A DNA stretch of 64,000 nucleotides from the NCBI RefSeq assembly GCF_003334355.1, contig NZ_QOWP01000022.1. One strand, given 5' to 3'. Shown one piece after another: positions 1 to 64,000 of this stretch. The stretch is from Escherichia coli (lineage in GTDB: Bacteria; Pseudomonadota; Gammaproteobacteria; Enterobacterales; Enterobacteriaceae). The notes below the pieces were generated by a model. That model ran no database searches. It was not told the origin of the DNA and saw only the letters and a list, made by a program, of their open reading frames with translations. Made by a program: the position numbers and the translations under genes. The number at the start of each line of letters is the position of its first letter. Positions within the stretch are counted from its first letter, which is position 1.

Positions 1-1
1 T

Positions 2-211
2 CTTGAGCTAGCCTGCCAGCATCATTTAATGCTGACACTTGAGCTGAAAGATGGCGAAAAATTGCAGGCAAAAGCCAGCGATTTAGTCTCCCGCAAAAAT
101 GTGGAGTATCTGGTCGTCGAGGCCGCTGGCGAAACCCGTGAGCTACGTCTGGATAAAATTACCAGCTTTAGCCACCCGGAAATCGGTACGGTGGTGGTGA
201 GCGAGTCCTGA
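2..211 (+). CDS. rof: Rho-specific transcription termination inhibitor Rof (YaeO); 5' end cut by window start
   Basis: Translation ...LELACQHHLMLTLELKDGEKLQAKASDLVSRKNVEYLVVEAAGETRELRLDKITSFSHPEIGTVVVSES matches Rof C-terminus as I recall it; frame continues open to window edge. Confidence 0.9.
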   Translation, partial: LELACQHHLMLTLELKDGEKLQAKASDLVSRKNVEYLVVEAAGETRELRLDKITSFSHPEIGTVVVSES

Positions 212-220
212 TTGACTTTC

Positions 221-253
221 GCCGGATGCGACGTTTGATGCGTCTTATCCGGC
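221..253. repeat. REP-like palindromic element between convergent rof and tilS
   Basis: gccggatgcgacg...cgtcttatccggc imperfect palindrome typical of REP units. Confidence 0.6.
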
Positions 254-259
254 TTTCAC

Positions 260-1558
260 TTAACTAAGCGTTTTCTGCCAGACAAAACTTACGCCATTCT
301 CACCTTCAGCCACACCTTCTTGCGTCACAAATACCCCTGCCGCCGCAATCAGCGTTTCGCCATAAAACAGCAGTGGCGTGGTGTCACGTAGCCACGGCGG
401 CACGCCTAACTCTTGCCAGATTTTCTTCAGCTTACGTCCGCCGTTGCGCCCGACAATATGCAGCAATCCTGCCGCTTTGAAACGCACGCTGACCGCTTCG
501 TCTGCACGCGGAGGGCGAATATCGCCTCCCGCAGTAAGCTGTACGCTTCCCAGCCCCGCCGGTAATTCCAGCGGTTGTAGCCACGTCTGCCACGGCACAA
601 TGGTTTCACTTTGCCCGGTGACGGATTTAATCCACCACAGTTGCGACTGATATCGGCGGATTTCAAACGCGCCCAAGCGTAAACAGGGGGAGGCATCTTC
701 CCGCGCCAGCGCCACTTCCTGCCAGATCCGCACCAGCGCGTCGCGGGAAGGCATTGGTGCATTCTGCCCTGCCAGCCAGCGACGGATAATCGCCGCGCGG
801 CGGGCATCACTCATCGCCAGCATTGGCGCAATCTGCAGCGTCCCCTGCGACGTTTGGCAGTGTGCTAAATCATCCGCCAGCAGTTCATCCAACAGACTCT
901 CTTGTTCAGCACAAAGTGCGGCGCTGCGGGCCGTTGCTTCGGCAAAATGCGGCCAACGCTGCTGCAATAACGGCACTACGCGCAGGCGCAGAAAGTTACG
1001 ATCGTATGAGTCGTCCTGATTACTTTCGTCTTCAATCCAGCGTAAACCATGCGCCAATGCCCACTGCGCCAGTTCCCCCCGCGTGCGGGCAAGCAACGGG
1101 CGGATAAGCCGTGTTCCGGCAAACTCCGAAACTTCCGCCATAGCCGAAAGCCCGGCAGGGCCGCTACCGCGTTTTAGCGCCAGCAGAAAGGTTTCACATT
1201 GATCGTCGAGATGTTGCGCGGTGACCAGCACTTCGCCGGGCAATAGGGTACGGGCAAATGCCTGATAACGCGCCTGCCGCGCCTGGGCCTCAATCCCCAG
1301 CCCCTCTTGCGCAAGTTGTACGCATTCGACCACCAGCGGCACCTGCCACTGTTGGCAGACGTTTTCGCAATGCGTAACCCAGGCATCGGCATTGGCACTT
1401 AAACCGTGATGCACATGAATAGCGCGCAGAGTGACGCCCGGATTTTCCGTCCGCCACTGCACCAACTGATGCAGCAGAACGGTGGAGTCAAGCCCGCCGC
1501 TAAAGGCCACCAGAATCTGGCGTGAGGTGAGAAGTTGTCTATTGAGCGTGAGTGTCAT
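260..1558 (-). CDS. tilS: tRNA(Ile)-lysidine synthetase
   Basis: 432 aa ORF; SGGLDS PP-loop motif near N-terminus; recognised TilS/MesJ sequence. Confidence 0.95.
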
Positions 1559-1622
1559 GATGGTGCGATTTTACAGTAGCAATGCCCGGCACGTTACCGG
1601 GCAAATGCGGCGATGACAAGCC

Positions 1623-2012
1623 TTACTGCTCATACAGTTCCAACGGCAGCCCGTCCGGATCGTTAAAGAAGGTGAAGCGTTTTTGCGTGTATGGATCGAC
1701 ACGGATGGCTTCACACTTCACGTTATGGCTTTCAAGGTGCGCCACTGCCGCATCGATGTCATCAACGCTAAAAGCCAGATGACGCAGGCCGCAAGCTTCC
1801 GGTCGGCTGGGGCGCTCCGGCGGGAACGGAAAAGAGAAAAGCTCAATCACATATTGCCCATTAAGCGCCAAATCCCCTTTCCACGAGTCGCGCGCTTCGC
1901 GATAGACTTCGCTTTGCAGCGTGAAACCAAGAATATCGCAGTAGAAAGCTTTGCTCACCGCATAATCCGTCGCAATAATCGCAATATGGTGAACCTGTTT
2001 TAAACTCAGCAT
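1623..2012 (-). CDS. yaeR: glyoxalase/VOC family protein YaeR
   Basis: ORF recognised as YaeR; start trimmed to MLSLKQVHH (129 aa) rather than upstream ATG. Confidence 0.85.
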   Translation of the reverse strand: MLSLKQVHHIAIIATDYAVSKAFYCDILGFTLQSEVYREARDSWKGDLALNGQYVIELFSFPFPPERPSRPEACGLRHLAFSVDDIDAAVAHLESHNVKCEAIRVDPYTQKRFTFFNDPDGLPLELYEQ

Positions 2013-2068
2013 AACGTCTCCTTTATTTGTTAACAGCACGTTACTCGCCCGGAAGCCGCTCTGGCAAG

Positions 2069-4210
2069 TTATCCCGCCATTTTTAGGACTCGTACGCGGT
2101 AAACGCCGTCTTCGTCCTGTTTCGCGCCGTGAATATCCGTTTCAAAACCGGGGTAATGTTGCCCTACGGAACAAAGCATCAGTAGAAAATCGAGTACCGT
2201 GCGGCTCTCTTTGGTCAGCATTTCTCCTGGCATCAACAGCGGTACGCCCGGTGGATAAGGCAGGATCATATTTGCCGATACTCTACCGACCAGTTGTTCC
2301 AGCGCAATGGTTTCTACTTCACCTTTAATCTGTCTCTGCCATGCCTGATGTGGCGTCATGATCATTTCCGGCAAAGTATCGAATGCCCGCAACATCAAAC
2401 CGGGAAGATCGTGTTTACGAATCAGCTTATGGATCCCTTGCGCCAGATCCTGGATACGCATATTGCGGTAGAAATCGGGATCTTCAGCATAGAGATCGGG
2501 TAGCATATTTTTGATCCGCAGGTTGAGATCGTAAGAGCGTTTAAATTCCGTCAACCCACGCAATAATCCCATTGCTTTGGTTTTATCGATACCAATACTA
2601 AAGAGAAACAGCAGGTTATAAGGGCCGGTTTTCTCTACTACGATCCCACGTTCGTCGAGGAATTTTGCCACCAGCGCCGCCGGGATCCCCTCCTCGCTCA
2701 TATTGCCCTGTTCGTCCATCCCCGGTGTCAAAATAGTGACTTTAACCGGATCGAGAAACATATGATCGGCATCCGCATCGTTAAAGCCGTGCCACTGTTC
2801 GCCAGGCGCAACGGGCCAGCATTCGGCTTCATCCACCTGCGGCGGTTGCCAGATATCGAAAAACCAACCGTCAGACTCTTCCCGCAACCGCTGGACCTCT
2901 TTGCGAAAATGCAGCGCCCGCTCCACCGAACGGTTAATCAGCCGTTTGCCCGGATTACCACGCAGCATCGCCGCCGCCGTCTCAACCGAAGCAACAATGG
3001 GATAACTGGGCGAGGTGGTGGTATGCATCATAAAGGCTTCGTTAAACGCCTCTTCGTCATACTCGCCTTTAATGTGGATCAGCGAAGCCTGCGATAACGC
3101 CGCCAGCATTTTGTGGGTCGATTGCGTTTCGAAGATCACTTTTCCCGCAACACGCTCGCCGCTCATACCACTTTTCCCCTGGTAGATCGGATGAAAATGG
3201 GTGTACGGCACCCAGGCGGAATCGAAGTGGATCGACGGGACATCCAGCGTCTGTTTGATCCAGTCGGTGTTGTAGAGCAAGCCATCATAGGTGGAGTTGG
3301 TAATCACCGCATGAACCGGCCATTGTGCCTGCGTGGTGGCAGCGACTTTCTCTTCGATGCTGTCGCGAGTAAATTCACGGCGCGGGATCCCACCAAGAAT
3401 CCCCAACGCATTACGCGTCGGTTTCAGCCAGACTGGCACTACATCGTTCATCATCAACAGATGCGCCAGCGATTTATGACAATTGCGGTCGATCAACAGC
3501 GTACTGCCGGATGGCGCGGCGTACATACCCACAATTTTGTTCGACGTCGATGTTCCGTTGGTAACGATATAACTCTGTTCCGCGCCAAAAGTCCGCGCGA
3601 TGTACTCTTCCGCTTCCAGGTGTGGCCCGGTGTGGTCGAGCAACGAACCAAGCTCGGTAACCGAAATAGAGACATCAGCCTTGAGGGTATTCCCGCCGAA
3701 AAAATCATAAAACAGACAGCCAACCGGGCTTTTTTGATAGGCGGTACCGCCCATATGCCCCGGCGTACAAAAGGTGTACTTCCGCTCTTTGACGTAGGTA
3801 AACAAGGCTTTCGTGAACGGCGGTGTAATGTTATCAAGATATTCGTCGGTGTACTGACGCATACGAATGGCGATATCTTCCGCCTGCCCCAGCGCATATT
3901 CAAAAAACCAGAGCGCCATCCGCATATCCTGCACGCTGACATCCATCGTCGAGTGGGTGTTGATGAAGGCATAAAGCGGGAGATATTCATTAAGCTGATT
4001 GATATCGCTACATAAATCGAGACTGTACTCATCCCAGTCAAAAATCACGCCGCAAATTCGAGGGTTATGTTCGATAAATTTCAGCAAATCAACGCTGTTT
4101 TGTGGCCAGATAATCTGAAAGCCTTGCGCCACCAGCGCCGACTCCAGTTCTTTGATGGGCTCATCTTTATAAAAGACGCCATGCGGTCCCATAATGGCAA
4201 TGATGTTCAT
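2069..4210 (-). CDS. ldcC: constitutive lysine decarboxylase
   Basis: 713 aa ORF, recognised LdcC sequence (PLP-dependent, STHK motif). Confidence 0.95.
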   Translation of the reverse strand: MNIIAIMGPHGVFYKDEPIKELESALVAQGFQIIWPQNSVDLLKFIEHNPRICGVIFDWDEYSLDLCSDINQLNEYLPLYAFINTHSTMDVSVQDMRMALWFFEYALGQAEDIAIRMRQYTDEYLDNITPPFTKALFTYVKERKYTFCTPGHMGGTAYQKSPVGCLFYDFFGGNTLKADVSISVTELGSLLDHTGPHLEAEEYIARTFGAEQSYIVTNGTSTSNKIVGMYAAPSGSTLLIDRNCHKSLAHLLMMNDVVPVWLKPTRNALGILGGIPRREFTRDSIEEKVAATTQAQWPVHAVITNSTYDGLLYNTDWIKQTLDVPSIHFDSAWVPYTHFHPIYQGKSGMSGERVAGKVIFETQSTHKMLAALSQASLIHIKGEYDEEAFNEAFMMHTTTSPSYPIVASVETAAAMLRGNPGKRLINRSVERALHFRKEVQRLREESDGWFFDIWQPPQVDEAECWPVAPGEQWHGFNDADADHMFLDPVKVTILTPGMDEQGNMSEEGIPAALVAKFLDERGIVVEKTGPYNLLFLFSIGIDKTKAMGLLRGLTEFKRSYDLNLRIKNMLPDLYAEDPDFYRNMRIQDLAQGIHKLIRKHDLPGLMLRAFDTLPEMIMTPHQAWQRQIKGEVETIALEQLVGRVSANMILPYPPGVPLLMPGEMLTKESRTVLDFLLMLCSVGQHYPGFETDIHGAKQDEDGVYRVRVLKMAG

Positions 4211-4264
4211 GTGTTCCTCCTGGAAAATCCTTCCTTAATCATAGCCTGCTCAAACCGTGGCGAT

Positions 4265-4293
4265 AAAAAAGGGCCACCGAAGTGACCCTTTTT
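4265..4293 (-). terminator. intrinsic terminator hairpin downstream of accA (A6-stem-T5, potentially bidirectional)
   Basis: aaaaaagggccaccgaagtgaccctttttc; GC stem with tetraloop flanked by A and T runs. Confidence 0.6.
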
Positions 4294-4308
4294 CAGAACT
4301 TTTGCGAA

Positions 4309-5268
4309 TTACGCGTAACCGTAGCTCATCAGGCGCTGATAACGACGATTTTTTAAATCTTCAGTGCTTAACACGTCGAGATCGGCCAGATCCGCCAACA
4401 GTTGCGCTTTCAACGATGCCGCCATCGCTTCCGGGTTACGGTGAGCACCACCCAGCGGTTCCGGGATGATGGAGTCGATCAGTTTTAGTTCTTTCAGACG
4501 CGGAGCGATGATACCCATCGCTTCAGCCGCCAGCGGCGCTTTATCAGCGCTCTTCCACAGAATGGACGCACAACCTTCCGGCGAGATAACGGAATAGGTG
4601 CTGTATTGCAGCATATTCACTTTATCGCCCACGCCAATCGCCAGCGCGCCGCCAGAACCACCTTCACCGATAACGGTACAAATAGTCGGTACGCTAAGGC
4701 GAGACATTTCACGCAGGTTGCGTGCAATGGCTTCAGACTGACCGCGCTCTTCTGCGCCCACGCCCGGATAAGCCCCCGGGGTGTCGATAAAGGTGATGAT
4801 TGGCATCTTAAAGCGTTCAGCCATTTGCATCAGACGCAGTGCTTTGCGGTAACCTTCTGGCGCTGGCATACCAAAGTTACGGCGAATTTTTTCTTTGGTT
4901 TCACGACCTTTTTGATGACCAATGATCATCACCGGACGACCATCGAGACGGGCGATACCACCGACGATAGCTTTATCGTCTGCATACGCGCGGTCGCCAG
5001 CCAGTTCGTCAAATTCATCAAATGCCAGGCGAACGTAATCCAGGGTATAAGGACGCTGTGGATGGCGTGCCAGTTGCGCAATCTGCCATGCACCGAGATC
5101 GGCGAAGATTTTACGTGTCAGTTCTACGCTTTTTTCACGCAGACGATGCACTTCTTCATCGATGTTAATATCCAGTTTCTCATCCTGACGGCTAACCGCA
5201 GTCAGAGAATCGATTTTCGCTTCCAGCTCTGCAATCGGCTGTTCAAAATCAAGGAAATTCAGACTCAT
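4309..5268 (-). CDS. accA: acetyl-CoA carboxylase carboxyltransferase alpha subunit
   Basis: 319 aa ORF recognised as AccA. Confidence 0.97.
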
Positions 5269-5280
5269 AGTATTCCTGTA

Positions 5281-8200
5281 TTAGTCAAACTCCAGTTCCA
5301 CCTGCTCCGAACCAATGAGGCCACGGAGATCGTTTAATAAACGATCGCTCGGAGAGACACGCCACGTCGCGCCAAAACGCAACCGCGCGCGTGCATCCGC
5401 CCTCTGATAGTAGAGATGTACTGGAATTGTCCCAGAGCGGTGGGGTTCCAGAGACTGACGGAGTCGGTTTAAAAGCTGGTCATCAATTTGCCTGTCCGTC
5501 AGCGAGATAGCAAGCCCGCGAGCATATTTTTCCCGGGCTTCGTCAATATCCATCACTTCGCGAGCGGTCATTTTAAGCCCACCGCTGAAGTCATCAAAGC
5601 TGACCTGTCCGCTGACGATAAGTATGCGGTCTTTTTCCAGCAATTGCTGGTATTTATCCAGGGCGTCAGTAAACAACATCACTTCCAGCCGCCCGGAACG
5701 GTCATCCAGCGTGCAGATACCGATACGATTGCCGCGCTTGGTGACCATAACCCGCGCGGCAACAACGAGCCCCGCAGCCGTGATGACTTTACCACGTTCT
5801 GTCGGGTGCATGTCTTTCAGCCTTACGCCTCCGACATAACGCTCAATCTCTTTTAAATACTGGTTGATAGGGTGTCCGGTCAGGTACAGGCCTAACGTTT
5901 CACGTTCCCCATCTAATACCACCTGCTCCGGCCACGGTTGGCAGCTGGCGTAGGATTGTTCAATTTGTTCCGGCTCTTCGGCCAGCACGCCGAACATATC
6001 GGCCTGACCGATAGCTTCCGCTTTCGCGTGTTGATCTGCCGCTTTTAACGCATCGCCCAGCGAGTTCATCAGCGCTGCGCGATGTGGCCCAAGACGGTCA
6101 AACGCCCCGGACATGATCAGTTTTTCCAGCACGCGACGGTTCAACTTTTTGGTGTCGGTACGGGCGCAGAGATCAAACAGTTCGCGGAAGTAGCCGCCTT
6201 TATTACGGGCTTCGATGATGGCCTCAATCGGACCTTCACCGACCCCTTTGATCGCGCCAATACCATACACGATTTCGCCGTCGTCGTTGACGTGGAAATG
6301 GTAAAGACCGGAGTTTATATCTGGTGGCAGGATTTTCAGCCCCATCCGCCAGCACTCATCCACCAGACCCACCACCTTCTCGGTGTTGTCCATATCGGCG
6401 GTCATTACCGCCGCCATAAACTCCGCAGGATAGTGCGCTTTCAGCCATAACGTTTGATATGACACCAAAGCATAGGCCGCAGAGTGCGATTTGTTAAATC
6501 CGTAACCAGCGAATTTCTCCACCAGGTCGAAGATTTTCATCGCCAGTTCAGCGTTGATTCCGTTCTTTTCTGCACCTTCAGCAAATACAGAACGTTGCTT
6601 AGCCATCTCTTCCGGCTTTTTCTTACCCATCGCACGACGCAGCATATCCGCGCCACCGAGGGTATAACCAGAAAGCACCTGCGCAATCTGCATGACCTGT
6701 TCCTGATACAGGATAATGCCGTAGGTTGGCTCCAGTACCGGTTTCAGGCTTTCATGCTGCCACTGTACGTCCGGATAGGAGATCTCTTCACGACCATGTT
6801 TACGGTCGATAAAGTTATCCACCATCCCTGATTGCAACGGACCGGGGCGGAACAGTGCCACTAGGGCGATCATATCTTCGAAGCAGTCAGGTTGTAGACG
6901 CTTGATCAGGTCCTTCATGCCGCGCGATTCAAGCTGGAATACCGCCGTGGTTTCCGAGCGTTGCAGCATGTCGAAGCTTTTCTTATCATCCAGCGGGATC
7001 GCAGCGATATCCAGCGGCGGCTCGCCATTCTTCGCCCGCCGCTTGTTGATCATCTCCAGCGCCCAGTTGATGATGGTGAGCGTACGCAAACCAAGGAAGT
7101 CGAACTTCACCAGTCCGGCGTATTCAACGTCGCTTTTATCAAACTGGGTGACCGGATGTTTGCCCTCTTCATCGCAGTAAAGCGGCGCAAAATCGGTAAT
7201 TTTGGTCGGCGCGATAACCACCCCACCGGCGTGCTTACCGGCGTTACGGGTGACCCCTTCCAGTTTGCGCGCCATGTCGATCAGCGCCTTAACTTCTTCA
7301 TCCGCTTCGTAGATTTCCGGCAGCTGCGGCTCGGCTTCAAACGCTTTCGCCAGCGTCATCCCCGGATCGGGCGGGATCAGTTTCGAGATACGATCGACAA
7401 AGCCGTACGGATGCCCCAGCACGCGGCCTACGTCGCGGATCACCGCTTTCGCCGCCATTGTACCGAAGGTGATGATCTGCGATACCGCATCACGACCGTA
7501 CATGTCCGCTACGTGCTCGATAACCTGATCGCGTTTCTCCATACAGAAGTCAACGTCGAAGTCAGGCATGGAGACACGTTCCGGGTTAAGGAAACGTTCG
7601 AACAGCAGGTCAAATTCCAGCGGATCGAGGTCGGTGATTTTCAGCGCGTAGGCCACCAGTGAACCCGCACCGGAGCCACGGCCTGGCCCTACCGGTACGC
7701 CGTTATCTTTCGACCACTGGATAAATTCCATAACGATGAGGAAGTAGCCCGGGAAGCCCATCTGGTTGATAACCTGAAGTTCAGTCTCCAGACGTTCGTC
7801 ATATTCCGGGCGGCGCTTAAGACGTTCTTCCTCATCAGGGAATAAAAAGGCCAGACGCTCTTCCAGGCCCTCTTTTGCACGCTTGACCAGATAATCTTCG
7901 GTGCTCATGTCCCCGGTCGGGAACTGCGGCAGGAAGTATTCACCAAGACGCACGGTTACGTTACAGCGTTTGGCGATCTCAACGGTGTTGGCAAGGGCTT
8001 CGGGGATGTCGGCAAACAGCTCACACATCTCCTCTTCGCTACGCATATATTGCTGCGGCGAATAGTTACGCGGGCGTTTAGGATCGTCGAGGGTAAAGCC
8101 GTCGTGGATCGCGACGCGGATTTCGTGTGCGTCAAAGTCGCTGCTGTCGATAAAGCGCACGTCGTTGGTCGCCACGACGGGCAAACCGCGCGCTTCCGCC

Positions 8201-8763
8201 AGTTCCACCGCCGCGTGCAGATAGCTTTCTTCATCCGGCCTGCCGGTGCGGATCAGCTCGAGAAAATAGCGATCCGGGAAGTGTTCTTCATAAAACGCGA
8301 CACACTCATCTACCAGCGCGCTGTTACCACGCAAAAGACTGCGTCCGACGTCGCCCATGCGTCCGCCGGAAAGAAGGATCAACCCTTCGTTTAATTCGAT
8401 AAGCCAGTCGCGATCGATGATCGGCCCGGCGGCACCGTACCCGCGCTGATACGCTTTTGAGATCAGCAACGTCAGATTCTGATAGCCGGTATTGTTCGCC
8501 GCCAGTACCGTCAGGTGGGTTAACTCATCACCCAGCAGGTCGCACTGGACGTTAAAATCTGCCCCGACGATAGGCTTAATCCCTGCGCCATGTCCCGCTC
8601 CGTAGAACTTCACCAGACCACAAAGGTTGGTGAAATCGGTGATCGCCAGTGCTGGCATACCCAACGCCGCCGCCTTTTTTACCAACGGTGCGGTTTTGGC
8701 CAGGCCATCGATCATCGAGTAGTCGCTGTGCACCCGCAGGTGTACGAAACGTGGTTCAGACAT
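5281..8763 (-). CDS. dnaE: DNA polymerase III alpha subunit
   Basis: 1160 aa ORF recognised as DnaE (PHP domain N-terminus). Confidence 0.97.
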
Positions 8764-8799
8764 CTTCAGATTCCGGTTTACTTAATCTCGACACAAGAA

Positions 8800-9396
8800 T
8801 CAGGACGCAAGTCCCAGTGCGCGTTTGACAGGCCCAAAGCTGCGCCGATGGTGTTCGGTCGCGCCGTGTTCAGCCAGTTTTTCCAGATGAAAAGCGGTTG
8901 GGTACCCTTTGTGTTGGGCAAAACCATATTGCGGGAAAACAATATCCAGCGCCGCCATTTCGGCGTCACGCGTCACTTTCGCCAGGATAGACGCGGCACT
9001 GATTTCCGGTACGCGGCTATCGCCTTTCACCACAGCCATCGCAGGCATCGGTAATTTCGGGCAGCGGTTACCATCAATCAACACATATTCCGGCGCAATA
9101 TGCAGCCCAGCGACGGCACGCTGCATCGCCAGCATGGTCGCATGAAGAATGTTCAGCTCGTCGATTTCGTGGGGTTCCGCGCGGCCCAGACTCCAGCTCA
9201 ACGCTTTCTCTTTGATCTCTTCATAGAGCGCCAGACGGCGTTTTTCGCTCAGCTTTTTGGAATCATTCAGCCCGGCAATCGGGCGCGCCGGGTCAAGGAT
9301 CACCGCAGCGGTGACGACCGCGCCAACTAACGGCCCGCGTCCGACTTCATCCACACCCGCAACCAGCTGCGTGTGCGGATAAACAAATTCGATCAT
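8800..9396 (-). CDS. rnhB: ribonuclease HII
   Basis: 198 aa ORF, recognised RnhB; start overlaps lpxB stop (ATGA-type overlap). Confidence 0.95.
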
Positions 9397-10541
9397 TGTG
9401 CTAACTCCAGAACGGCTTGTGCCGCCTGCTCATCGGCATTGCAGCGGATCTGCTGATGCAGTTCACGGAAGGTATCGTGCATCGCGTGGCTGGTTTTCCC
9501 GTTCGCCAACAGCGGTAACAGCGCCGCAGCCAGTTTTTGCGGCTCACACTCTTCCTGCAATAATTCTTTGACTAACTCTCTGCCCGCCAGCAGATTTGGC
9601 AGCGAGACATAATCAGTTTTCACCAGCCGCTTCGCCAACCAGAAGGTAAAAGGCTTCATGCGATATCCCACCACCATCGGGCATTTCGCCAGCATACACT
9701 CCAGGGCTGCCGTACCCGACGCCAGTAGCGCCGCATCGCTGGCGACCATCGCCTCACGGCCCATCCCATCCAGCAAATGAACTGAAAGGTCTGGCGCGAC
9801 TTCAGCTTTGATGCGTTCAAACTGCTCGCGGCGTTTGGCATTCACCAGTGGCACCACGATTTCGAGATCCGGATATGTCTGGCGCAAAAGCTGGGCCGTT
9901 TTCAGGAAATCGGCACTAAGCATTTCAACTTCTGCACCACGGCTCCCCGGTAGCAACGCCAGGCAGTGGGCATCGTGAGGGATCCCCAGCACATCACGGG
10001 CGGCATTTTTATCTGGATCTAATGGCATGGCATCAGCCATGGTATGACCGATAAAGCGGCACGGTACGTTGTATTTGTCATAAAACGCTTTTTCGAAAGG
10101 CAGAAATGCGAGCACCAGATCGGTGGCTCTGCCTATTTTGAAAACACGTTTCTGTCGCCACGCCCAGACTGACGGACTGACGTAATGAATGGTTTTGATA
10201 CCCTGCTTTTTGAGGTTACCTTCAAGAGTAATATTGAAGTCAGGCGCATCAATACCAACAAAAACATCTGGCTTCAGTTCGCCAAAACGCTTTGTCAGAT
10301 CGGCACGAATATGCAGTAAGCGACGCAGACGACCGAGCACTTCAACAATGCCCATCACCGCCAGTTCTTCCATTTCGTACCAGGCTTCGCAGCCTTCAGC
10401 CTGCATTCGTGGCCCGGCAACACCAACAAAGCGGGCGTTGGGCACATGTTCTTTCAGAGCGCGGATTAAACCGGCCCCCAGGATATCGCCGGAGGTTTCT
10501 CCGGCGACCAGGGCAATCGTTAATGGACGCTGTTCAGTCAT
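9393..10541 (-). CDS. lpxB: lipid-A-disaccharide synthase
   Basis: 382 aa ORF recognised as LpxB. Confidence 0.95.
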
Positions 10542-11329
10542 TAACGAATCAGACCGCGCGTTGAGCGTGCAAAGAAATCGGTAAAGGCTTTCACTTCCGG
10601 ATATGTTTCCGCCAGTTCAGCAATTTCCGGTTTCACTTCATCGAGCGTTTTACCGCTACGATAAATCAGCTTATACGCATTGCGGATAGCGGTAATCGCC
10701 TCACGGCTGAATCCGCGGCGCTTCAGCCCTTCGATATTGACACCGAACGGCGTTGCGTGGTTACCCTGCGCAATGACATAAGGAGGGACGTCCTGCGCCA
10801 CACCGGAGCAGCCGCCAACCATCACGTGCGCACCAATGATGCAGAACTGATGGACTGCGGTCATGCCGCCGATGATCGCGAAGTCGTCAACCGATACGTG
10901 ACCCGCCAGCGTTGCGTTGTTGGCGAGAATACAGCGGTTACCTACCGTACAATCGTGCGCAATGTGCGCGTTGATCATCAGTAAGTTGTCGCTGCCCACC
11001 TTCGTCAATCCACCGCCCTGGACTGTGCCACGATGAATGGTGACGCTTTCGCGAATGCGGTTACGATCGCCGATTTCCACACGGGTCGGTTCGCCAGCAT
11101 ATTTCAGATCCTGGTTAACTTCGCCGATGGAGGCGAACTGATAAATCTCATTATCGCGGCCAATTTTAGTATGACCATTCACGACAACGTGAGATTTCAG
11201 TACGGTACCCTCACCAATTTCGACATGGGGTCCAACGATACAAAAAGGACCAATGTGTGCGTTCGCGCCAATTGACGCGCCCTCTTCCACAATGGCGGTT
11301 GGATGCACAAAGGCGGATTTATCAATCAC
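10541..11329 (-). CDS. lpxA: UDP-N-acetylglucosamine O-acyltransferase
   Basis: 262 aa ORF with hexapeptide-repeat character; recognised LpxA. Confidence 0.95.
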
Positions 11330-11332
11330 GTA

Positions 11333-11788
11333 TCAGGCCTCCCGGCTACGAGCACACATCATCGTTGCTTCGCAAACTACTTTACCATCGACCAGAGCAA
11401 CCCCTTTAAAACGGGTCAGGCCGCGGCGCGTTTTTTCGAAAGTGACTTCCATGATCATTTGATCGCCAGGCACGACCGGGCGCTTGAAGCGCGCTTCGTC
11501 AATACCAGCGAAGTAGTACAGCTCACCCGGTTCCAGTTTTCCTACGCTTTTAAACGCCAGAATACCTGTTGCCTGTGCCATTGCTTCCAGAATCAGCACA
11601 CCCGGGAAAATCGGTTTTCCAGGGAAATGGCCCTGGAAGAATGGCTCATTGACAGAGACATTTTTTACTGCGCGCAGAAAACGACCTTCTTCAAAATCCA
11701 GCACGCGATCCACCAGTAAGAACGGGAAACGGTGCGGCAGAAGTTCTAAAATCTCTTCAATCTGCAGAGTATGAGTGTTAGTAGTCAA
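11333..11788 (-). CDS. fabZ: 3-hydroxyacyl-ACP dehydratase FabZ (TTG start)
   Basis: ORF contains the FabZ sequence [28 protein letters not shown]...; start placed at TTG codon at 11786-11788 giving 151 aa. Confidence 0.9.
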
Positions 11789-11892
11789 GATACTCTTCCT
11801 GTCAAAATATAAGAAACGACAATAATAACACGGCCTGCCGCAATCGTAAGAATGAGACAGGCCGTAAAGTTTGGCGAACAAAAGATGGAACG

Positions 11893-12918
11893 TTAGTCTT
11901 GTTGATTAACCTTGCGCTCAAGCGATTTCAGACGCTTGCTCATGTCATCAATGTTCATCACCAGTGCAGCGGTTTTGCGCCAGACTTTGTTGGGTTGCAG
12001 CGGAATGCCTGAGGAATAGACGCCTGGTTCAGTGATGGGACGCATCACCATACCCATGCCCGTAACCGTCACTTTGTCGCATATTTCCATATGCCCGTTG
12101 ATTACGCTGGCTCCGCCGATCATGCAGTAACGACCAATTTTCAGGCTGCCCGCCATAATGACGCCACCGGCAACCGCCGTATTGTCGCCAATCACGACGT
12201 TATGTGCAATCTGGCACTGGTTATCAATGATCACGCCATTGCCAATAATAGTGTCATCCAGCGCGCCGCGATCGATGGTTGTGCAGGCACCGATCTCCAC
12301 GCGATCGCCAATAATTACGCGACCAATCTGTGGGATCTTCACCCAGTTACCACGATCGTTGGCATAACCAAAGCCGTCTGCGCCTACCACTGTTCCGGAC
12401 TGGATCAGGCAATTCTGACCGATCTGGATCTCATGGTAAATGGTTACGTTCGCCCAGAGACGCGAACCTGCACCGATTTTGCTGTTTTTACCTACGAAGC
12501 AACCGGCACCGATAATCACGTTATCGCCCAGTTCAACGCCGGACTCAATCACCGCGTTAGCGCCAATCGATACGTTGTTACCCAGCTTCGCCGTCGCGTC
12601 GATCACCGCACTGGGTGCAATGTTCTGCGCGGGCTGCGGCGTGGTATCTAAAATTTGCGCCATGCGCGCGTAAGTCAGGTAGGGATTCTTCACTACCAGT
12701 GCGGCACTTTTCGCGAAAGGAAGATCGTCCTGGGTCATGACAACCGCGGACGCCTGGCACAAGCCTAAATGCTCACGGTATTTTGGGTTAACCATGAACG
12801 TAATGTGACCTGTTTGTGCAGATTGCATGGACGCAACGCCGGTGATGACGATATCGCCATCACCGTGTAGTTCTGCATCCAACTGCTGCGCTAAATCAGC
12901 CAGTCGAATTGAAGGCAT
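11893..12918 (-). CDS. lpxD: UDP-3-O-(3-hydroxymyristoyl)glucosamine N-acyltransferase
   Basis: 341 aa ORF recognised as LpxD. Confidence 0.95.
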
Positions 12919-12921
12919 TAC

Positions 12922-31580: not shown

Positions 31581-33005
31581 TTACTGCATTAACAGGTAGA
31601 TGGTGCTGTCGCCGCGCTGAATGTTGAGTGCCAGCACAGACGGTTTGCTGTCGAGAACTTTACGCAGTTCAGCGATGTTTTTCACTGCCTGCTGGTTCGC
31701 GCCAATAATCACATCACCTTTCTTCAGGCCGATCTGCGCAGCCGGAGTGCCCGTTTTCACGTTGTTCACTACCACGCCCTGATCTTTGCCTTTGTTGCTC
31801 ATCTCAGCGCCTTCAATGCCGTTGAAGATGGAGCTGGAATCAACCTGATTCTGGCTGCTCTGCTGCAGTTCCAGGTTCACGTTAACCTGCTTACCGTCGC
31901 GCAGTAAGCCCAGGGTCAGTTTGCTGCCTACCGGCATAGTACCCACCTGAGCACGCAGTGCGGCAAAGCTGCTGATCGGCTTACCGTTCAGTGAGGTGAT
32001 CACATCACCCGCTTTAATGCCCGCTTTTGCAGCGGAGGAATTAGGCAGAACCTGGCTTACGAAAGCACCGCGCTGGGCGTCAACTTTCATCGCTTTCGCC
32101 AGTTCGGAGTTCAGCTCAGTCCCCATAATACCCAGCTCACCGCGTTTCACCTGGCCGTATTCCACCATCTGCGAGGTCAGGTTTTTCACCATGTTACTCG
32201 GGATAGCAAAACCGATACCGATGTTGCCGCCGTCCGGTGCGAGGATCGCGGTGTTGATACCGATCAGTTCGCCGTTCAGGTTAACCAGCGCACCACCGGA
32301 GTTACCACGGTTGATCGCTGCATCGGTCTGGATGAAGTTTTCGTAGTTTTCGGCATTCAGGCCGCTACGCCCCAGCGCAGAGACAATCCCGGAAGTTACC
32401 GTCTCGCCCAGACCAAACGGGTTACCAATCGCTACGGTGTAATCACCCACGCGCAGTGCATCAGAATCCGCCATCTTAATTGCGGTCAGGTTTTTCGGGT
32501 TCTGGATTTGGATCAGCGCGATATCAGAGCGCGGATCTTTGCCAACCATCTTCGCGTCGAACTTACGGCCATCGCTCAGTTGAACTTTAATGACCGTCGC
32601 GTTATCAACAACGTGGTTGTTGGTGACGACATAGCCTTTATCGGCATCAATGATGACGCCGGAACCCAGCGCCATGAATTTCTGTTGCTGGCCGCCACCA
32701 TTACCGCCCTGGCCACCCTGGCAGAACGGAGAGCTCTGGAACGGAGAACCTTCCTGGCAGAACGGAGAATCATCACCGAAGAACTGCTGGAAATTACGCG
32801 GCATACGCGGCGTATTAACGGTTGTGCTACCTTCTACGTTAATGCTGACCACTGAAGGCATCACCTTTTCGAGCATCGGTGCAAGGCTTGGCATCTGCTG
32901 GGCTGTCGTTGCTGAAGAAGTCTCAGCCGCCGTTGCAGAGAGCGGAGATAACGCCAAACCTAAACTCAGAGCCAGTGCACTCAGTGCTAATGTGGTTTTT
33001 TTCAT
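31581..33005 (-). CDS. degP: periplasmic serine endoprotease/chaperone DegP (HtrA)
   Basis: 474 aa ORF with signal peptide, trypsin-like domain (GNSGG) and two PDZ regions. Confidence 0.97.
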   Translation of the reverse strand: MKKTTLALSALALSLGLALSPLSATAAETSSATTAQQMPSLAPMLEKVMPSVVSINVEGSTTVNTPRMPRNFQQFFGDDSPFCQEGSPFQSSPFCQGGQGGNGGGQQQKFMALGSGVIIDADKGYVVTNNHVVDNATVIKVQLSDGRKFDAKMVGKDPRSDIALIQIQNPKNLTAIKMADSDALRVGDYTVAIGNPFGLGETVTSGIVSALGRSGLNAENYENFIQTDAAINRGNSGGALVNLNGELIGINTAILAPDGGNIGIGFAIPSNMVKNLTSQMVEYGQVKRGELGIMGTELNSELAKAMKVDAQRGAFVSQVLPNSSAAKAGIKAGDVITSLNGKPISSFAALRAQVGTMPVGSKLTLGLLRDGKQVNVNLELQQSSQNQVDSSSIFNGIEGAEMSNKGKDQGVVVNNVKTGTPAAQIGLKKGDVIIGANQQAVKNIAELRKVLDSKPSVLALNIQRGDSTIYLLMQ

Positions 33006-33050
33006 GTATTTCAGTCTCGATTAACAGATAACGCAAAATTGCTGTGTTCT

Positions 33051-33078
33051 TCAGATTCGTTTTATAGCCTGAAGTTCC
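33051..33078 (-). promoter_or_regulatory. sigma-E type promoter upstream of degP
   Basis: On minus strand GGAACTT, then 16 nt, then TCTGA, about 45 bp upstream of degP start; matches sigma-E -35/-10 consensus. Confidence 0.75.
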
Positions 33079-33134
33079 GAACTAAAGTTTCTGCAAAAGG
33101 TAAAAATTTATTGTTCGTCTTTACAAAAGCCTGG

Positions 33135-34652
33135 TTATTGTTCTACGGCCATCAGACGTCGGTATTCATCCCACGCATAGAGGTCGGTCATACCGCTGAT
33201 ATAATCCTGCAGCAGGCGGCAACGGTAATAATATTCCCATAGCGGAAACTCAGGAGAATCTGACGGTAATTTACTGACAGCCTCGACATAGGCCAGCCGA
33301 TGGCGCGTCGAGAGTTTGTGGAATAAGCGCGATTCAATAGGGAAACGTTTCACCCGTTCTTTTTCTACCAGTTCAGTAAAGTCTGATAACGACAGGCTTA
33401 ATAAAGGACGATAAATCTCTAATAATCCGCTAATGACCCGATAGCCCTGCAATTCAAGCTGCTCGACATCTGGATGGCTAAACACATGTTTTACAGCGAC
33501 ATTTTTATATAGCTTAAGAAGATCGCTGCATTCGCTGGCATCTTCCAATAATGCATGATTAAACGTTCCGGCGAAAATCGCAGGCAGATTATCAATAAAT
33601 CGTTGTGCCGCGTAGGGTACCAGTTTATTTAGGGTGTTTACTCGTAAATACATAAAAAACTGATCTTCCGTACTGCGACTTAAACTATTTGAGCGTGATT
33701 TTTCCCAGGCATTTTCAACCACTAGCGAAAAGAGCGAACCTTTCTCATGCTGGCCCCACGCTTCGTGCAAATGATGATAAAGCTGCTCAACGGTAAATAT
33801 TCTTTTCTCTACCGCATCTTCAAGGTCTGCCACACAATAGGAGATGTCGTCGGCAGCTTCCATAATCCACGTTAATGGAAAACGACTGTAAAGCGCCAAA
33901 TTAAGTTCTTTACGCAACCGCGCAATATAGGCTTCTTCAGAAAGATAATAACCCGGCTTTTTCATTAAATAGTGATGTGTCTCAGGCGTTTCGCCACGCC
34001 ACCACGCCGGACGGGTATATTTTAAAATACCGCCAACCTGTGCCCAGGTGAGATTCATCCGCATCAATGTATGCACCAGACGAATGCCTTGTGCATTCCC
34101 CTCAAAATGACATAAGTCCTGACGAATCTTGCGCCGCAGCTCGTTAAGCGGTTCTTCCCCGTCCCGTAAACGTAGTGCCGCCACGCTGCAGCGATCGTCA
34201 GTCAGAGGCTGGCTTTCGGCATCTTCCGGGTGCAAACGTTGGCGAAACCAGTCATTTATCGCTGCTTCGCCAAAATGACCAAACGGCGGATTGCCGATAT
34301 CGTGCATCAGGCATGACATCTCAACAATGCTTTCAAAGGGGCCGGTCAGTTCATCCAGGCCGTATGCTTCCAGCAATTTAAGCTCTTTCAGACGGCTTAA
34401 AATTTCTTTGGCGATGTAGCGTCCCACCTGCTGGACTTCCATCGAGTGGGTAAGACGCGTGCGCACGGCGGCATTGCGCTCCAGTGGAAAAACCTGGGTC
34501 TTTTGTTGCAGACGACGAATTGCCGGAGAGTTGATGATACGCCCGCGATCGCTCTCGAAGATCCGCAGGATCTCATGTTCGGTTTTAACGCCCTGCGGTG
34601 AACGGTAACGACGATGCCAGTTTATTTTTTTTCGGAAATCAATCTGTGCCAT
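33135..34652 (-). CDS. dgt: dGTP triphosphohydrolase
   Basis: 505 aa ORF with HD-domain motifs; recognised Dgt. Confidence 0.95.
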
Positions 34653-34735
34653 GTCCTCTCCCGCGTGAGAAATACGCTTCCCCGTAAGCGCATGGTAAAC
34701 TATGCCTTCAAATCGGGCTTATCGCGAGTAAATCT

Positions 34736-35434
34736 ATGAAAATCGGCATCATTGGTGCAATGGAAGAAGAAGTTACGCTGCTGCGTGACAAAATCGAAAA
34801 CCGTCAAACTATCAGTCTCGGCGGTTGCGAAATCTATACCGGCCAACTGAATGGAACCGAGGTTGCGCTTCTGAAATCGGGCATCGGTAAAGTCGCTGCG
34901 GCGCTGGGTGCCACTCTGCTGTTGGAACACTGCAAGCCAGATGTGATTATTAACACCGGTTCTGCCGGTGGCCTGGCACCAACGTTGAAAGTGGGCGATA
35001 TCGTTGTCTCGGACGAAGCACGTTATCACGACGCGGATGTCACGGCATTTGGTTATGAATACGGTCAGTTACCAGGCTGTCCGGCAGGCTTTAAAGCTGA
35101 CGATAAACTGATCGCTGCCGCTGAGGCCTGCATTGCCGAACTGAATCTTAACGCTGTACGTGGCCTGATTGTTAGCGGCGACGCTTTCATCAACGGTTCT
35201 GTTGGTCTGGCGAAAATCCGCCACAACTTCCCACAGGCCATTGCTGTAGAGATGGAAGCGACGGCAATCGCCCATGTCTGCCACAATTTCAACGTCCCGT
35301 TTGTCGTAGTACGCGCCATCTCCGACGTGGCCGATCAACAGTCTCATCTTAGCTTCGATGAGTTCCTGGCTGTTGCCGCTAAACAGTCCAGCCTGATGGT
35401 TGAGTCACTGGTGCAGAAACTGGCACATGGCTAA
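34736..35434 (+). CDS. mtnN: 5'-methylthioadenosine/S-adenosylhomocysteine nucleosidase
   Basis: 232 aa [16 protein letters not shown]...; recognised Pfs/MtnN. Confidence 0.96.
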
Positions 35435-36227
35435 GTCACTGTTCAGGGCGCTGGTCGCCCTGTCTTTTCTCGCGCCACTGTGGCTCAACGCCGCGCCGCG
35501 CGTCATCACGCTTTCTCCCGCCAACACTGAACTTGCCTTTGCCGCCGGGATCACGCCGGTTGGGGTCAGCAGCTATTCCGACTATCCTCCACAAGCGCAA
35601 AAGATTGAGCAGGTTTCCACCTGGCAGGGGATGAATCTGGAACGCATTGTCGCGCTGAAACCCGATCTGGTGATTGCCTGGCGTGGAGGTAATGCCGAGC
35701 GGCAGGTTGACCAGCTGGCTTCGCTGGGAATAAAAGTGATGTGGGTCGATGCGACAAGCATTGAACAAATTGCCAATGCGTTACGTCAACTGGCCCCCTG
35801 GAGTCCGCAACCGGATAAGGCCGAACAAGCCGCGCAATCCCTGCTGGATCAGTACGCGCAATTGAAAGCGCAATATGCTGATAAACCTAAAAAACGTGTT
35901 TTTCTGCAATTCGGCATTAATCCGCCATTTACCAGTGGAAAAGAGTCGATTCAAAACCAGGTACTCGAAGTTTGTGGCGGAGAAAACATCTTTAAAGACA
36001 GCCGGGTTCCCTGGCCGCAAGTTAGCCGCGAACAGGTGTTAGCACGCTCGCCACAGGCGATTGTCATTACAGGCGGACCGGACCAAATTCCTAAAATCAA
36101 ACAATACTGGGGTGAACAGCTCAAAATTCCCGTTATTCCTCTCACGAGTGACTGGTTTGAACGTGCAAGCCCACGTATTATCCTCGCTGCACAACAGCTC
36201 TGTAATGCGCTTTCACAGGTAGATTAG
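35427..36227 (+). CDS. btuF: vitamin B12 periplasmic binding protein
   Basis: ORF recognised as BtuF; start trimmed to [14 protein letters not shown] (266 aa), overlapping mtnN 3' end by 8 nt. Confidence 0.92.
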
Positions 36228-36264
36228 CGCCAGACCTTTTCAGGTGCTCAGTGGGGATTGAACA

Positions 36265-36888
36265 ATGCTCGTCTATTGGCTGGATATAGTCGGCACAGCG
36301 GTATTTGCCATCTCCGGCGTTTTGTTAGCCGGAAAATTGCGTATGGACCCTTTTGGTGTTCTGGTACTGGGCGTGGTTACCGCTGTAGGCGGCGGGACAA
36401 TTCGCGACATGGCGCTGGATCACGGCCCGGTATTTTGGGTGAAAGATCCCACCGATCTGGTCGTTGCAATGGTCACCAGCATGCTGACCATCGTGCTGGT
36501 GCGCCAGCCAAGACGCTTACCAAAATGGATGTTGCCGGTGCTGGACGCCGTTGGTCTGGCGGTGTTTGTCGGCATTGGCGTGAATAAAGCCTTTAATGCG
36601 GAAGCCGGTCCGTTAATCGCGGTTTGTATGGGCGTCATTACTGGCGTTGGCGGCGGGATCATTCGTGATGTTCTGGCCCGCGAAATCCCCATGATTTTAC
36701 GTACAGAAATCTACGCAACTGCCTGTATTATCGGCGGTATTGTCCACGCTACGGCTTATTACACATTTTCCGTACCACTGGAAACAGCCAGTATGATGGG
36801 CATGGTCGTGACGCTATTGATTCGGCTGGCGGCTATTCGTTGGCATCTTAAGCTACCGACGTTTGCGCTGGATGAGAATGGGCGTTGA
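36265..36888 (+). CDS. yadS: TRIC-family inner membrane protein YadS
   Basis: 207 aa hydrophobic ORF with duplicated GGGxIRD motif. Confidence 0.9.
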   Translation: MLVYWLDIVGTAVFAISGVLLAGKLRMDPFGVLVLGVVTAVGGGTIRDMALDHGPVFWVKDPTDLVVAMVTSMLTIVLVRQPRRLPKWMLPVLDAVGLAVFVGIGVNKAFNAEAGPLIAVCMGVITGVGGGIIRDVLAREIPMILRTEIYATACIIGGIVHATAYYTFSVPLETASMMGMVVTLLIRLAAIRWHLKLPTFALDENGR

Positions 36889-36898
36889 AGAGAGAAGA

Positions 36899-36925
36899 TG
36901 TGCCGGATAGTTTATCCGGCACATG
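36899..36925. repeat. perfect palindrome between convergent yadS and erpA
   Basis: atgtgccggata-gtt-tatccggcacat; 12-bp arms. Confidence 0.5.
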
Positions 36926-36934
36926 AACAACAGA

Positions 36935-37279
36935 TTAGATACTAAAGGAAGAACCGCAACCGCAGGTGCTTTTCGCGTTCGGGTTGGTCACGATGAAACG
37001 AGAACCTTCCAGACCTTCGGTATAATCAACGGAACCGCCGACCAGATATTGCAGGCTCATCGGATCAACCACCAGGCCAACGCCCTGTTTTTCGATGGTC
37101 ATATCGCCTTCGTTCACCTGATCATCAAAGGTGAAACCATACTGGAAGCCGCTGCAACCGCCACCGGTGATATACACGCGTAATTTCAGATTCGGGTTAT
37201 CTTCGTCAGCGATCAGGCTTTTAACTTTGTTGGCTGCTGCGTCGGTAAACTCCAGCGGCAGTGCTACGTCATCACTCAT
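36935..37279 (-). CDS. erpA: Fe-S cluster insertion protein ErpA
   Basis: ORF recognised as ErpA; start trimmed to [11 protein letters not shown] (114 aa); C-terminal CGCGSSF. Confidence 0.93.
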
Positions 37280-37360
37280 ATTTTGCTCCAAACGACATCG
37301 GCAATTGGGCAAATTCTAACCCAATAATAATCGCCATTATCTAATACCCTGGTATTTCGT

Positions 37361-38800
<1,440 letters not shown>

Positions 38801-39006
38801 TCATACAAATAAGATGACGGCATTTTACTCGCACGTTCCATGAAAATCCTTTGCAAAGCGTAATGTTTCAAATGCACAAAACTTTTATACTCTAAGAAAT
38901 CAGGATTGCACCAGTACAAGCAGCCTGATGTTTGACGAGTATTTAACTTGTTATGAATAACATAGAATAGCAGCCATTCACTTTTTCTACGAATCAGGAA
39001 CCCTCC

Positions 39007-40287
39007 ATGAGTAAGTCTGAAAATCTTTACAGCGCAGCGCGCGAGCTGATCCCTGGCGGTGTGAACTCCCCTGTTCGCGCCTTTACTGGCGTGGGCGGCA
39101 CTCCACTGTTTATCGAAAAAGCGGACGGCGCTTATCTGTACGATGTTGATGGCAAAGCCTATATCGATTATGTCGGTTCCTGGGGGCCGATGGTGCTGGG
39201 CCATAACCATCCGGCAATCCGCAATGCCGTGATTGAAGCCGCCGAGCGTGGTTTAAGCTTTGGTGCACCAACCGAAATGGAAGTGAAAATGGCGCAACTG
39301 GTGACCGAACTGGTCCCGACCATGGATATGGTGCGCATGGTGAACTCCGGCACTGAAGCGACCATGAGCGCCATCCGCCTGGCCCGTGGTTTTACCGGTC
39401 GCGACAAAATTATTAAATTTGAAGGGTGTTACCATGGTCACGCTGACTGCCTGCTGGTGAAAGCCGGTTCTGGCGCACTCACGTTAGGCCAGCCAAACTC
39501 GCCGGGCGTTCCGGCAGATTTCGCCAAACATACCTTAACCTGTACTTATAATGATCTGGCTTCTGTACGCGCCGCATTTGAGCAATACCCGCAAGAGATT
39601 GCCTGTATTATCGTCGAGCCGGTGGCAGGCAATATGAACTGTGTTCCGCCGCTGCCAGAGTTCCTGCCAGGTCTGCGCGCGCTGTGCGACGAATTTGGCG
39701 CGTTGCTGATCATCGATGAAGTGATGACCGGTTTCCGCGTAGCGCTAGCTGGCGCACAGGATTATTACGGCGTAGTGCCAGATTTAACCTGCCTCGGCAA
39801 AATCATCGGCGGTGGAATGCCGGTAGGCGCATTCGGTGGTCGTCGTGATGTAATGGATGCGCTGGCCCCGACGGGTCCGGTCTATCAGGCGGGTACGCTT
39901 TCCGGTAACCCGATTGCGATGGCAGCGGGTTTCGCCTGTCTGAATGAAGTCGCGCAGCCGGGCGTTCACGAAACGCTGGATGAGCTGACAACACGTCTGG
40001 CAGAAGGTCTGCTGGAAGCGGCAGAAGAAGCCGGAATTCCGCTGGTCGTTAACCACGTTGGCGGCATGTTCGGTATTTTCTTTACCGACGCCGAGTCCGT
40101 GACGTGCTATCAGGATGTGATGGCCTGTGACGTGGAACGCTTTAAGCGTTTCTTCCATATGATGCTGGACGAAGGTGTTTACCTGGCACCGTCAGCGTTT
40201 GAAGCGGGCTTTATGTCCGTGGCGCACAGCATGGAAGATATCAATAACACCATCGATGCTGCACGTCGGGTGTTTGCGAAGTTGTGA
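39007..40287 (+). CDS. hemL: glutamate-1-semialdehyde 2,1-aminomutase
   Basis: 426 aa ORF recognised as HemL. Confidence 0.97.
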
Positions 40288-40296
40288 TCCAGCATG

Positions 40297-40425
<129 letters not shown>

Positions 40426-40444
40426 GGGCCGTTATATGGAAAAA

Positions 40445-42427
40445 TTAACGGCTCTGCTTTCTCAGCAAATAGATAAAATATGGCGCGCCGATAAAGGTCG
40501 ACAGCAGCCCCGCCGGGATCTGGAACGGAAACAGCACCATCCGCCCACACCAGTCAGCGAACACCAGCAGTAAACCACCCACCAGCGCCGAAATTACGAT
40601 GTGTGGCATCGTCCGTCGAAAACCCATCATCCGCGCAATATGCGGTGCCATTAAACCAACAAAACTCAACGGTCCAATAGTCATCGTCGCGGTCGCCGTC
40701 AGGCAAGCCGCTAACAGCAGCAGCGCAATTCGCGTCGGCGTCAGCGCCATTCCTACGGCTCGGGCGGTATCACCACCCAGCGGTAAAATGGTCAGCCAGC
40801 GGCGGCACAGCGGGGTAATCGCCAGCAAAATCACCATCACAATTCCGGTGCGCCAGACCTGCGCATCGGTCGCGTTGTAGGTCGAACCGGAAATCCAGGT
40901 CAGCACTTGCGCCATTCGCGGGTCACCACTTGCCTGCAACATCATCAAAAGCATGGTGAACGCGGTGCTTAACGCCATCCCCGCCAGTAACATACGGTGT
41001 GGGGAAAATCCACCGCGGCCGGCGGCGATCATAATGATCAACAGCGTCACCGCCGCGCCGAGACTGCCTGCAGGTAACAGCCAGCCAAAGGCATTACCCG
41101 GCACCAGAAACAGCATCAACACCACGCCAAACGCCGCGCCGGAGCTAATCCCCAGCACTTCCGGGCTTGCCATCGGGTTTCCGGTCAGTCGCTGAATAAT
41201 ACAGCCCGCCACCGCCAGCATGACGCCCGCAAACAGCGCCGCCATAATTCGCGGCCAGCGCCAGGGCATTAAATCCTCGAGCAACGCCCCGCTCGCCCAC
41301 GTCCAGCCGTGCGCATCACGACCAAACGACAGCGCCACCACCACAACCATCAACAGCAGCACGCCGCCCGCGAGGGCAAACGCCAGCACATGTTGGCGTT
41401 CAGCCGCGACACGATCGTTGACCTTCATATCCGGCGCGCTAATGCTGCGTAAACGCGGCAACAGCCACAGTAGCAGCGGCGCACCGATCAACGCAGTGAC
41501 CGAACCGGTGGAAACTTCCATCCACACGCGAGTCAGCCAGAGGATGATTTGATCAGAAAGCCACAGAATTAACGCACCAATCAGCGACGCCAGCATCAAC
41601 CGTGGCAACAAACGCCGCGCCCCCAGCATTTTTGCCAGCAGTGGCGCGAACAACCCGATAAAGCCGATAATCCCCACTGCGTTCACCAGCAGCGCACTGA
41701 TGACTATCGCCAGCGACAGCGCCGCCAGACGCGCGAGCGACAAGGCCAGCCCGAGATTGCGCGCCACGCCATCATCAAGCCCCATCAGGGTTAACGGACG
41801 AAGTAGCAGTAACGTCAGCATCACGCCGCCCAGCAACTGCGGCCATAAACGCTCAACGCCGCCCCAGTCGGTTTGCGTCAGCGTTCCGGTGCTCCACAGG
41901 AACATGCTTTGCAACTGGTCATGATGGAAGATAACCAGTAACTGATTGATTGCCCCACAATAAAGGCTCACTACCAGCCCCGCGAGAATCAGCGTTACCG
42001 GCGACAGCCGTTTCCCCCACGCGACGCCAAAGACAATTAAGCCAACAACGCAAGCCCCTGCCAGCGCAGCAAACTGGCTCGCCATAGCACCTGGGATCGC
42101 CCAGAGCGTAGTGACGGTAATCCCCAGTTGCGCGCCTGTTGCAACGCCCAACGTCGTCGGTTCCGCCAGAGGATTACGCAGCACTTGCTGAAACAGCACG
42201 CCCACCAGCCCCAGGCCCGCGCCCACCAGCAGCGAAATCGCCAGACGCGGCAACAAGCTGTAGTGAAAAATCATCTGCTCGATGACGTCAATATCCGGCG
42301 ACCAGGCAGCCTGCGCCCACTGGCTACGCGGCAGCGCCTGCGAGAAGTTCATCCAGGTCAGCGCCGTAGCGGCAATCACCAGCAACGCCAGCAATAACGC
42401 CGGAAAAAGCGCAATTCGTTTACTCAC
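40445..42427 (-). CDS. fhuB: ferrichrome ABC transporter permease
   Basis: 660 aa duplicated-permease ORF recognised as FhuB. Confidence 0.95.
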   Translation of the reverse strand: MSKRIALFPALLLALLVIAATALTWMNFSQALPRSQWAQAAWSPDIDVIEQMIFHYSLLPRLAISLLVGAGLGLVGVLFQQVLRNPLAEPTTLGVATGAQLGITVTTLWAIPGAMASQFAALAGACVVGLIVFGVAWGKRLSPVTLILAGLVVSLYCGAINQLLVIFHHDQLQSMFLWSTGTLTQTDWGGVERLWPQLLGGVMLTLLLLRPLTLMGLDDGVARNLGLALSLARLAALSLAIVISALLVNAVGIIGFIGLFAPLLAKMLGARRLLPRLMLASLIGALILWLSDQIILWLTRVWMEVSTGSVTALIGAPLLLWLLPRLRSISAPDMKVNDRVAAERQHVLAFALAGGVLLLMVVVVALSFGRDAHGWTWASGALLEDLMPWRWPRIMAALFAGVMLAVAGCIIQRLTGNPMASPEVLGISSGAAFGVVLMLFLVPGNAFGWLLPAGSLGAAVTLLIIMIAAGRGGFSPHRMLLAGMALSTAFTMLLMMLQASGDPRMAQVLTWISGSTYNATDAQVWRTGIVMVILLAITPLCRRWLTILPLGGDTARAVGMALTPTRIALLLLAACLTATATMTIGPLSFVGLMAPHIARMMGFRRTMPHIVISALVGGLLLVFADWCGRMVLFPFQIPAGLLSTFIGAPYFIYLLRKQSR

Positions 42428-43314
42428 GCTTTACCTCCGATGGCGTTATCCAGAACGCGCACAAAGTGCATTGCCGAGAGCGTCGCACCATAAAACCAGA
42501 CTGCGGGTACGCGCTGAAAGCGTCCGGCGCGGACAAACGGCATGGCCTGCCACAGCGGGGTTGCCATTAGCGCGTCCATGTCTTTGCTGTTGTCGTGATC
42601 AAAACAGAGCACATCAACATCTTTATACGCCGCCAGACGATCGATGCTGACGGCGGTACTGCCCCAGAAGTTGGTTTCCCCTTGCCAGGCATTTGGGATG
42701 CCGTACTCATCAAGAATTTCCTGAAACAAGCTGTTTGGACCGAAAACCAGCATATGGCGCGGATCGATAAGCGTCGTCAGCAATAACGGGCGTTCACCAC
42801 GCTTCACAAAGCGGGGTTTCATGCTGCGGATAAAGTCTTCATAGTGCGCTAAATGCGTTTCTGCTGCGCTTTGCAGGTTAAGTAAATCTGCCATTTCCGT
42901 CAGTGACTTACGCGCCATCGCCAGCGGCTGTTTGCCATCGCTGAAGTTAAATCCACGCCCCGGCGCAATACGAACCAGCATTTCTGGTGAAGGGCCATAT
43001 CCTGCCGACCAGACCATAAACGATGGTTTCATTTCGGTCAGCAGTTCAAGGTTAGGTTCTGTGCGCAAACCGACGTCGATCACTGAGTCCGGCAATGGTG
43101 GTTCGCTGACCCACAGGCGATAGTTGATGGTATCCGCCACGCCGTAAGGCACGATGCCGAGCGCCAGCAGTAATTCCACCGGCAACCACTCCAGCGCCAC
43201 AATACGATTGGGATCAATAGCCGCCGCGTGGGCGGTATTCATCTGCCATAACAACGGGGAAAGCGCCATCGCCGTTAACAGTCGACGGCGCGAAATAAGA
43301 GGTAAGCCGCTCAT
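42424..43314 (-). CDS. fhuD: ferrichrome periplasmic binding protein
   Basis: ORF recognised as FhuD; start at second Met (296 aa); the adjacent upstream ATG at 43315-43317 is an alternative. Confidence 0.93.
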   Translation of the reverse strand: MSGLPLISRRRLLTAMALSPLLWQMNTAHAAAIDPNRIVALEWLPVELLLALGIVPYGVADTINYRLWVSEPPLPDSVIDVGLRTEPNLELLTEMKPSFMVWSAGYGPSPEMLVRIAPGRGFNFSDGKQPLAMARKSLTEMADLLNLQSAAETHLAHYEDFIRSMKPRFVKRGERPLLLTTLIDPRHMLVFGPNSLFQEILDEYGIPNAWQGETNFWGSTAVSIDRLAAYKDVDVLCFDHDNSKDMDALMATPLWQAMPFVRAGRFQRVPAVWFYGATLSAMHFVRVLDNAIGGKA

Positions 43315-44111
43315 CAATAAACAAAACTCACAGGTGCAGCACCCGCCGGATGCGGCAAAATACCCATCGGGATGCCATAAATCATTTCGAGGGTTTCGCC
43401 GCGCATAATTTCCGCAGGCGTTCCCTGAGCAATCATTTCACCGCCGCGCAGGGCGACCAGATAATCACAGTAGCGTGCCGCCATATTGATATCGTGCAAC
43501 ACGGCAATGACCGTCAGGCCACGCTCCTGACTTAAACGGTGCACCAGCGACAGCACATCAACCTGGTGGGCGATATCCAGCGCCGAGGTCGGTTCGTCGA
43601 GCAACAGACAACGGCTATCCTGCGCCACCAGCATGGCGATCCACGCCCGCTGACGTTCGCCGCCAGAGAGACTATCGACCAGCCGATGCGCCAGCGGTTT
43701 TAAGCCAACCAGCGAGATAGCTTCCTCGACTTTTTCGCGATCTGCCGCCCCAAAGCGCCCCAGCGCGCCATGCCACGGGTAACGACCAATCGCCACCAGT
43801 TCACGCACGGTCATCCCTTCTGCCGGAGGAAGCTGCTGCGGCAAATAAGCCACTTTGCGGGCAAACGCTTTGCTGCTCCAGCTTTCCAGCGGTTGGGCAT
43901 CAAGAAGAATCTCCCCTTCCGACGGCGGCTGATGACGGCCAAGCATTTTGAGCAGAGTGGATTTACCAGAACCGTTGTGACCAATCAGACCGGTCACTTT
44001 CCCGGCAGGAAAGGTTAACGACAGCGGATGCAAAAGCGTGCGCCCGGGCACACGAAAGGAGATATTACGCAGTGCAAAAGTGGTATCGGAATGATTCGTG
44101 TATTCCTGCAT
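43314..44111 (-). CDS. fhuC: ferrichrome ABC transporter ATP-binding protein
   Basis: Walker A GHNGSGKST and LSGGERQR signature; start trimmed to MQEYTNHSD (265 aa). Confidence 0.93.
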   Translation of the reverse strand: MQEYTNHSDTTFALRNISFRVPGRTLLHPLSLTFPAGKVTGLIGHNGSGKSTLLKMLGRHQPPSEGEILLDAQPLESWSSKAFARKVAYLPQQLPPAEGMTVRELVAIGRYPWHGALGRFGAADREKVEEAISLVGLKPLAHRLVDSLSGGERQRAWIAMLVAQDSRCLLLDEPTSALDIAHQVDVLSLVHRLSQERGLTVIAVLHDINMAARYCDYLVALRGGEMIAQGTPAEIMRGETLEMIYGIPMGILPHPAGAAPVSFVY

Positions 44112-44161
44112 AACAGCCAACTTGTGAAATGGGCACGGAAATCCGTGCCCCAAAAGAGAAA

Positions 44162-46405
44162 TTAGAAACGGAAGGTTGCGGTTGCAACGACCTGACGTTC
44201 TGCGCCCCAGAAGCAGCCATAAGTGTTAAAGCAGCTGGCGACGTATTCACGATCGAACAGGTTGTTAACATGCAGCGCCACGTTGGAGCCAGCCATGCCG
44301 ACTCGCGCCAGATCATAACGTACTAACGCATCCACGACCGTATAACTTCCCACTTTAAAGGAGTTAGCCGGATCACCATAACTGGAGCCAGTATAACGAC
44401 CACCGGTGCCCAGCGTCAGACCTGAAAGCGGACCGTCAAAGAAGGTGTAGTCAGCCCACAACGAAGCCATGTGTTTTGGCACCTGTGCAGGCGTATTGCC
44501 TTTATAGGTAGTATCGGTGGTGTATTCCGCATCGGTGTAAGTATAAGAACCGACTACGTTAACACTCGCCGACAGCGCCGCTTTCGCTTCGATTTCTACG
44601 CCACGAGCGCGGATCTCGCCACCTTCAACCGAGAAGAAGGAACCCTCAGGGTCCGCCATCAGGTTGTTTGTTTTAGTGAGATTATACACGGCACCAGTAA
44701 CTACAATCGGACGATCTTCCGGTACATATTTCACGCCGACTTCATACTGCTTACCTTTAGACGGTGCGAAAATATTACCATCCTTCCCAACTTGCGAAGA
44801 AGGTTCAAACGATTCGCTATAGCTGAAGTAAGGTGTTACACCATTATCAAACAGGTAGTTAACACCACCACGCCAGGTAAACTGTTTGTCATCACGTTTA
44901 TCGGTCGTCCCGGCAACGCGGTTAAGAGATTCTTGATCTGCCCAGTCATAACGACCGCCCAGGGTGACCAGCACTTTATCCCACTGCGCCTGATCCTGAA
45001 CATAAACGCCCGTTTGTTTCTGCTTATTCAGAATGCGGTAAGGGCCGGAGTTTGCCGGATCTTTGGCATTGAAGTCGAAATCGGTATTCACCGGATTGTA
45101 CAGATTGAGCAGTGGCACAGAGTCGTCGTAACCAAACCAGGCGTTGATGTCATTACGCATACGCATAAAGTCGACACCGGTCAGCAGGGTGTGGTCGATA
45201 TCGCCAGTGGCAAACTTGCTCTGCAACTGGGTATCAACGGAGAAGTTTTGCAGCTTCTCATCATCAACGACGTATTTACGTGCCAGATAATGGCCTTTAT
45301 CCGCTGGCGCTAATGCCGCACACTGTTTGCTGTAAGCATTCGCCGGATCGGAGCAGACGCCGTAACCATAAACGCTGTTTTGCGAGGTTTTGTTTTCAGC
45401 AAAGCGCAGGTTCTGACGCACAGTAAAGGTGTCGTTAAATTCGTGATCGAAGCTGTAGCCGACCATCTTCTCATTACGAGAATAGGTGTTGTTCTTCGCC
45501 CCTTCATTAAAGTCTGTCGGCAGACGCTTACCGTTCGGCAGCGGCTCAACGGTTCCCTCTTTCGGCAACCAGCCGTAATAACCGGTTTCCGGCTCGTTCT
45601 GGAAGTAAGAAAGGAAGGTGAAATTGGTTTTATCATCCGGACGCCAGGTGAACGCCGGTGCAATAGCATAACGCTGCTCTTCTGACCCTTTCTGCTGGGC
45701 ATTGGCAGAACGCGCAAGACCGGTCAGGCGATAAGAGTAAACGCCGTCATCATCCAGCGCATCGCTAAAGTCAAAACCAGTCTGGAACAGGCTGTCAGTA
45801 CCGGCTTTAAACTGAACTTCTTTGAGCGGTTCGGTGGTCGGACGCTTGCTGACCATATTCAACAGACCGCCAGGACTGCTTTTACCGTAAAGCACGGAAA
45901 CCGGGCCACGCATAATTTCAGCGCGTTCCAGCATATACGGATCAATGACCGCATCGTTATAGAAGTTGCCCTGCAACTTCAGGCCATTCAGATAGTTATT
46001 CTGGCTTTGGCCTTCTGCCGCAAAACCGCGAATGATCAGGTGGTCATAGGTGTTGGATGCGCCACGCGTACCAACAGAGACACCCGGCGTGTAGCTAAGC
46101 GCTTCTTTTACCGACTTCGGCTGATGCAGCGCCATCTCTTCGGCGGTCACAACAGAAATAGACTGTGGCACTTTTTGAATCGGCGTATCGGTTTTAGTGC
46201 CGGTAGCTGACTGTCGCGCCGCAATAGTTGCAGCAGGCCCCCATGCGCTTTCTTGCGGCGCAGGTGCAGCGGTAACGGTGATAGTGTCTTCTTTCGGTTC
46301 AACCGCTGCCTGTGCATAAACAGACATGCCGCTAACCGCTGTGGCTACTACAACTGCGATTTTACGCAGTGAGTGTTTTGGCTGAGCAGTTTTGGAACGC
46401 GCCAT
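44162..46405 (-). CDS. fhuA: TonB-dependent ferrichrome outer membrane receptor (phage T1/T5/phi80 receptor)
   Basis: 747 aa ORF with signal peptide and C-terminal ...ATATFRF; recognised FhuA. Confidence 0.97.
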   Translation of the reverse strand: MARSKTAQPKHSLRKIAVVVATAVSGMSVYAQAAVEPKEDTITVTAAPAPQESAWGPAATIAARQSATGTKTDTPIQKVPQSISVVTAEEMALHQPKSVKEALSYTPGVSVGTRGASNTYDHLIIRGFAAEGQSQNNYLNGLKLQGNFYNDAVIDPYMLERAEIMRGPVSVLYGKSSPGGLLNMVSKRPTTEPLKEVQFKAGTDSLFQTGFDFSDALDDDGVYSYRLTGLARSANAQQKGSEEQRYAIAPAFTWRPDDKTNFTFLSYFQNEPETGYYGWLPKEGTVEPLPNGKRLPTDFNEGAKNNTYSRNEKMVGYSFDHEFNDTFTVRQNLRFAENKTSQNSVYGYGVCSDPANAYSKQCAALAPADKGHYLARKYVVDDEKLQNFSVDTQLQSKFATGDIDHTLLTGVDFMRMRNDINAWFGYDDSVPLLNLYNPVNTDFDFNAKDPANSGPYRILNKQKQTGVYVQDQAQWDKVLVTLGGRYDWADQESLNRVAGTTDKRDDKQFTWRGGVNYLFDNGVTPYFSYSESFEPSSQVGKDGNIFAPSKGKQYEVGVKYVPEDRPIVVTGAVYNLTKTNNLMADPEGSFFSVEGGEIRARGVEIEAKAALSASVNVVGSYTYTDAEYTTDTTYKGNTPAQVPKHMASLWADYTFFDGPLSGLTLGTGGRYTGSSYGDPANSFKVGSYTVVDALVRYDLARVGMAGSNVALHVNNLFDREYVASCFNTYGCFWGAERQVVATATFRF

Positions 46406-46444
46406 TGGTATATCTCTGATGTAAAGTGAATGATAACGTAAACG

Positions 46445-46478
46445 AGAATGATTATTATAAAGATAAGATAATATTCGA
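46445..46478 (-). promoter_or_regulatory. Fur-box-like AT-rich operator overlapping the fhuA promoter
   Basis: gaatgattattataaagataagataatattc contains GATAAT/ATTATC hexamer repeats and a TATAAT -10 on the minus strand. Confidence 0.65.
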
Positions 46479-46584
46479 AACGCTGGCGGGTTCGCAAGCG
46501 GTACGCAATCTGAGCGTTCCTGAAGGGTTAATAAACAACCAGATGAAAAGAAAGGGTTAATACTTTGGGTGGGATGTTATTTTA

Positions 46585-46607
46585 CCGGATGGCAACTCGC
46601 CATCCGG
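46585..46607. repeat. perfect 9-bp-arm hairpin downstream of mrcB
   Basis: ccggatggc-aactc-gccatccgg. Confidence 0.45.
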
Positions 46608-46624
46608 TATTTCACGCTTAGACG

Positions 46625-49159
46625 TTAATTACTACCAAACATATCTTTAATCCAACCGGCTACACCGTCGCTGTCTTTCTGCTCTTGCTGAGCAGGTTGC
46701 TGTTGCGGCTGTTGCTGCGGCTGAGAAGACTGATCAAACGGATTGCTTGACGGCTGCTGCTGCATCTCACTCTGCTGGCACAGCGATTGCGGATCGCTGG
46801 TCCAGACCGGCAAGACACGCATGCCACCGCTGCAAACAAAGTTGCCGTCGTAGTCCACGCCCATATCTGCAATATCTTCTGGCGGAACAAGATTCAGCGG
46901 TGTTGGCGTCTGGTTAGCCAGATAACGCTGATAAATCGACATTGCCCCGCTGGCTCCATACAGTTTGGTCGGCTGGTTGTTATCACGGCCTACCCAGGTG
47001 ATGGTCACCGTGCTGCCGTCAATGCCCGCAAACCAGGTATCTACGTTATTGTTAGTAGTCCCTGTTTTCCCTGCCAGATGCAGGTTCGGGTATTTCGCCC
47101 CAAGCTGACGACCCGTACCGCGTTGTACAACCTGCTGCATGGTCCATAGTGTCAGATACGCCGCCTGCGCCGGAACAGCGCGTTCCGCCTGCGGGAAGCT
47201 CTGATACAGCACTTTGCCATCTTCCGCGATTACCGAACGCAGCGCAGAAAGCGGTGCACGGTTACCACCGCTGGCGATGGTCTGGAATGCCTGCGCCACT
47301 TCGATTGGCGTTAAGTTCAACGCCCCCAGCAGCATCGCCGGAACCGGATGCAGCTGATCTTTCGGCACGCCCAGTTTGATCCAGGTCTCCGTAACCGCAG
47401 GCAGCCCCAGTGCCATCCCCAGATTTACCGTCGGCACGTTCATCGAACGGGTCAACGCATCCACCAGCATCACTCTGCCACTTTCGCTATAACGACGATC
47501 ATCGTTCTGCGGTGACCAGACCTGGCCATTCGGCTGACGCAGCGCGATTGGCGCATCCGCAATCCACGTGTTCAGGCGATAGATTTTCGGCTGGCTTAAG
47601 GCAGTCAGATAAGTCGCTGGTTTTGCAAGGGAACCAATCGAACGACGCGCCTGCATCGCACGATTGTAGCCCGCAAACTGCGGCTCAGAACCTCCGACCA
47701 TCGCACGAACTTCACCACTAAAGCGGTCGACGACCACAATCGCGGTTTCCAGATCGCTCAGCTTACGCTGTTTCTTCAGTGCCGGAATGCCTTCCACGGC
47801 GGCTTTTTCTGCCGCGTCCTGGGCCACCGAGTCAAAGGTAGTGAAGATCTTCACGCCGGACAGATCTTTTACCTTATCGCCTAATTTCGCCTGCAACTCC
47901 TGACGCACCAGTTGCATAAAGGCTGGCTGTGGAGAGATTACCCCACCGCGCGGCTGTACGCCCAGAGGACGCGCGCTGAGCATTTCATACAGTTCACCAT
48001 CGATAATCTGCTGTTGTTGTAGCAAACGCAGCACCAGATTACGTCGCTCCAGCGCCAGTTTCGGGTTACGCCACGGGTTGTAGATGGACGCCCCTTTCAC
48101 CATGCCAACTAACAGCGCCTGCTGGTCAAGGCTCAATTCTTCTACCGGGCGACCAAAGTAGTACAGGCTCGCCAGCGGGAAGCCACGAATTTCGTTGTCG
48201 CCGCTCTGACCGAGATACACCTCATTCATATACAGCTCAAGAATGCGATCTTTGCTGTAACGCGCATCCATGATCAACGCCATATAGGCTTCGTTCGCTT
48301 TACGCCAGTAAGAGCGCTCGCTGGAGAGGAACAGGTTTTTCACCAGCTGTTGCGTCAGCGTACTCGCACCCTGCACCGTGCGACCTGCGGTCAGGTTTGC
48401 CAGCACCGCACGTCCGATGGAGTAGAGGCTGATGCCGTCATGCTCGTAAAAATGACGGTCTTCTGTCGCCAGCAAAGTATCCACCAGCAAATCAGGGAAA
48501 CCACTGCGCGGCACAAACAGACGTTGTTCACCGTTTGGCGAGGAGATCATGGTGATCAGGCGCGGATCAAGACGGAAGAAGCCGAACTGACGGTTGTTCT
48601 CCATATTGACGATGGTCGCCAGATGATCGCCATCAAAGGTCAAACGCGCACGCACCTGCCCTTCTTTGCTGTCCGGGAAATCAAACGGACGGCGGATCAT
48701 CTCAATGCTGTTAGCCTGCACGGTAAATTCGCCAGGACGGGTCATTTTCGACACCTGACGATACTGGGTCGCCTCCAGCAGCTTCACCATCTCGTTCTTG
48801 CTGATGGTCATGTCTGGCTCAAGATTGACCATTCGGCCATAAACTGCCGCAGGCAGTTGCCAGACCTTGCCATCAATACGGCTACGAATTTTTTGATCGA
48901 GATAAACGCCGTAAATGGCGATCAGCACGGCAAAAACGATAGCCAGTTTTAGCAGTAGCCATAGCCAGCCGCGTTTGCCACGAGGCTTACGCCCTTTGCC
49001 TTTGCCCTTACCTTTGCGCGGCATCGGTTCTTCATCCTCATAGTCATCATAATCGTCGTAATCATCGTCATCTTCGTAACGACGACGGCTTACCTTTTGT
49101 TTGACCGGACGCGTCGGTTTCCCTTTGCGTCCAATTGGCTCGCGGTCATTCCCGGCCAT
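46625..49159 (-). CDS. mrcB: penicillin-binding protein 1B (bifunctional glycosyltransferase/transpeptidase)
   Basis: ORF recognised as PBP1b; start trimmed to [14 protein letters not shown] (844 aa). Confidence 0.95.
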
Positions 49160-49256
49160 GCTTTTTCTCCGCAATATTCAGGCGCAAAAGCCCGATTTTC
49201 TGTTCTTCTGTTACAAGACAGAAGAAGATATCTCTCAAAATTTGTGCTCGATCGGT

Positions 49257-49345
49257 CCCCTCTCCCTTGAGGGAGAGGGTTAGGGTGAGGGTGAACGTGC
49301 GCGCTGATGCCCTCACCCCGGCCCTCTCCCACAGGGAGAGGGCGA
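49257..49345. repeat. two GC-rich repeat units in inverted orientation (boxC-like) between mrcB and hrpB
   Basis: ccctctcccttgagggagagggttagggtgaggg and its near-identical inverse ccctcaccccggccctctcccacagggagagggc. Confidence 0.6.
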
Positions 49346-49354
49346 AAACCAACC

Positions 49355-51784
49355 TTACGAATACTTTTTCGTCCGTCGCGTCGGTGCAGTGTTTGCCGGG
49401 TCGTCCGGCCAGACATGTTTGGGATAACGCCCTTTCATCTCTTTTTGCACCTCACGGTACGCTCCTTTCCAGAAGGCGCTCAAATCTCGTGTGATTTGTA
49501 ATGGCCTTTGGGCAGGGGAAAGCAACTCCAGCACCAGCGGCACGCGCCCCTGGGCGATCGTCGGATTGGTGGCCTCACCAAACATCTCCTGCATTCTCAC
49601 CGCCAGCGCGGGCGGGTTATCTTCATGATAACGAATGGCGATCCGGCTTCCCGTCGGCACAGTGTAATGCGCAGGCAATTCACTATCCAGACGTTGCTGC
49701 ATTCCCCAATCAAGTAATCCGCGTAGTGCCTGATAAATGTCGAGTGATTTCAGGCCGCGTAGTGAATGCACGCCGGTCATATGTGGCAGCAGCCACGTTT
49801 CCAGCGTCGCCAACAAACTTTCATTATCAACCGCAGGCCAGTCATATTCCGGCAACCACTTTGCGGCGCATAACAAACGCAAGCGTAGCTGTTCCGCTTC
49901 CGCCGTCCAGTTGAGCACGCTTAAACCTTTATCACGGATGCCATTAAGCATCGCCTGATGCAACTCGTCTTCTGACGGTTTCGCCAACGTCTGCACTTTC
50001 ACCGTCAACTGACCGATTTGCAGCCGACGCCAGGCTTTCAGCGTACCTTGCGCGTCATCCCATTCCACGGTGTCAGATTGCTGCACCAGCTGCGGACAGC
50101 GTCGCACTAATTCATCAATATCGACCGGTAGCGCCAGTAAAATCCGCGCATCCGGCGAGGCGCTGCCCTGCAATAATAACGGTGCGATCAACCATTCGTG
50201 GCGGCTTAGCGCGTCGTCGGCATCGAGCATCGCTCCCATGCCGTTTGCCAGTTGATAGCGTCCATCTTGCCCACGGCGGCGAGCAATGCGATCGGCAAAC
50301 GCCCCGGCAAGTAGCGGCGCGATAAGCGAACTGTCTGCCTCACCGCCGCGTACGTTTAAGCGTTTTAACAGTTGCTGACTACGTTGCTGCCAGGCTGGTT
50401 GATTGCGCGAAAACGCCACGCCCAGGTCACTATTGCCCATCCGTGGCGGCTCTTCGAGAATGGCGGCAATTTTTGCCGCGGTAGCAGCTTCGTCGTCGTT
50501 CTTCGCGCTAACCAGCATTGCCGCTAAACGCGGATCGTTACCCAGCGCTGCCATTTTTTGCCCTTGCGCACTAAGCCGTTCACCGTCCAGCGCCCCCAGC
50601 ATCCGTAACAGGCGTTTCGCGGCCAGTAGATTCACCGTTGGCGGTTGATCCAGCCAGCTCATCTGCGTCGGATCGCTGCATCCCCATTGCAGTAATTCCA
50701 TCAGCAAACCGGAAAGATCGCTTTGTAATATTTCCGGTTCACTTTGCGCCGCGGCGCGTTCTGCTTGTTCCTTGGCGATTAAATGCAGGCAGATACCCGG
50801 CTCCAGACGCCCGGCGCGCCCGGCACGCTGCGTCATGGATGCCTGGCTAACGCGTTGAGTAATCAGCCGCGTAAGCCCCGTGCGCGGATCAAAGCGCGCC
50901 ACACGCTCCTGGGCACAATCCACCACCAGACGAATACCTTCGATGGTTAAACTGGTTTCAGCAATATTGGTCGCCAGCACCACTTTGCGCATCCCTTGCG
51001 GTGCCGGGAGGATCGCTTTTCGCTGATCGTTCAGCGACAACGCGCCATACAGCGGGCAGAGCAACACATCACTGCCGATGCGCGAAGCCAGTTGTTCCTG
51101 CACACGCTGAATTTCTCCGACGCCAGTTAAAAATAACAGTAATGATCCACTTTCCTGACGCAGCATTTCGGCGGTGGCAACCGCGACGGCTTCGTCAAAA
51201 CGCTGATGCGCGGGCAGCGGTAAATAACGGCGTTCAACCGGAAACGAGCGCCCTTCTGAGATGACGACGGGCGCTTCTGGCAGCATTTGCTGCAAGCGGT
51301 CGTTGTCCAGCGTAGCCGACATAATCAGCAGTTTAAGGTCATCACGCAGACCTTGTTGCACATCGAGTAACAGCGCCAACGCCAAATCCGCCTGCAAGCT
51401 GCGCTCATGAAATTCATCAAGGATCACCAGTCCAACACCGCTCAGTTCCGGGTCACGCTGGATCATCCGCGTCAGCACGCCTTCGGTAACTACTTCCAGG
51501 CGGGTATTCGGCCCGACGCAGTTTTGCGCACGCATCCGGTAGCCAACGGTATCGCCTGGCTTTTCGTTAAGCAGCTCCGCCAGCCGTTGCGCGACGTTAC
51601 GCGCCGCCAGACGACGCGGCTCCAGCAGGATAATTTTTCCGTTAATGCCGGGATGCGCCAGCAATTGCAGCGGCAGCCAGGTTGATTTCCCGGCCCCGGT
51701 CGGCGCACTTAATAATACCTGCGGCGCACAATCGAGAGCGGTAAGTAATTCAGGTAAGACGGCAGCAACGGGCAACGATGACAC
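49355..51784 (-). CDS. hrpB: ATP-dependent RNA helicase HrpB (GTG start)
   Basis: DEAH-box helicase motifs (GAGKST, DEFHER); start placed at GTG giving MSSLPVAAVLPELL (809 aa). Confidence 0.9.
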   Translation of the reverse strand: MSSLPVAAVLPELLTALDCAPQVLLSAPTGAGKSTWLPLQLLAHPGINGKIILLEPRRLAARNVAQRLAELLNEKPGDTVGYRMRAQNCVGPNTRLEVVTEGVLTRMIQRDPELSGVGLVILDEFHERSLQADLALALLLDVQQGLRDDLKLLIMSATLDNDRLQQMLPEAPVVISEGRSFPVERRYLPLPAHQRFDEAVAVATAEMLRQESGSLLLFLTGVGEIQRVQEQLASRIGSDVLLCPLYGALSLNDQRKAILPAPQGMRKVVLATNIAETSLTIEGIRLVVDCAQERVARFDPRTGLTRLITQRVSQASMTQRAGRAGRLEPGICLHLIAKEQAERAAAQSEPEILQSDLSGLLMELLQWGCSDPTQMSWLDQPPTVNLLAAKRLLRMLGALDGERLSAQGQKMAALGNDPRLAAMLVSAKNDDEAATAAKIAAILEEPPRMGNSDLGVAFSRNQPAWQQRSQQLLKRLNVRGGEADSSLIAPLLAGAFADRIARRRGQDGRYQLANGMGAMLDADDALSRHEWLIAPLLLQGSASPDARILLALPVDIDELVRRCPQLVQQSDTVEWDDAQGTLKAWRRLQIGQLTVKVQTLAKPSEDELHQAMLNGIRDKGLSVLNWTAEAEQLRLRLLCAAKWLPEYDWPAVDNESLLATLETWLLPHMTGVHSLRGLKSLDIYQALRGLLDWGMQQRLDSELPAHYTVPTGSRIAIRYHEDNPPALAVRMQEMFGEATNPTIAQGRVPLVLELLSPAQRPLQITRDLSAFWKGAYREVQKEMKGRYPKHVWPDDPANTAPTRRTKKYS

Positions 51785-51857
51785 AAAACGCTCCAGAGGG
51801 TTAACATTCTTCGCGCCACATTGTAGCATCGCGGTAATTCATAACCGAGTGCCTCAC

Positions 51858-53107
<1,250 letters not shown>

Positions 53108-53284
53108 TAAAGTAAGTAACTGGTTAATTTACATTCTGGTCGCGTGCGCAAATACGCTTTTCCTCACACAGTTGTCAAGTGTTACGTTTAGATAATTGCT
53201 ATCCGGAAAAGCATCTGCTATTTATAGCGGCCTCATTTTTCCCCCGAACATGGGGATCGATAGTGCGTGTTAAGGAGAAGCAAC

Positions 53285-53740
53285 ATGCAAGAAGGGCAAA
53301 ACCGTAAAACATCGTCCCTGAGTATTCTCGCCATCGCTGGGGTGGAACCATATCAGGAGAAGCCGGGCGAAGAGTATATGAATGAAGCCCAGCTGGCGCA
53401 CTTCCGTCGTATTCTGGAAGCATGGCGTAATCAACTCAGGGATGAAGTCGATCGCACCGTTACACATATGCAGGATGAAGCAGCCAACTTCCCGGACCCG
53501 GTAGACCGTGCAGCCCAGGAAGAAGAGTTCAGCCTCGAACTGCGTAACCGCGATCGCGAGCGTAAGCTGATCAAAAAGATCGAGAAGACGCTGAAAAAAG
53601 TGGAAGACGAAGATTTCGGCTACTGCGAATCCTGCGGTGTTGAAATTGGTATTCGCCGTCTGGAAGCGCGCCCGACAGCCGATCTGTGCATCGACTGCAA
53701 AACGCTGGCTGAAATTCGCGAAAAACAGATGGCTGGCTAA
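53285..53740 (+). CDS. dksA: RNA polymerase-binding transcription factor DksA
   Basis: [19 protein letters not shown]... with C4 zinc finger [25 protein letters not shown]; start trimmed (151 aa). Confidence 0.97.
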
Positions 53741-53768
53741 TTACAGCCGTTCCATCACGTTTACCACA

Positions 53769-53797
53769 GGCGGGAAATGCTCCCGCCTTATTTTTTG
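53769..53797 (+). terminator. intrinsic terminator downstream of dksA, immediately upstream of gluQ
   Basis: ggcgggaaatgctcccgcc followed by ttattttttg. Confidence 0.75.
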
Positions 53798-53806
53798 TTC
53801 AAAGAG

Positions 53807-54703
53807 ATGACAGACACACACTATATTGGCCGCTTCGCCCCCTCTCCTTCCGGCGAGCTTCATTTTGGTTCTCTGATTGCTGCGCTTGGCAGCTATTTGC
53901 AGGCTCGCGCCCGGCAAGGTTGCTGGCTGGTACGTATAGAAGATATCGACCCGCCTCGTGAAGTTCCCGGTGCCGCAGAAACTATCCTGCGCCAGCTGGA
54001 ACATTACGGCCTGCACTGGGACGGCGATGTTCTCTGGCAATCGCAACGTCACCACGCCTATCGCGAAGCACTCGCCTGGTTACGTGAGCAAGGGCTAAGT
54101 TATTACTGCACCTGCACGCGTGCGCGTATTCAAAGCATTGGCGGTATTTACGACGGTCATTGCCGGGAGTTGCATCATGGACCAGACAACGCCGCAGTGC
54201 GTATCCGCCAGCAGCATCCGGTCACCCAGTTTACTGACCTGCTGCGAGGCATTATTCACGCCGACGAAAAACTGGCACGGGAAGATTTTATTATTCATCG
54301 CCGTGATGGTTTGTTTGCCTATAACCTGGCGGTGGTGGTGGATGATCACTTCCAGGGCGTGAGCGAAATTGTCCGCGGGGCAGATTTGATCGAACCGACA
54401 GTGCGGCAAATCTCGCTGTACCAGCTTTTTGGCTGGAAAGTGCCAGATTACATTCATCTGCCGCTGGCGCTTAATCCACAAGGCGCTAAACTTTCCAAGC
54501 AGAATCATGCGCCTGCGTTGCCGAAAGGCGATCCACGCCCGGTACTAATCGCGGCACTTCAATTTCTGGGGCAGCAGGCAGAAGCACACTGGCAGGATTT
54601 CAGCGTCGAGCAAATCCTTCAGTCAGCCGTCAAAAACTGGCGGCTTACCGCAGTGCCTGAGTCGGCAATTGTAAATTCAACATTCTCAAATGCGTCATGC
54701 TGA
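53807..54703 (+). CDS. gluQ: glutamyl-Q tRNA(Asp) synthetase (YadB)
   Basis: Class I aaRS-like [26 protein letters not shown]...; start at 53807 chosen because the upstream in-frame ATG at 53777 lies inside the dksA terminator; start uncertain. Confidence 0.85.
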
Positions 54704-54762
54704 GCTATGATTAGCCGCTATTTTTTTGTCCTGAATGATGTTTGACACTACCGAGGTGTACT

Positions 54763-56160
54763 ATTTTTACCCGAGTCGCTAATTTTTGCCGCAAGGTGCT
54801 AAGCCGCGAGGAAAGCGAGGCTGAACAGGCAGTCGCCCGTCCACAGGTGACGGTGATCCCGCGTGAGCAGCATGCTATTTCCCGCAAAGATATCAGTGAA
54901 AATGCCCTGAAGGTAATGTACAGGCTCAATAAAGCGGGATACGAAGCCTGGCTGGTTGGCGGCGGCGTGCGCGACCTGTTACTTGGCAAAAAGCCGAAAG
55001 ACTTTGACGTAACCACTAACGCCACGCCTGAGCAGGTGCGCAAACTGTTCCGTAACTGCCGCCTGGTGGGTCGCCGTTTCCGTCTGGCTCATGTGATGTT
55101 TGGCCCGGAGATTATCGAAGTTGCGACCTTCCGTGGACACCACGAAGGTAACGTCAGCGACCGCACGACCTCCCAACGCGGGCAAAACGGCATGTTGCTG
55201 CGCGACAACATTTTCGGCTCCATCGAAGAAGACGCCCAGCGCCGCGATTTCACTATCAACAGCCTGTATTACAGCGTAGCGGATTTTACCGTCCGTGATT
55301 ACGTTGGCGGTATGAAGGATCTGAAGGACGGCGTTATCCGTCTGATTGGTAACCCGGAAACGCGCTACCGTGAAGATCCGGTACGTATGCTGCGCGCGGT
55401 ACGTTTTGCCGCCAAATTGGGTATGCGCATCAGCCCGGAAACCGCAGAACCGATCCCTCGCCTCGCTACCCTGCTGAACGATATCCCACCGGCACGCCTG
55501 TTTGAAGAATCGCTTAAACTGCTACAAGCGGGCTACGGTTACGAAACCTATAAGCTGCTGTGTGAATATCATCTGTTCCAGCCGCTGTTCCCGACCATTA
55601 CCCGCTACTTCACGGAAAATGGCGACAGCCCGATGGAGCGGATCATTGAACAGGTGCTGAAGAATACCGATACGCGTATCCATAACGATATGCGCGTGAA
55701 CCCGGCGTTCCTGTTTGCCGCCATGTTCTGGTACCCACTGCTGGAGACGGCACAGAAGATCGCCCAGGAAAGCGGCCTGACCTATCACGACGCTTTCGCG
55801 CTGGCGATGAACGACGTGCTGGACGAAGCCTGCCGTTCACTGGCAATCCCGAAACGTCTGACGACGTTAACCCGCGATATCTGGCAGTTGCAGTTGCGTA
55901 TGTCCCGACGTCAGGGTAAACGTGCATGGAAACTGCTGGAGCATCCTAAGTTCCGTGCGGCTTATGACCTGTTGGCCTTGCGAGCTGAAGTTGAACGTAA
56001 CGCTGAACTGCAGCGTCTGGTGAAATGGTGGGGTGAGTTCCAGGTTTCCGCGCCACCAGACCAAAAAGGGATGCTCAACGAGCTGGATGAAGAACCGTCA
56101 CCGCGTCGTCGTACTCGTCGTCCACGCAAACGCGCACCACGTCGTGAGGGTACCGCATGA
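54763..56160 (+). CDS. pcnB: poly(A) polymerase I (non-AUG start)
   Basis: Recognised PcnB; no ATG or GTG precedes the conserved N-terminus [19 protein letters not shown]; start placed at the ATT codon at 54763 (465 aa). Confidence 0.88.

Positions 56161-64000: not shown

Follow-up and report, generated by a model that had tools for sequence, protein, structure and literature searches.

The closest described counterparts of the two starts considered here are the fabZ and hrpB genes of Escherichia coli K-12 themselves. K-12 fabZ (b0180, NP_414722.1) opens with the same TTG at the same position, encodes the same 151-aa product, and lies in the same gene order, with nothing substantive differing. 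Similarly, K-12 hrpB (b0148, NP_414690.4) shares with the copy studied here the GTG start, its position, the 809-aa product, the divergent thpR gene, and the 73-nt spacer; a few strain-level substitutions separate the two (e.g., TCA instead of the K-12 TCG at codon 2). Both non-ATG starts are already known, and databases annotate exactly these codons; in a 2024 study of cdsA, TTG is likewise given as the initiation codon of fabZ (PMC11448367). Two neighbors of fabZ and hrpB, cdsA (TTG) and pcnB (ATT), likewise open with weak start codons, but the several functional start codons of cdsA and the truly noncanonical AUU of pcnB are features of those genes. Start codons of E. coli are distributed as 83% AUG, 14% GUG, and 3% UUG, initiation at GUG and UUG amounts to 10 to 100% of that at AUG, and only two AUU starts have been confirmed in this species, that of pcnB among them (bioRxiv 10.1101/063800).

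Here, we analyzed a 64,000-nt stretch of DNA (the window) from the E. coli chromosome that runs colinear, in reverse orientation, with the region at ∼149.9 to 213.9 kb of K-12 MG1655. Coordinates were converted as window position p = 213889 minus the K-12 coordinate. This offset breaks down at ∼58000 to 62500, in the yad fimbrial region, where the starts of htrE, yadM, yadL, and yadK could not be mapped, which indicates indels or divergence of the yad fimbrial operon with respect to K-12. The curated K-12 CDS (fabZ, 202101 to 202556; hrpB, 162105 to 164534) place the starts at window positions 11788 and 51784, and the RefSeq CDS of four E. coli genomes begin at the equivalents of the same two positions. 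The coding sequences, their annotated starts, and the upstream codons that compete with them are as follows.

11333 to 11788, minus strand: fabZ coding sequence, 151 aa plus stop, 3-hydroxyacyl-ACP dehydratase; matches the RefSeq and K-12 CDS exactly
49355 to 51784, minus strand: hrpB coding sequence, 809 aa plus stop, DExH-box RNA-dependent NTPase, as in the RefSeq and K-12 CDS
11786 to 11788, minus strand: TTG initiation codon of fabZ, followed by ACT ACT AAC ACT CAT (TTNTH...)
51782 to 51784, minus strand: GTG initiation codon of hrpB, followed by TCA TCG TTG CCC (SSLP...; SSLPVAAVLPELL)
11879 to 11881, minus strand: upstream in-frame TTG that opens a mechanical 182-aa ORF (11333 to 11881), judged unused
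51827 to 51829, minus strand: upstream in-frame ATG that opens a mechanical 824-aa ORF (49355 to 51829), judged not to be a start

The original prediction had assigned a TTG start to fabZ and a GTG start to hrpB. Both codons occur on the minus strand where it had placed them, and they are the ones used in the curated K-12 and RefSeq annotations. It had also described the two longer ORFs as initiated by ATG. Both ORFs exist with the extents that it gave, and the description is right for hrpB, whose longer ORF opens with ATG at 51829, but not for fabZ, whose longer ORF opens with TTG at 11881. We conclude that TTG in fabZ and GTG in hrpB are almost certainly genuine near-cognate initiation codons and that the longer ORFs are artefacts of mechanically extending the frame to the nearest upstream stop. 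The upstream alternatives lie 93 nt (fabZ TTG) and 45 nt (hrpB ATG) 5′ of the annotated starts. The fabZ frame contains no in-frame ATG from the upstream stop (11908 to 11906) to FabZ residue 70, so only a non-ATG codon can initiate a FabZ whose N-terminal half is intact.

The identities of both products were supported by homology and gene context. The FabZ translation matched PDB 6n3p (E = 6e-99) with all aligned residues identical, its homologues carry the precomputed annotation PF07977 (FabA-like hot-dog fold), and the gene is flanked in the window as expected for FabZ, in the order lpxD-fabZ-lpxA. The first 185 residues of HrpB matched PDB 6eud and 6heg (E ∼ 1e-114) from residue 1 onward, and RefSeq names the gene hrpB. 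Homology to the FabZ and HrpB structures begins at the in-frame TTG and GTG, respectively, and all three structures begin at the annotated N termini; the crystallized constructs are recombinant and annotation based and, as such, show only that the annotated proteins fold, rather than providing independent evidence for the starts. Among 5,426 complete E. coli genomes, 5,424 show at least 99% identity over the 401 nt surrounding the fabZ start; over the hrpB start region, identity across E. coli genomes ranges from 90 to 100%.

Translation from the annotated codons would follow the usual bacterial route. Initiator fMet-tRNA reads both UUG and GUG, as a rule with lower efficiency than AUG. The 30S subunit would be positioned by a Shine-Dalgarno (SD) sequence 6 to 7 nt upstream, AGGAAGAG in fabZ and GGAG in hrpB, and fMet-tRNA would decode UUG or GUG as residue 1, yielding a FabZ of 151 aa and an HrpB of 809 aa. 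The HrpB N terminus expected from the GTG at 51784 is SSLPVAAVLPELLTALDCAPQVLLSAPTGAGK, with or without the initiator Met, and the stretches upstream of both starts are noncoding leader or promoter DNA. Purified FabZ was reportedly subjected to N-terminal sequencing by Mohan et al. in 1994. The predicted ribosome-binding sites are as follows.

11793 to 11800, minus strand: SD of fabZ, AGGAAGAG, within the nearly invariant block GACAGGAAGAGTAT; anti-SD duplex of −4.3 kcal/mol
51791 to 51794, minus strand: SD of hrpB, GGAG, 6 nt 5′ of the GTG; anti-SD duplex of −6.2 kcal/mol

A comparison of ribosome-binding sites ahead of each candidate start, as the original prediction had proposed, came out in favor of the annotated codons: complementarity to the anti-SD 5 to 10 nt upstream was stronger at the proposed starts than at the upstream alternatives in both genes. 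SD pairing at the hrpB GTG ranked within the top 5% of start-like triplets of the whole window. Neither upstream codon is preceded by an SD; the fabZ TTG at 11881 has an anti-SD duplex of only −0.7 kcal/mol, and the hrpB ATG at 51829 reaches a median value of −2.4 kcal/mol. These sites are also conserved, with GGAG invariant in an alignment of 79 hrpB sequences and the fabZ block GACAGGAAGAGTAT retained in 11 to 13 of 13 loci.

The 13 fabZ loci compared came from the window, Klebsiella, Yersinia, Pectobacterium, Photorhabdus, Xenorhabdus, Leminorella, Limnobaculum, a Sodalis-like genome, Pantoea Mhis, Blochmannia, and two more genomes. TTG is the start in 11 of them, in every case behind the nearly invariant block. 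In the remaining two, Photorhabdus and Xenorhabdus, the position of the TTG is occupied by a TAG stop codon with an ATG directly after it, served by the same SD. Moreover, in Leminorella, Pantoea Mhis, and Blochmannia, no codon other than this TTG could serve as the fabZ start once the upstream stop is passed, and the upstream TTG of E. coli is absent from, or located elsewhere in, other genera. If the annotated TTG were an internal Leu codon, synonymous variation would be expected at this site; none was observed, while the Leu codons 8, 14, 16, and 17 vary synonymously among the 13 loci. Some automatic gene callers do predict extended FabZ proteins, but the N-terminal peptides of these over-extended public calls are unrelated to one another except for DRKSIL, encoded by the SD block together with the TTG.

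For hrpB, 80 loci were collected from Escherichia, Citrobacter, Enterobacter, Klebsiella, Kosakonia, and Cedecea through to Erwinia, Pantoea, and Mixta (79 of them in the alignment). The first codon is GTG in all but two of the loci (78 GTG, 2 TTG), and neither ATG nor the synonyms GTA, GTC, and GTT occur there. This lack of synonymous Val codons, which would be expected of an internal residue, stands against free variation at Val6 (GTT, 42; GTC, 32; GTA, 4) and at Val9, where all four Val codons occur. About 25 of the 80 loci have an in-frame stop 1 to 12 codons upstream of the GTG with no alternative start in between, and in three Enterobacter loci TAA lies immediately 5′ of the GTG. Indels between the promoter and GGAG are of one nucleotide, not multiples of three, and shift the frame among genera. 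In Escherichia, Citrobacter, and some Enterobacter, the upstream hrpB ATG shares the frame of the gene, but many genera have it in a different frame or have a stop between it and the GTG. The extensions of both genes are thus broken by stops and frame-shifting indels in other genera, their peptides are not conserved, and the sequence upstream of either start evolves as noncoding DNA. The hrpB start reads TTGTG (51784 to 51786, minus strand), with a TTG in another frame sharing one base with the GTG. Out-of-frame initiation is reported to be possible in AUGUG and GUGUG contexts (PMC9841429), and neither UUGUG nor hrpB appears in that paper. The overlap at hrpB is probably due to chance, because species differ in the bases that precede the GTG.

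Conservation of the upstream hrpB ATG has a separate explanation in the promoter of the gene.

51820 to 51828, minus strand: extended −10 promoter of hrpB, TGcTACAAT, with ATGCTACAATG at least 90% conserved among 79 loci

The ATG overlaps this element, its TG being the TG of the extended −10. Judged from the alignment, the ATG is conserved because it lies within the promoter motif ATGCTACAATG of hrpB, and not as a start. In the available part of the Cappable-seq supplement (PMC4782308), the hrpB transcription start site (TSS) maps to K-12 position 162077 (plus strand), which corresponds to window position 51812. This TSS lies 7 nt 3′ of the −10 hexamer, 28 nt 5′ of the GTG, and 17 nt 3′ of the ATG, which places the ATG upstream of the main hrpB TSS. 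K-12 coordinates below ∼257 kb are not known to differ between U00096.2 and U00096.3, and the fit of this TSS to the −10 element agrees with that. The available part of the same data set also lists a further TSS at K-12 161665 (plus strand; window ∼52224, minus strand), antisense to thpR, ∼440 nt 5′ of hrpB, with a score similar to that of the hrpB TSS. It may give rise to an antisense RNA or to an hrpB transcript with a long leader; if it reads through, this transcript would include the upstream ATG, which is a point against our main explanation. The opposite strand of the hrpB-thpR spacer contains TTAACA-17-TAGCAT (51801 to 51829, plus strand), a possible thpR promoter whose −10 overlaps the extended −10 of hrpB. 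On the basis of this arrangement, the divergent thpR and hrpB promoters may share the conserved ATGCTACAATG core.

Two alternatives to exclusive use of the annotated codons were weighed. By analogy with cdsA, which has several functional start codons after its TTG, additional near-cognate codons downstream of the annotated starts (CTG8 and ATT10 in fabZ; TTG4 in hrpB) might yield minor N-terminal proteoforms or serve as a backup. This would add to initiation at the annotated TTG and GTG rather than replace it. The cdsA study indeed notes noncanonical initiation codons after the TTG of fabZ (PMC11448367), and codon 4 of E. coli hrpB is a TTG within reach of the same SD. Nonetheless, GGAG lies 15 nt from that codon, which is poor spacing, and residues 2 to 7 of FabZ are conserved at the protein level; overall, we regard such accessory starts as improbable. 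As the true hrpB start, the TTG at codon 4 was rejected, since Leu4 is encoded by TTG, TTA, CTG, or CTT across the loci, with TTA or CTT in 28 of 80. Still less credible is that the longer ORFs are real, with HrpB starting at the ATG at 51829 (824 aa) and/or FabZ at the TTG at 11881 (182 aa) and the annotated starts being internal Val and Leu codons: both ORFs are open and a transcript from K-12 161665 could carry the hrpB ATG, but the SD, codon-usage, stop, and indel patterns described above, together with the promoter origin of the ATG and the position of the main hrpB TSS, speak against it. The claim of the original prediction that the extensions do not belong to the real proteins is therefore backed by annotation, SD strength, the 80 hrpB and 13 fabZ loci, and the hrpB TSS.

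Tetracycline profiling (TetRP), in which each annotated start was set against NUG codons in the same frame up to 60 nt away, is weak evidence for the annotated TTG and GTG: fabZ and hrpB are absent from its 154 genes with alternative sites, but this range takes in the hrpB ATG and leaves out the upstream fabZ TTG, and expression of hrpB may be low. Neither gene is mentioned in the supplements of TRAINSPOTTER and of the Salmonella riboproteogenomics study. Both fabZ and hrpB are misannotated if the longest ORF or the first ATG is taken as the rule, the database starts being correct, and the significance of the result is mostly limited to annotation quality.

In the matching K-12 region, curated annotation assigns non-ATG starts to 10 of 55 CDS, namely, 7 GTG (htrE, hrpB, fhuB, frr, ispU, skp, and lpxA), 2 TTG (cdsA and fabZ), and 1 ATT (pcnB). 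Besides those of fabZ and hrpB, the following minus-strand starts in the window are annotated as non-ATG.

42427, minus strand: GTG start of fhuB
21017, minus strand: GTG start of frr
18986, minus strand: GTG start of ispU
18212, minus strand: TTG start of cdsA
13407, minus strand: GTG start of skp
11329, minus strand: GTG start of lpxA

The original prediction had thus singled out two of the ∼9 to 10 non-ATG starts in the window, and the starts of fabZ and hrpB are ordinary, about one gene in six here beginning likewise. Three of the four genes in the skp-lpxD-fabZ-lpxA run start with GTG or TTG. Far more unusual is the ATT start of pcnB (54763 to 54765, plus strand), which is the same as in K-12.

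The spacer between lpxD and fabZ contains two further elements.

11822 to 11830, minus strand: TGtTATTAT, extended −10-like element in the lpxD-fabZ spacer, with a TSS at 11815
11830 to 11865, minus strand: hairpin in the lpxD-fabZ spacer with arms CGGCCTG (11864 to 11858) and CAGGCCG (11837 to 11831)

The strongest spacer TSS in the accessible Cappable-seq entries (PMC4782308 supplement) is K-12 202074, i.e., window position 11815, for which TGtTATTAT is the putative promoter. The same entries include a weak TSS at K-12 202048 and another at 202092 (window 11841 and 11797, minus strand). Other genera carry TGaTAnnAT six nucleotides further on than the E. coli element, and the overall pattern suggests a conserved internal promoter for fabZ-lpxA-lpxB in this spacer. 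A simple promoter scan, which requires a −35 match, missed this extended −10 promoter as well as that of hrpB. In our reading, the weak 202048 TSS follows a putative sigma-E-like AAACTT-15-TCTTA; the main text of the sigma-E regulon paper does not mention fabZ or lpxD. Operon read-through transcripts from lpxD include the upstream fabZ TTG, which, like the distal hrpB TSS, counts against the main explanation. The hairpin comprises 9 pairs according to the alignment and RNAalifold, and its sequence, with a variable loop, is conserved in 11 Enterobacterales genera. RNAalifold revealed no compensatory pairs in it, just one-sided G-U changes, and for this reason we do not claim an RNA structure. 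An Rfam scan of the spacer returned no family and a single chance subthreshold snoRNA match. Possible roles of the element are attenuation, processing, or protein binding.

Initiation at TTG and GTG may also bear on expression levels. Replacement of the cdsA TTG by ATG results in lethal overproduction upon induction (PMC11448367), which supports the idea that weak starts cap expression, and we infer that the weaker start codons keep translation of fabZ and hrpB below the ATG level. Given the general weak selection toward AUG (PMC5622118), the persistence of GTG or TTG in hrpB and of TTG in fabZ suggests, from codon conservation, selection to cap expression against that trend. The TTG of the essential gene fabZ is of special interest for possible selection limiting expression. 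We tentatively raise the possibility, although it is rather doubtful, that the weak starts are actively maintained and not merely tolerated, and that the fabZ TTG might act together with the conserved hairpin and internal promoter of the spacer as one module, tuning FabZ abundance relative to that of LpxD, LpxA, and LpxC. If so, this FabZ module would set the balance between phospholipid and lipid A synthesis, and a TTG-to-ATG change in fabZ would be deleterious, as in cdsA. Finally, at the other end of hrpB, the mrcB-hrpB spacer (49175 to 49354) contains several short ORFs that overlap one another on the two strands and whose translations are repetitive, and it looks like an intergenic repeat element.

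Follow-up and report, generated by a model that had tools for sequence, protein, structure and literature searches.

The known sigma-E-dependent promoter of degP and its control region in an Escherichia coli contig

The stretch of E. coli DNA analysed here (contig NZ_QOWP01000022.1; 64,000 nucleotides, called the window below) is the reverse complement of the K-12 map, the window position being equal to 213889 minus the MG1655 coordinate. Over 30 kb, it aligns with MG1655 without gaps and with 99.39% identity. This text deals mainly with the 129 bp between the stop codon of dgt and the ATG of degP, both on the minus strand; within this spacer, and in the correct orientation, lies the sigma-E motif to which an earlier note on this DNA had drawn attention. 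The minus strand in the region reads ...tagttcGGAACTTcaggctataaaacgaaTCTGAagaacACAGCAATTTTGCG...ATG. The features of this control region are listed in Table 1, together with those of a second sigma-E-controlled locus in the window. On the opposite strand, an open reading frame of 67 amino acids (33039..33242) runs antisense over the promoter; it extends across the conserved regulatory spacer into the 3' end of dgt, shows no evidence of being a gene and was rejected.

Table 1. Features of the degP control region and of the rseP-to-dnaE block (window positions; numbers with a minus sign are relative to the putative +1 at 33045).
Feature	Position	Strand	Basis or remark
dgt (dGTPase), upstream gene	34652..33135	-	ORF list, RefSeq annotation
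Distal CpxR box GTAAATTACCGTCAG	33274..33260	-	-229 to -215, in the dgt 3' end; identical to listed 'degP2'
Proximal CpxR box GTAAAGACGAACAAT	33124..33110	-	-79 to -65; identical to listed 'degP1 (htrA)'
A/T-rich upstream region, UP-element-like	33108..33079	-	-63 to -34; overlaps the promoter-proximal end of the CpxR region
Inverted TTTAC of the proximal CpxR region (33124..33100)	33104..33100	-	-59 to -55
Sigma-E -35 element GGAACTT	33078..33072	-	Read directly; -33 to -27
Sigma-E spacer CAGGCTATAAAACGAA, 16 nt	33071..33056	-	Read directly
Sigma-E -10 element TCTGA	33055..33051	-	Read directly; -10 to -6
Putative transcription start A	33045	-	From the geometry, the start of the Rfam HtrA leader and the Salmonella 40-nt UTR
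degP leader, HtrA fourU RNA thermometer match	33045..33000	-	Rfam RF02700
degP CDS, 474 aa periplasmic serine endoprotease	33005..31581	-	ORF list, RefSeq annotation, map to MG1655 b0161
rseP-bamA-skp-lpxD-fabZ-lpxA-lpxB-rnhB-dnaE	17343..5281	-	Mapped from MG1655
rseP	17343..15991	-	Mapped from MG1655
bamA	15961..13529	-	Mapped from MG1655
skp	13407..12922	-	Mapped from MG1655
lpxD	12918..11893	-	Mapped from MG1655

The earlier note described the motif as GGAACTT and TCTGA, 16 nt apart, on the minus strand at 33051-33078, and a direct reading of that strand gives exactly this sequence at exactly these positions. The rules against which it can be judged come from 28 sigma-E-dependent starts mapped by Rhodius et al. 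in 2006, which gave GGAACTT(TT) for the -35 element and (T/C)GGTCAAAA, measured from TCAAA, for the -10 element (PMC1312014). The -35 element matches this consensus at all seven positions, and the -10 element matches TCAAA at three of five, retaining the T, the C and the final A and deviating at the two middle positions. Published sigma-E spacers are 15-19 nt long, with 16 strongly preferred, the discriminator has 5 or 6 nt, the distance from the -35 element to +1 is 25-28 nt (mainly 26 or 27) and transcription starts at a purine (PMC1312014). At the degP site the spacer has 16 nt, the discriminator 5 nt (AGAAC), the distance from -35 to +1 is 26 nt and the start is a purine, A33045, the last three values depending on the placement of +1. 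Sigma-E promoters also carry a 30-nt A/T-rich block 5' of the -35 element (PMC1312014), and the A+T content of 33108..33079 is 73%, against 48.5% for the whole window. In its -35 and -10 elements, its spacing and start, its A/T-rich upstream block and its conservation at the orthologous position in other species (see below), the site has the sequence characteristics of a sigma-E promoter.

The end of the -10 element and the degP ATG at 33005 are separated by 46 nt. Two independent observations point to the position of the start: the Rfam model for the HtrA leader, which derives from the Salmonella transcript, has the first base of its alignment at exactly 33045, and the stress-induced htrA transcript of Salmonella (htrAp3) has a 5' UTR of 40 nt (PMC5602114), the same length as a start at 33045 gives here. 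From these, we infer that in this strain +1 is A33045 or an adjacent base. The leader of 40 nt bears out the earlier estimate of a start about 40 bp upstream of the ATG. The htrA/degP start site was reportedly mapped by Lipinska et al. in 1988, and Erickson and Gross are said to have found in 1989 that sigma-E holoenzyme uses the degP promoter in vitro. Our literature search returned no primer-extension data for the degP start.

Between positions 33460 and 31461, the window has zero differences from MG1655; the dgt-degP control region is therefore that of K-12, base for base. When an 801-nt query around the site was compared with 5,426 complete E. coli genomes, it matched 5,425 of them, with dgt and degP (serine endoprotease DegP) as the annotated genes. 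Within the spacer of the promoter, the bases at 33070-33069 are AG, as in K-12, against GC in EDL933, AHB4 and most other genera (CAGGC versus CGCGC). The 141-nt control region is at least 99% identical in 1,389 of the 5,425 genomes and falls into the 95-99% band in the other 4,036; among the matches listed, all those in this band are 98.6% identical (two mismatches). Judged from these alignments, the K-12-type AG is the minority allele, present in roughly one in four E. coli genomes. A larger change is seen in strain 2017-19-1CC (NZ_AP027854.1), in which an IS1 element is inserted right after the dgt stop codon, adding 777 bases with a 9-bp duplication, TAACCAGGC, equivalent to window 33129..33137. 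The insertion lies between the distal CpxR box on one side and the proximal box and sigma-E promoter on the other, and leaves the latter two intact.

For comparison beyond E. coli, a peptide-pattern scan with one genome per species gave 80 Enterobacteriaceae degP loci with 83-100% DegP identity, from genera that include Escherichia, Citrobacter, Salmonella, Enterobacter, Klebsiella, Kluyvera, Kosakonia, Buttiauxella and Mangrovibacter. The region from -230 to +15 was aligned for the loci of 79 other species and the window, 80 sequences altogether. The sigma-E site is present at the same place in 79 of the 79 other species. Its -35 element is GGAACTT in 62 sequences, GGAACTA in 12 and TGAACTT in 6, so that the core GAACT is found in 80/80; the -10 element is TCTGA in 67, TCTTA in 7 and TCTCA in 3, with three Buttiauxella sequences offset by one base, and the spacer has 16 nt in 77/80. 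The bases immediately 5' of the -35 element and 3' of the -10 element vary freely, and in this alignment the phylogenetic footprint is confined to the two promoter elements. In many genera, a 7-nt insertion (for example TAGTCAC) is present between the -10 element and a conserved ACACAGCAA block; in these genera, either the start site or the leader length cannot be the same as in E. coli.

The control region contains two elements that the earlier note did not mention, the CpxR sites and the leader RNA element. Upstream of the promoter, GTAAA-N5-6-GTAAA boxes are present as GTAAAGACGAACAAT and GTAAATTACCGTCAG, the degP1 and degP2 entries in a list of 41 known CpxR sites (PMC9600279 Table S1). 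The first half-site of the boxes is conserved across the 80 sequences and the second half-sites are degenerate. Two blocks, TTGTAAAGA and CAATAAATTTTTAC, rank among the best conserved of the intergenic region in the same alignment, and the inverted TTTAC falls within CAATAAATTTTTAC. Activation of the Cpx pathway induces degP 26.6-fold in a cpxA24 background and 32.4-fold with pnlpE (PMC9600279 Table 1). The degP promoter joins two envelope-stress pathways, sigma-E and Cpx, as the literature already describes.

The dependence of degP on sigma-E is well documented. Transcription by RpoE was demonstrated for degP/htrA as the second gene, after rpoH P3 (reviewed in PMC8103513), and degP belongs to the conserved core of the sigma-E regulon (PMC1312014). 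In a transcriptome study, it showed the strongest sigma-E induction, 56.3-fold on overproduction of sigma-E (PMC2731931 Table 2). The degP promoter was also one of the 60 sigma-E promoters in a library of cloned segments from -65 to +20, and was active at basal levels of sigma-E; it was an outlier in the published model of promoter strength (PMC3326320), suggesting that more than the core motifs is needed to account for its activity.

Counted by itself, the motif is only moderately persuasive, its evidence being weak to moderate. The exact two-block pattern has one match in the window and none in 100 dinucleotide-preserving shuffles; if one mismatch is allowed, a match is found in 20/100 shuffles, and GGAACTT-N15-17-TCNNA is matched in 24/100. 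For GGAACTT alone, the window has four occurrences where 6.7 would be expected. A scan by mismatches to the consensus (at most two in the -35 element and at most one to TCAAA in the -10 element, with the C fixed) was discarded as not discriminating; it gave about 70 scattered matches and missed the degP site, because TCTGA carries two mismatches to TCAAA. One might therefore argue, since relaxed forms of the motif arise by chance in 20-76% of shuffled windows, that the match lacks promoter function, degP being served by read-through out of dgt or by promoters within dgt, where Salmonella does have an extra, far-upstream htrA start (PMC5602114). The likelihood of this is negligible. It is at odds with the lack of exact matches in the 100 shuffles, with a core that stays invariant, and equally far from the ATG, in 80 sequences whose flanking bases drift, and with published experiments on this very sequence (PMC3326320, PMC8103513, PMC2731931). 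Beyond the motif statistics, the position, orientation and conservation of the site are the decisive evidence against a chance match, a reading that conservation and published work have already effectively refuted.

The main promoter of degP could instead be of the sigma-70 type, activated by CpxR and overlapping the sigma-E motif, which would leave GGAACTT/TCTGA with a secondary role. In such a promoter, TATAAA/TAAAAC from the spacer would serve as the -10 hexamer and transcription would start about 7 nt further upstream, near 33052. The strong conservation across genera of TATAAA (33066..33061, minus strand) within the sigma-E spacer would fit, as would the conserved CpxR boxes at -79 to -55 and the second htrA start of Salmonella, which lies 7 nt further upstream than the start of the 40-nt UTR and gives a UTR of 47 nt (PMC5602114). 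However, no acceptable -35 hexamer is located 16-18 nt upstream of TATAAA/TAAAAC, and in E. coli a C replaces the critical last T of the Salmonella-type TAAAAT. In addition, sigma-E alone induces degP 56-fold, whereas CpxR overproduction alone does not induce it, which the authors explain by the dependence on sigma-E (PMC2731931). A scan for sigma-70 promoters and terminators over 32600-33600 gave nothing on the degP strand. A main promoter of the sigma-70 type is thus improbable, and an overlapping one would at most be a minor addition to the sigma-E promoter, not a replacement for it. We conclude, with a probability of about 97%, that the site is degPp, from which degP/htrA of E. coli is transcribed in dependence on RpoE (sigma-E, sigma-24). 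The sigma-E reading put forward earlier is upheld by the published sequence rules, by phylogenetic conservation and by the literature; the promoter at this site is already known, a textbook sigma-E promoter, and finding it here is ordinary.

In an Rfam scan of all 64,000 nucleotides, the degP leader matches family RF02700 over all 46 positions of the model (1-46 of 46) and scores 77 bits, the gathering score being 52. In the structure of the model, the UUUU at 33038..33035 pairs with the GAGA of the Shine-Dalgarno sequence (33018..33015). The HtrA fourU thermometer has been characterised in Salmonella with reporter assays and SHAPE, and thermometer function has been shown for Salmonella only (PMC5602114). 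Position 33014 is C in E. coli and other Escherichia and U in most genera, which places an A.C mismatch in the lower stem (model pair 7-32). For the E. coli leader, ViennaRNA predicts a minimum free energy at 37 °C of -3.0 kcal/mol, against -6.8 kcal/mol for the Rfam consensus. The Shine-Dalgarno sequence is predicted to be unpaired with a probability of about 0.5-0.65 at all temperatures, against 0.02-0.14 for the Salmonella type, and shuffled sequences fold at least as well as the E. coli leader (z = +1.02). Covariation in the leader hairpin over 52 species was at the level of shuffles (73.5% paired versus 73.7%), with double changes at two pairs only; as UUUU and GAGA are conserved, there is little variation on which such a test can act. 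Stable fourU hairpins are also predicted to be absent from several other genera (the Citrobacter freundii group, Klebsiella, Kosakonia and Atlantibacter). In the searchable literature, we found no test of the E. coli leader as a thermometer. The score places the leader in RF02700, while its behaviour as a thermometer in E. coli is doubtful on the folding predictions.

Tentatively, the U-to-C change at 33014 may have largely disabled the fourU thermometer of Escherichia, and the AG allele of the spacer might tune promoter strength, although we regard this as rather unlikely. With the thermometer disabled, heat control of DegP synthesis in E. coli would be purely transcriptional, through sigma-E and Cpx; in Salmonella, in some Citrobacter and in some Enterobacter, translational control would come on top of this. 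The leader hairpin is the one loose end of modest value, being a thermometer in Salmonella and predicted to be much weaker in Escherichia and several other genera.

The same envelope-stress regulon had been thought plausibly to cover the nearby rseP-bamA-skp-lpxD block, and this is correct: Table 2 of PMC2731931 groups rseP-yaeT(bamA)-hlpA(skp)-lpxD-fabZ-lpxA-lpxB-rnhB-dnaE into a single sigma-E-induced unit, with three earlier studies in agreement and with inductions of 7.4-fold for rseP, 3.7-fold for bamA and 5.8-fold for lpxD. The distance from the degP promoter is 15.7 kb to rseP and 20.1 kb to lpxD, in line with the earlier statement that two envelope-stress loci lie within about 20 kb of each other. 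Thirteen unrelated protein-coding genes, from cdaR to cdsA, lie between degP and rseP. Given 28-89 sigma-E units in a genome of 4.64 Mb, the probability of another unit within 20 kb on either side is 0.21-0.54; the proximity of the two loci therefore has no special meaning. Upstream of rseP, neither inspection by eye nor a scan revealed a convincing sigma-E promoter. The best sigma-E-like candidate in the block is inside rseP, at 16897..16870 on the minus strand and about 0.9 kb upstream of the bamA ATG, where GGAACTA and TCGAA are separated by 16 nt and followed by ACGCCT-G. From its sequence, it may act as a promoter within the rseP-bamA unit.

Elsewhere in the window, two further Rfam families score above their gathering thresholds on the minus strand, CssrA in the rpsB-tsf spacer (23095..23204, 136.6 bits) and t44/tff upstream of rpsB (24043..24129, 83.5 bits); no tRNA genes were found in the window. 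The last 181 bases (63820..64000) are 100% identical to part of IS1, and collinearity with MG1655 ends at 63821, inside yadC, the gene for a fimbrial tip adhesin. Together, these observations indicate that the strain has an IS1 in yadC that is absent from K-12. Between 26000 and 30000, the successive kilobases contain 11, 37, 60 and 15 mismatches to MG1655, against 0-7 per kb elsewhere. This divergent patch spans yaeI-dapD and the start of glnD, and from the mismatch pattern looks like a recombination tract.

A scheme for the control of degP can be drawn up by combining the sequence, geometry, K-12 identity, conservation and Rfam match established here with the published sigma-E and Cpx dependence of degP and the published regulon membership of the rseP-to-dnaE unit. 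Unfolded outer-membrane proteins would lead DegS and RseP to cleave the anti-sigma factor RseA, setting sigma-E free. The sigma-E RNA polymerase holoenzyme would then bind GGAACTT as its -35 and TCTGA as its -10 element, 16 nt apart, and start at or next to A33045, yielding degP mRNA with a 40-nt leader. Phosphorylated CpxR at the GTAAA-type boxes (centred near -72/-57 and near -222) would increase transcription, presumably by contacting the polymerase. The leader may fold into a short fourU hairpin over the ribosome-binding site, which acts as a thermometer in Salmonella and is predicted to be weak in Escherichia. The degP site teaches nothing new about envelope-stress regulation. It serves as a positive control and is no discovery: a founding sigma-E promoter was recognised from the sequence alone, to the base.

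Among known systems, degPp of E. coli K-12 MG1655, which is sigma-24 dependent and activated by CpxR, has the same sequence, the same dgt and degP flanks and the same two CpxR boxes, and its control region does not differ from that of the window. The other founding sigma-E promoter is rpoH P3. Following the account of Erickson and Gross from 1989, it is said to have a -35 element of the GAACTT type and TCTGA as its -10 element, with 16 nt between them, and so to share the non-consensus -10 element of degP. Unlike the degP promoter, rpoH P3 drives the gene for the cytoplasmic heat-shock sigma factor, and we know of no CpxR boxes or fourU leader associated with it. The htrAp3 promoter of Salmonella enterica has the same -35 and -10 elements, the same 16-nt spacer, the same distance to the ATG and the same Rfam leader family as E. 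coli degP. The two leaders differ in the lower stem, which is fully paired in Salmonella (GAGAUUG, versus GAGACUG in E. coli), and in their predicted stability at 37 °C, which is -5.8 to -6.8 kcal/mol for Salmonella against -3.0 kcal/mol for E. coli.

Follow-up and report, generated by a model that had tools for sequence, protein, structure and literature searches.

Identity and layout of the fhu operon

The window analysed here is a 64,000-nucleotide stretch of Escherichia coli DNA (GCF_003334355.1, NZ_QOWP01000022.1). Its minus strand carries, between positions 40445 and 46497, the already known ferrichrome-uptake operon fhuACDB together with its Fur operator. The four genes are:

44162-46405, minus strand: fhuA, 747 codons, TonB-dependent ferrichrome transporter
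43314-44111, minus strand: fhuC, ABC transporter ATPase
42424-43314, minus strand: fhuD, periplasmic binding protein
40445-42427, minus strand: fhuB, fused permease, GTG start

Upstream of the operon lies mrcB (46625-49159), and downstream, on the opposite strand, hemL. The gene names given in the original prediction are borne out by NCBIfam curated equivalog models, whose cut-offs are exceeded by all four proteins: FhuA (NF007465, 1474 bits versus a cut-off of 803, with residues 1-747 covered), FhuC (NF007863, 577 versus 433), FhuD (NF007864, 552 versus 252), and FhuB (NF007865, 1420 versus 1107). The range originally proposed for the operon, 44162-46478, takes in only fhuA and part of its promoter; the operon continues as far as 40445, and at the other end the -35 hexamer (46492-46497) also falls outside. 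A search of Rfam returned no family in the fhu region.

Many E. coli chromosomes match the 6.3-kb fhu stretch at 100% identity, and a match with the same gene names is present in 5425 of 5426 complete E. coli genomes. Relative to fhuACDB of E. coli K-12 MG1655 (b0150-b0153), the locus has the same gene order, neighbours, gene lengths, junctions, hairpin, and promoter-operator. In fhuA the two copies differ at 13 nucleotides, by silent or near-silent changes, and at a single residue (S183A); FhuD and FhuB have three residue changes each, and a further five substitutions are found 100-160 nt upstream of the start. FhuC is identical in both DNA and protein, and the 157 nt directly ahead of the fhuA ATG are unchanged as well. 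The operon and its control by Fur are textbook knowledge, and a copy that is essentially that of K-12 offers little as a discovery. Sequence features, their excess over background, conservation, and family membership were computed here on the window, while published K-12 data for identical sequence supply the start site, the evidence of Fur binding, the derepression seen in fur mutants, and the transcript 3' ends.

The fhuA promoter

Four short elements upstream of fhuA bear on where transcription begins, with positions counted from the mapped start:

46492-46497, minus strand: -35 hexamer TTGCGA from the promoter scan, -36 to -31
46468-46473, minus strand: -10 hexamer TATTAT, -12 to -7, 18-nt spacer to the -35
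46461, minus strand: fhuA transcription start with a 56-nt leader, transferred from K-12 position 167428
46454-46459, minus strand: TATAAT, the -10 of the original prediction, +3 to +8, inside the Fur operator

A consensus promoter scan reported the combination TTGCGA-18-TATTAT and did not report TATAAT at 46454-46459. In K-12, Cappable-seq identifies a strong start at 167428 (score 31.4) and minor starts at 167477 and 167494, and SMRT-Cappable-seq places the fhuA start at 167427 in zero-based numbering (supplements of PMC4782308 and PMC6131387). K-12 position 167428 corresponds to 46461 in the window, where the surrounding 58 nt are identical. The mapped start therefore puts TATTAT at -12 to -7, TTGCGA at -36 to -31, and TATAAT at +3 to +8, downstream of the start itself. 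The mapped fhuA promoter is thus TTGCGA-18-TATTAT with its start at 46461, and TATAAT is not its -10. The original prediction that the AT-rich tract overlaps a TATAAT -10 holds for the presence of the hexamer (minus strand, 46459-46454) but not for its role, since the mapped start makes TATTAT the -10.

The promoter is arranged in the same way in Klebsiella pneumoniae MGH78578, where Kim et al. 2012 mapped the fhuA start (194287) directly after ...TATTATATCGCCCG, giving a 55-nt leader (PMC3415461). That start is preceded by a -35 of TTGCCT and uses a TATTAT -10 that aligns with the one in the window. The operator and leader block are near-identical to those of the window, in a strain whose FhuA is only ~61% identical to K-12 FhuA (ortholog table, PMC3415461). 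The fhuA promoter of Vibrio cholerae was set aside as a comparison, its sequence being different.

A competing arrangement, in which TATAAT at 46454-46459 is the working -10, transcription begins near 46447, and Fur represses by sitting on the -10, is improbable. The hexamer is a perfect match to the consensus, and the study of HypT (PMC6397515) draws a fhuA promoter with its +1 at window position 46447, which fits TATAAT. That promoter traces, through reference 32 of the paper, to the computational prediction of Huerta and Collado-Vides 2003, whereas the Cappable-seq list for K-12 contains no start at 167442, the position 7 nt downstream of TATAAT. The best -35 candidates 16-18 nt upstream of it, assessed by reading, match TTGACA at only one or two of six positions. 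In the enterobacterial alignment the first base of TATAAT is C in many genera, while the CTTGC core of the -35 is invariant in 55 loci and the -10 is kept as TAT[T/C]AT; the mapped K. pneumoniae start likewise uses the upstream promoter. TATAAT could nevertheless serve as a minor second promoter. For annotators, the perfect TATAAT is a decoy, and the Fur sites cover the start point and early leader.

A phased Fur operator in the AT-rich tract

The plus-strand sequence of 46445-46478 is AGAATGATTATTATAAAGATAAGATAATATTCGA, with an A+T content of 82%. It includes one exact GATAAT (46467-46472), and five of its hexamers are within one mismatch of GATAAT or ATTATC. When a 34-nt frame was slid over the 64-kb window, at least five such hexamers were found only in spans within 46426-46483, so the GATAAT/ATTATC-rich tract noticed in the original prediction is real and is the sole stretch of this density in the 64 kb. 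Counting matches to a consensus (GATAATGATAATCATTATC or the 7-1-7 motif) was rejected as a test for Fur sites, as the best single 19-mer (46444-46462, 14 of 19 positions) ties with five other places in the window. A symmetric 19-bp, consensus-seeded matrix was instead trained on 14 other K-12 Fur promoters with fhuA left out (fepA-fes, fepD-entS, fepB-entC, cirA, fecA, fecI, fhuE, fiu, exbB, tonB, sufA, bfd, fhuF-yjjZ, and mntH); it converged after two rounds on the consensus GATAATGATAATCATTATC. Scanning with it gave the following sites upstream of fhuA:

46438-46456: Fur site 1, 13.1 bits
46444-46462: Fur site 2, 14.2 bits
46450-46468: Fur site 3, 9.7 bits
46438-46468, strand not applicable: Fur operator (31 bp), three overlapping 19-bp sites at 6-bp steps, -7 to +24 from the start

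Leave-one-out scores of the training sites span 8.5-20.0 bits, a range that includes the 14.2 and 13.1 bits of the fhuA sites. A single 14.2-bit site is expected 0.49 times per shuffled 64 kb and is therefore not above chance. The phased triple, at 37.0 bits, is the top of the window (the next independent locus scores 27.1) and was reached in none of 200 dinucleotide shuffles of the window. The matrix scan that the original prediction had suggested as a check thus finds the triple, rather than any single 19-mer, above background. Because the best single site is no better than chance, the Fur call rests on the phased cluster, its position, its conservation, and the literature. The scan also illustrates, over 64 kb, that one consensus match is insufficient for calling a Fur box and that the phased cluster carries the signal.

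The same cluster was described by Chen et al. 2007, who list fhuA as a three-site, 31-bp cluster centred at 167439 (window 46450) and confirmed by gel shift (PMC2189734). The operator overlaps the core promoter and start site, the latter transferred from K-12 on identical sequence. It shares its GATAATGATAATCATTATC-type motif with the promoters of fepA-fes, fepD-entS, fepB-entC, cirA, fiu, fhuE, fhuF, fecA, exbB, and tonB, and, as at those siderophore-uptake promoters, overlapping sites phased by 6 bp lie over the core promoter (Chen 2007). The fhuA sites are of middling strength, however, with 14.2 bits compared to 17-20 bits for fepD-entS, fhuF, and cirA, and, unlike at the other promoters, most of the cluster falls beyond the -10 (-7 to +24).

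To examine conservation, species-representative genomes were searched with a degenerate pattern covering fhuA codons 1 to 9, which returned 75 loci, 55 of them with a FhuA-like N-terminus. These belong to ~15 enterobacterial genera, including Escherichia, Salmonella, Citrobacter, Klebsiella, Raoultella, Kluyvera, Enterobacter, Kosakonia, Phytobacter, Trabulsiella, Yokenella, Superficieibacter, and others. In all 55 loci a Fur cluster, with a score of 28.0-42.5 bits, lies at -25 to -63 from the ATG. In the enterobacterial alignment the -35 core, the -10, and the Fur operator are conserved above their flanks, with mean column conservation rising from 0.67 far upstream to 0.80 in the -35 area, 0.92 in the Fur cluster, and 0.998 at 46427-46441. 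Among E. coli genomes, 4206 of 5422 match the 120 nt that precede the fhuA ATG at 99% identity or more.

Published experiments on the identical K-12 sequence agree with the assignment. Fur gel-shifts a fhuA oligonucleotide (PMC2189734), and Fur ChIP-exo peaks are present at the fhuA promoter in both MG1655 and W3110 (PMC10164565). Deletion of fur raises fhuA expression by a log2 of 1.09-5.0 in eight of nine strains (PMC10164565 supplements); one strain is unchanged, which is why fhuA is scored as accessory rather than core in the Fur pan-regulon (PMC10164565). Fur also represses a lacZ fusion to the fhuA promoter, to a greater degree when oxygen is absent (PMC4676285). The Fur-controlled operon of the original prediction is thereby supported by the phased cluster, its conservation in 55 loci, and K-12 binding and derepression on identical sequence. 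Neither of the outcomes it had named as counting against Fur control, a lack of any Fur match above background or iron-independent expression, was found. That the tract is merely generic promoter-proximal DNA (an UP-like element or a nucleoid-protein site) is barely conceivable: the best single 19-mer is indeed within chance and the AT-rich yad fimbrial region likewise yields single matrix matches of 11-14.5 bits, but the phased triple has no equal elsewhere in the window or in any of the shuffles, the 55 loci of the ~15 genera all keep the cluster in place, and gel-shift, ChIP-exo, and fur-deletion results are available for K-12, where the sequence is identical.

The summit of the mapped K-12 ChIP-exo peak (167456-167466, window 46423-46433) is displaced 5-15 nt downstream from the matrix cluster, so the Fur footprint may extend beyond what the matrix shows. 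At a second, intragenic ChIP-exo peak reported for W3110 (window 44846-44858), no Fur-matrix site above 3.3 bits was found.

Downstream hairpin and gene junctions

The 50-nt gap that follows fhuA contains one structured element:

44131-44150, minus strand: hairpin GGGCACGG-ATTT-CCGTGCCC

The folded fhuA-fhuC hairpin has a predicted energy of -22.1 kcal/mol (z = -3.56). All eight of its pairs are kept in 20 distinct enterobacterial spacers, with compensatory changes in three pairs, and the stem in K. pneumoniae MGH78578 has compensatory G-C for A-U changes. In E. coli the stem gives way to ATTTCAC instead of a clean U-tract, while TTTT or TTTTT occupies this point in several genera. The consensus scan did not list the fhuA-fhuC hairpin. 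In K-12, transcript 3' ends map to 169763 (window 44126), 5 nt past the stem. SMRT-Cappable-seq of K-12 (TTS table headed M9) contains 506 reads that begin at the fhuA start, and among those reaching the end of fhuA, 86 stop at 169763, 225 stop no more than 50 nt farther on, and 15 continue past this region. These counts fit the lower RNA levels of fhuC, fhuD, and fhuB, which are four- to ten-fold below that of fhuA (PMC10164565). On the fold, the covariation, and the read counts, the hairpin is probably a leaky terminator; because ATTTCAC stands in place of a clean U-tract, it could also be a processing or stabilising end.

The remaining genes are tightly joined. A single base (43314, TGATG) belongs to both the fhuC stop and the fhuD start, and four bases (42424-42427, GTGA) to both the fhuD stop and the GTG start of fhuB, with GGAGG 6 nt before the fhuB start. 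The 1-nt overlap (TGATG or TAATG) is present in 22 of 22 loci, and the 4-nt overlap ([A/G]TGA) with a GGAGG-like motif in 14 of 14. The original prediction that these junctions overlap by a few nucleotides is therefore correct, and the overlaps are kept in every genus checked. Stop/start overlaps are common in bacterial operons. From the conserved geometry of the junctions, translational coupling of fhuC, fhuD, and fhuB is a reasonable, sequence-based expectation.

Proposed regulation of the operon

Transferring the K-12 data to the window, we consider it very likely that the operon is controlled as in K-12, with a Fur-repressed fhuA start, a leaky hairpin, and overlapping fhuC, fhuD, and fhuB genes. 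Sigma-70 RNA polymerase would initiate at 46461 from TTGCGA, the 18-nt spacer, and TATTAT. When iron is sufficient, Fe2+-Fur dimers would fill the three sites at 46438-46468 (-7 to +24) and thereby overlie the -10 at its edge together with the start point and early leader, presumably blocking initiation by occlusion. With the cluster at -7 to +24, the step that Fur prevents at the start point is most likely open-complex formation or promoter escape. Under iron scarcity Fur would depart and fhuA would be transcribed. Most transcripts would then stop at the GC-rich hairpin 12 nt past the fhuA stop, a minority continuing into fhuC, fhuD, and fhuB, where the 1-nt and 4-nt stop/start overlaps would let ribosomes pass from gene to gene.

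FhuA as a phage and colicin receptor

FhuA is the receptor for phages T1, T5, and phi80, colicin M, and others; this role, mentioned in the original prediction, holds for the window protein, identified as FhuA by NF007465. Compared to K-12 the protein has one residue change, S216A in the precursor, which is S183A in the mature protein (mature numbering was checked on Y244, W246, and L247). Consistent with this, residues 34-747 differ from the solved chain 8a60_A only at mature residue 183. Ligand residues and TonB box are likewise those of the solved K-12 protein: Y244 and W246 are both kept, and the mature N-terminus, AVEPKEDTIT, holds the start of the TonB box. Counting strand parity back from L3, with Y244 and W246 as anchors, residue 183 probably lies in the first periplasmic turn. 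Alanine at this position is the common state, being found in 38 of 40 enterobacterial FhuA proteins, and residue 183 is not discussed in the paper on T5 Llp. Because the sole change is placed in a periplasmic turn, all surface loops appear to be of K-12 type, with no receptor variation predicted in the window. The comparison of FhuA with reference alleles, especially in the surface loops, thus yields only S183A, outside the loops by the inferred placement of the turn.

The gene is strongly polymorphic across E. coli. Identity of fhuA to the window allele is at least 99% in 3123 genomes, 95-99% in 574, 90-95% in 26, 80-90% in 1066, and 60-80% in 636, and known FhuA indels sit at the loop apexes (bioRxiv 10.1101/320069). 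The suggestion that allelic variation would matter for phage sensitivity is therefore sound as a general point, but the window allele is K-12-type and shows nothing unusual. With a K-12-type FhuA surface, the strain is predicted to be susceptible to phages that depend on FhuA and to colicin M, microcin J25, and albomycin, a prediction that fails if capsule, O-antigen, or other defences intervene.

Internal start and invariant leader block

Two further features lie within fhuA and its leader:

44765, minus strand: internal transcription start in fhuA (K-12 169124), with an extended -10, TGgTAATAT, upstream
46425-46443, minus strand: invariant leader block TCGTTTACGTTATCATTCAC, +19 to +37

The internal start is present in three K-12 datasets, and the window sequence is identical there. 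Its extended -10 is found in only 2 of 40 species representatives, and the start was accordingly rejected as a conserved design feature; it represents an allele-specific internal promoter inside fhuA.

In the leader, column conservation is 0.998 over 46427-46441 (56 sequences), and the block overlaps the mapped K-12 Fur ChIP-exo peak (46423-46433). A literature search for small-RNA control of the fhuA leader found as its only report that loss of Hfq leaves the fhuA transcript level unchanged.

A speculative and rather unlikely extension combines two proposals: that fhuCDB of K-12-type alleles is partly uncoupled from the Fur-controlled promoter and, separately, that the leader block at 46425-46443 exerts control beyond Fur, which may act through HypT or at the RNA level. 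The uncoupling proposal starts from ~95% of fhuA transcripts stopping at the hairpin and from a promoter that loop-7 codons form inside fhuA (start at 44765), which in iron-replete cells has about the activity of the fhuA promoter and whose motif most other alleles and genera lack. If this were true, phage-driven variation of FhuA loops would alter the supply of fhuCDB as a side effect.

The HypT footprint in Salmonella, TTACGTTATCATTCA, is contained in the leader block (PMC6397515), so that this invariant block and the footprint coincide.

Transcription of fhuA and the genes downstream

A conserved hairpin separates fhuA from fhuC, with compensatory changes in 3 of its 8 pairs in a comparison across genera. 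At this position, published K-12 long-read data contain 86 + 225 reads that stop and 15 that pass through, and in these data the hairpin acts like a strong terminator with some leakage. Since most reads stop there, the "operon" consists mostly of an fhuA monocistron plus read-through.

Features of fhuA and the mrcB-fhuA spacer (window coordinates)
44131-44150, minus strand: fhuA-fhuC intergenic hairpin, conserved; 3' ends map to about 44126
44674 (K-12 169215), minus strand: internal transcription start in fhuA
44765 (K-12 169124), minus strand: internal transcription start in fhuA, found in three independent datasets
46425-46443 (+19 to +37 from the fhuA promoter start), minus strand: leader block TCGTTTACGTTATCATTCAC, without variation across 55 loci (about 15 genera)
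46544-46558, minus strand: AACCCTTTCTTTTCA, like the distal HypT footprint of Salmonella (14 of 15 positions match)
46584-46608, minus strand: perfect 10-bp hairpin ACCGGATGGC-GAGTT-GCCATCCGGT, starting 17 nt past the mrcB stop codon

The internal start at 44765 scores 27.8 in Cappable-seq, where the fhuA promoter scores 31.4. The extended -10 element of this internal start, TGgTAATAT, is made of the loop-7 codons D-G-N-I and is present in only 2 of the 40 species representatives. No Fur-like site was found near this start with the Fur matrix (scores of at most 3.3 bits). A primary transcript that begins at K-12 169124 and has its 3' end at 169763 (window 44126-44765, minus strand) would be 639 nt long, a size that fits the fhuA mRNA 3' fragment of about 700 nt that has been described as a cleavage product (PMC5389530).

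The fhuA leader and the mrcB-fhuA spacer

Despite its invariance, the leader block lies mostly beyond the cluster of Fur-matrix matches at fhuA. Both a Salmonella HypT footprint (PMC6397515) and the K-12 Fur ChIP-exo peak summit (PMC10164565) coincide with it. The distal Salmonella HypT footprint, AACCCTTCCTTTTCA, was compared with 46544-46558, and four of the five spacer substitutions relative to K-12 (46563-46569) fall just upstream of this HypT-like stretch. Sequence 3' of the hairpin at 46584-46608 is A-rich on the minus strand, not T-rich.

Divergence from K-12 and FhuA alleles

Between 38800 and 49400, divergence from K-12 is mosaic, which is the usual recombination signature in E. coli. 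The stretch 43390-44389, covering fhuC and the last part of fhuA, has no differences; there are 8 to 12 per 250 nt through fhuD and into fhuB as far as its midpoint, and up to 27 per 250 nt in mrcB (47890-48139). Mature FhuA residue 183 (fhuA codon 216, window 45760) is Ala in the window and in 38 of 40 enterobacterial FhuA proteins, whereas K-12, with Ser, is the exception. At least one complete E. coli genome (H20, NZ_CP174268.1) has fhuA split by an IS4-like ISVsa5 insertion, which would remove the receptor.

Fur-matrix and Rfam matches elsewhere in the window

Other Fur-matrix matches (window coordinates)
37323-37341: candidate site AATAATAATCGCCATTATC, clcA-erpA spacer, 13.2 bits
57629-57659, 58473-58509, 59139-59175, 61112-61148: AT-rich yad fimbrial operon, 11-14.5 bits

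Near the clcA-erpA candidate, W3110 ChIP-exo places a Fur peak assigned to clcA/erpA (K-12 177012-177024); fur deletions also show a change in erpA. The yad matches, in htrE, yadV, yadL, yadM, and yadN, are probably a base-composition effect rather than real operators. Three Rfam matches in the window exceed the gathering score, all on the minus strand: CssrA sRNA (23095-23204), t44 RNA (24043-24129), and the HtrA 5' UTR thermometer (33000-33045).

Follow-up and report, generated by a model that had tools for sequence, protein, structure and literature searches.

The disordered ends of PBP1b, the cell-wall synthase encoded by mrcB of Escherichia coli, are very probably built of short conserved motifs with low-complexity spacers between them that vary in length by slippage, and they contain the known α and γ translation starts. 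The enzyme, its α and γ isoforms and the disorder of its N-terminus were already known, and the role of the α N-terminus in division was recently published. In the scheme that we favour, a basic peptide found only in the α isoform (residues 1-27) would, as published experiments indicate, bring the enzyme to the site of division, probably by way of FtsA. An acidic Asp/Glu/Tyr block (28-45) would act as a spacer of variable length, and its GA-rich codons may form an unstructured leader containing a Shine-Dalgarno (SD) element, from which translation would start at Met46 to give the γ isoform. A Lys/Gly/Arg block (47-64) would lie against the membrane in both isoforms. At the other end, a periplasmic Gln/Pro tether (795-829) bearing an Asn-Pro-Phe (NPF) island would carry a terminal motif of 15 residues, for which a short helix is predicted. 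Tandem repeats of 3, 6 and 9 nt encode the spacers, so whole units would be gained or lost by replication slippage, and the resulting length variants, both in E. coli and among species, would keep the frame and be harmless.

Identity and location of the gene

The analyzed gene lies in a window of 64,000 nucleotides of E. coli DNA and is an ordinary mrcB (ponB). Its coding sequence for the α isoform (46625..49159) comprises 844 codons plus TAA, with the start ATG at 49159-49157 and the stop at 46627-46625, as read from the open reading frame and its translation. It is located on the minus strand; no strand was given in the first-pass annotation. An SD element, GGAG (49167..49170, minus strand), can be read in the sequence 7 nt before the Met1 ATG (49157-49159).

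The assignment to mrcB/PBP1b made at first pass was confirmed by several lines of evidence. The 844-aa product matched the NCBIfam equivalog NF007061 (1731.8 bits, cutoff 1120, residues 1-843) and TIGR02071 PBP_1b (1245 bits, cutoff 717.75, residues 68-795). Pfam domains PBP1_TM (residues 1-79, E 8e-25), UB2H (113-197, E 4e-25), Transgly (209-379, E 4e-56) and Transpeptidase (473-714, E 5e-24) were distinguished, and Pfam and the AF2 model together gave the domain order of PBP1b, i.e. N-terminal membrane anchor, UB2H, glycosyltransferase (GT51) and transpeptidase. The solved E. coli PBP1b chains 3VMA, 3FWL and 5FGZ are nearly identical to the window protein, differing at very few positions across residues 53-804 (E = 0). 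The AF2 model has a mean pLDDT of 85.6 and a transmembrane helix at residues 62-95, with pLDDT >77 from residue 61; on the basis of this helix, the PBP1_TM match and the complete lack of gapped columns, the transmembrane segment was placed at codons 65-87 (48899..48967, minus strand).

The gene order hrpB-mrcB-fhuA is common to the window and the K-12 and O157 records, the locus carries the mrcB annotation in 5,425 E. coli genomes, and the exact window protein is already present in public collections. E. coli K-12 PBP1b shares the gene, the length of 844 aa, the neighbours (hrpB upstream, fhuA downstream) and the N-terminal tail including Met46; only a handful of residues differ, none of substance. 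Among the sampled alleles, the window allele has Ser805 just before NPF where the others have Gly. Structured or known RNAs within and next to mrcB were also considered and discarded, as the only Rfam match was a chance one, to mir-197, on an intergenic palindrome. Promoter and terminator scans yielded nothing above the shuffled expectation.

The N-terminal tail and the internal start

The composition of the tracts was tested by binomial P against the core of PBP1b itself. The low-complexity strings quoted in the first-pass annotation are exact in the product (acidic, residues 30-44; basic, 49-64; Gln/Pro-rich, 800-827), but the accompanying statement that the protein ends with the Gln/Pro tract does not hold, since 17 further residues follow it. 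Asp and Glu account for 13 of the 16 residues at positions 29-44 (P 2e-11), and Lys and Arg for 10 of the 17 at positions 47-63 (P 2e-6). The tail thus alternates in net charge: +8 in residues 1-27, -13 in residues 28-45 and +10 in residues 46-63.

Three segments can be delimited, all on the minus strand. The α-specific basic peptide (codons 1-27; 49079..49159) was defined by conservation across 81 sequences and from the literature. The acidic Asp/Glu/Tyr block (codons 28-45; 49025..49078) and the basic Lys/Gly/Arg juxtamembrane block (codons 47-64; 48968..49021), the latter present in both isoforms, were defined by composition and tandem repeats. Here TRF reported period 9 x 4 copies or period 18 x 2.7 at 49032-49079 and period 6 x 4.2 copies at 48993-49017, the basic block including a (GGCAAA)2 repeat; the codon-level repeats noticed earlier are thus real in this part of the gene. 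AF2 gave pLDDT <50 for residues 1-60. The Pfam PBP1_TM N-terminal family matched just the 31 Enterobacteriaceae among 141 homologues.

PBP1b has α and γ isoforms, the latter starting at Met46, and the N-terminus found only in α is needed for recruitment of the enzyme to the division site, probably via FtsA; its first ~14 aa are conserved and have been proposed to mediate this FtsA-dependent recruitment (PMC13423804; bioRxiv 10.1101/2025.04.02.646830). In the window, the Met46 ATG (49022..49024, minus strand) is in frame immediately after the acidic block and would yield a γ isoform of 799 aa. The internal Met to which a shorter isoform had tentatively been ascribed at first pass is the γ start documented in the literature.

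An SD-like element, GAGGA, was read in codons E41-D42 (49035..49039, minus strand), 10 nt upstream of the Met46 ATG. Among the 26 internal Met codons, only two, Met46 being one of them, have an SD-like tetramer at -18..-4. The Met46 region is weakly folded (-6.4 kcal/mol, within the weakest 5.5% of gene windows), with 27 unpaired nt upstream. These sequence features suggest that the purine/GA-rich codons of the acidic block may serve as an unstructured leader for the internal start, and the block itself may act as a spacer.

In 65 of the 81 Enterobacteriaceae sequences the codon equivalent to Met46 is ATG; eight more have GTG, as in Klebsiella pneumoniae, and the other eight carry no start codon there, as in Kluyvera intermedia. 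A start is thus kept in 73/81, and γ is not universal. The GAGGA motif is retained in most of the 81 species, and some of its carriers are without the internal start. The motif is partly a consequence of the Glu-Asp codons. Wherever Val stands in place of Met46 (eight sequences) its codon is GTG, which was considered as a sign of start-codon selection and rejected as weak, because GTG is the sole Val codon one mutation away from ATG.

Conserved and variable segments in Enterobacteriaceae

PBP1b orthologues from 80 Enterobacteriaceae species were compared in an alignment of 81 sequences. Nearly all indels across these species are confined to the three tracts: 82% of the columns are gapped in the acidic, 56% in the basic and 68% in the Gln/Pro tract, as against 1% in the core. 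The acidic block ranges from 14 to 24 aa and the Gln/Pro linker from 30 to 43 aa, and the basic block of other genera contains KG x3 or x4. The charge-block and Gln/Pro composition is nevertheless kept across at least 25 genera despite sequence change.

The segments joined by these tracts show roughly the same conservation as the catalytic core. Residues 1-27 have 7% gapped columns and a major-allele frequency of 0.91, the last 15 residues have a major-allele frequency of 0.95 (0.94 in the core), and NPF is present in 79 of the 81 sequences. Pairwise codon differences are synonymous in 83% of cases in the last 15 residues, 91% in GWIKDMF and 96% in NPF. Judged from these alignments, all three segments are under purifying selection like that on the core.

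The C-terminal linker and terminal motif

The C-terminal tail begins with a periplasmic Gln/Pro-rich linker predicted to be disordered (codons 795-829; 46673..46777, minus strand), delimited by composition, AF2, the trimming of PDB constructs and gapped columns. Gln makes up 16 of the 35 residues at positions 795-829 (P 8e-11), and the Gln/Pro enrichment of the tail is likewise strong (P 2e-11). Within the linker, the nearly invariant NPF island occupies codons 806-808 (46736..46744, minus strand). TRF reported no repeat in this tract; a 9-nt repeat (GCAACAGCC/GCAACAGCA) is visible in it and, from allele alignment, was located at codons 815-821 (CAG CAA CAG CCG CAA CAG CAA; 46697..46717, minus strand). 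Loss of this direct repeat gives the shorter tail allele, which reads QPQQQQP.

The linker is followed by a conserved C-terminal motif (codons 830-844; 46628..46672, minus strand). Because the last 15 residues are conserved and the indels fall in the tract, PBP1b ends not in a Gln/Pro tail but in a short conserved motif held by a variable tether. In the AF2 model, residues 802-832 have pLDDT <50 and no secondary structure, and residues 834-841 (46637-46660) form a short undocked helix of modest pLDDT (about 50-70). The constructs in the PDB all cover roughly residues 58-804 only, and none includes the terminal motif; a sequence search of the PDB with the last 23 residues gave no matches. In the open-access literature we found no paper on the C-terminal motif, the PBP1b tail, its intrinsically disordered region (IDR) or an amphipathic helix.

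An extension of our favoured scheme is that this motif is a functional element on a tether, either an amphipathic membrane-binding helix or a motif for a periplasmic partner, with the Gln/Pro tract setting its reach; we consider it plausible but, on balance, somewhat doubtful. Conservation of the motif at the level of the catalytic core after a hypervariable linker argues for it, as does the predicted helix at the end of a disordered tether. Similar endings also occur in distant homologues: W..(L/I/M)F-like endings are found in many of them, and of 110 representatives of distant PBP1b proteins, 43 have the ending [W/F]x2-3[hydrophobic][F/L/W/M], compared with 2.3% of control windows, with a pattern that was defined post hoc, after inspection of the data. 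Examples are NWFERLFGG and SWFGRLFGG, and the alignment consensus keeps W....F. A Pfam FtsA_C match is weak (E 0.006; eight members at E <=0.001).

There is also precedent. The C-terminus of PBP5 forms an amphipathic helix that serves as its anchor, and the PBP5/PBP6 anchors and the MinD/FtsA targeting sequences are likewise short hydrophobic or aromatic helix-forming C-termini after a flexible segment; the G-W-I-K-D-M-F-G of PBP1b resembles the MinD targeting sequence KGFLKRLFGG. However, PBP1b differs from these systems in already possessing an N-terminal transmembrane anchor. Its motif is shorter (8-10 residues, with a predicted helix of 8, against 18 in PBP5) and has a net charge of about zero, with no net positive charge, unlike the cytoplasmic targeting sequences; membrane binding by it is putative. 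The hydrophobic moment of the motif (0.36-0.47) is the highest in the tail, but this value is reached by 16% of shuffles of the same residues, and because the amphipathicity is not distinctive in this respect the membrane anchor is kept only as a lead. The modest confidence and undocked position of the helix, together with the fact that constructs without the tail are enzymatically active and have been crystallised, also weigh against a tethered element.

Any function of the motif would be deduced from these features. More tentatively still, the last ~15 residues, to which W-x-x-x-hydrophobic-F endings correspond in many distant proteobacterial homologues, might be an undescribed functional element, a short tethered helix that contacts a membrane face or a periplasmic partner, with NPF as a possible second contact.

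A parallel is offered by PBP1 of Bacillus subtilis, also a class A PBP, whose C-terminal extension is likewise disordered, of low complexity and extracytoplasmic; this IDR is reported to direct the enzyme to wall gaps (Brunet et al. 2022, summarised in PMC10216114). By comparison, the tract in E. coli is the shorter one, is rich in Gln and Pro and has a conserved motif at its end.

Alternatively, both tails could be functionless low-complexity sequence that drifts by slippage and is tolerated because it lies outside the folded enzyme. Their absence from every solved structure, in which the fold is intact, their predicted disorder in AF2, their differing lengths within and between species, and the confinement of the N-terminal family to Enterobacteriaceae would all fit such drift. 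We nonetheless regard it as improbable: the published experiments on α and γ contradict it for the N-terminus, which takes part in division-site recruitment; purifying selection acts on residues 1-27, on NPF and on the final 15 residues much as on the core; and the composition of the tracts has persisted across the genera compared.

Length polymorphism within E. coli

The scheme of conserved motifs and slippage-prone spacers is consistent with the length variation observed among 5,425 complete E. coli genomes. Allele counts were derived from BLAST identity bands and sampled rows, in classes covering all but ~58 genomes for the N-terminal tracts and all but at most 48 for the C-terminal one. 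One Asp codon (GAT) is missing from the acidic block in 180 genomes (~3.3%), one GGCAAA (Lys-Gly) unit from the basic block in 132 (~2.4%), and the Gln/Pro tract is 9 nt shorter in 728-776 (~13-14%). The N-terminal length is identical in 93% of genomes. In the sampled alleles each tract variant corresponds to the in-frame loss of one local tandem-repeat unit. Compared with K-12, the records inspected for BL21, strain C and ST131 have a C-terminal tail shorter by three residues, and a Gln/Pro tract allele shorter by 12 nt occurs in Shigella flexneri.

The earlier suggestion that the tracts are prone to slippage was thus supported by one-unit, in-frame length polymorphism in all three of them, and the comparison of tract lengths across strains that it called for revealed slight differences. 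Because the tracts are length-polymorphic in E. coli genomes, the combination of invariant tracts and a single isoform, which had been named as contrary to that suggestion, does not describe them. Two points are additional to the first-pass annotation: the changes in length are slight and preserve the reading frame, and the C-terminal tract links the enzyme to a conserved motif at the very end of the protein.

The 9-nt-shorter tail allele is polymorphic inside two divergent haplogroups, and such recurrence on different backgrounds would fit slippage or short-tract recombination equally well. In-frame coding microsatellites behave similarly, with one-unit indels at perfect two-unit repeats that recur across backgrounds, but the mrcB tracts differ from them: they are very short and are broken up by synonymous changes, which restricts their variation to one or two units.

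That the repeats form a contingency (phase-variable) locus, in which slippage switches PBP1b or one isoform, can be dismissed as highly improbable: tandem codon repeats do adjoin two start codons and are length-polymorphic, but the units measure 3, 6 or 9 nt (one Shigella allele has 12 nt), the mixing of synonymous codons restricts perfect repeats to two units, a single N-terminal length prevails in the large majority of genomes, and all sampled variants (11 E. coli alleles and 80 species orthologues; 838-844 aa) are full length and in frame. The length variation is probably ordinary repeat slippage, without on/off switching among the sampled alleles.

Implications

Taken alone, the presence of low-complexity tails on PBP1b adds little to what is known, and what the present checks contribute is the population-level numbers. 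The low-complexity tracts are the sole indel-tolerant parts of PBP1b and change in steps of single repeat units, which is useful background for typing or engineering mrcB alleles. The possibly significant point is the conserved C-terminal motif on a variable tether, which appears in no solved structure. All structural and most biochemical work on PBP1b used constructs without the tail region, and if the motif is functional, these standard truncated constructs would have missed its function.

Gene identity and surroundings

The minus-strand open reading frame with ATG at 49159-49157 and TAA at 46627-46625 (844 residues by translation) is E. coli mrcB/ponB, encoding PBP1b. Its product scored 1731.8 bits over residues 1-843 with NCBIfam equivalog NF007061 (cutoff 1120) and 1245 bits with TIGR02071 (PBP_1b), contains the Pfam domains PBP1_TM (1-79), UB2H, Transgly and Transpeptidase, and is near-identical to solved E. 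coli PBP1b chains in the PDB. The identical protein sequence, named E. coli PBP1b, was found on at least 1,000 contigs of public collections. A GGAG element precedes the Met1 ATG with a 7-nt spacer, and the gene is flanked by hrpB (49355-51829) and fhuA (44162-46405), all on the minus strand.

The hrpB-mrcB spacer (~195 bp) carries a GC-rich palindromic element (49258-49343; 27-nt arms, 81% complementary) with nested perfect 10-nt inverted repeats (CCCTCTCCCT/AGGGAGAGGG). It resembles a small mobile element or intergenic repeat; a search of Rfam gave a chance mir-197 match and nothing else. The spacer is 93 bp long, without the palindrome, in AST216, O7:H15 ST70, ETEC4067 and B2 strains, among others. 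In NZ_CP130447.1 similarity to the 5′ region of mrcB sets in only from query base 12, ~30 nt before the ATG, so the upstream leader is interrupted or replaced there. On the 3′ side, 19 nt beyond the stop codon, is a perfect 10-bp stem (CCGGATGGCA/TGCCATCCGG; 46583-46606, mrcB strand) closing a 4-nt loop; it is followed by TAAAATAA, with no T run, and was not called by a terminator scan. The fhuA gene follows mrcB in the window, K-12 and O157. Similarity of B2/ST131 records to the window ends at the mrcB stop codon, directly 3′ of which they carry a fimbrial operon (fimbrial protein, chaperone, usher). BL21-RIPL, a BL21 derivative, has an fhuA annotated as a truncated pseudogene, with IS3 transposase and rbsD fragments after it.

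Low-complexity tracts and their length variation

The acidic, basic and Gln/Pro strings reported in the first-pass annotation are all present exactly in the mrcB product. Their low complexity exceeds chance, with the core of the same protein taken as the compositional background: Asp/Glu account for 13 of 16 residues at positions 29-44 (P 2e-11), Lys/Arg for 10 of 17 at 47-63 (P 2e-6) and Gln for 16 of 35 at 795-829 (P 8e-11). The cytoplasmic tail comprises three charge blocks, +8 (1-27), -13 (28-45) and +10 (46-63). Such tails are a known property of this textbook gene. In the DNA, a 6-nt repeat of 4.2 copies (48993-49017) and one of 9/18 nt (49032-49079) were reported by Tandem Repeats Finder. 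Since synonymous codons are mixed within the tracts (GAT/GAC, AAA/AAG, GGT/GGC/GGG, CAG/CAA), perfect nucleotide repeats are just two units long.

The annotation had also regarded the codon repeats as possibly prone to slippage and proposed a comparison of tract lengths between strains, which indeed revealed in-frame variants of one unit. Among 5,426 complete E. coli genomes searched, mrcB was found once in 5,425 (three copies in plasmid-typed records), and one genome gave no match; representative alleles were fetched and translated. Some strains lack one Asp codon (GAT of GAT-GAT; 843 aa), others one Lys-Gly unit (GGCAAA of GGCAAAGGCAAA; 842 aa), and one sampled strain lacks both (841 aa). 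Allele-specific searches assigned the full-length N-terminal region to 5,055 of the 5,425 genomes, the one-Asp-shorter allele to 180 and the one-KG-shorter allele to 132, with the N-terminal region of 58 unassigned. At the C-terminus, loss of 9 nt of the GCAACAGCC/GCAACAGCA repeat yields 841 aa and a QPQQQQP tract; this allele, carried by BL21 and B2 strains such as ST131, was detected in 728-776 genomes (13.4-14.3%). One Shigella flexneri allele lacks 12 nt in the C-terminal region. In all variants exactly one repeat unit is removed and the reading frame is kept.

The 9-nt indel is polymorphic within two haplogroups ~120 core positions apart: the window (undeleted) and BL21 (deleted) differ by 18 nt, AST216 (undeleted) and deleted B2 alleles by 18-21 nt, and the B2 strain E2348/69 is undeleted. 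This distribution of alleles points either to events that recurred or to recombination of short tracts. The behaviour of the repeats is that of ordinary in-frame coding microsatellites; their interpretation as a switch was rejected. Codon 805 of the window (AGC, 46745-46747) encodes Ser just 5′ of the invariant NPF; Gly occupies this position in 10/10 other sampled E. coli alleles. Identity to the window of at least 99% over the C-terminal 231 nt was observed in 291/5,425 genomes.

Met46 and the gamma isoform

The Met following the acidic block is residue 46 from Met1 (ATG 49022-49024). Besides full-length alpha and the shorter gamma, there is a third PBP1b band, beta, which is attributed to proteolysis of alpha (by OmpT). 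The suggestion that this internal Met starts a shorter isoform agrees with the literature, in which Met46 is the gamma initiation codon: E. coli PBP1b has two isoforms, the gamma start lying 46 codons downstream of that of alpha, and alpha alone is obtained with M46L (PMC13423804; bioRxiv 10.1101/2025.04.02.646830; older papers cited there are Kato 1984, Broome-Smith 1985 and Chalut 2001). According to the same sources, division-site enrichment requires the alpha-specific N-terminus, probably via FtsA, and the first ~14 residues of alpha are conserved within Enterobacteriaceae.

The sequence context of Met46 fits an internal start. GAGGA is located 10 nt 5′ of the ATG, the 27 nt preceding the ATG are unpaired in the predicted fold, and the -30..+20 window falls within the weakest-folded 5.5% of the gene's 50-nt windows. 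An SD-like tetramer at -18..-4 was found for just two of 26 internal Met codons, Met46 and Met740. Codons rich in GA that encode the acidic block may be doubly used, serving also as a putative gamma leader. The tetramer of Met740 (46940-46942) is GGAG, and its context is likewise weakly folded (-6.9 kcal/mol); this codon is well inside the transpeptidase domain, and we know of no PBP1b isoform starting there. At the position of Met46, the 80 orthologues and the window gene have ATG in 65/81, GTG in 8/81 and a non-start codon in 8/81, so the second start is widespread, not universal. GTG is the sole Val codon one step from ATG, and its presence thus provides no argument for selection.

Conservation of the tails

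A single scan of species-representative genomes gave 80 orthologues from at least 25 Enterobacteriaceae genera (79-99% identical). In the full-length alignment, gapped columns make up 82% of the acidic block (14-24 residues long), 56% of the basic block (16-26) and 68% of the Gln/Pro tract (30-43), vs 1% of the core (residues 88-780). Residues 1-27 and the last 15 residues are conserved like the core (major-allele frequencies of 0.91 and 0.95 vs 0.94), as is the NPF triplet within the C-terminal tract. Synonymous changes account for 83% of codon differences in the last 15 codons, 91% in GWIKDMF and 96% in NPF; in the core they make up 80%, and in the Gln/Pro tract 35%. In three ENA metagenome singletons (P0002-P0004) the N-terminal half shows complete identity to E. 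coli PBP1b, and the C-terminal half and tail (MMQQQQLQQQEAKNPFNQSG...) are of the Klebsiella/Raoultella type; these are either assembly chimeras or natural recombinants. An mrcB of Enterobacteriaceae type, with both tails and 84% identity to the query, is present in a record titled Chryseobacterium sp. 18061, probably through contamination or mislabelling of the contig.

The N-terminal peptide together with the acidic block is absent from all 150 representatives of 50%-identity clusters (34-64% identical), and matches to Pfam PBP1_TM are confined to 31 Enterobacteriaceae sequences among 141. A published JackHMMER result on the N-terminus agrees with this restriction (PMC13423804; bioRxiv 10.1101/2025.04.02.646830). 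The pattern [W/F]x2-3[hydrophobic][F/L/W/M] occurs within the last 14 residues of 43/110 full-length representatives (e.g. NWFERLFGG, KSWWQRLFN, SWFGRLFGG) and in 2.3% of control windows of the same proteins; the nominal P makes the enrichment look stronger than it is, because the pattern was picked after inspection. W....F is retained at the end of the alignment consensus.

AlphaFold2, run on a 141-sequence alignment, gave a confident core (mean pLDDT 85.6, pTM 0.80); residues 1-60 and 802-832 have pLDDT <50 and no secondary structure, and the model has a short predicted helix spanning 834-841 (AGWIKDMF; pLDDT >=50). PBP1b constructs in the PDB all run from about residue 53/58 to 804, and the last 23 residues match no PDB chain; neither tail has been observed by experiment. 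In its pattern, the motif at the C-terminus resembles the membrane-targeting sequence of MinD (KGFLKRLFGG), and there is a weak match to Pfam FtsA_C (E 0.006; 8 members at E <=0.001). In PBP5, a C-terminal amphipathic helix anchors the protein to the inner membrane's outer face; the predicted PBP1b helix is short, and its hydrophobic moment (0.36-0.47) is equalled by 16% of shuffles. Text searches of open-access literature gave no paper on the PBP1b motif. A functional role of the conserved C-terminal motif, borne on a variable tether, may be considered a lead, not a finding.

Follow-up and report, generated by a model that had tools for sequence, protein, structure and literature searches.

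A head-to-head pair of BoxC repeats between hrpB and mrcB of Escherichia coli: most likely a dispensable, structure-prone insertion

Organization of the hrpB-mrcB spacer

In the window, by which we mean the whole 64,000-nt stretch of E. coli DNA analyzed here, two GC-rich repeat units of opposite orientation lie between hrpB and mrcB, the gene for PBP1B (Table 1). A 481-nt region around the spacer is 100% identical to one of the strains listed and 99.2% identical to MG1655. A first-pass annotation of this DNA had placed the repeats between 'convergent-then-tandem' genes. The tandem part of this description is right, and the convergent part is not: hrpB and mrcB are both on the minus strand. 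The pair is strictly intergenic, with the hrpB stop codon (49355) on one side and the mrcB ATG (49159) on the other, and it occupies the only 10-15 nt of the spacer that are not conserved, between that stop codon and a conserved mrcB leader.

The two near-identical inverse units reported in the first-pass annotation are real. One is found on the plus strand at 49258-49291 and reads CCCTCTCCC-TTGA-GGGAGAGGG-TTA-GGGTGAGGG; its inverse, at 49310-49342, reads CCCTCACCC-CGG-CCCTCTCCC-ACA-GGGAGAGGG when followed along the plus strand. All three 9-nt blocks are the same in both units without a single mismatch, and differences are confined to the loops. The distance between the units had been given as 12 bp and needs correction, as it amounts to 18 nt when measured from the 34-mers that the annotation itself proposed and to 16 nt by the published unit limits.

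Table 1. Features in and around the hrpB-mrcB spacer, in window coordinates
Feature	Position	Strand	Description
hrpB CDS	49355..51784	-	Upstream neighbor; stop codon TAA 49357-49355; from RefSeq K-12 locus and ORF list
Type B 5' extension	49343..49354	-	GGTTGGTTTTCG on minus strand; YTTTTCY common to family; missing from empty site
BoxC/TMECO type B unit	49309..49342	-	CCCTCTCCC-TGT-GGGAGAGGG-CCG-GGGTGAGGG-C on minus strand
Spacer between units	49293..49308		16 nt: GAAC (start of usual type A 3' flank), then GTGCGCGCTGAT(G), the conserved type B 3' extension (49297-49309)
BoxC/TMECO type A unit	49258..49292	+	C-block 49258-66, loop TTGA, G-block 49271-79, loop TTA, G-block 49283-91, then T
Type A 5' extension	49244..49257	+	GTGCTCGATCGGTC; family consensus roughly GYGCNC-N5-6-GTC
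Near-palindrome	49258..49343		One long imperfect hairpin possible in either strand (cruciform in duplex); outer, middle and inner helices of 9-10 bp
Conserved mrcB leader/promoter block	49160..49238	-	Outside BoxC; hairpin 49226-49218 / 49211-49203
mrcB (PBP1B) CDS	46625..49159	-	Downstream neighbor; ATG at 49159
68-aa ORF	49146..49352	-	TTG start; D8B36_18480 (GenBank CP032667); judged not a gene
119-aa ORF	49135..49494	+	TTG start; antisense to hrpB and mrcB; judged spurious
108-aa ORF	49090..49416	-	ATG start; out of frame over hrpB 3' end and mrcB 5' end; judged spurious

The units are previously catalogued BoxC elements

The first-pass annotation had likened the repeats to the BoxC family, and this identification turned out to be correct. 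Both units fit the published consensus 5'-CCCTCNCCC-N3-6-GGGNGAGGG-N3-GGGNGAGGG-3', and their sequences are identical to those of TMECO no. 1 and no. 2, which together cover MG1655 164547-164631 (Table 1 in Holder et al. 2015; NAR 43:10126, PMC4666352). Entry 1 of that table is CCCTCTCCCTGTGGGAGAGGGCCGGGGTGAGGGC (type B, 164547-164580) and entry 2 is CCCTCTCCCTTGAGGGAGAGGGTTAGGGTGAGGGT (type A, 164631-164597); the TMECO motifs are described there as elements 'earlier described as BoxC', also known as PIT. The same hrpB-mrcB copies were listed by Kaplan et al. 2016 (PMC5100583) as the putative G-quadruplex motifs HPG2 no. 5 (type B) and HPG1 no. 6 (type A), and Petrillo et al. 2008 (PMC2267715) included BoxC among the known stem-loop families of E. 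coli, giving it a length of 56 bp and about 32 copies. The names BoxC, PIT, TMECO and HPGQ are equivalent (Bergler 1992; Bachellier 1999; Hoyne and Maher 2000/2002; Holder 2015; Kaplan 2016). These GC-rich intergenic repeats, ~55 nt in length and typical of Enterobacteriaceae genomes, have been described four times under different names, and the hrpB-mrcB pair is already known to this exact copy, having been catalogued with coordinates at least twice (2015, 2016).

The arrangement of the pair is also typical of the family. The second loop is TTA in the unit at 49258-49292 (type A) and CCG in that at 49309-49342 (type B), and the two lie on opposite strands; BoxC pairs always consist of one A and one B unit in inverted orientation (Holder 2015, PMC4666352). 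We see no essential difference between this pair and other BoxC/PIT/TMECO/HPGQ elements. Four other K-12 pairs are likewise made of inverted B and A units. It does have the shortest spacer among the head-to-head pairs of K-12 (16 nt versus 26-27 nt), and the blocks of both of its units are perfect.

Eleven other K-12 BoxC loci were taken by their published coordinates and all units were set to one orientation, and the flanks of the window copies proved to be common to these 11 loci and to copies in Enterobacter, Leclercia and Lelliottia. Type A copies of K-12 have approximately GYGCNC-N5-6-GTC before them and GAACAGGCC..GCAC or GAAAAGGC after them; for type B copies the 5' flank is YTTTTCY and the 3' flank CATCAGCGCGCAC or something similar. 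The type A 5' extension was kept before nine out of nine type A copies examined (K-12 and window) and is missing from the empty site described below. Type B copies of Enterobacter, Leclercia and Lelliottia bear GTGCGGCCTGATG. Because the same extensions border other K-12 copies, the 16-nt 'spacer' represents the abutting flanks of two elements. These flanks extend the TMECO core of 34-37 nt to a BoxC element of ~56 bp (type B, GTGCGSSCTGATG ... RGAAAA; type A, GYGCNC..GTC ... GAACAGGCC), and the full insertion with its flanks runs from ~49244 to 49354, or about 110 nt. Position 49343 is C in the window versus A in K-12 and the other seven aligned strains.

Counting copies had been proposed in the first-pass annotation as a check, and the repeat is indeed multi-copy. 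A 111-nt query, run by blastn against 5426 complete E. coli genomes, matched 5332 of them at 57,589 places in all; the median genome has 11 places and the richest 25. MG1655 has 12 such places, and 23 TMECO units at 18 sites were reported for K-12 (Holder 2015, PMC4666352). Elsewhere in the 64-kb window there were no further BoxC copies or other repeats (chance expectation of the motif, 0.00-0.01), and a search of phage genomes for BoxC gave only 4 weak or partial matches.

Rfam searches of 48500-50000 (E-value mode) and of the whole window (gathering mode) returned no real family at the pair; the best look-alikes were microRNA-precursor hairpins, below threshold at 29.4 bits versus 74. A reading of the pair as a CRISPR repeat was rejected (CRISPR-DR57 match of 15.9 bits versus a threshold of 39), and REP/BIME and ERIC readings were ruled out by sequence.

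Predicted folding of the pair

The potential of the pair to form a cruciform or an RNA hairpin, which the first-pass annotation had pointed out, is supported by folding energies far better than those of shuffled sequences. As RNA, the minus (transcribed) strand of the pair reached -75.8 kcal/mol (z -8.55) and the plus strand -67.5 kcal/mol (z -6.49), and as single-stranded DNA either strand reached -33.5 kcal/mol (z about -6.5). A repeat finder detected a 27-nt inverted repeat whose arms are 18 nt apart, along with three perfect 10-nt inverted repeats that join C- and G-blocks both within and between the units. Folded alone with ViennaRNA, each unit gave a C-block/G-block hairpin with a free G-rich tail. 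That annotation had named a unique repeat lacking predicted secondary structure as the outcome that would speak against it, and the opposite was found on both counts, as the family is multi-copy and the folding strong.

Published experiments bear on which structures such units can adopt. In vitro, the isolated G-rich strand folds into an intrastrand purine-motif triplex, as seen by CD and NMR for type A and type B oligonucleotides (Tm 70-82 C; Holder 2015, PMC4666352). Addition of the complementary strand led to duplex, and DMS footprinting in vivo revealed no triplex (Holder 2015, PMC4666352). Switching between hairpin and G-quadruplex was observed in vitro by Kaplan et al. 2016 (PMC5100583).

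A natural allele series in E. coli

Of the 5426 complete E. coli genomes, 3536 contain a match to at least 80% of the 481-nt query over the spacer, and a 52-nt probe for the empty junction hit 1471 of the 5426 (27%), which is a lower bound. The empty site reads TGA-AGACCAAAGC-AAATTTGAGAG and is clean in ST131 as well as in at least 1471 of the 5426 genomes. Compared with it, the filled site has gained about 110 nt and had about 10 nt replaced, with no clear target-site duplication; the type A element ends in inverted GTGC...GCAC. By these sequence comparisons, the pair is a derived, dispensable insertion.

We aligned nine alleles (alignment A1). The full pair is present in the window, K-12 and O157:H7. 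A 12-bp deletion in O145:H28 has removed one G-block plus loop, a 12-bp duplication in USMARC-49610 has added a C-block plus loop, and 23CRST007 carries a 6-bp deletion inside the blocks. In 25-07338 and UTAK-22, two separate deletions of 63 or 64 bp have each left one plain CCCTCTCCC/GGGAGAGGG hairpin, and ST131 possesses the clean empty site. The ends of the 63- and 64-bp deletions fall exactly between two copies of AGGGAGAGGG or two copies of CCCTCTCCC, the kind of change expected of slippage or recombination between internal direct repeats of the palindrome, with slippage as the presumptive cause. The deletions reproduce the 'palindrome effect' reported by Holder et al. 2015 (PMC4666352) together with significantly higher sequence variability around TMECO loci. 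A structural cause of the instability of the site is putative, given that no triplex was detected in vivo by DMS footprinting (Holder 2015). Thousands of genomes carry the full pair with hardly any change (at least 99% identity). This series of full, collapsed, expanded and empty alleles is a ready resource for questions about BoxC slippage or the expression of hrpB and mrcB.

The palindrome of the pair also appears to break short-read assemblies.

The same spacer in other species

The C-terminus of HrpB was used to scan one genome per species, which gave 80 loci. In E. albertii, E. whittamii and Escherichia sp. MOD1-EC7003 the site is empty in the same way and the spacer measures 93 nt, which makes the empty state the ancestral one in Escherichia. 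A collapsed hairpin with flanks of the K-12 type is present in Escherichia sp. E1V33, and the species representative 'E. coli E69' has a pair in reversed orientation. At least one intact BoxC unit lies in the same spacer at 16 of the 80 loci, in Enterobacter, Leclercia, Lelliottia and other Enterobacteriaceae; degenerate or collapsed copies occur at about a dozen further loci, and arrays at two. No BoxC was found in the hrpB-mrcB spacer of the Citrobacter, Salmonella and Kosakonia loci or of most Kluyvera loci.

In all genera, every BoxC insertion is located upstream of a conserved block beginning TTGAGAG. The history of the site could be either one old insertion followed by many losses or repeated insertion into the sole unconstrained bases of the spacer. 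We ask whether BoxC may even be placed repeatedly and site-specifically in the short stretch that separates the stop codon of hrpB from the mrcB leader, and consider this improbable; at this position Escherichia bears BoxC units in both orientations, and close relatives have clean empty sites. If true, such placement would imply that BoxC, for which no transposase is known, is mobilized by a targeted mechanism.

Possible functions of the pair

We consider it highly probable that this head-to-head BoxC pair (one type B plus one type A unit) is a dispensable insertion, prone to structure and to slippage, and most likely without a required local function. It is a secondary insertion and would persist as a neutral or selfish repeat, neutrality being suggested by its dispensability. 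Its main consequence would be structural: each unit can form a hairpin with a G-rich tail, and the two units together make up a near-palindrome of ~85 nt. This palindrome and its internal direct repeats with a period of 12 nt would provoke replication slippage and deletion between the direct repeats, giving rise to the natural allele series, if slippage is indeed its cause. Read-through from hrpB would give the transcript a very stable 3' hairpin, which could slow 3' exonucleases in a REP-like manner. Any effect of the pair at the RNA level would be of a conjectural kind, possibly a stabilizing or insulating role at the 3' end of hrpB.

What has been published on the family is in line with this. 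As summarized by Holder et al. 2015 (PMC4666352), PIT elements block DNA polymerase in vitro and do not affect RNA polymerase or conjugation; the same summary credits Hoyne and Maher with finding no promoter or terminator activity. BoxC does not correlate with the function or the orientation of genes (Holder 2015, PMC4666352). A consensus scan of the hrpB-mrcB spacer detected neither a promoter nor a terminator, and in the literature on transcript 3' ends or transcription start sites at this spacer we found only a SELEX-based promoter prediction.

Some observations pull away from neutrality. Near-unchanged retention in thousands of genomes could point to function, and the occurrence of BoxC units in the same spacer of several genera could reflect selection or targeting rather than drift. 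Holoenzyme SELEX peaks are located ~27 nt away, and a multicopy ORF that spans the pair goes with an 18-fold drop of csgA.

Among the alternatives, a functional RNA element of hrpB survives best, and we still regard it as unlikely. The pair would then serve as a barrier to 3' exonucleases (a REP-like stabilizer), as an RNase III site or as a transcriptional insulator between hrpB and mrcB. The hairpin does begin 12 nt past the hrpB stop codon on the transcribed strand, where its stability of -75.8 kcal/mol applies; the E. coli spacer has no intrinsic terminator, unlike several Enterobacter and Leclercia loci; and hrpB and mrcB are separate units in RegulonDB-based tables (in Kaplan 2016, PMC5100583). 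Against such a role, the pair is missing in at least 27% of E. coli genomes and in sister species with the same flanking genes, its orientation and copy number differ between lineages, and PIT elements, in the account relayed by Holder et al., neither terminate transcription nor affect RNA polymerase. Copies of the pair are near-identical and offer no covariation as evidence of an RNA role.

It is very unlikely that the pair acts as a switch at the DNA level, whereby a triplex, G-quadruplex, hairpin or cruciform would modulate the adjacent mrcB promoter or the access of RNA polymerase. A switch between G-quadruplex, hairpin and duplex has been proposed for exactly these motifs (Kaplan 2016, PMC5100583), genomic SELEX peaks of the RpoD, RpoH, RpoF and RpoE holoenzymes all fall at MG1655 164658, and a predicted -35 element lies 5 nt past the end of the type A flank (49243-49239) and 19 nt from the type A unit. 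However, the resolution of SELEX is coarse, the oligonucleotides form duplex with their complementary strand and DMS footprinting gave no triplex in vivo (Holder 2015, PMC4666352). Moreover, BoxC shows no link to gene function or orientation, and the element is dispensable and flips its orientation between lineages.

A rho-independent terminator of hrpB is hardly credible: a GC-rich hairpin does stand directly past the stop codon, but GACCGAUCGAGCACAAAUUUUGAG follows it with no U-run at the stem (the transcribed strand past the hairpin reads GACCGATCGAGCACAAATTTTGAG, and the base lacks a U-run), the stem-loop of ~85 nt is far above terminator size, the scan was negative and PIT elements were without terminator activity in the work cited by Holder et al.

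Like REP/BIME (PU) elements, BoxC is a short, GC-rich, palindromic intergenic repeat of enterobacteria that often occurs in inverted pairs, folds into stable hairpins in the RNA of gene 3' ends and varies in presence between strains. Unlike them, it has an unrelated consensus and a three-block C/G/G architecture with a triplex-capable tail, is associated with no RAYT-type transposase, IHF site or gyrase site, and reaches only ~20-30 copies per genome versus hundreds for REP. MITE-like repeats (ERIC/IRU; Correia/NEMIS in Neisseria) are also small, non-coding intergenic insertions with palindromic ends and presence/absence polymorphism, whereas BoxC is not known to have a defined terminal inverted repeat with target-site duplication or a cognate transposase, and no such duplication could be made out at this site. 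With rho-independent terminators it has in common the GC-rich hairpin past a stop codon, and it differs from them by having no U-tract, by being far too long and by published tests without terminator activity. H-DNA, or intramolecular triplex, and the fragile sites of long palindromes resemble it in their purine/pyrimidine blocks, in a cruciform-capable palindrome and in deletions that remove or shorten the palindrome; BoxC differs in that its blocks are short (9 nt) and its in vivo structure is putative. The pair itself matters little, as the family has been known since the 1990s and this exact copy is catalogued.

Open reading frames over the pair

The three ORF entries over the pair listed in the first-pass annotation are present exactly as given there. 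They had been described as encoded entirely by the repeats, and this is an overstatement: the 85-nt pair makes up 24%, 41% and 26% of the 360-, 207- and 327-nt ORFs, respectively, and their remainder overlaps the mrcB leader and start and the 3' end of hrpB. In the 68-aa ORF, codons 1-33 come from the BoxC pair and its flanks (LVFALSLWERAGVRASARTFTLTLTLSLKGEGT) and the others from the mrcB leader, with the end 14 nt inside mrcB. The judgement that these ORFs are not genes was nevertheless borne out. NC_000913.3 carries no annotation for any of the three, and neither do the eight RefSeq records inspected; in RefSeq NZ_CP032667.1 the locus tags run from RS18475 to RS18485, with RS18480 skipped. 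The 119-aa and 108-aa products were not found in a collection of 15 billion proteins (by exact sequence for the 119-aa product). The repeat part is missing in sister species as well as in at least 27% of E. coli genomes, and the rest of the 68-aa frame is interrupted in 21 of 75 species. All three are very probably spurious.

The 68-aa ORF deserves closer attention, as D8B36_18480 was termed a phylogenetically conserved small protein in a 2024 paper (Biofilm 7:100180, PMC10869245), and its expression from pUC19 led to a white Congo-red phenotype and to an 18-fold lower csgA expression. It has also entered databases under the name 'hypothetical protein'; its cluster comprises 230 sequences from E. 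coli and Shigella, seen on at least 1000 contigs. That a real protein of 68 aa regulates curli expression is nonetheless scarcely plausible. Its TTG start lies 2 nt past the hrpB stop codon and has no spaced Shine-Dalgarno sequence. The N-terminal half is gone wherever BoxC is gone, including the sister species, and ST131 keeps only a 36-aa GTG ORF. The interruptions of the remaining frame in those 21 species are stops or 1-nt indels, and this part of the frame varies at the positions where the leader's RNA hairpin covaries. Homologues in the 15-billion-protein collection are restricted to E. coli and Shigella, and the ORF is unannotated in NC_000913.3, with its tag now skipped in NZ_CP032667.1.

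The multicopy phenotype need not come from a protein because the cloned fragment also holds the BoxC palindrome and the whole mrcB leader. The effect on curli may stem from either of these acting as DNA or RNA and not from a peptide. The pair shows how ORFs made by repeats enter databases as 'hypothetical protein', one of which has reached the experimental literature as a supposed small protein.

A covarying hairpin in the mrcB leader

In alignment A2, the 79 nt before the mrcB ATG are almost invariant across Enterobacteriaceae, except for a 9-bp hairpin (49226-49218 / 49211-49203). This hairpin varies by compensatory changes, and 96.5% of its cells in the alignment are paired, versus 52-69% in controls slid along the alignment. 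Changes on both sides were seen in 72 cells compared with 18.9 ± 6.6 in shuffles, none of 500 of which reached the observed value. Many of the pairs are U-G on the mrcB-sense strand, and the hairpin therefore points to RNA structure. Rfam has no family over it.

A sigma-70 promoter, TTGAGA-17-TGTAAC, was predicted just downstream of the BoxC pair (Shimada 2014). Its predicted -10 element overlaps the leader hairpin and is not conserved outside Escherichia. The hairpin may be an uncharacterized element of mrcB (PBP1B) expression. It is more novel than the BoxC pair beside it and a better lead to new biology in the regulation of PBP1B.

A covarying hairpin in the mrcB leader

Across 75 Enterobacteriaceae species loci, we found the leader of mrcB to be near-invariant. 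The 9-bp hairpin lying within it displayed strong compensatory covariation in the same loci, with paired cells amounting to 96.5% and 72 double changes observed versus 18.9 in shuffled controls (0 of 500 shuffles reached this count). U-G pairs are present in the hairpin on the sense strand, and a search of Rfam found no family for it. The hairpin is overlapped by TGTAAC, a −10 element predicted in print (Shimada 2014), and this predicted element is not conserved outside Escherichia. In addition to the annotated mrcB start listed in the table, an internal start for PBP-1B gamma is annotated in NC_000913.3.

Genomic SELEX peaks of the RpoD, RpoH, RpoF and RpoE holoenzymes coincide at MG1655 position 164658 (Shimada 2014, 2017), which corresponds roughly to window position 49230; the BoxC pair lies about 27 nt away. 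Such coincident peaks could represent structure-dependent, non-specific binding of RNA polymerase.

BoxC units in the same spacer and on plasmids

The same hrpB-mrcB spacer also holds BoxC units in Enterobacter, Leclercia, Lelliottia and other Enterobacteriaceae, most commonly as a single type B unit, oriented opposite to E. coli K-12. Other arrangements were found as well: five intact units in one spacer (L061); in another (L089), three tandem copies of a repeat of about 96 bp that contains a BoxC unit and a terminator-like hairpin; and an A+B pair flipped relative to that of the window in 'E. coli' E69 (L011) and a Lelliottia (L045). Several Enterobacter and Leclercia loci possess a classical intrinsic terminator after hrpB (e.g. 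aaagactttcctgtcaggaaagtcttgctgtttatttt); none of that kind was found in the E. coli hrpB-mrcB spacer.

The TMECO catalogue (Holder 2015) reported BoxC not to be associated with plasmids. On plasmid p30860-KPC we found a type A unit, CCCTCTCCCTTTGGGAGAGGGTTAGGGTGAGGG, which has the GCAC...GATC flank usual for such units; the start codon of an ISApu1 transposase gene lies about 230 nt away. This ISApu1-adjacent unit is carried by IncP/IncU KPC plasmids of Enterobacter, Klebsiella, Aeromonas and Citrobacter. BoxC was present in approximately 280 further plasmid records; on other plasmids it lies next to an ilvC fragment.

Insertion flank and the ORF created by the pair

In species with an empty site, the hrpB stop codon is followed on the sense strand by a native sequence that the flank GAAAACCAACC almost matches (TGAAAACCAAACC in E. 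albertii). This likeness hints at either inversion of the element together with its flank or microhomology at insertion. One sampled genome stood alone, E. coli CUVET25-1155 (NZ_CM172034.1), in which the 481-nt query spanning the spacer matched just 37 nt elsewhere; in this genome the junction of hrpB and mrcB may be absent or rearranged.

The 68-aa ORF falls in a cluster of 230 sequences restricted to E. coli and Shigella. Expression of this ORF (D8B36_18480) from pUC19 has been reported to repress curli expression (2024 paper, PMC10869245). Since conservation tests argue against its being a protein-coding gene, the curli phenotype may stem from the cloned DNA or RNA. Many of its deposited versions are 'partial', sitting where contigs of about 59-60 kb end, which suggests that the palindrome of the BoxC pair routinely breaks short-read assemblies.

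Features of the window, of a plasmid and of fetched loci (L-numbers, mostly hrpB-mrcB spacers of other species)
Feature	Location	Position	Strand	Remark
mrcB leader, near-invariant	window	49160-49238	minus	species comparison
9-bp hairpin inside mrcB leader	window	49226-49218 / 49211-49203	minus	compensatory covariation
mrcB start	window	49159-49174		mechanical ORF, TTG 49174; annotated, ATG 49159
68-aa ORF created by BoxC pair	window	49146-49352	minus	deposited as 'hypothetical protein'
GAAAACCAACC	window	49344-49354	antisense	adjoins hrpB stop codon
Type A BoxC unit	p30860-KPC, NZ_MN477223.1 (L101)	2503-2536		
BoxC-bearing hrpB-mrcB spacers	L011, L040-L065, L089 and others	~2255-2630 in each locus		
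Intrinsic terminators	L048, L054, L043, L065 and others	between BoxC and mrcB leader		
CssrA sRNA	window	23095-23204	-	Rfam, 136.6 bits, above gathering threshold
t44 RNA	window	24043-24129	-	Rfam, 83.5 bits, above gathering threshold
HtrA 5' UTR thermometer	window	33000-33045	-	Rfam, 77 bits, above gathering threshold

Other RNA features of the window

The matches to CssrA, t44 and the HtrA thermometer are known features and are unrelated to the BoxC pair.

Follow-up and report, generated by a model that had tools for sequence, protein, structure and literature searches.

Leaky terminators between co-transcribed genes are known from T1, which precedes dnaG in the rpsU-dnaG-rpoD operon, and from recA-recX (cited in PMC3542578). 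In both, the downstream gene is expressed from read-through only and carries an unusual or weak ribosome-binding site, as in dksA-gluQ. The same element as the one analyzed here has been described at the nearly identical locus of a sister lineage, S. flexneri 2457T, where dksA and gluQ-rs are co-transcribed and RT-PCR yields a product spanning both genes (Caballero et al., BMC Microbiol 2012; 12:226; PMC3542578). In that work, a fusion without the dksA promoters showed baseline activity, lacZ expression was 10-fold lower when the intergenic region was present, and mutations in the stem raised it more than 2-fold (PMC3542578). The first AUG of S. flexneri gluQ-rs lies in the hairpin loop, and 27 nt separate this codon from the second AUG downstream. 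Edman sequencing of His-tagged GluQ-RS gave TDTQYIGRFAP, placing the N-terminus at the second Met, a start that Caballero et al. describe as having no obvious Shine-Dalgarno (SD) sequence (PMC3542578); this Edman and reporter work concerns S. flexneri and not the strain analyzed here, and the N-terminus was read from protein made from a T7 overexpression plasmid. A terminator hairpin directly before a queuosine-related coding region, as at gluQ, is also found in the preQ1 riboswitches of queuosine genes.

The E. coli locus resembles these systems and departs from each of them. It involves different genes from rpsU-dnaG-rpoD and recA-recX, and it has an in-frame decoy ATG in the loop that misled annotation. 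Unlike the preQ1 riboswitches, the gluQ hairpin has no aptamer, no antiterminator pairing and no Rfam match. Compared with the S. flexneri protein, GluQ has His for Gln at residue 5 (MTDTH vs MTDTQ) and a few other substitutions, with no functional difference apparent.

Layout of the dksA-gluQ region

The window is the whole stretch of DNA analyzed, 64,000 nt of an E. coli contig. According to its open reading frames and the RefSeq annotation of strain A34, the local gene order is sfsA, dksA, gluQ and pcnB, all on the plus strand. Over positions 53100-54900, the sequence matches strain A34 at 100% identity and nearly all of 5,425 complete genomes at 95-99%. The features on which the analysis turns are as follows.

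53285-53740, plus strand: coding sequence of dksA (151 aa), the upstream gene; transcription of the operon starts from its promoters (open reading frame; annotated in RefSeq for strain A34, which is identical).
53768-53788, plus strand: terminator stem-loop AGGCGGGA-AATGC-TCCCGCCT, core GGCGGG/CCCGCC at 53769-53787 (pairing, free energy, conservation, S. flexneri mutagenesis).
53777-53779, plus strand: non-functional in-frame ATG in the hairpin loop, opening a 308-aa reading frame; its SD-like sequence, AGGCGGG (53768-53774), forms the stem's 5' arm.
53789-53799, plus strand: T-run (U-tract) of the terminator (sequence; K-12 Term-seq 3' end at window position 53792).
53807-54703, plus strand: gluQ (gluQRS, formerly yadB) coding sequence, 298 aa, without a SD sequence (RefSeq, PDB, Edman sequencing, N-terminomics, homologue clusters).

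The dksA stop codon occupies 53738-53740, and the hairpin lies 28 nt after it. DksA itself is 83-100% identical across 80 loci.

Several further signals lie around these features. In the sfsA-dksA spacer or dksA leader, 53215-53240 contains a small hairpin, CTGCTATTTATAGCGG, followed by CCTCATTTTT; it matches an 'orphan' 3' end at 160652(-) in K-12 Term-seq data (PMC7815308), at about window position 53237, and RIL-seq tables contain an entry 'dksA.sfsA.IGT' for this spacer or leader side. This hairpin may terminate sfsA transcripts or act as an attenuator within the dksA leader. On the minus strand, a terminator-like hairpin (GATGGAACGGCTGTAATTAGCCAGCCATC, then TGTTTTT) lies across the dksA stop codon at 53720-53748, probably by chance, because no gene converges there. 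At the other end of the region, the RefSeq start of pcnB is an ATT codon at 54763 (465 aa), and the longest open reading frame begins at a TTG at 54742 (472 aa). A non-canonical AUU start has previously been reported for pcnB. The end of gluQ (54683-54730) contains a promoter-like TTCTCA-17-TATGAT, and a run of seven T stands right behind the gluQ stop, just upstream of pcnB; pcnB expression signals may overlap the 3' end of gluQ.

An intrinsic terminator between dksA and gluQ

Counted with its flanking A-T pair, the stem covers 53768-53788 and comprises 8 pairs, 6 of them G-C, around a loop of 5 nt. The core consists of GGCGGG (53769-53774), the loop AAATGC and CCCGCC, which ends at 53787. 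On the 3' side of CCCGCC lies TTATTTTTTG (53788-53797); the sequence 3' of 53788 is TATTTTTTGTT, and the T-run TTATTTTTTGTT directly abuts the stem. The computed free energy of the hairpin is -14.5 kcal/mol, with a stem base-pair probability of ~1 in the predicted fold. A loose terminator-pattern scan of 3 kb returned 5 sites against 3.7 in shuffles, which by itself is no enrichment. A strict scan of both strands of the whole 64 kb window, demanding a hairpin of -10 kcal/mol or lower plus a T-run, returned 15 sites in total, with the dksA-gluQ hairpin among the cleanest. A REP-like repeated element was rejected, as the hairpin 19-mer occurs only once in the window, even at 3 mismatches. Folding of the read-through RNA predicts a weak helix between the U-tract (53789-53796) and AAGAGAUG (53802-53809) over the true start codon, at -2.9 kcal/mol alone. 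This second hairpin is probably incidental, because it is predicted only in Escherichia-like sequences, and we claim no function for it.

Published transcript data locate termination at this hairpin. In E. coli K-12 grown in LB to OD 0.4, Term-seq detected a 3' end at 160097(-), represented by 3.1 million reads (Adams et al. 2021, PMC7815308). Coordinate conversion places it at window position 53792, in the T-run 4 nt past the stem, and K-12-type E. coli sequence is identical to the window over both hairpin and T-run. The 3' end is insensitive to bicyclomycin (Rho score 1.16, 'No'), scores 7.47 as an intrinsic terminator, where the threshold is 3.0, and RNA coverage falls across it from 250 upstream to 62 downstream (PMC7815308). 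Judged by its stem, its U-tract, the 3' end formed in vivo, Rho independence and the effect on downstream expression, the dksA-gluQ hairpin is an intrinsic (Rho-independent) terminator. The fraction of polymerases that read through is known only roughly, from a 10-fold drop in the S. flexneri reporters and a ~4-fold drop in K-12 coverage. The original prediction had placed an intrinsic terminator at 53769-53797 and made gluQ expression dependent on read-through from dksA. Its coordinates all hold, with the 8-bp stem, the T-run and the K-12 3' end in place, and the dependence is borne out by the S. flexneri fusions (PMC3542578) and by K-12 Term-seq (PMC7815308). Reporter fusions with and without the hairpin, proposed there as a check, have been published for S. 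flexneri and agree (PMC3542578).

If gluQ had its own promoter in or just past the spacer, the terminator would instead insulate gluQ from dksA. We found a weak sigma-70-like match, TTCAAA-18-TATATT, at 53798-53827; however, because this match extends across the start codon, RNA initiated from it would not carry the ATG, and sigma-70-like matches occur here at chance level (3 found vs 2.3 expected). The baseline activity of the S. flexneri fusion without dksA promoters and the RT-PCR product across both genes (PMC3542578) also speak against such a promoter, which we regard as scarcely credible. It has also to be asked whether the abundant 3' end belongs to a stable fragment of the dksA 3'-UTR that works as an Hfq-dependent small RNA, with termination a by-product. 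The Term-seq count of 3.1 million is among the largest in the table (PMC7815308), and Hfq typically binds a hairpin with a U-tail behind it. High dksA expression alone nevertheless accounts for the count, and the RIL-seq-based small RNA prediction tables, which have no entry for the dksA 3' end or for gluQ, give only 'dksA.sfsA.IGT' on the leader side, with a probability of ~0.002. We therefore consider a small RNA highly improbable and retain the reading of the hairpin as a leaky terminator through which gluQ is transcribed.

Conservation across genera and the question of regulated read-through

We collected 89 dksA loci, 74 of which have gluQ directly downstream, and scored the intervening sequence for hairpins that have a T-rich tail and a free energy of -12 kcal/mol or below.

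Enterobacteriaceae, 35 loci: hairpin with T-rich tail in 31/35, with the start no more than 35 nt away in 30.
Other Enterobacterales, 31 loci: hairpin with T-rich tail in 7/31.
Vibrio, Photobacterium and Shewanella, 8 loci: 7/8, in the form of unrelated GC hairpins plus T-runs in the corresponding position.

The arrangement is thus not universal, since most Enterobacterales outside the Enterobacteriaceae (Yersinia, Serratia, Photorhabdus, Proteus) have no canonical terminator by the criteria used here. Two exceptions within the Enterobacteriaceae comparison were observed: in Kosakonia cowanii (L025), the start is preceded at 49 nt by another hairpin of greater strength (GACGCCCCGC...GCGGGGCGTC), and in the metagenome-assembled genome OH_SBB_50 (L016), the core is degraded (GGCGGG...CCCTCGCC) and the spacer is 172 nt long. 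In 15 of the 89 loci, gluQ was undetected downstream of dksA (L033, L038, L039, L041, L042, L044, L046, L062, L069, L072-L074, L078, L080 and L083). These are mostly Pantoea, Erwinia, Tatumella and Rosenbergiella, with further cases in Morganella, Moellerella and insect symbionts; at least one of the 15 sequences, L046, stops ~70 nt past dksA and is uninformative on the absence of gluQ.

Pairing is maintained among the 31 distinct hairpin variants: 82.9% of cells pair, vs ~52% with the partners slid, and there are 20 double-sided changes, vs 9.5 in shuffles. All of the variation, including the compensatory changes, falls in the extension pairs on the inner and outer sides of the core. The sequence upstream of the hairpin is unconserved between genera.

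These data bear on whether the hairpin is a regulated attenuator, at which growth phase or stress would tune read-through, and with it the amount of GluQRS, via a protein or ligand acting on the conserved structure, an idea raised by Caballero et al. themselves (PMC3542578). In S. flexneri, the intergenic RT-PCR product rose 20-fold in stationary phase while the dksA and gluQ amplicons rose 1.3-fold (PMC3542578), yet end-point RT-PCR is weak quantitative evidence. The Term-seq count at 160097(-) was 3.1 million in LB at OD 0.4 vs 0.25 million in a second condition (PMC7815308), a ~12-fold difference between counts that are not normalized between conditions. The GGCGGG/CCCGCC core is kept in 31 distinct Enterobacteriaceae-type hairpin-region sequences as the loop and flanks drift. 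However, G-C pairs beside the U-tract are expected to matter most for any terminator, and the invariance of the core is partly circular and not evidence of a binding site, because the loci were selected by that motif. Rfam at E ≤ 1 over 52000-56000 returned nothing but a chance snoRNA match, so no riboswitch or known small RNA is indicated there. The predicted ensemble contains no antiterminator pairing or competing helix, and a riboswitch search by Caballero et al. was negative (PMC3542578). Across Rfam, the fold and the comparison of genera, we found neither the conserved aptamer nor the mutually exclusive structures of a riboswitch or ligand-controlled attenuator. Regulation of this kind is compatible with constitutive leakiness, to which it would add an extra layer of control, and we consider it possible but unlikely.

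The start codon of gluQ

Two in-frame ATG codons precede the conserved part of gluQ. The upstream one, at 53777, lies wholly inside the 5-nt loop, is unpaired in the predicted fold and opens the longest gluQ reading frame (53777-54703, 308 aa); the downstream one, at 53807, is 18 nt past the stem and gives 298 aa. Translation from the loop ATG would yield the 308-aa protein of K-12 GenBank/UniProt. This start has the longest reading frame, an unpaired ATG and the only SD-like sequence, AGGCGGG, 6 nt before it with a duplex energy of -6.3 kcal/mol. That sequence is, however, the 5' arm of the -14.5 kcal/mol stem, and the computed cost of opening the ribosome footprint is 15-18 kcal/mol at 53777 vs ~5.7 kcal/mol at 53807. 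We infer that sequestration of its SD-like sequence in the stem keeps the loop ATG idle. The SD duplex at 53807 is only -0.9 kcal/mol, the weakest among 43 annotated genes in the surrounding 50 kb (median -5.2 kcal/mol), and the A/U-rich leader presumably lets initiation occur at 53807 without a SD sequence.

The protein data point to 53807. In addition to the Edman result in S. flexneri, K-12 N-terminomics reports MTDTQYIGR as an 'N-terminal truncation (10aa)', from 308 to 298 aa (TRAINSPOTTER 2026, PMC13245402, Table S1). Only the short form was thus recovered by either method: Table S1 has no row for the long N-terminus and gives no SD proxy (PMC13245402). Its row for gluQ MTDTQYIGR is without Ribo-RET or Ribo-seq support (PMC13245402), probably because expression is low. 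A minor 308-aa proteoform may accompany the 298-aa form below detection. In the match to PDB 1nzj/4a91 (E = 2.6e-201), residues 11-308 of the long reading frame align to chain residues 1-298, so that the extension lies outside the crystallized, active enzyme. On sequence grounds, the gluQ product is identified as GluQRS (tRNA glutamyl-Q(34) synthetase, YadB) in its 298-aa form.

Comparison of start positions among the 120 best GluQ cluster representatives gave the same picture. A Met exactly 5 residues before YIGRF is the start in 91 of them. Longer models have unrelated N-terminal extensions, e.g. MKRLQQAGLSPPVHFYIK, which we read as translated GC hairpin and T-run, and the 10 extra GluQ residues are unconserved as protein. 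Each of the 35 Enterobacteriaceae loci has an ATG located 3-7 codons ahead of a Y-x-GRF motif, and in all 35 the SD duplex at the gluQ start is weaker than -2 kcal/mol. An upstream in-frame ATG in the spacer is found in only 6/35, at varying positions, and several species have an in-frame stop between hairpin and gluQ start. Among the loci compared, the loop ATG is confined to E. coli and E. albertii and is missing from all other genera. Even the divergent E. coli AF16 (94.9% identical) lacks it, with the loop AATTAC, and has stem, T-run and downstream ATG intact.

A start at 53777 is thus already largely refuted, and we give it almost no credence. The original prediction had the longest reading frame begin at 53777 inside the hairpin and a 298-aa protein begin at 53807, and both positions are exact in the translated reading frames. 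It had further proposed the downstream ATG as the probable true start, which Edman sequencing, K-12 N-terminomics, the 298-aa crystal form, RefSeq and the comparative analysis all support; the N-terminal proteomics suggested there as a check corresponds to the published N-terminomics and agrees with this start (PMC13245402). Its description of the extension as annotated is right for K-12 GenBank/UniProt (308 aa) and wrong for RefSeq/PGAP: there, gluQRS of strain A34, whose sequence is identical, begins at 53807 (298 aa), as it does in two further E. coli genomes.

Discussion

We conclude with high confidence that the hairpin is a leaky intrinsic dksA terminator inside a dksA-gluQ operon, that read-through supplies the gluQ mRNA, and that translation starts at 53807 and not at 53777. 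Polymerase from the dksA promoters mostly halts in the T-run behind the GC hairpin. The minority that reads through, very roughly a tenth to a quarter, is the sole source of gluQ mRNA, and initiation on these transcripts at the ATG at 53807 gives the 298-aa GluQRS. Two steps thus limit gluQ expression: termination, and then weak initiation at a start without a SD sequence. Termination, the lack of a promoter of its own and the N-terminus have each been shown by published experiment. The terminator, the dependence on read-through and the downstream start are already published and in current RefSeq, so the finding is correct but ordinary. In the literature on GluQ-RS expression, we did not find later mechanistic work.

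A more speculative possibility, which we consider doubtful, is that one sequence does three jobs, terminating dksA transcription, burying the decoy SD sequence and AUG, and offering ribosomes a SD-independent landing site, with read-through rising in stationary phase. The landing site may be the U-tract and the A-rich spacer that follows it, and may depend on ribosomal protein S1. If true, GluQRS would be coupled to DksA, and to the stringent response, in a ratio that could be tuned. A SD-less start beside a terminator occurs in Enterobacteriaceae and, with unrelated hairpins, in Vibrio, Photobacterium and Shewanella, a pattern that selection for the architecture could explain.

For annotation, the results mean that the 308-aa K-12 GenBank/UniProt model of gluQ is 10 codons too long, and that the 3' end at 160097(-), labeled internal to gluQ in the Term-seq data because the 308-aa annotation was used, is the dksA terminator. 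For the biology of the organism, the locus is an example of a tRNA-modification enzyme whose level a leaky terminator and a SD-less start hold low and in fixed proportion to DksA, the stringent-response factor.

What the first reader, a model, noticed from the sequence alone, without database searches (positions are those of the whole stretch)
54742..54766. pcnB has no canonical start codon upstream of its conserved N-terminus
The conserved PcnB N-terminus ([18 protein letters not shown]) is preceded in frame only by a TTG at 54742 and an ATT at 54763, and the first in-frame ATG is more than 50 codons downstream. This fits the reported use of a rare AUU initiation codon that keeps poly(A) polymerase I levels low.
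Basis: partly seen in the sequence, partly recalled or inferred. Interest (0 to 1): 0.35.

Follow-up and report, generated by a model that had tools for sequence, protein, structure and literature searches.

The report
pcnB starts at a rare ATT codon
The E. coli poly(A) polymerase gene pcnB here begins at the weak, non-standard start codon ATT, a textbook case published in 2002 and already annotated this way, so the finding is correct but ordinary.

Summary
In the pcnB frame a TGA stop lies at 54736-54738. Between it and the conserved [13 protein letters not shown]-terminus the only plausible starts are TTG (54742) and ATT (54763). The first in-frame ATG is codon 52 (54916).

RefSeq starts pcnB at this ATT (465 aa). 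Binns & Masters 2002 showed AUU initiation that limits PAP I synthesis.

My comparative data agree:
- ATT is present in 84 of 84 loci examined: 80 Enterobacteriaceae species-representative genomes plus Enterobacter, Klebsiella, Proteus and Aeromonas records.
- An invariant GAGGTG Shine-Dalgarno sequence sits 4 nt upstream of it.
- 45 of 84 loci have no ATG, GTG or TTG between the upstream stop and ATT. The TTG is therefore dispensable.
- The downstream ATG is Leu in 56 of 79 species.
- No complete E. coli genome tested carries ATG, ATC or ATA in place of ATT in the tested 32-mer context.

One possibly new detail: codons 1-9 are almost frozen at synonymous sites across Enterobacteriaceae. This is the lowest of 363 windows in the gene, and the neighbouring genes folK and gluQ show nothing like it. 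It suggests an RNA-level constraint on the initiation region beyond the start codon.

Verdict: already known, low interest.

The parts
54683..54711 (+). Sigma-70-type promoter-like site: -35 TTCTCA at 54683-88, a 17-nt spacer, and -10 TATGAT at 54706-11. It overlaps the gluQ stop codon (54701-03). It is probably the published pB promoter. The transcription start site was not mapped here.
   Evidence: It is the only promoter-like hit in 54300-55000. Both hexamers and the TAGCCGCTATTTTT that follows are conserved from E. coli to Proteus and Aeromonas. pB is described as the major promoter in PMC2939334.
54736..54738 (+). In-frame TGA stop that closes the pcnB reading frame upstream.
54742..54744 (+). 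In-frame TTG. This is the start of the mechanical 472-aa ORF and the older assumed start. It is probably not used.
   Evidence: It has no purine-rich Shine-Dalgarno sequence upstream. No in-frame ATG, GTG or TTG lies upstream of ATT in 45 of 84 loci. Where a TTG exists, its position varies between -7, -10, -11 and -13.
54753..54758 (+). Shine-Dalgarno sequence GAGGTG. It has 6-nt complementarity to the 16S rRNA 3' end and lies 4 nt before ATT.
   Evidence: It is invariant in all 74 distinct haplotypes and in all 84 loci. The complementarity to CACCUC rests on established knowledge of 16S rRNA.
54763..54765 (+). ATT, the translation initiation codon of pcnB.
   Evidence: This is the RefSeq CDS start. 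ATT is present in 84 of 84 loci. No E. coli genome carries ATG, ATC or ATA here. The literature is cited.
54763..54789 (+). Codons 1-9 (ATT TTT ACC CGA GTC GCT AAT TTT TGC), a block that is nearly frozen at synonymous sites.
   Evidence: Mean synonymous codon entropy is 0.05 against a gene median of 0.97. The block ranks 1 of 363 windows, and 0 of 100000 random draws reach it. folK and gluQ in the same loci show no such block.
54763..56160 (+). pcnB coding sequence: poly(A) polymerase I, 465 aa plus the stop codon.
   Evidence: NCBIfam NF008634 PcnB equivalog scores 997 bits against a cut-off of 702 and covers residues 1-464. PDB 3AQK/L/M/N 'Poly(A) polymerase' covers residues 28-442.
54796..54798 (+). 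GTG at codon 12, the first canonical in-frame codon after ATT. It is a rival start and is considered unlikely.
   Evidence: GTG is present in 79 of 79 Enterobacteriaceae and is TTG in Proteus. However, codons 2-11 vary only at third positions and keep their amino acids. The only Shine-Dalgarno-like AAGG abuts the codon.
54916..54918 (+). First in-frame ATG (codon 52), the Liu & Parkinson 1989 start. It may serve a truncated isoform made from pS1 transcripts.
   Evidence: PMC2939334 discusses it as start +1(b). It is Met in only 23 of 79 species and Leu in 56.

Best explanation
pcnB, which encodes poly(A) polymerase I (PAP I), is translated from the ATT at 54763. The 30S ribosomal subunit is positioned by the GAGGUG Shine-Dalgarno sequence at 54753-58. 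Initiator tRNA pairs imperfectly with AUU, and such complexes are discriminated against by initiation factor IF3. Initiation is therefore inefficient and PAP I stays at a few tens of molecules per cell, which matters because excess PAP I is toxic. The transcript most likely comes from the conserved promoter at 54683-54711 inside the 3' end of gluQ.

Shown here:
- the codon layout;
- the RefSeq start at ATT;
- invariance of ATT and the Shine-Dalgarno sequence across 84 loci and 5,421 of 5,425 E. coli genomes;
- a coding signature that begins at ATT;
- the upstream TTG and the downstream ATG are both dispensable.

Taken from the literature: AUU is the experimentally determined start and limits expression; PAP I is scarce and toxic in excess.

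Inferred: IF3 discrimination applies to pcnB as it does to infC, and the promoter-like site is pB.
For: Sequence and annotation:
- Searches give the layout.
- the RefSeq CDS starts at the base equal to window 54763 (465 aa).
- RefSeq also starts Enterobacter pcnB at ATT.

Comparative data:
- ATT is present in 84 of 84 loci, and 45 of 84 have no ATG, GTG or TTG between the upstream stop and ATT.
- GAGGTG at -10 to -5 is invariant, while the 4 nt between it and ATT vary.
- codon -1 changes non-synonymously (Thr/Asn/Ile/Ala/Pro). In codons 2-12 all 5 variable sites are third positions. There are no indels in the first 60 codons. Codon 52 is ATG in only 23 of 79 species.
- the neighbouring folK start flips between ATG and GTG (38 vs 30) in the same loci, while pcnB ATT never changes.
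- the 32-mer around ATT is exact in 5,421 of 5,425 E. coli genomes, and no ATG, ATC or ATA variant was found.

Protein family:
- the PcnB equivalog profile aligns from residue 1 of the ATT-started protein.

Literature:
- cite Binns & Masters 2002.
- One search reports AUU at about 1-2% of AUG in reporters.
- One search reports 30-50 PAP I molecules per cell and toxicity on overexpression.
Against: - No experimental start-site mapping could be examined directly. The primary paper is not held, and no initiation-profiling data for E. coli pcnB were found.
- Codons 1-9 are also frozen at the nucleotide level. Their amino-acid conservation alone therefore cannot distinguish coding constraint from RNA constraint. 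The coding signature rests on a few third-position changes and on Proteus and Aeromonas.
- GTG at codon 12 is invariant and cannot be excluded as a minor start.
- PMC2939334 reports two anti-PAP I bands and a sigma-S promoter inside the coding region, so a second isoform may exist.
- One paper's introduction still names UUG as the start.
Confidence: 0.94

Rival explanations
1. Translation starts at the upstream TTG (54742) and gives a 472-aa protein. ATT would then be an ordinary internal isoleucine codon.
For: TTG is the only standard bacterial start in frame upstream of the conserved N-terminus. The introduction of PMC3561954 names UUG as the pcnB initiation codon.
Against: - No Shine-Dalgarno-like sequence precedes it.
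- 45 of 84 loci, including Klebsiella and Proteus, have no in-frame canonical codon upstream of ATT. Where a TTG exists, its position varies.
- The peptide between TTG and ATT is not conserved; only the Shine-Dalgarno nucleotides are.
- ATT never becomes ATC or ATA, although other Ile codons in the gene do.
- RefSeq and the discussion section of the same paper use AUU.
Confidence: 0.02
2. Translation starts at GTG codon 12 (54796) and gives a 454-aa protein. The conserved sequence upstream would be an untranslated leader.
For: It is the first canonical in-frame codon after ATT in 79 of 79 Enterobacteriaceae. It never varies although valine is four-fold degenerate, and it is TTG in Proteus.
Against: - Codons 2-11 keep their amino acids, and all variable sites are third positions. 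Changes in Proteus and Aeromonas are conservative and in frame.
- The invariant GAGGTG would lie 38 nt upstream of this GTG. Only an AAGG that abuts the codon is available as a Shine-Dalgarno sequence.
- The PcnB equivalog profile includes the 11 residues upstream of it.
Confidence: 0.02
3. The downstream ATG (54916) is used, either alone or as a second start on transcripts from the internal sigma-S promoter pS1. It would give an N-terminally truncated PAP I.
For: PMC2939334 shows that pS1 is active in vitro and, in vivo, in ppGpp-null stationary cells. It notes a Shine-Dalgarno sequence plus AUG downstream and two anti-PAP I bands on western blots.
Against: - Codon 52 is Leu in 56 of 79 Enterobacteriaceae.
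- The 51 upstream codons are open, free of indels and under purifying selection.
- The truncated form would lack residues 28-51, which are part of the crystallised enzyme.
- The AAGG lies only 2 nt from the ATG.
- pS1 is silent in wild-type cells.

As the sole start this is excluded. As a conditional minor isoform in E. coli it stays open.
Confidence: 0.1

Closest known systems
E. coli K-12 pcnB AUU initiation (Binns & Masters 2002, Mol Microbiol 44:1287)
   Same: It is the same gene in the same species, with the same codon, the same Shine-Dalgarno sequence and the same 465-aa product as RefSeq WP_010723084.1. The 70 nt around the start are identical in 5,417 of 5,425 complete E. coli genomes, including K-12 W3110.
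   Different: Nothing substantive differs. This window comes from a non-K-12 strain and is 100% identical to strain E308 over 401 nt.
infC (IF3) AUU start codon
   Same: It is the other confirmed AUU start in E. coli. In both genes the weak start limits expression, and AUU is discriminated against by IF3. In both genes the codon is phylogenetically conserved.
   Different: infC forms an autoregulatory loop because its product is the discriminating factor. No such feedback is known for pcnB. IF3 sensitivity of pcnB was not tested here.
Enterococcus faecalis ebpA ATT start
   Same: A rare ATT start attenuates expression of a protein whose excess is costly (PMC4447247).
   Different: The gene, organism and function are unrelated. 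In that case the database annotation used a downstream ATG, whereas pcnB is already annotated at ATT.

Membership tests
PcnB / poly(A) polymerase I (NCBIfam NF008634 equivalog) | Full-length match above the curated cut-off. | tested here: met
   The match scores 997.1 bits against a cut-off of 702. Residues 1-464 align to profile positions 1-468 of 469. PDB 3AQK-3AQN 'Poly(A) polymerase' is identical over residues 28-442.
PcnB / poly(A) polymerase I (NCBIfam NF008634 equivalog) | Conserved genomic context dksA-gluQ-pcnB-folK. | tested here: met
   RefSeq features appear in this order in E. coli E308 and in Enterobacter. The pcnB-folK pairing also holds in Legionella, Amphritea and Acinetobacter.
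Genes initiated at a non-canonical AUU codon (infC/pcnB class) | Conserved coding sequence extends upstream of every canonical in-frame start. | tested here: met
   [10 protein letters not shown] (codons 2-11) lies upstream of the first GTG. All 5 variable sites are third positions. 45 of 84 loci have no ATG, GTG or TTG between the upstream stop and ATT.
Genes initiated at a non-canonical AUU codon (infC/pcnB class) | AUU lies at a functional distance from a Shine-Dalgarno sequence. | tested here: met
   GAGGTG sits at -10 to -5 and is invariant in 84 loci.
Genes initiated at a non-canonical AUU codon (infC/pcnB class) | The AUU codon itself is conserved, with no drift to synonymous Ile codons or to AUG. 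| tested here: met
   ATT is present in 84 of 84 loci. No E. coli genome has ATG, ATC or ATA here. Other Ile codons in the gene vary.
Genes initiated at a non-canonical AUU codon (infC/pcnB class) | Experimental proof that the protein N-terminus derives from AUU, and that changing AUU to AUG raises expression. | not testable with these tools
   This is known only through papers that cite Binns & Masters 2002. The primary paper is not held.
Genes initiated at a non-canonical AUU codon (infC/pcnB class) | Repression by IF3 (discrimination against AUU). | not testable with these tools
   The general property of AUU mRNAs is described in PMC5499595. Its application to pcnB is an inference.

The most novel reading that the evidence does not exclude
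Beyond the known AUU start, the pcnB initiation region carries a nucleotide element of about 37 nt that is frozen across Enterobacteriaceae. It runs from the Shine-Dalgarno sequence at 54753 to codon 9 at 54789 and includes an invariant rare CGA codon and two U5 tracts. Its synonymous sites are constrained far more than anywhere else in the gene. This could be an undescribed cis-acting RNA signal. Candidates are a binding site for a regulator (a protein or small RNA, such as Hfq), or a sequence context needed for productive or tunable initiation at AUU. Either would add a second layer of translational control over poly(A) polymerase I.
Probability: 0.25. Interest if true: 0.4.

Novelty: already known. 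Interest (0 to 1): 0.1.

Why it matters
Poly(A) polymerase I tags bacterial RNAs for decay and controls plasmid copy number. Too much of it polyadenylates mature tRNAs and kills the cell (PMC3561954). The weak AUU start is one of the devices that keep it scarce.

This has been established since 2002 and is already in the annotation, so the finding adds no new biology. The comparative data here give independent support. They also show that the weak start is actively maintained: it never drifts to ATG, although a single T-to-G change would do it.

The only possibly new lead is the synonymous-site freeze over codons 1-9. It is directly testable by recoding those codons.

Tried and rejected
Tool access:
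The genome scan succeeded on the fourth try. The search for homologous proteins was dropped as unnecessary.
- Binns & Masters 2002 is not in the held library, so experimental details come second-hand.
- A search for initiation-profiling data (pcnB plus retapamulin) returned only an S. aureus paper.
- A search for 'pcnB mRNA' turned up no described RNA element.

RNA structure and known RNA families:
- I considered a hairpin that would sequester the Shine-Dalgarno sequence (GGUG 54755-58 pairing with UACC 54768-71). The 141-nt region folds no better than shuffled sequence (z = +1.35; 186 of 200 shuffles fold at least as well). The pairing is broken in Proteus (UAAC) and Aeromonas (UUCC). Rejected.
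- Rfam has no match in 54600-55000 even at E <= 1.

Alternative starts:
- Codon 29 (GTG in this window, ATG in 72 of 79 species) was considered as a conserved internal start. It is GTA in another E. coli and ATT in Atlantibacter, and it has no Shine-Dalgarno sequence. Rejected.

Left open:
- One of the four E. coli genomes with a variant inside 54752-54775 was not characterised.
- The phylogenetic limit of the ATT start beyond Aeromonas was not mapped. Amphritea and Neisseria have an ATG available. Acinetobacter and Legionella are annotated with TTG.

Full report
**What is in the sequence.** The window region is the E. coli dksA-gluQ-pcnB-folK locus. A 401-nt query around the finding is 100% identical to E. 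coli strain E308 and at least 95% identical in 5,425 of 5,426 complete E. coli genomes.

In the pcnB frame the sequence reads as follows:
- TGA at 54736-38, then TGT;
- TTG at 54742-44;
- ACA CTA CCG AGG TGT ACT;
- ATT at 54763-65;
- TTT ACC CGA GTC GCT AAT TTT TGC CGC AAG GTG..., which translates as [11 protein letters not shown].

The first in-frame ATG is at 54916-18, which is codon 52 counted from ATT.

There are two small corrections. TTG is itself a standard bacterial start, so 'no canonical start' overstates the case. In-frame GTGs also exist at codons 12, 29 and 31 (54796, 54847, 54853), inside the N-terminal region.

**Annotation and literature.** RefSeq annotates pcnB in the identical genome from the base that corresponds to 54763. 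This gives the 465-aa WP_010723084.1. The Enterobacter hormaechei gene is annotated from its ATT as well.

The protein matches the NCBIfam PcnB equivalog NF008634 from residue 1, at 997 bits against a cut-off of 702. It is identical over residues 28-442 to the crystallised E. coli poly(A) polymerase, PDB 3AQK-3AQN.

The held papers say the following:
- pcnB translation starts at a non-canonical AUU and is limited by it (Binns & Masters 2002, cited in PMC2939334, PMC3561954, PMC4447247 and PMC9764084).
- infC and pcnB are the only two confirmed AUU starts in E. coli (bioRxiv 10.1101/063800 and PMC5499595).
- AUU initiates at roughly 1-2% of AUG in reporter constructs.
- AUU mRNAs are the ones most repressed by IF3.
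- PAP I is present at about 30-50 molecules per cell and is toxic when overproduced.

The primary 2002 paper is not held.

**Independent comparative test.** I gathered three sets of sequences:
- A scan of species-representative genomes returned 80 Enterobacteriaceae loci.
- Chromosomes misfiled in the plasmid collection supplied Enterobacter, Klebsiella, Proteus and Aeromonas.
- The same source gave the more distant Legionella, Amphritea, Neisseria and Acinetobacter.

The results for the 84 closer loci are:
- The codon homologous to 54763 is ATT in 84 of 84 loci.
- GAGGTG at -10 to -5 is invariant, while the four bases between it and ATT vary.
- In 45 of 84 loci there is no in-frame ATG, GTG or TTG between the upstream stop and ATT. 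Where a TTG occurs, its position differs (-7, -10, -11 or -13).
- The stretch upstream of the Shine-Dalgarno sequence cannot be aligned as protein.
- Codon -1 changes non-synonymously (Thr, Asn, Ile, Ala, Pro). In codons 2-12 all five variable sites are third positions. There are no indels in the first 60 codons.

Coding constraint therefore begins at ATT.

The downstream ATG at codon 52 is Met in only 23 of 79 species and Leu in 56. It cannot be the general start.

In the same loci the folK start flips between ATG and GTG (38 vs 30), whereas pcnB ATT never changes.

Within E. coli, the 32-mer 54748-54779 is exact in 5,421 of 5,425 genomes. Three of the four exceptions carry ACT-to-ATT at codon -1, which makes ATT ATT. 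No genome has ATG, ATC or ATA in place of ATT. One variant was not characterised.

**Mechanism.** The best-supported reading is the published one. The 30S subunit is positioned by GAGGUG, initiator tRNA decodes AUU poorly, and IF3 destabilises such complexes. Little PAP I is made as a result. The invariance of ATT, when a single T-to-G change would create ATG, argues that weak initiation is selected for.

The step 'AUU is the start and limits expression' rests on the literature. The step 'IF3 discrimination applies to pcnB' is an inference from the general behaviour of AUU mRNAs.

Transcription probably comes from the only sigma-70-like site in the region, TTCTCA-17 nt-TATGAT at 54683-54711, which overlaps the gluQ stop. 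Both of its hexamers are conserved out to Proteus and Aeromonas. This fits the published pB promoter, but I did not map the transcription start.

**Rivals.**
- TTG at 54742 has no Shine-Dalgarno sequence and is not conserved. One paper's introduction still calls the start UUG.
- GTG at codon 12 is invariant in 79 of 79 species and is TTG in Proteus. The ten codons before it carry a coding signature, and no Shine-Dalgarno sequence is correctly spaced for it.
- ATG at codon 52 is proposed to serve transcripts from the internal sigma-S promoter pS1 and to explain a second western-blot band. It may exist as a conditional isoform in E. coli, but it is absent from most relatives.

**One thing that may be new.** Codons 1-9 (54763-54789) are almost invariant at synonymous sites across 79 Enterobacteriaceae.
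- Mean codon entropy is 0.05 against a gene median of 0.97.
- The block ranks 1 of 363 nine-codon windows.
- 0 of 100,000 random draws of nine codons reach this value.
- The block includes a rare CGA arginine codon that is fixed in 79 of 79 species.
- folK and gluQ in the same loci show no 5' freeze; their lowest window means are 0.86 and 0.76.

The region is not unusually structured (z = +1.35). A candidate hairpin linking the Shine-Dalgarno sequence to codon 3 is broken in Proteus and Aeromonas. Rfam has no match, and I found no paper describing such an element. The cause is unknown. It could be a context requirement for AUU initiation or a regulator binding site.

**Verdict.** The phenomenon is already known and already annotated. 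Interest is low.

Noticed in passing
window 54763-54789 (with the Shine-Dalgarno sequence at 54753-58): Codons 1-9 of pcnB are nearly frozen at synonymous sites across 79 Enterobacteriaceae. Mean codon entropy is 0.05 against a gene median of 0.97, the lowest of 363 windows. The block includes an invariant rare CGA codon and two U5 tracts. folK and gluQ in the same loci show nothing similar. No structure, Rfam family or publication explains it.
   Followed up: partly
window 54883-54900: A second patch of low synonymous variation lies at pcnB codons 41-46 (CGC AAA GAT ATC AGT GAA; the first three codons are invariant in 79 of 79). It lies just upstream of the internal ATG and of the PS1.rev primer site, so it may overlap the published sigma-S promoter pS1. 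The position of pS1 could not be read from the text.
   Followed up: no
window 54683-54719: The promoter-like site TTCTCA-17 nt-TATGAT and the TAGCCGCTATTTTT that follows straddle the gluQ stop codon. They are conserved from E. coli to Proteus and Aeromonas. A GCTATGATTAGCG motif also precedes pcnB in Acinetobacter.
   Followed up: partly
window 54753-54758: Papers describe the pcnB ribosome-binding site as 'poor'. The sequence nevertheless has a 6-nt GAGGTG complementary to the 16S rRNA 3' end, at reasonable spacing and invariant in 84 loci.
   Followed up: partly
window 54796-54798: Codon 12 is GTG in 79 of 79 Enterobacteriaceae with no synonymous change, and TTG in Proteus. It is therefore always a potential start codon. 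This may be chance or a minor alternative start.
   Followed up: partly
window 54847-54849: Codon 29 is GTG in this window but ATG in 72 of 79 Enterobacteriaceae. It is GTA in another E. coli and ATT in Atlantibacter. The crystallised construct starts at residue 28, and the broad TIGR01942 pcnB model starts at residue 31. The first 30 or so residues therefore look like a lineage-specific N-terminal extension.
   Followed up: partly
L030 and L031, codon -7 (about 1480-1482): Salmonella enterica subsp. diarizonae and arizonae have an in-frame ATG seven codons upstream of ATT, where E. coli has TTG. No Shine-Dalgarno sequence precedes it. Whether it is used is unknown.
   Followed up: no
L002 130-135; also L013 and L019: A tandem ATT ATT (codon -1 changed from ACT to ATT) occurs in 3 of 5,425 E. 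coli genomes, in E. whittamii and in Escherichia sp. MOD1-EC7003. RefSeq still starts the gene at the second ATT.
   Followed up: yes
L007 1129-1153: Legionella adelaidensis pcnB is annotated from a TTG at 1153. An in-frame ATC at 1129 lies 6 nt after a GGTGA and opens a lysine- and isoleucine-rich N-terminus. This could be another non-canonical start; the idea is speculative.
   Followed up: no
window 56157-56160: The folK ATG overlaps the pcnB stop codon (ATGA), which suggests translational coupling. The folK start codon alternates between ATG and GTG among Enterobacteriaceae, 38 vs 30.
   Followed up: partly
window 53777-53809: The mechanical gluQ ORF starts at ATG 53777 (308 aa). RefSeq annotates a 298-aa product whose start corresponds to 53807 (MTDTHY...).
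   Followed up: no
window 23095-23204 (-), 24043-24129 (-), 33000-33045 (-): There are Rfam matches above gathering score elsewhere in the window: the CssrA small RNA, t44 RNA and the HtrA 5' UTR thermometer.
   Followed up: no
plasmid collection records CP125156.1, NZ_OL790812.1, NZ_AP026896.1, NZ_CP119142.1 and others: Several PLSDB 'plasmid' records of 2-5 Mb are evidently whole chromosomes: Klebsiella, Proteus, Aeromonas, Neisseria, Acinetobacter and E. coli. They were useful here as a source of pcnB loci from other species.
   Followed up: no
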